A DNA stretch of 14,060 bases, from assembly GCA_041288095.1 (NCBI GenBank), contig JBGGMJ010000064.1:1-14060 (forward strand). The letters run 5' to 3'. Shown piece after piece: positions 1-14,060 of the stretch; within the stretch, counting starts at the first letter, position 1, and each line of letters begins with the position of its first letter. The translations under genes and the position numbers were made by a program. This DNA is from Myxococcota bacterium (GTDB lineage Bacteria; Myxococcota; XYA12-FULL-58-9; JALHOP01). The notes beneath the pieces were generated by a model. That model was given only the letters and a program-made list of their open reading frames with translations. It had not been told where the DNA came from and ran no database searches.

Positions 1-19
1 CTAGCTGCGAGCCCACAGC

Positions 20-47
20 CCCTCCGGAGCCGGTACCGGAGGGTTTT
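20..47 (+). terminator. Putative intrinsic terminator for a gene ending at or before the left edge
   Basis: Stem CCCTCCGG (20-27) / CCGGAGGG (36-43), 8-nt loop, followed by TTTTGTG. It lies downstream of the minus-strand M23 gene's end. Confidence 0.65.
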
Positions 48-104
48 GTGCTTGCCACAAAACCTGAGGAGCGGAAGGCGCAGGAGGGGCGATCGACAAA
101 GGTG

Positions 105-146
105 CCGAAGACCGATAGCCGATAGCCGATAGCCGATAGCCGACTA
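105..146. repeat. Tandem heptamer repeat (CCGAAGA)(CCGATAG)x4(CCGACTA)
   Basis: Four exact CCGATAG copies at 112-139, flanked by two variant CCGA-NNN units. The last unit overlaps the M23 stop codon. Confidence 0.9.
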
Positions 147-1091
147 CTCGAAGATGAACTTCTCGGGGTCCTGCGGCACGCCAAAGAACCGCACCTCGTA
201 GTGCAAGTGCGCCCCCGTTGACCGCCCGGTGTTACCCACCGACCCGATGATCTGCCCGCGCTTGATCTGCTGCCCGACCGTCGCCTTGAAATCCGACAGG
301 TGCCCGAAGTGCGATTGGATGCCGTAACCGTGGTTGACGACGAGGGTCTTGCCGTACCCGCCCCGCTCGCTCGCGAAGATGACGGTGCCGTCCGCTGGAG
401 CAAGCACGTCGCTGCCGTAGTCCGCCGCGAAGTCGATGCCTTTATGCATGACCCTGTGGTTCGTGTACGGGTCGGTGCGCTCGCCGAAGGTGCTCGTCAA
501 AAGCTTCGAACCGCTCGGACGAATCGACGGCATCGATGCGAGAAGGCCGGGCTCTCCGGAGAAGTACTCGTGCAGCTCGCGCATCGCGCCTTCTTGGCGA
601 AGCGCGCCCGACTCGAGCGATTCGACCTTGCTGTCGATGAGGCGGAGCGCCAAAGCGGAGTCGATGCCTTCGGAGTCGTAGTCGGTGCGCTCGCCCGGTG
701 CGTACATGACCTCGCCCGGCTTGCTGCTGCGCGACTCGAGCGGACCGATGGCGAGGTTGCGCTCTGGATCGGAGAGCTGAGTGATGGCGCGGACCTTCGA
801 CGAGAGCTGATCGATGCGCTGAAGTGCACCGTCGATGCGCGCGATTTCTTCCTGCACGGTGCGCAGCCGCGTCTTCAGATTGACGTTCTCGTTCTTGAGC
901 GTCCGGTTCTCGCCAGCCTCGGCGATCATGCCGACATAGTGGACGAGCAAGAACGAGCAGAGGCCGAGGAAGCTAAGCGCGCCGACGATGCCGCGGGTGA
1001 TCCACGCGCGTGGAATGGTGTACCGACGCACCTGAGAAGACCTCTCAGGAACGATCATCACGGTGTAGGAGCGACTCGCCTTTTTTTCCAC
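144..1091 (-). CDS. M23 family (LytM) metallopeptidase with N-terminal TM helix and coiled coil
   Basis: Zn motifs HKGID (HxxxD) and HLHY (HxH), plus GNTGRSTG. One hydrophobic segment (GIVGALSFLGLCSFLLVHYV) is followed by a coiled coil. Start reassigned from 1127 to GTG at 1091, which follows AGGAAG and avoids overlap with the PP2C gene. Confidence 0.93.
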   Translation of the reverse strand: MEKKASRSYTVMIVPERSSQVRRYTIPRAWITRGIVGALSFLGLCSFLLVHYVGMIAEAGENRTLKNENVNLKTRLRTVQEEIARIDGALQRIDQLSSKVRAITQLSDPERNLAIGPLESRSSKPGEVMYAPGERTDYDSEGIDSALALRLIDSKVESLESGALRQEGAMRELHEYFSGEPGLLASMPSIRPSGSKLLTSTFGERTDPYTNHRVMHKGIDFAADYGSDVLAPADGTVIFASERGGYGKTLVVNHGYGIQSHFGHLSDFKATVGQQIKRGQIIGSVGNTGRSTGAHLHYEVRFFGVPQDPEKFIFE

Positions 1092-1105
1092 GATGTAGGG
1101 TCTTC

Positions 1106-1861
1106 CTACTCGATCGCGGCCAAACAAACCACAGTGATGTTATCGTCACCACCGCGTTCGTTGGCGAGCGCAATCATCGCCTTCGGGACGTCGTCCAGGG
1201 CGAGCTGCGCCAAAGCCAAGCCAATCTCCGTATCGTCGACGAAATTCGCCAATCCGTCCGAGCACATAAGGAACTTGTCGCCGGCCTGGAGGGGCAAAGC
1301 GAAGGTGTCCACGGCGACGTCGCGCTCGAAGCCGACGCTCCGGGTGATGATGTTTTTCAGCCTACTTGCGCGGGCTTGCTCGCGAGTGATGAGGCCGGCC
1401 TTGATCTGTTCATTGACCAAGGAGTGGTCGTCCGTGATCTGAATGACCCGTTCGCCCCTCTGCAGGTAGACGCGGGAATCGCCGACGTGGGCGATGAAGG
1501 CGCGCTGCGACAAGAGCATCATGGCGCTGACGGTGGTGCCCATGCCTTGCAGGTCGAGGTCGCCCTGCGCGGTCTCGAAGATGGCGGCACAGGCGGCGCG
1601 TACCGCATCGGCGAGGATGCGCGGCACTGGGGAGGTCTCGAGGGGAGTGGCGCTCGCACCCTCGAGGATCGCTTGCTCGTTCGCGGTGATGCTCTCGCCA
1701 ACCGTCTTCACGGCCAAGCTAGAGGCTGTCTTGCCGCCGAGGTGTCCGCCCATGCCGTCGGCGACGACGAACAGCCCGAGGCGATCATCGATGAGATGCG
1801 AGTCCTCGTTCTGCTCACGTACGCGACCAACGTCGGTCTGAGAAACGGCAACGATTCGCAC
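1106..1861 (-). CDS. PP2C/PPM-family Ser/Thr protein phosphatase (Stp1/Pph1-like)
   Basis: All typical motifs present: DVGRVREQNED, VADGMGGH, GMGTT, HVGDSRVY, DHSLV, CSDGL, GGDDNIT. GTG start preceded by GAGGG. Confidence 0.95.
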   Translation of the reverse strand: MRIVAVSQTDVGRVREQNEDSHLIDDRLGLFVVADGMGGHLGGKTASSLAVKTVGESITANEQAILEGASATPLETSPVPRILADAVRAACAAIFETAQGDLDLQGMGTTVSAMMLLSQRAFIAHVGDSRVYLQRGERVIQITDDHSLVNEQIKAGLITREQARASRLKNIITRSVGFERDVAVDTFALPLQAGDKFLMCSDGLANFVDDTEIGLALAQLALDDVPKAMIALANERGGDDNITVVCLAAIE

Positions 1862-1989
1862 CGAGGAGTTCCCTCATGCTGCCCGGGAGGTGGGCGTGGA
1901 TCGGCGGGAGCGTACACGATCCACCATGGCGTTCGCCAATCCGTTTATGCAGTTAGGCCGACGCCCTCCCCATGGCCCGTGCCCGTTGC

Positions 1990-2019
1990 TTGCCCAGCGC
2001 CCGCCCCGCCGCTTATATG
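1990..2019 (+). promoter_or_regulatory. Possible sigma70-type promoter of fabI (leaderless or short-leader transcript)
   Basis: TTGCCC at 1990-1995 and an AT-rich TTATATG at 2013-2019 in otherwise GC-rich DNA. It ends 8 nt before the ATG at 2028, and there is no Shine-Dalgarno. Confidence 0.4.
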
Positions 2020-2027
2020 CCCGCGCC

Positions 2028-2804
2028 ATGATCAACCTGCAGGGTCGTCACGCGCTGGTCTTCGGTGTTGCGAGCGAACAATCGATCGCCTGGGCGATCG
2101 CCAAGCGCCTTCACGCCGCCGGCGCCCGCGTCTCGCTCGGTTACCAGCAGCGCTTCAAGAGCCGCATCCTCCAGCTGGTGAAGTCGAACGAGATCCCCGT
2201 CCCCTTCTACGAGCGTTGCGACGTCACCAGTCCCGAGGAGACCGAGGCGTTCTTTTCGAAGATCGAAACACCGATCGACATCGTCGTGCACTCGATCGCC
2301 TACTCGCACCCGGACAGCTTCGCGAAGCCGATCAGCGGCGTGAGCCTCGAGGAGTTCTCGACCACCCTCGCCGCCTCCGCCTACTCGCTGATCCCGGTCG
2401 TCCGCGCAGCCGCCCCGAAGATGAGCCGTGGCGGCTCGATCATGACGATGACGTACCTTGGCGGTAATCGCGTCGTGTCGAACTACAAGCTCATGGGCAT
2501 CGCCAAGGCCGCCCTCGAGCACTCGGTGCGCGAGCTCGCCGCCGACGTGGGCCCGAAGAACATTCGCGTCAACGCCATCAGCGCTGGGCCGATCAAGACG
2601 ATCGCTGCGTCGCAGATCACGGGCTTCGACGACATGATGCGCGTCTACGAGGCGGTGGCCCCGATGCGGCGGTCAGTGACGCAAGATGATGTCGCCGACC
2701 TCGCGGCTTTTTTGGGGTCGGACCTCGCGCGCAACATTACGGGCCAGACGATCTTTGTGGATGCGGGGTATTCGATCTTGGCGATGGCGGAGTTGCAGCG
2801 GTAG
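2028..2804 (+). CDS. fabI: Enoyl-ACP reductase FabI
   Basis: GVASEQSIAWAIA NAD-binding start, VHSIAY, TMTYLGG, catalytic YKLMGIAK (YxxxxxxK), VNAISAGPIKT, ITGQTIFVDAG. Start set at MINLQG (2028) rather than 1890. Confidence 0.95.
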   Translation: MINLQGRHALVFGVASEQSIAWAIAKRLHAAGARVSLGYQQRFKSRILQLVKSNEIPVPFYERCDVTSPEETEAFFSKIETPIDIVVHSIAYSHPDSFAKPISGVSLEEFSTTLAASAYSLIPVVRAAAPKMSRGGSIMTMTYLGGNRVVSNYKLMGIAKAALEHSVRELAADVGPKNIRVNAISAGPIKTIAASQITGFDDMMRVYEAVAPMRRSVTQDDVADLAAFLGSDLARNITGQTIFVDAGYSILAMAELQR

Positions 2805-2868
2805 CGATGGCCGATCACCGATGGCCGAAGAGGCGGGCTAGCCATCGGATGATCTGGGTGATCAGCCA
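2804..2868. repeat. Degenerate CCGA-NNN heptamers forming nested inverted repeats in the fabI/recN convergent gap
   Basis: GCGATGG CCGATCA CCGATGG CCGAAGA (2804-2831). CCGATGGC (2818-2825) is complementary to GCCATCGG (2841-2848). TGGCCGATCACC (2808-2819) pairs with GGTGATCAGCCA (2857-2868) with one mismatch. Confidence 0.6.
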
Positions 2869-2873
2869 GAGCA

Positions 2874-4559
2874 TTAGGCTACTGCCCGCGCCAGCATCTC
2901 CTTGGCGGCGGCACGCGTCGCCTTTGAATCGGGAGAGCCGTCGATCATGCGGGCAATCTCCGCGGCACGCGCCGTACCCTTGAGCTTCTCGAGGGTCGCG
3001 ACCGTGCGTTCGCCTTGCGACTCCTTGCGCACGCAAATGTGCACGTCGGCTCGCGCCGCAATCGGCGCCAGGTGCGTGATGGTGATCGCCTGGTGCCCTC
3101 GCGCCACCGCCTGGATCTTCTTGCCGATGGCATCCGCCGCGCGCCCGCCGAGACCGGTGTCGACCTCGTCGAAGACGTAGAGCGAAACCAGGTCGCGACT
3201 CGCGAGCACGGTCTTCACCCCTAGCATCAAGCGCGACAGCTCGCCGCCGCTCGCGATCTTCGCCAGCGGCCGCAGCGGCTCGCCGCGGTTTGGCCCCCAG
3301 GCGAACTCGACGTCATCGGCGCCACTCGCGGTGAGCCCTTCACCGCCAGCGACCGGCCGCACGGACACCTGTGTGGCGAGCACCGCCCCCGCCAGATCCA
3401 TCTCGGCGATCTCCGCGCACACGCGCTGATCGAACTGCGCCGCCGCCTTGCGCCTCGCCTTGCTCAAGTCGGCCGCGAGCCGCTCCGCGGCGACCAGCTT
3501 TTCGGCCGCGAGCGCCGTAAGCTCGGCGACGCGCGCATCGCTGTTGTCGAGCGACAGAATCTCGCGCTCTAGATCCGCGCGACGCGCCAGCACGTCGGCC
3601 AAGGAACCGCCGTGCTTGCGCGCCAGCCGCCGCAGCTCGTTCAATCGGTCTTCGACTTCCGAGAGCCGCTCGGGGTCGTCGCTCACCCGATCGAGGTAAC
3701 GCTGCAATGTGCGCGCGGCGTCCTGCAGATCACGCTGCGCGCCCGCCAGGGCCTCGCGCACTGGCGCGAGCTCCTCGTCGATGCGCGCCAGCGACTCGAG
3801 CTCGGCCGCGGCCTTACCCAGCTTGTCGAACGCCGAGCCGTCCTCACCATAGAGCAGCGCCTCCGCCAGCATCGCCCCCGACTTGAGCTTCTGCGCATGG
3901 GCGAGCTTCTTGTGCTCCACCTCGAGCTCCTCGTCTTCGCCGGGCCGTGGCGCCAGCCGCTCGATCTCATCGAGCTGAAACTTCACGAAGTCCGCCCGCT
4001 GCAGGTCCCGATCGCTACGCGACTGCAACCCATGGAGCTCCGCCGCGGCCGCCCGCCATGCCTCGAACTGCTCACGATACGCCTCACGCTTGTCGATGAG
4101 CTGACCAAAGTCATCGAGGATGGCCAGATGGTTCTCGACGAACAGCAGGCTCTGCTGCTCATGCTGCCCGGAGATGTCGACCAAGCCGCGAACGATCTCC
4201 GCCAGGGTCGCAAGCGTCGACAGACGGCCGTTGATGATCACCTTCGCCCGACCCTTCACCCCGATGACCCGCCGCACCAGCAACGTCGCCGGATCGTCAC
4301 CGACCAGCTCGCGCTGCTCGAGTCGCGCCTGCACAATCGGATGAGAGCTAATATCGAAGAGCGCCTCGACCTCTGCGGCATCGCAGCCGTTTCTGACGAC
4401 GTCGCCGCTGGCCCTTCCGCCCAGGGCCAAGATCAGCGCGTCGACCAAGATCGACTTTCCCGCGCCTGTTTCACCGGTCACCACGGTGAACCCGGACCCG
4501 AGCTCCAAGTCGACCTCGTCGATGATGGCAAAGTCCCGAATCTTCAGATGCAGCAGCAT
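2874..4559 (-). CDS. recN: DNA repair protein RecN (SMC-like ATPase)
   Basis: Walker A TGETGAGKS, Q-loop GQHEQQ, long coiled coil, signature ASGGELSR, Walker B FDEVDTG, ITHLAPIAA; 561 aa. Confidence 0.97.
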   Translation of the reverse strand: MLLHLKIRDFAIIDEVDLELGSGFTVVTGETGAGKSILVDALILALGGRASGDVVRNGCDAAEVEALFDISSHPIVQARLEQRELVGDDPATLLVRRVIGVKGRAKVIINGRLSTLATLAEIVRGLVDISGQHEQQSLLFVENHLAILDDFGQLIDKREAYREQFEAWRAAAAELHGLQSRSDRDLQRADFVKFQLDEIERLAPRPGEDEELEVEHKKLAHAQKLKSGAMLAEALLYGEDGSAFDKLGKAAAELESLARIDEELAPVREALAGAQRDLQDAARTLQRYLDRVSDDPERLSEVEDRLNELRRLARKHGGSLADVLARRADLEREILSLDNSDARVAELTALAAEKLVAAERLAADLSKARRKAAAQFDQRVCAEIAEMDLAGAVLATQVSVRPVAGGEGLTASGADDVEFAWGPNRGEPLRPLAKIASGGELSRLMLGVKTVLASRDLVSLYVFDEVDTGLGGRAADAIGKKIQAVARGHQAITITHLAPIAARADVHICVRKESQGERTVATLEKLKGTARAAEIARMIDGSPDSKATRAAAKEMLARAVA

Positions 4560-4582
4560 TCAGCTTCTCCGGTGTCGCGGCA

Positions 4583-4614
4583 CTGAACAGTTGTTCCGCT
4601 GATCATCCGTATAG
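4583..4614 (-). promoter_or_regulatory. Two abutting putative LexA (SOS) boxes upstream of recN
   Basis: The minus strand reads CTATAC-ggat-GATCAG (4614-4599) directly followed by CGGAAC-aact-GTTCAG (4598-4583). The second has a GAAC-N4-GTTC palindromic core. Both resemble the Myxococcus LexA consensus as I recall it (CTRHAM-N4-GTTCAG). Confidence 0.7.
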
Positions 4615-4630
4615 ATGAATGCTCCGACAA
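4602..4630 (-). promoter_or_regulatory. Putative sigma70 promoter of recN
   Basis: TTGTCG (4630-4625), 17-nt spacer, GATGAT (4607-4602). The -10 and the predicted start site fall inside the SOS-like boxes. Confidence 0.45.
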
Positions 4631-4707
4631 CTTCCAGCGGAGATGTCCCCTCCAGCGCTCGTCGCCATCCCTGCTAAGTAGGCAGTGAGTGCGATCACAG
4701 AGAAGTG

Positions 4708-4734
4708 GCAACCTCTGTCACCCCATGCCGATAA
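4708..4734 (+). promoter_or_regulatory. Sigma28/FliA-type promoter candidate
   Basis: Exact -10 consensus GCCGATAA at 4727-4734, 13 nt before ATG 4748. The -35 position 15 nt upstream reads GCAA (consensus TAAA, 2/4). Confidence 0.5.
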
Positions 4735-4747
4735 CCGTCGAACCAGA

Positions 4748-6445
4748 ATGACGATTCGGCCTTCCGACTATCACGCTTCATCATTGGCTCTGCTCCGAGC
4801 CAGGGGATCGTTCCGCACGCAGTTGCTGGACAGTGTCCGGCTGAGCAACGGACCGGCGCTCGCCAAGGACGCCTTCGCAGACGTCAAGGTCGACAACAAA
4901 CGCCACGCGTACAACATCCTCAAGTACGCCAAAGAGTTCTTCGCCGACGATGCCCCGACGACGACCCTGGCGGATCTCAGAGCCAGCAGCCGCCAGGTGC
5001 CCGTCAGCTCATTGGCTCCGACCCGAGCCATCCTCGACCTGCTCACTGCTCCGGTGGAAGCGAGTCCGACCACCAAGCAAGGCCAGGCGCGCAAGACGCT
5101 CCGCGAAGAGCTCGGCATCAGCTCGCCACTCTGCACGCTCGCCTTGAACCTCATGCTCCTCAGCCGTGGAGCGCAGTGCCTCGCGGGTTGCCACGTCATC
5201 TACAACGGCCACGCCACCGGCGCGACGATGCCTCTCTTCCCGATGCTCCAGGCCCTCGGCCTCTCCTCGGGTGGCTATCGCGCCTCGAGCTACAGCGGCG
5301 ATAAGGGTGTGCGCCCCCTCTTCAACATGGTGCTCTCGCAGTTGATGGGCACACCCGCGCGCGACTTCAATCTCACCGCCGACCGCCCGGAAAACGTCGT
5401 GGCCGAGCTCATGACCCCGGGTATCGTCGTCGTCGTCAACGCCGGCCCCATGCTCAACGGCATGGACCTCCCTCCCGAGGTCCTGCAGCGCATCAAGCGC
5501 GGTGACATCCGCTTCGTCTTGCACAACTCCGCCGATCACAGCGCCTTCGATCAGCTGCGGGCGAAGTATCCAGACGTGTTCGCCCAAGCACTCTGCATCG
5601 ATGCCGCCAACAGCGTGCCCAAGCAGATGGAGCTCGACCTCATCGGTGCTCAGATCGTCGCGCATGGCGACGACGCTTCGCGCCGTCACAATGGCGCGCC
5701 GCTCAAGGATTCGGTTTCGGTAATCATGGGACTTGGCAAGATGGGCCGTTCGATCGCTCAGCATCTGCTCGGGTCCAACCTCAAGCCCGAGAACCTCGTC
5801 ATCGTCGACACCAACCCGACGCCGGAGGCCATCGCGTGGGCGGCCGAGCGCGGCATCACCATTCATTCCGAGCTCCCGGAGACGATCAGCGGCGATCGCC
5901 GTCTCGCCGAGCAACCGCATGGCGTCGTCTTCGTCGCGACGAATAGTCCGAGCGGTCTCGACGCCAGCCACCTCCCCAACCTTCCGAGTCGCACCGCGGT
6001 CATCAACACCAACTCCCAGGGTCAAGGCGTCGACGTCGACGGCATCTACGACGTCTACCAGAACATCCAAGAGGCGGATCACGACTACCGCGCCTGGGGC
6101 CTCCGCGATGGCGACCATCGCGGCTTTTCCGACATGGTGTGCGTCCGTGACCAAGCGTGCAAAACCCCGTCGCCGAAGGCTCTCACCCTCGTCAACCTTC
6201 GCCACGACCCCGAGACCGGCCGCGTTTCGCTCTATTCCCCCAACCTGAGCGACACGACGGGACAGGACGATCTGCCCACGACGCCCATGATCGTCATCGG
6301 CGTATGCGCGGCCTCCGACCCCGACTTGAAGCCACGCCACGACGGCCGCCCACACCCGTTCCCGCTCACTCCCGGCAACTTACTGAAGAACGCCGCCCTG
6401 CCGGCGCTGCCTTATTACCCTTCGGAAGAGAAAGCCGCGGGCTGA
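4748..6445 (+). CDS. Hypothetical protein with divergent S-adenosylhomocysteine hydrolase-like fold and NAD(P)-binding Rossmann domain
   Basis: Strong GC3 codon bias. Rossmann motif VIMGLGKMGRSIA followed by LVIVDTNP. Colinear by-eye similarity to AHCY motifs (see findings). The ORF opens at GTG 4685, but ATG 4748 is preferred because it lies downstream of GCCGATAA. Confidence 0.75.
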   Translation: MTIRPSDYHASSLALLRARGSFRTQLLDSVRLSNGPALAKDAFADVKVDNKRHAYNILKYAKEFFADDAPTTTLADLRASSRQVPVSSLAPTRAILDLLTAPVEASPTTKQGQARKTLREELGISSPLCTLALNLMLLSRGAQCLAGCHVIYNGHATGATMPLFPMLQALGLSSGGYRASSYSGDKGVRPLFNMVLSQLMGTPARDFNLTADRPENVVAELMTPGIVVVVNAGPMLNGMDLPPEVLQRIKRGDIRFVLHNSADHSAFDQLRAKYPDVFAQALCIDAANSVPKQMELDLIGAQIVAHGDDASRRHNGAPLKDSVSVIMGLGKMGRSIAQHLLGSNLKPENLVIVDTNPTPEAIAWAAERGITIHSELPETISGDRRLAEQPHGVVFVATNSPSGLDASHLPNLPSRTAVINTNSQGQGVDVDGIYDVYQNIQEADHDYRAWGLRDGDHRGFSDMVCVRDQACKTPSPKALTLVNLRHDPETGRVSLYSPNLSDTTGQDDLPTTPMIVIGVCAASDPDLKPRHDGRPHPFPLTPGNLLKNAALPALPYYPSEEKAAG

Positions 6446-6451
6446 CCGCCG

Positions 6452-8536
6452 TTAGTCACCGGGCGTCAGCCGGGCCCCGAGGGCGTTCGGCGACTCCGCG
6501 GGCAGCTCGCACACTCCGCGATGGCAGACGTAGCCGACGGCTTGCTGCTTGAATTCCGTGCGCCCTTCCAGGAGCGCGAGCTTCGCCGGCGCTAGGTCCG
6601 GTCCCGCGATGACGCGCACGCCCAGCGGCAAGAACCGCCCGCGCAAGAAATCCAGCATCGGCCCGCGTTCGACCCCGGCGACGACGATCTGCAGCGGCTC
6701 ACCGTGGAACCAATCGAGCGCCGCGAGCATCGCGGGCACCGCGAAAGCGGCCCGTCGGAGCTGGAACGCAAAAGCGGACAGGAGAGCCTTGGCTCTCACG
6801 TGATAGCTCTCGTCGTCGGTGAGCTGATGCAAGCGCAAGAGGTTGCGGCAACCCACCGAGTTCCCGGAGGGCTCGGCGCCGTCGTAGTCCGGCTTGTCCC
6901 GCCGGATGAGCACCTCGGCATCCGCGGCACTCAAGAAGTAACCTCCGCCTTCGGCGTCCCAGAACTGCTGGTCGAGCTGGCCCTGTAGACCGCGCGCGAA
7001 ATCGAGCCATTCGACCTCGCCGGTCGCCTCGAAGAGCTCGAGCAGTCCCTGGATGACGAACGTGTAGTCATCGAGCACCGCCGCGTGGCGCGCCTCACCG
7101 GCTCGGAACGTGCGGCGCAAGCGTCCGTGAACCTGCATATCGTCGCGAATGAAACGCGCGGCCCCGCGAGCCGCGTCGAGATAACGCTCGTCGCCGAGCA
7201 CGAAGCCCGCGCGCGCGAAAGCGGACATCGCGAGCCCGTTCCAGGCGGCGATGATCTTGTCGTCGAGACGTGGCGCGGGCCGCGCCTTGCGAGCTTCGTA
7301 AAGCTTGGCGTTCGCGAGGTCGACGTCGCCGCTCCCCTTCAGACGCAGCACCGAGCGTCCCTCGAAGTTGCCCTCTGGAGTTACGCCGTAGATGTCCCCG
7401 ACGCGGCGGGCCTCGACTGCGCCGAGCACGTCCTCCAGCTCCCGCGGCGTCCAGGTGAAGAACCACCCTTCCTCGAGATGGCCGGCGGGCGTCACGCTAT
7501 CGGCGTCGGTCGCCGAGTAGAACCCACCGCGTGCGTCGCGCATCTCGCGCAGCAGATAGTCGAGAGTGCGGCGCGCGATTTGGGCGAAGTCCTCCCGGCC
7601 GAAAGCCTGCGCGGCGGTGACGTAGGTCGTCGCCAGCTGAGCGTTGTCGTAGAGCATCTTCTCGAAATGAGGGACCAGCCACATCGAGTCGACGGAATAG
7701 CGGTGAAACCCCCCGCCGACCTGGTCGAACATGCCGCCGTTGGCCATGCCCTCCAGCGTCCGCGTGACCACGGTGGCCAGGTCGCCGTCGCCCGAGCGCG
7801 CCCATATTTGCAGCAGCGCATCGAGCACCACCGGCCGCGGGAACTTCGGCGCTCCCTCGAAACCACCCGAAGCCGCGTCGAAGCGCGCTTTTGCCTCGTC
7901 CGCGAAAGAAGACAGCAACGACTCGCGCGGAAAGTCGAACGCCGGCGGCGGCTCGGGCTGCAAATAGCGCGTCAACGTCGCCGCAGTCTTGTCGAGCTCG
8001 GCGGGAGCTTCTTGCTTGCGCCGCTCGACCTCGCGCAAGAGCGACAGGAAGCCGACCTGCGCGCCGCGATCACCGTCGCGCGCCGGAAAATAAGTGCCGG
8101 CGAAGATGGGCTGCCGCTCGGCCGTGGTGAAAACGGTCATCGGCCAGCCGCCTTGCCCGCTGATAAGCTGCACGGCGCTCATGTACACGGCGTCGACATC
8201 GGGCCGCTCCTCGCGATCGACCTTCACCGCCACGTAGTGTTGGTTGATGAACGCGGCGATCTCCTCGTCCTCGAAGGACTCGTGCTCCATCACGTGGCAC
8301 CAATGACAGGTCGAGTAGCCGATGCTCACGAGCACGAGCTTGTTCTCGGCTTTGGCCCGCGCGAACGCCTCGTCGCCCCAGGGGTACCAGTTCACCGGGT
8401 TGTGGGCGTGCTGCAGCAGGTACGGGCTGGTCTCGAGGACGAGGCGGTTGACGAAGCGCTTGCCGGGCGCGCGGCCCTCGAGTGTGGCCTGCAAAGCCTC
8501 GTCGACATTGGCGATACCAGGAAGCTTCGGATCCAT
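6452..8536 (-). CDS. Thioredoxin-domain protein, DUF255/YyaL/SSP411 family (thioredoxin-like + alpha/alpha-barrel)
   Basis: NRL...[88 protein letters not shown]-terminal YVC..GVC.LP. Confidence 0.95.
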
Positions 8537-8576
8537 GCGGAGCCACCGTGTCAGGAGGTGTGGGGCCTACGCTAGT

Positions 8577-8592
8577 GCAAGCTGTAGCTTGC
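8577..8592. promoter_or_regulatory. Perfect inverted repeat in divergent intergenic region, candidate operator
   Basis: GCAAGCT-GT-AGCTTGC between the starts at 8536 (-) and 8625 (+). Confidence 0.45.
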
Positions 8593-8624
8593 GACTGTCA
8601 GTTCCGAATGGCACGCTTTTCGAC

Positions 8625-9224
8625 GTGACCAATCGCATCACCCCGCAGGCAGCCTATGCGGCGGCCATCGCCCCCGGTTCCGAGCAACGCCATCGCATCT
8701 CCGACACCGAGTTCGGACGCATCGCCGAAGCGTTCAATCGCCGCAGCCATGCCGTCGACTTCATGGGCATCAAGGCTTTCGACCAGACACAGGCCGCGCA
8801 AACCACTTTCTTGCGATCGATCGCCGACGAGAACCCGGCACTCGCCCAGTCCCTCCTGAGAGGCGAAAACTGGCAGCAGTACTTGGGCCGGCGCATCGGC
8901 CACGACGTGCGGCCCGAGAGCGCCGAGCAGGCCCGTGCCGAGCTTCGTACGCGCCTCGGAGGCAGCAGCGACGCGATGCCGCCGCGGGTACCCGACGCTC
9001 TGCGCCAGCGCGTCGAGCGATTCGGCGCCCAGGTCCGCGCTTCCACCAACGAGGTGCTGAACCCCACCGACGGCAAGTACTTCGAGCTCTTCCGCGGCAA
9101 CCTCGAGGCCGCCTACCGCTCCCCCGAGGGACGAGCGCTGCTCGAAGAAGTTGGCAAGGTGCCCGGCGTCACCAACGCGCGCCAAACGATGTCCGAGATC
9201 ATCGGCCGCAGCCGCGACCGCTGA
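8625..9224 (+). CDS. Hypothetical protein (~199 aa, predicted mostly helical)
   Basis: GC3-biased frame filling the gap divergent from the DUF255 gene. The ORF-track start at 8322 overlaps that gene, so GTG 8625 (MTNRITPQAAY) is preferred. No family recognised. Confidence 0.75.
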   Translation: MTNRITPQAAYAAAIAPGSEQRHRISDTEFGRIAEAFNRRSHAVDFMGIKAFDQTQAAQTTFLRSIADENPALAQSLLRGENWQQYLGRRIGHDVRPESAEQARAELRTRLGGSSDAMPPRVPDALRQRVERFGAQVRASTNEVLNPTDGKYFELFRGNLEAAYRSPEGRALLEEVGKVPGVTNARQTMSEIIGRSRDR

Positions 9225-9297
9225 CAGACAGTCCGCCATCGCGGGTACCTCGGGGGCGAGTTGCCGCGGTCGCCACGGAGTGGCAGGCTGTGCCTAC

Positions 9298-9750
9298 ATG
9301 ACGGAGAGCGCCGCCCCCGCGCCCAACATCGGCTCGCACCCGCTCACCGGGAAGCTCGTCGCCGCCTTGCGACAGGCGGGCAGCGGTCTTGGGTTTGCGA
9401 GCAGCGACATCGAGCAGTTCCGCAAGGCCGGAAGTGAGCTCGATCCCGAAGCTTTGCTGGTCTGGATCCGGGACCTCAGCACCCTCGCCATCACGCTGCG
9501 AAACGACATCATGGCGAACGGGGCGGCGACGCAGATCGAGCAGGGTCTGATCGAGCCGCTCTGCCGCGTCCTCGAGACCCATGTGCGCGCCGAAGGCATC
9601 GGTTCGACCCGTGGCAATGCGGTCGAGCAGCTCGTTCAAGCCGAGCGTCGCAAGCTGGAGAAGCCGACCGGCGTGGCCGCCGGAATCGCCCCCAAGGGTA
9701 CCAACCCGGTTGGCGCGTACATTCGCGGCCGACGAAAAAAAGACCAATAA
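9298..9750 (+). CDS. Hypothetical protein, paralogue A (150 aa)
   Basis: ATG at 9298, GC3 bias, and ungapped similarity to the downstream ORF (41/78 identical by hand count), which supports both being real genes. Confidence 0.85.
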   Translation: MTESAAPAPNIGSHPLTGKLVAALRQAGSGLGFASSDIEQFRKAGSELDPEALLVWIRDLSTLAITLRNDIMANGAATQIEQGLIEPLCRVLETHVRAEGIGSTRGNAVEQLVQAERRKLEKPTGVAAGIAPKGTNPVGAYIRGRRKKDQ

Positions 9751-9809
9751 ACGTCAGGCTGTCAGCACCTGCAATGAACCACTAGAGCCCACATTACACC
9801 CTACCGGGT

Positions 9810-10106
9810 ATGTTGGGCATGCGCGGCGTTATCCACGACGGAAGAGTCCTCACGAGCCAGCTCGTCGGCGCCCTGCGGCGCGGCGACCGGGGGCTCGCCT
9901 TCGCCGAGACCGACATCGAACGCTTCCGCAACGTCGGGTCGAGCCTCTTGCCCGACACGTTGACGACCTGGGTGCGCGAGCTCGGTGTCCTTGCGGTCAC
10001 CTTGCGCGACCACGTGCATGCGACCCAAGCAGCCAAGCAGCTCGAGCGCGAGCTCATCGACCCGCTGTGCGCGGTGCTCGATCGCGCTTCGCGGGCCCGC
10101 GCCTAG
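9810..10106 (+). CDS. Hypothetical protein, paralogue B (95-98 aa)
   Basis: Paralogue of 9298..9750 lacking its C-terminal tail. The start is ATG 9810 or 9819. Its stop overlaps the convergent gene's stop in CTAG (10103-10106). Confidence 0.85.
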   Translation: MLGMRGVIHDGRVLTSQLVGALRRGDRGLAFAETDIERFRNVGSSLLPDTLTTWVRELGVLAVTLRDHVHATQAAKQLERELIDPLCAVLDRASRARA

Positions 10107-10831
10107 AACGTGTAGCCGAGCACGACGGCGGTCTCCTGAGCGCCGCTGCCGCTGGTGTCGATGAGCGACGCGATGAGGCTCGCGGAGACGTGCGTGCTCG
10201 ACGCCGAGCCGAACGGATAGATCCAGACGTCGAAGCCCACGCGCAGAGGACGCGACAGGCTTGCTCCCTGATTGGACTCCTCGCGGCCGAGCCCCAACGC
10301 CTCGGCACGCTTGTGGCGGTAAAGCGACGGCGAGAACCAGGCGTACGGCAGCACCGACACGTACGGACCGAAAGCGAGCTCCGCCATGAAGCCGACGCCG
10401 GAGGACAACTGAGTCTGGGCCGCCGATGACGTGTCGCGATCACCACTGCCGCTATAACGGACGGCGCGGAAGTTCGCGAAGACAGTGAGCGCGTGGGGCC
10501 GTCCCCAGCCACCGCCGGACAGCAGCTCTGCGTAAAGACGAGCCTGTCCGCCATAGAGGATGCCGCCAAACTCGCGGTCTCGATCGACGATCTCGACGCT
10601 GGCGCGGCCGATGAGCGTGGAGAGCTGCGCCCCGAAGCCGGCTGCTCGATCGATCTGCAGAATGTATTGCAACCCCTGACCCTCGAGGGTCAGCGGCACC
10701 GCCCCGGCGCTCTCATCACGCACGTAGACGAGCTGCGGCGTGTGGTGCAGCTCATCGGTATCGATATGGACCCGCGTAAGCGGCGCCGAATACGACGCCA
10801 CCAGGACCGCGGTCACCAGGTAGGCAATCAT
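10103..10831 (-). CDS. Putative outer-membrane beta-barrel protein
   Basis: Hydrophobic N-terminus (MIAYLVTAVLVAS), many alternating aromatic/Gly strands (LRVGFDVWIY, THVSASLIAS), and a C-terminal beta-signal VVLGYTF. Confidence 0.7.
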   Translation of the reverse strand: MIAYLVTAVLVASYSAPLTRVHIDTDELHHTPQLVYVRDESAGAVPLTLEGQGLQYILQIDRAAGFGAQLSTLIGRASVEIVDRDREFGGILYGGQARLYAELLSGGGWGRPHALTVFANFRAVRYSGSGDRDTSSAAQTQLSSGVGFMAELAFGPYVSVLPYAWFSPSLYRHKRAEALGLGREESNQGASLSRPLRVGFDVWIYPFGSASSTHVSASLIASLIDTSGSGAQETAVVLGYTF

Positions 10832-10960
10832 TTCGAGCCAACAAATAGCACGCGCAACGCGGGCGACGACATCACGGGATAAGACGGGAGAGCACGTTCA
10901 TCCCGCGTGAAGCCAGTTCGCAGCCGCGACGCGGAAACGAACGAAGCTACAACAATACTG

Positions 10961-11018
10961 GCGTTCAGGTTCCGCGTTGCCTCTGCGGAACCTGAACACA
11001 GCGCCGCCCCTGCGGCGC
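10961..11018 (-). terminator. Double hairpin directly after the lon stop codon (terminator or mRNA 3' stabiliser)
   Basis: GCGCCGC/GCGGCGC stem (11001-11018) and a perfect 13-bp stem GTTCAGGTTCCGC (10963-10975) / GCGGAACCTGAAC (10985-10997). On the minus strand it is followed by T-rich but not poly-U sequence. Confidence 0.6.
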
Positions 11019-11020
11019 GA

Positions 11021-13471
11021 TCAATTCGGCGCTGTCGGAGGCACCGACGGCACCACCGGATTGGCTTTCGCCAATGCAATCGGTGACTGCTCGAGCGCGG
11101 CTTCCAGCACTTCGTCCATGCGGTGCGCGAAGACGAACTCGAGGCCAAGGAGATTCTGCTTCGGAATCTCGACCAAGTCCTTCTTGTTGCGTTCCGGCAT
11201 GATGATGCGCTTCACGCCCGCGCGCTTGGCCGCCAGGACCTTCTCCTTGATGCCACCGACCGGTAGCACGTTGCCGCGCAACGTGATCTCGCCGGTCATC
11301 GCCACGTCACTGCGCACCTTGATGCCGGTGAGCAACGATACGAGCGCGGTCAGCATCGTGACGCCCGCCGAGGGACCATCCTTGGGGATGCCGCCCGCGG
11401 GAACGTGGACGTGCAGGTCGAAGTTCTTCAGCGAGTCTTCGCTGATGCCGAGGCGCTGTGCTTGCGAGCGCACGAACGACATGGCCGCCTGACCCGACTC
11501 CTTCATGACGTCGCCGAGCTGACCGGTGAGCGTCATGGCGCCCTTGCCGGAGAACTTGGTGGCTTCGATGAAGAGAATGTCGCCGCCGACCGAGGTCCAC
11601 GCGAGACCCGTCGCGACACCCGTAAGCTCGGTGCGCTCCGCCATCTCGTTGATGAACTTCGGCGGACCCAGGATGGTCTCGAGGTCTTCCTTGGTGACGA
11701 GCCGCTTCTCGGTCTTGCCATCGGCGAAGTCGACCGCGACGGCACGGCAAACCGAAGCGATCTCGCGCTTCAGGTTACGCACACCGGCTTCGCGCGTGTA
11801 CGACGCGATCAGCTCCATCAAGGCTTCCTGCGGAATGTCCGCGCGGTCGCCGTTGAGACCGTGGTCTTCCAGGGCCTTCGGCACCAAGTGCCGCATGGCG
11901 ATCTCGAGCTTCTCTTCCTGGGTGTAACCAGGGATCTCGAGGATCTCGAGGCGGTCCTTCAAGGCCGGCGGAATCGGCTCGAGCTGATTCGCGGTGGCGA
12001 TGAAGAAGCACTTCGAGAGATCGAAGGCGACGTCGATGTAATGATCGGCAAAGGTGTGGTTCTGATCGGGGTCCAAGACCTCGAGCAACGCCGCCGCTGG
12101 ATCACCACGGAAGTCGTGGGCCAGCTTGTCGACCTCGTCGAGGACGAAGACGGGATTGTTGGTCGCCGACTTCTTCATGCCCTGGATGATGCGACCCGGG
12201 AGCGCGCCGACGTATGTACGGCGGTGACCACGGATCTCCGCTTCGTCACGCACGCCGCCCATGGCGACGCGGATGAACTTGCGGCCCATCGACTTGGCGA
12301 TCGACTGACCGAGCGACGTCTTGCCGACGCCGGGCGGACCGACGAAGCACAAGATCGGACCCTTCATGTCGCTCTTGAGCTTGCGAACCGCCAGGTACTC
12401 GATGATGCGCTTCTTGGGCTTCTCGAGGCCGTAGTGATCAGCGTCGAGGATCTCGCGCACCTCTTTGAGATCGATCTTGTCGACCGAGGCCTTCGCCCAC
12501 GGCAGGTCGCACAGCCACTCGACGTATGTACGAGCGACCGTGTACTCGGCCTGCGACGGCGACATGTTGCGCAGACGGCGCAGCTCCTTGCGGGCGGCCT
12601 TCTCGGCTTCGTCCGGGAGACCAGCGTCGTTGACGCGAGCTTCGAGCTCCGCCAGATCGTCGTCGCTGTCGTCGCCTTCACCGAGCTCGTCTTTGATCGC
12701 CTTGAGCTGTTGACGCAGGTAGTACTCGCGCTGCGTCTTCGACATCTCGCCTTTGACCTGCGAGCTGATCTTGTTCGACAGCTTGAGGACCTCGAGCTGA
12801 CGGGAGAGCAGCTCGAGCACGCGACGCATGCGCGACACCAGCTCGACCGTCTCGAGGACGCCCTGCTTCTCGTCGACCGTGGCCTCCACGTTCGAGGCGA
12901 TGAGGTCGGCGAGGACACCGGCGTCGTCGACGCGCTCCAGGAGCTCGGCCGCGGACGGTGGCAGCTCGGGGATGAGCCGCAACACTTCGCGCGCCGTCTT
13001 CTTGAGCGACATGGTCAAGGCTTCGACCTCGACCTGGTTCGTCGTCATGTCCTCGACGGCGCTGATGCGCGCGCGCAGGTACGGCAACGACTGGGTGTAC
13101 TCGCTCAGGCGAACGCGCGAGAGGCCTTGAACGACGACGCTGAAGTTGTCCTTCGAGGCCTTGACCAGCTTCACGAGGCGGGCGGCGCAGCCCATCCCGT
13201 AGAGATCGGCGGGAACGGGGTCGTCGACATCGGGGTCTCGCTGCGCGACCACGGCGACCAACCCGTTTTCCTTGATGCTCTCTTCGACGAGTCGCACGGT
13301 CTTCGGCCGTCCGATGCCCAGGGGCACGATCGAACCAGGGAAGAGCACGGTGTTGCGCAGCGTCAGTACCGGCAGCTCGTCGGGGATGACGATCATGCTG
13401 TCACCTTCACCAGGCTTGGTAAGGGCGTGCTCGATACCGATGTTTTCTAGGGGCTTCTTTTTGTCGGCCAT
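11021..13471 (-). CDS. lon: ATP-dependent Lon protease (LonD/BsgA-like)
   Basis: LON N-domain (LPVLTLRNTVLFPG), Walker A GPPGVGKTS, Walker B VLDEVDK, GHRRTYVGALPG, catalytic DGPSAG (Ser) and GGIKEK (Lys); 816 aa. Confidence 0.98.
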   Translation of the reverse strand: MADKKKPLENIGIEHALTKPGEGDSMIVIPDELPVLTLRNTVLFPGSIVPLGIGRPKTVRLVEESIKENGLVAVVAQRDPDVDDPVPADLYGMGCAARLVKLVKASKDNFSVVVQGLSRVRLSEYTQSLPYLRARISAVEDMTTNQVEVEALTMSLKKTAREVLRLIPELPPSAAELLERVDDAGVLADLIASNVEATVDEKQGVLETVELVSRMRRVLELLSRQLEVLKLSNKISSQVKGEMSKTQREYYLRQQLKAIKDELGEGDDSDDDLAELEARVNDAGLPDEAEKAARKELRRLRNMSPSQAEYTVARTYVEWLCDLPWAKASVDKIDLKEVREILDADHYGLEKPKKRIIEYLAVRKLKSDMKGPILCFVGPPGVGKTSLGQSIAKSMGRKFIRVAMGGVRDEAEIRGHRRTYVGALPGRIIQGMKKSATNNPVFVLDEVDKLAHDFRGDPAAALLEVLDPDQNHTFADHYIDVAFDLSKCFFIATANQLEPIPPALKDRLEILEIPGYTQEEKLEIAMRHLVPKALEDHGLNGDRADIPQEALMELIASYTREAGVRNLKREIASVCRAVAVDFADGKTEKRLVTKEDLETILGPPKFINEMAERTELTGVATGLAWTSVGGDILFIEATKFSGKGAMTLTGQLGDVMKESGQAAMSFVRSQAQRLGISEDSLKNFDLHVHVPAGGIPKDGPSAGVTMLTALVSLLTGIKVRSDVAMTGEITLRGNVLPVGGIKEKVLAAKRAGVKRIIMPERNKKDLVEIPKQNLLGLEFVFAHRMDEVLEAALEQSPIALAKANPVVPSVPPTAPN

Positions 13472-13710
13472 GGCCTGCTTTCGGTTGGCGCTCTACCAAA
13501 AGATCTAACGATCCCACTCTGGCGTGTGCACCGCCGCACTGCAAGAGGATGACGGCACGAGCCCCGAATTTCTGCACCGAGATGTGTGCATTTTTGCTGA
13601 CTTGAAACGCCGAAATTGGCCTTGCGCACGCTCGGGGTAGCACGCTAATTGGCGCTTCCGTCTCACCTGGTGAGATCTGCTCGGACAGCTAGACCCGTTG
13701 GGAGCCATTC

Positions 13711-14060
13711 ATGTTTTTGCAGGAGCTTTTCGCCGCGGCCAAGAAGAAGGCGCCCGCCAAAAAGGCGCCCGCTCGTGACGCCGACGAGGAGTTCAACGAC
13801 GACGCCGCTAGCGAGGACGATGGCGACGACGGCGATGATGACGAAGACGACGATGGCGACGGTGATGACGAAGACGAGCTAGGCGACGACGAAGAGCTCG
13901 GCGACCTCGAAGACGACGGCGAGGGCGGCGAAGACGACGACGCCGAAGAAGAAGACGAGGAAGAAGAAGGCAAAGGCACCGAGCTCGACGAGGACTTTGG
14001 CTTCGATGACGACGAGGGCTTCGGCGACTTCGACGACGACGACGACGATGATGACGACGA
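13711..14060 (+). CDS. Partial hyper-acidic, intrinsically disordered protein (runs off the right edge)
   Basis: GGAG at 13701-13704, ATG at 13711, open to the window end: MFLQELFAAAKKKAPAKKAPARDADEEFNDDAASEDDGDD...FGFDDDEGFGDFDDDDDDDDD. It is missing from the ORF track because it has no stop in the window. Confidence 0.85.
   Translation, partial: MFLQELFAAAKKKAPAKKAPARDADEEFNDDAASEDDGDDGDDDEDDDGDGDDEDELGDDEELGDLEDDGEGGEDDDAEEEDEEEEGKGTELDEDFGFDDDEGFGDFDDDDDDDDD

Follow-up and report, generated by a model that had tools for sequence, protein, structure and literature searches.

A rare Myxococcota protein with the S-adenosylhomocysteine hydrolase fold and a putatively rebuilt substrate pocket

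Introduction

S-Adenosylhomocysteine hydrolase (SAHH) is among the most conserved enzymes, and its fold is usually taken to mean methyl-cycle housekeeping. The gene studied here raises the question of what a protein of this fold does when the residues that handle the substrate appear to have been exchanged. The window, i.e., the whole stretch of DNA analysed, comprises 14,060 nucleotides of a Myxococcota bacterium (assembly GCA_041288095.1, contig JBGGMJ010000064.1). A preliminary description, made from the sequence alone, had read the gene product as an SAHH-fold protein with a rewired active site, either a pseudoenzyme (nucleotide sensor or sponge) or an NAD-dependent enzyme for a different substrate. 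Our analysis points to a bacterial branch of the fold in which the substrate pocket was rebuilt around a retained NAD-dependent core. We found the target's family described by no family model and in no paper; a full-text literature search turned up neither a comparable bacterial SAHH-like family nor an SAHH-like/Crp pair.

Gene and genomic neighbourhood

The gene for the 565-aa SAHH-fold protein spans positions 4748..6445 of the window (plus strand, stop codon included), as defined by the open reading frame and its translation. It starts with the ATG at 4748, and the same methionine is used by the orthologues, which give no support to an alternative GTG start at 4685 that would lengthen the frame. 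The GC contents of the three codon positions (0.64/0.47/0.81) are those of a coding frame and resemble those of the neighbouring genes. Between the target and a 78%-identical orthologue in genome G002, dN was 0.14 and dS 0.93 (dN/dS approximately 0.15). The reading frame is a real gene for a conserved protein.

The neighbouring genes are housekeeping genes, namely recN, a DUF255 thioredoxin-like gene, lon and fabI; the target gene forms a divergent pair with recN and a convergent pair with the DUF255 gene. Since the flanks are of this kind and three other genomes keep them in the same order, the target is not a cargo gene of an island. Unlike SAHH, it lies outside any methyl-cycle context, and no operon partner was found in the window.

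A role in defence or as a toxin was considered and rejected: the protein had no PADLOC match, and the only nearby PADLOC matches were to RecN as a generic ABC-ATPase. The earlier ideas of a sponge and of toxicity found no support either, as no mobile or defence context was detected around the gene in the window.

Fold and relationship to SAHH

The 565-aa target matched no family in Pfam, NCBIfam or PADLOC above cut-off, and the SAHH models themselves (PF05221, PF00670 and NCBIfam AhcY) gave no match at E ≤ 0.01. Sub-threshold matches to TrkA_N and F420_oxidored were obtained at aa 325–374 in the Pfam search. When a 28-sequence family alignment was compared with 13 Myxococcota AhcY by hhalign, aa 119–554 aligned with AhcY 39–474 (probability 96.5–98.1%, P 7e-10 to 6e-13); comparison with four short-type AhcY gave a probability of 96.9% (P 1.7e-10). 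In a search of the PDB with a family HMM (34 members), ranks 1–37 among the 60 matches listed were adenosylhomocysteinases or AHCYL, with a best E-value of 1.5e-9 and with the catalytic and NAD domains matched in separate stretches, and the first non-SAHH family appeared at rank 38. The identity of the target with SAHH is 11–16%. As judged from these profile alignments, the similarity to SAHH is colinear and far beyond chance.

All matches listed by Foldseek for the target were SAHH, with E-values of about 1e-8 over approximately 460–520 alignment columns. After re-scoring of the Foldseek list with VIA-align, the best 50 entries were all SAHH (Z 16.2–19.6). When the better model, an AlphaFold model with pLDDT 89.6, was compared with 48,161 chains in an unbiased VIA-align scan, Z was 21.1 for SAHH 6gbn_A (366 residues aligned, rmsd 3.7), whereas the next-best fold reached only Z 13.7. 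The ESM Atlas's own model also retrieved SAHH (TM 0.54–0.59 by query). Both domains have the SAHH fold, in a two-domain arrangement with an inserted NAD domain, and the motif order is colinear with that of SAHH (AhcY; PDB 6gbn, 7r3a, 1li4). The preliminary description had proposed that the core is colinear with AHCY, and hhalign, the PDB HMM search and the model all agreed with this. It had also asked for a comparison of a model with the AHCY fold; SAHH was recovered in both domains, so the match was not limited to a generic Rossmann fold. Unlike SAHH, the target has an extra helical N-terminal region of approximately 118 aa and a 10-residue insert ahead of the Asn-Leu pair discussed below.

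The next folds were dipicolinate synthase subunit A (PDB 2rir) and the D-2-hydroxyacid dehydrogenases/CtBP, with Z 10–13.7 over approximately 260–280 residues. They share with the target two Rossmann-like domains and a cleft, but lack the SAHH-type motif order and gave no sequence-profile signal in the PDB HMM search. Assignment to the D-isomer 2-hydroxyacid dehydrogenases (PF00389/PF02826) was rejected, with no Pfam match and Z 10–13 versus 21.1 for SAHH.

Domain layout

The N-terminal extension (aa 1–118; 4748..5101, plus strand), absent from canonical SAHH, was delimited on the model, in which helices run at 51–64, 74–79, 92–100 and 110–121. Its second half (approximately aa 90–140) is conserved family-wide, with G112 present in 26 of 28 sequences, and the 28 members compared have anywhere from 75 to 308 aa ahead of the first core strand. 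The first part of the substrate-binding (catalytic-type) domain follows (aa 119–310; 5102..5677, plus strand), as supported by hhalign against AhcY, HMMER and the columns invariant in 34 sequences; HMMER aligned it with residues 31–145 of AHCYL1 3mtg. It carries the motifs Y152-x-G-H155-x-T157, S183-G184, N231, G252-x-x-R255-F-x-x-H259-N260-x-x-D263 and S289-x-x-K292-x-x-E295. The NAD-binding Rossmann domain (approximately aa 311–470; 5678..6157, plus strand), located by the sub-threshold TrkA_N/F420_oxidored matches, hhalign, HMMER and invariant columns, contains G328-x-G330-x-x-G333, D354, A397-T398-N399 and S423-x-G425-x-G427.

The chain then returns to the catalytic-type domain (approximately aa 471–540; 6158..6367, plus strand), as placed by hhalign and by N499 and L500, both invariant in 34 sequences. 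N499-L500 occupy the site of the nicotinamide-binding Asn-Leu of SAHH, and Q506 stands where SAHH has the His of 'GHP' (hhalign). The C-terminal tail (aa 541–565; 6368..6442, plus strand) is conserved among close orthologues only, lies outside the hhalign alignments and is modelled with low confidence (pLDDT < 50 at residues 552–565).

Eight of the ten motif pairs that had been matched to AHCY by eye were reproduced by the alignments: LAGCHVIYNGHAT, ASSYS, VNAGP, CIDAANSVPK, VIMGLGKMG, VDTNP, VFVATNS and AVINTNS. The pair built on TLVNL was displaced, as SAHH 'RLVNL' aligns with SPNL (N499-L500) and TLVNL (480–484) forms the preceding strand. The pairing of IRFVLHNSAD with IRGISEETTTG was not placed by hhalign, where confidence was low, but fits the model strand 254–258 followed by a helix at 261–273.

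Kept and replaced residues of the active site

SAHH has a Gly-His-Phe molecular gate, and a C-terminal Lys/Tyr pair clamps the NAD of the neighbouring subunit. Human AHCY residue numbers other than H301, K426 and Y430 follow the preliminary description. The substrate fingerprint is HxTxQ(E) in SAHH and HxExK in inosine-type enzymes (PMC13406329, section 5.3.2). The ribose ligands of SAHH are a His after β1, an Asp after β4 and Glu/Thr after β5, then a Lys and an Asp, and its NAD site comprises GxGxxG, an acidic residue ending β2 and an Asn to the nicotinamide amide (PMC13406329).

In the target, the fingerprint reads H155-A-T157-G-A159, with the His and Thr kept and Ala instead of Gln/Glu. Among the ribose ligands, H155 and K292 (the Lys for the ribose 3'-OH) are kept, as had been proposed for His55 and Lys186; both were placed by hhalign and are invariant in 34 sequences. 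The Asp after β4 corresponds to N231 in the hhalign alignment, in line with the reported loss of Asp130/131. The claimed loss of Glu156 and the Thr triplet held by topology, which puts H259/N260 at the Glu/Thr sites after β5, and not by hhalign, which gave no confident placement there. Where SAHH has its EETTT loop, the target has H-N-x-x-D with an invariant Arg ahead. The invariant E295 is one residue off the position of the ribose-ligand Asp of SAHH.

The gate was also exchanged: SAHH 'NIGHFD' aligns with 'NTNSQGQG', so that S-x-G-x-G stands in place of GHF, and hhalign put S423 (conserved in at least 90% of family members) at the His position, which agrees with the suggested loss of His301. 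For the C-terminal Lys/Tyr clamp of SAHH, no recognisable counterpart was seen in the target, whose tail is the low-confidence part of the model. The NAD signature is kept, with GxGxxG at 328–333, D354 opposite the SAHH Glu and N499 for the nicotinamide amide, and NAD binding would thus be retained, as first thought. Common to SAHH and the target are the first-loop His/Thr, the ribose-3'-OH Lys, GxGxxG, the acid after β2, the 'T-N' loop and Asn-Leu.

Fourteen columns were invariant in 34 sequences (17–78% identity to the target), all present in the target: H155, G252, R255, H259, N260, D263, K292, E295, G328, G330, G333, D462, N499 and L500. All but D462 and G252 are ribose- or NAD-binding positions of SAHH by alignment or topology (PMC13406329, sections 5.3 and 5.4). 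On this residue pattern, the nucleoside- and homocysteine-handling residues are largely replaced, much as the preliminary description had it. The strictly conserved polar cleft residues across the family lean towards a working ligand site.

A rare Myxococcota family

A sequence search among 5.8 billion proteins found five relatives of the target, and the family is very rare (56 clusters among 1.8 billion representatives). By its sequence, the target is a member of a rare Myxococcota SAHH-like family with invariant cleft residues of its own. It carries the family signature (Y-x-G-H, G-x-x-R-F-x-x-H-N-x-x-D, S-x-x-K-x-x-E, GxGxxG, S-x-G-x-G, D462 and N-L) and retains 48 of the 63 positions conserved in at least 75% of 28 other members. 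Its clade lacks the family 'D-K' after strand β4, with V230-N231 instead, and the target itself carries D508 at a position that is Arg in 25 of those 28 members. Given these two departures, its function may not be that of the Crp-adjacent members described below.

A canonical ahcY is separately present in this genome (contig C167, the only PF05221 match genome-wide) and was found in all 31 phylum genomes sampled. The target is not the housekeeping SahH, as had been supposed.

None of the 48 family-search matches scanned had a cNMP_binding domain. A profile search of longer proteins found no longer or fused family forms at E ≤ 1e-5, which is weak evidence. In a distant relative (P0051), the SAHH-like module precedes an NB-ARC NTPase; the module would sit where comparable proteins of the phylum have a nucleotide cyclase.

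Link to a Crp-type regulator

Of 30 distinct family loci, 12 contained a cNMP_binding+HTH_Crp_2 gene, which in 8 of those 12 was directly downstream on the same strand; the background is 8–20 HTH_Crp_2 genes per genome of 6.9–11.6 Mb. The family gene was translationally coupled to the Crp-type gene in 8 loci. One close Crp subfamily (E ≤ 1e-30) is unusual in that the cyclic-phosphate-binding Arg is replaced by Trp. In a survey of 401 phylum genomes, this subfamily occurred in 10, exactly the 10 with a full-length family member, this genome included; the pattern comes from three lineages (f1, f9 and f12), and kin are not independent. The confinement of the family to genomes with the Trp-type Crp hints at a small-molecule pathway.

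The Crp orthologue of this genome is encoded on contig C10 (48% identity, E 7e-63) and has a convergent cNMP-only partner gene. In this genome and genus, the target and its paralogue are unlinked to the Crp gene, and no adjacent Crp-type gene was found in the window, at three orthologous loci or at the paralogue loci. A possible regulatory link in this genome is favoured by a CRP-type palindrome upstream of the target, described in the last section.

Possible functions

We hypothesize that the target is an NAD-bound enzyme acting on a substrate other than SAH, probably a nucleoside-like one, and working with the Trp-type Crp regulator; this reading may well be right, and we hold it with middling confidence. 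The SAHH parts that hold NAD and oxidise the hydroxyl next to the nicotinamide would be kept (K292, the neighbouring acid E295 and the first-loop H155), and those that read adenine N6, bind the 2'- and 5'-hydroxyls of the ribose or gate the homocysteine channel would be replaced. In the family, the enzyme would be paired with a dedicated Crp-type transcription factor of non-canonical type and with a free-standing cNMP-domain protein, and most likely the substrate or product of the enzyme would be the ligand of those cNMP-type domains. A bolder version, which we regard as unlikely, is that the SAHH-like protein makes or destroys a nucleoside-derived signal by NAD-dependent sugar chemistry and that the Trp-type Crp and the stand-alone cNMP-domain protein read this signal; it would be a new small-molecule signalling circuit of Myxococcota, whose enzyme module would also serve STAND NTPases as an output domain.

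Alternatively, the target might be a pseudoenzyme or sensor whose core binds NAD(H) or some nucleoside-like compound, does not turn it over and signals via the N-terminal helices, e.g., to the Crp-type regulator, which we consider possible if somewhat unlikely. In animals, the SAHH paralogue AHCYL1/IRBIT is non-catalytic, has gained an N-terminal region and sets a signalling precedent for the fold; IRBIT is not known outside eukaryotes. Among the papers listed by the literature search, those on 'SAHH-like' proteins concern animal AHCYL/IRBIT. Like AHCYL1/AHCYL2 (PDB 3mtg, 3gvp), the target has an additional region in front of an SAHH-fold core, and AHCYL1 (3mtg) was the best PDB sequence match, barely ahead of true SAHHs. 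In contrast to the target family, the IRBIT sequence is near-canonical SAHH, and the two N-terminal regions are unrelated in kind, that of the target being helical in the model. A role without turnover would suit the replacement of several catalytic and gate positions, the variable N-terminal extension, the coupling to a transcription factor and the relative fused to a signalling NTPase, and a ligand sensor would also be expected to have invariant cleft residues. Against it, the invariant Lys, neighbouring acid and His are those that SAHH uses on ribose, a pattern more typical of catalysis, and a new invariant R/H/N/D cluster occupies the site of the catalytic Glu/Thr loop.

A rather less probable reading takes the target for a conventional NAD(P)-dependent oxidoreductase of SAHH descent with a non-nucleoside substrate (e.g., a hydroxy acid or amino acid), and the Crp link for a purely regulatory one, in which the regulator controls a catabolic enzyme. 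The two-domain arrangement is also that of D-2-hydroxyacid dehydrogenases, dipicolinate synthase subunit A and alanine dehydrogenase (Z 10–13.7), the reader of adenine N6 has been lost (HxTxA in place of HxTxQ/E), and neighbours by ESM features are clusters that bear the name 'NAD(P)-dependent oxidoreductase'. However, SAHH stands approximately 7 Z units above those folds, no non-SAHH family precedes rank 38 in the PDB HMM search, and the His-x-Thr of the base/ribose loop and the ribose-3'-OH Lys are kept. A second, divergent yet functional SAH hydrolase would share the fold and the retained NAD motif, but is highly improbable given the lack of a PF05221 or PF00670 match, the replaced GHF gate, fingerprint Gln/Glu and ribose-binding Asp and Glu/Thr positions, and the canonical ahcY in the genome.

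For the favoured reading of a non-SAH enzyme, the strict co-occurrence and frequent translational coupling with a Crp that would be unable to bind cAMP canonically give a testable hypothesis of a metabolite link. If true, the SAHH superfamily would gain a new chemistry and the Crp/cNMP-domain family a new class of ligand; if false, the target still marks an SAHH-derived family hidden behind automated 'hypothetical protein' calls.

A candidate operator upstream of the gene

A palindrome, aGTGA-N6-TCACa (4684..4699, no strand assigned), lies 64 nt upstream of the ATG and may be a CRP-type operator. It has one mismatch to TGTGA-N6-TCACA, against a background of 0.02 per kb for sites with at most one mismatch. 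At the same upstream position, the orthologue in genome G001 has a one-mismatch site, that in G002 a two-mismatch site and that in G003 none, and a scan of the upstream regions of 11 further family or Crp genes found no CRP-type palindrome (at most two mismatches). As it is missing in one of four orthologues and from those 11 genes, the site may belong to another Crp-family protein; this genome has approximately 8 Crp-family genes.

Gene context

The genome of this Myxococcota bacterium comprised 5.85 Mb on 212 contigs, one of which, complete, is the 14,060-base window. Pfam and NCBIfam scans identified its recognisable genes as housekeeping genes: an M23 peptidase (144–1127, −), FabI (1890–2804, +), RecN (2874–4559, −; TIGR00634, E 4e-159), a DUF255 thioredoxin-like protein (6452–8536, −) and Lon (11021–13471, −). 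The ORF encoding the protein resembling S-adenosylhomocysteine hydrolase (SAHH; AhcY) was located at 4748–6445 (+; 565 aa counted from the ATG). It stands alone, since it was divergent from recN and convergent with the DUF255 gene. The ORF is a genuine gene that has been kept by purifying selection, with a codon-position GC content of 0.64/0.47/0.81, as in neighbouring genes, and dN and dS values of 0.14 and 0.93 against an orthologue of 78% identity. The gene order recN, SAHH-like gene, DUF255 gene, lon was conserved at all three related loci.

Further ORFs were present in the window. A 251-aa ORF (1106–1861, −) between the M23 peptidase gene and fabI had a coding-like GC3 of 0.81. The region between the DUF255 gene and lon (8537–11020) contained ORFs at 8322–9224 (+), 9151–9750 (+), 9810–10106 (+) and 10103–10831 (−), likewise with coding-like GC3. 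The first two had no Pfam or NCBIfam match, and the last had no Pfam, NCBIfam or PADLOC match.

Homology to SAHH

A single-sequence Pfam scan of the protein yielded only sub-threshold Rossmann matches (aa 325–374), NCBIfam and PADLOC scans yielded no match, and a phmmer search against the PDB returned only a 40-residue dinucleotide-loop match. Besides itself, five relatives were found among 5.8 billion proteins. Searching 1.84 billion cluster representatives with a profile retrieved 56 matches at E ≤ 1e-3, 35 of them at E ≤ 1e-10. In a Pfam scan of 48 of these (excluding six short fragments and two sequences already aligned earlier), PF00670 was detected in 11 and PF05221 in three, all in the distant tail; a cNMP-binding-type domain was detected in none of the 48.

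Profile comparison of 28 family members with 13 Myxococcota AhcY sequences (hhalign) gave a probability of 96.5–98.1% (P 7e-10 to 6e-13), with residues 119–554 aligned against 39–474; with four short-type AhcY sequences the probability was 96.9% (P 1.7e-10). When a 34-sequence family HMM was searched against the PDB, the best 37 of 60 listed rows were adenosylhomocysteinases or AHCYL (best E 1.5e-9), and the catalytic and NAD domains were hit as separate stretches. For a first AlphaFold model (pLDDT 72), Foldseek returned only SAHH among the matches listed, and the best 50 entries with VIA-align were all SAHH (Z 16.2–19.6). A second model, built from 34 sequences (pLDDT 89.6, pTM 0.89) and compared with 48,161 chains without Foldseek, matched SAHH 6gbn_A (Z 21.1, 366 aligned residues, rmsd 3.7); the nearest other folds were DpaA (dipicolinate synthase subunit A, Z 13.7) and D-2-hydroxyacid dehydrogenases (Z 10–13). 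The independent ESM Atlas model again indicated SAHH. The SAHH fold proposed in the preliminary description was thus confirmed, and the profile and structure matches, covering both the catalytic and the NAD domain, went beyond a generic Rossmann resemblance.

Active-site residues

Residue roles were taken from a review (PMC13406329), in which HxTxQ/E is an SAHH fingerprint, a lysine holds the ribose 3'-OH and an asparagine binds the nicotinamide amide. By these roles, the protein kept the His and Thr of the fingerprint (H155, T157), the ribose Lys (K292) and the nicotinamide-amide Asn (N499, followed by L500). Also kept were the GxGxxG loop (328–333), the acidic residue after β2 (D354) and the T-N loop (T398-N399), and an invariant acid, E295, adjoined the SAHH Asp position. 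Replacements comprised A159 for the fingerprint Gln/Glu, N231 for the Asp after β4, S423-x-G-x-G for the GHF gate and Q506 for the His of 'GHP'. In the structural model, H259-N260-x-x-D263, preceded by R255, would occupy the place of the SAHH Glu/Thr-Thr-Thr loop after β5, based on a strand at 254–258 and a helix at 261–273; the hhalign alignment of this stretch had low confidence.

Across 34 family sequences (17–78% identity to the protein), 14 columns were invariant (H155, G252, R255, H259, N260, D263, K292, E295, G328, G330, G333, D462, N499 and L500), which shows that the family has not decayed. The family conserves a set of polar cleft residues that differs from that of SAHH. The preliminary description had read from the sequence alone a retained His and Lys, a retained NAD site and losses of the Asp, the gate His and the Glu/Thr loop. 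The His and Lys held up as invariant residues, the putative NAD-site residues were found in place (GxGxxG, D354, N499), and the Asp and gate His were indeed replaced; for the Glu/Thr loop, the replacement agreed with the model and lacked a confident profile alignment. Its pairing of SAHH RLVNL with TLVNL (480–484) was wrong by one structural element: the counterpart is SPNL (497–500), separated from TLVNL by a 10-residue insert. About 118 additional N-terminal residues were helical in the model. Family-wide, the stretch around G112 was conserved and the length before the core ranged from 75 to 308 aa.

Distribution and paralogue

All 31 phylum genomes that were sampled encoded a canonical ahcY. 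The separate copy that the preliminary description had suggested looking for was present in this genome on contig C167 (PF05221, E 1e-142), and the SAHH-like protein is not the housekeeping enzyme. Family matches at E ≤ 1e-10 occurred in 24 of 401 phylum genomes, with a full-length member in only 10: all four genomes of the same genus, three of family f9 and three of family f12.

A second copy, 34% identical, was located on contig C188 directly after a HutD gene (PF05962) with a 10-nt gap (region 9141–11367 of locus L015), and was followed by a metallophosphoesterase gene. In G002, a genome with an orthologue, the paralogue likewise came directly after another gene (contig C11, region 6868–9153 of locus L073). 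A rapid maximum-likelihood tree grouped both copies from the genus into one clade (SH-aLRT 98), sister to the clade holding the Crp-adjacent members under a midpoint root.

Association with a Crp-type regulator

Three genomes of family f12 encoded, immediately after the family gene, a protein combining cNMP_binding and HTH_Crp_2 domains; the two genes lay 1 nt apart or overlapped by 4 nt. An HMM from four family-adjacent Crp-type proteins, searched over the family loci (flanks of 1.5 kb at most places), detected Crp-type genes at 12 of the 30 distinct places. Eight were directly downstream on the same strand, two further downstream (0.7 and 1.6 kb) and two divergent upstream, one of the latter weak and partial. 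Since five of these genomes contained 8–20 HTH_Crp_2 genes in 6.9–11.6 Mb, adjacency by chance is expected at a rate on the order of 1%. A second cNMP-domain protein, without an HTH, recurred at five family loci. As a separate observation, a 1291-aa adenylate/guanylate cyclase–AAA_16–TPR protein was encoded 2.3 kb upstream of a G015 family member without an adjacent Crp gene (contig C63, locus L017, 1390–5265).

The close Crp subfamily, defined by a six-sequence alignment and searched at E ≤ 1e-30, was present in 10 of the 401 genomes, exactly the 10 with a full-length SAHH-like member, including five in which the two genes were not neighbours. Allowing for relatedness, this represents about three independent lineages; within f12, both genes occurred in 3 of 20 genomes. 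The orthologue in the present genome (contig C10, locus L080, 8503–9363, +) was detected with 48% identity (E 7e-63; next-best Crp paralogue 3e-8). It was flanked by a convergent gene for a cNMP-only protein (9355–9897, −) and a divergent 354-aa gene without a Pfam match (all within 7378–9897), with isoamylase-like and maltokinase-like genes of glycogen or trehalose type nearby.

In canonical cNMP domains, an Arg binds the cyclic phosphate. The invariant 'P-W-S-G-T-G' of the subfamily aligned opposite 'P-R-T-S-S-A' of mycobacterial CRP, placing Trp at this position, which speaks for a ligand that is neither cAMP nor cGMP. We take the recognition helix, R-E-T-V-N-R, to be of CRP type; it fits a candidate operator 64 nt upstream of the SAHH-like ATG, the CRP-type palindrome aGTGA-N6-TCACa (4684–4699). 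Two of three orthologues had a palindrome at the same place (one and two mismatches), against a background of 0.02 sites per kb with ≤1 mismatch; the remaining orthologue and the upstream regions of 11 further family or Crp genes scanned had no such site, and the palindrome may serve another Crp-family protein.

Proposed function

The protein shares the SAHH scaffold but lacked four of the seven defining SAHH features tested, and should not be filed as AhcY. We propose that it would hold NAD and oxidise a hydroxyl of a nucleoside-like, non-SAH substrate, and that this substrate or its product would be sensed by the partner cNMP-type domains, a proposal we consider equally liable to hold or to fail. 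The SAHH fold, the NAD-site residues, the Lys, acid and His near the substrate-hydroxyl position and the conserved new polar cluster support it, and genetic linkage and co-occurrence tie the family to the non-canonical Crp-type regulator.

A non-catalytic ligand sensor communicating with the regulator appears unlikely, if still plausible; the residue pattern is compatible with it, animal AHCYL/IRBIT is the nearest functional analogy, and the distant relative P0051 (1373 aa) carries an SAHH-like module, keeping S-x-x-K-x-x-E without H-N-x-x-D, ahead of an NB-ARC NTPase. An oxidoreductase acting on a non-nucleoside substrate is a more doubtful reading, and a second SAH hydrolase is very improbable. 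Open frames of about 1,030–1,425 aa in G011, G019, G044, G080, G083, G092, G135, G330, G348 and G361 matched the family profile in the NAD-domain part only.

The protein may have diverged functionally from the members adjacent to a Crp gene, since its clade has V-N in place of the family's 'D-K' after β4, the protein itself has D508 in place of an Arg found in 25 of the 28 other members, and adjacency to the regulator is lost. A literature search found no description of the family or of an SAHH-like/Crp pairing, and we rate it as a new family inside the SAHH superfamily whose genetic partner is likewise new.

Conserved upstream elements

A strongly conserved non-coding block just 5' of the recN start (4582–4640; ACTGAACAnnTGTTC...CTGATCAT..GTATAG...CCGACAA) was retained in five of five aligned genomes, even where SAHH-like protein identity was only 37–51%. 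In the window it contained GAAC-N4-GTTC, which we assume to be an SOS (LexA-type) operator, and the block is probably the recN promoter plus this operator. About 15–20 nt 5' of the SAHH-like ATG, CCGATAAC (4727–4734) was unaligned in the orthologue-bearing genome G003 and conserved in the other four of five aligned rows: the window, G001 and G002 (twice, as loci L002 and L006).
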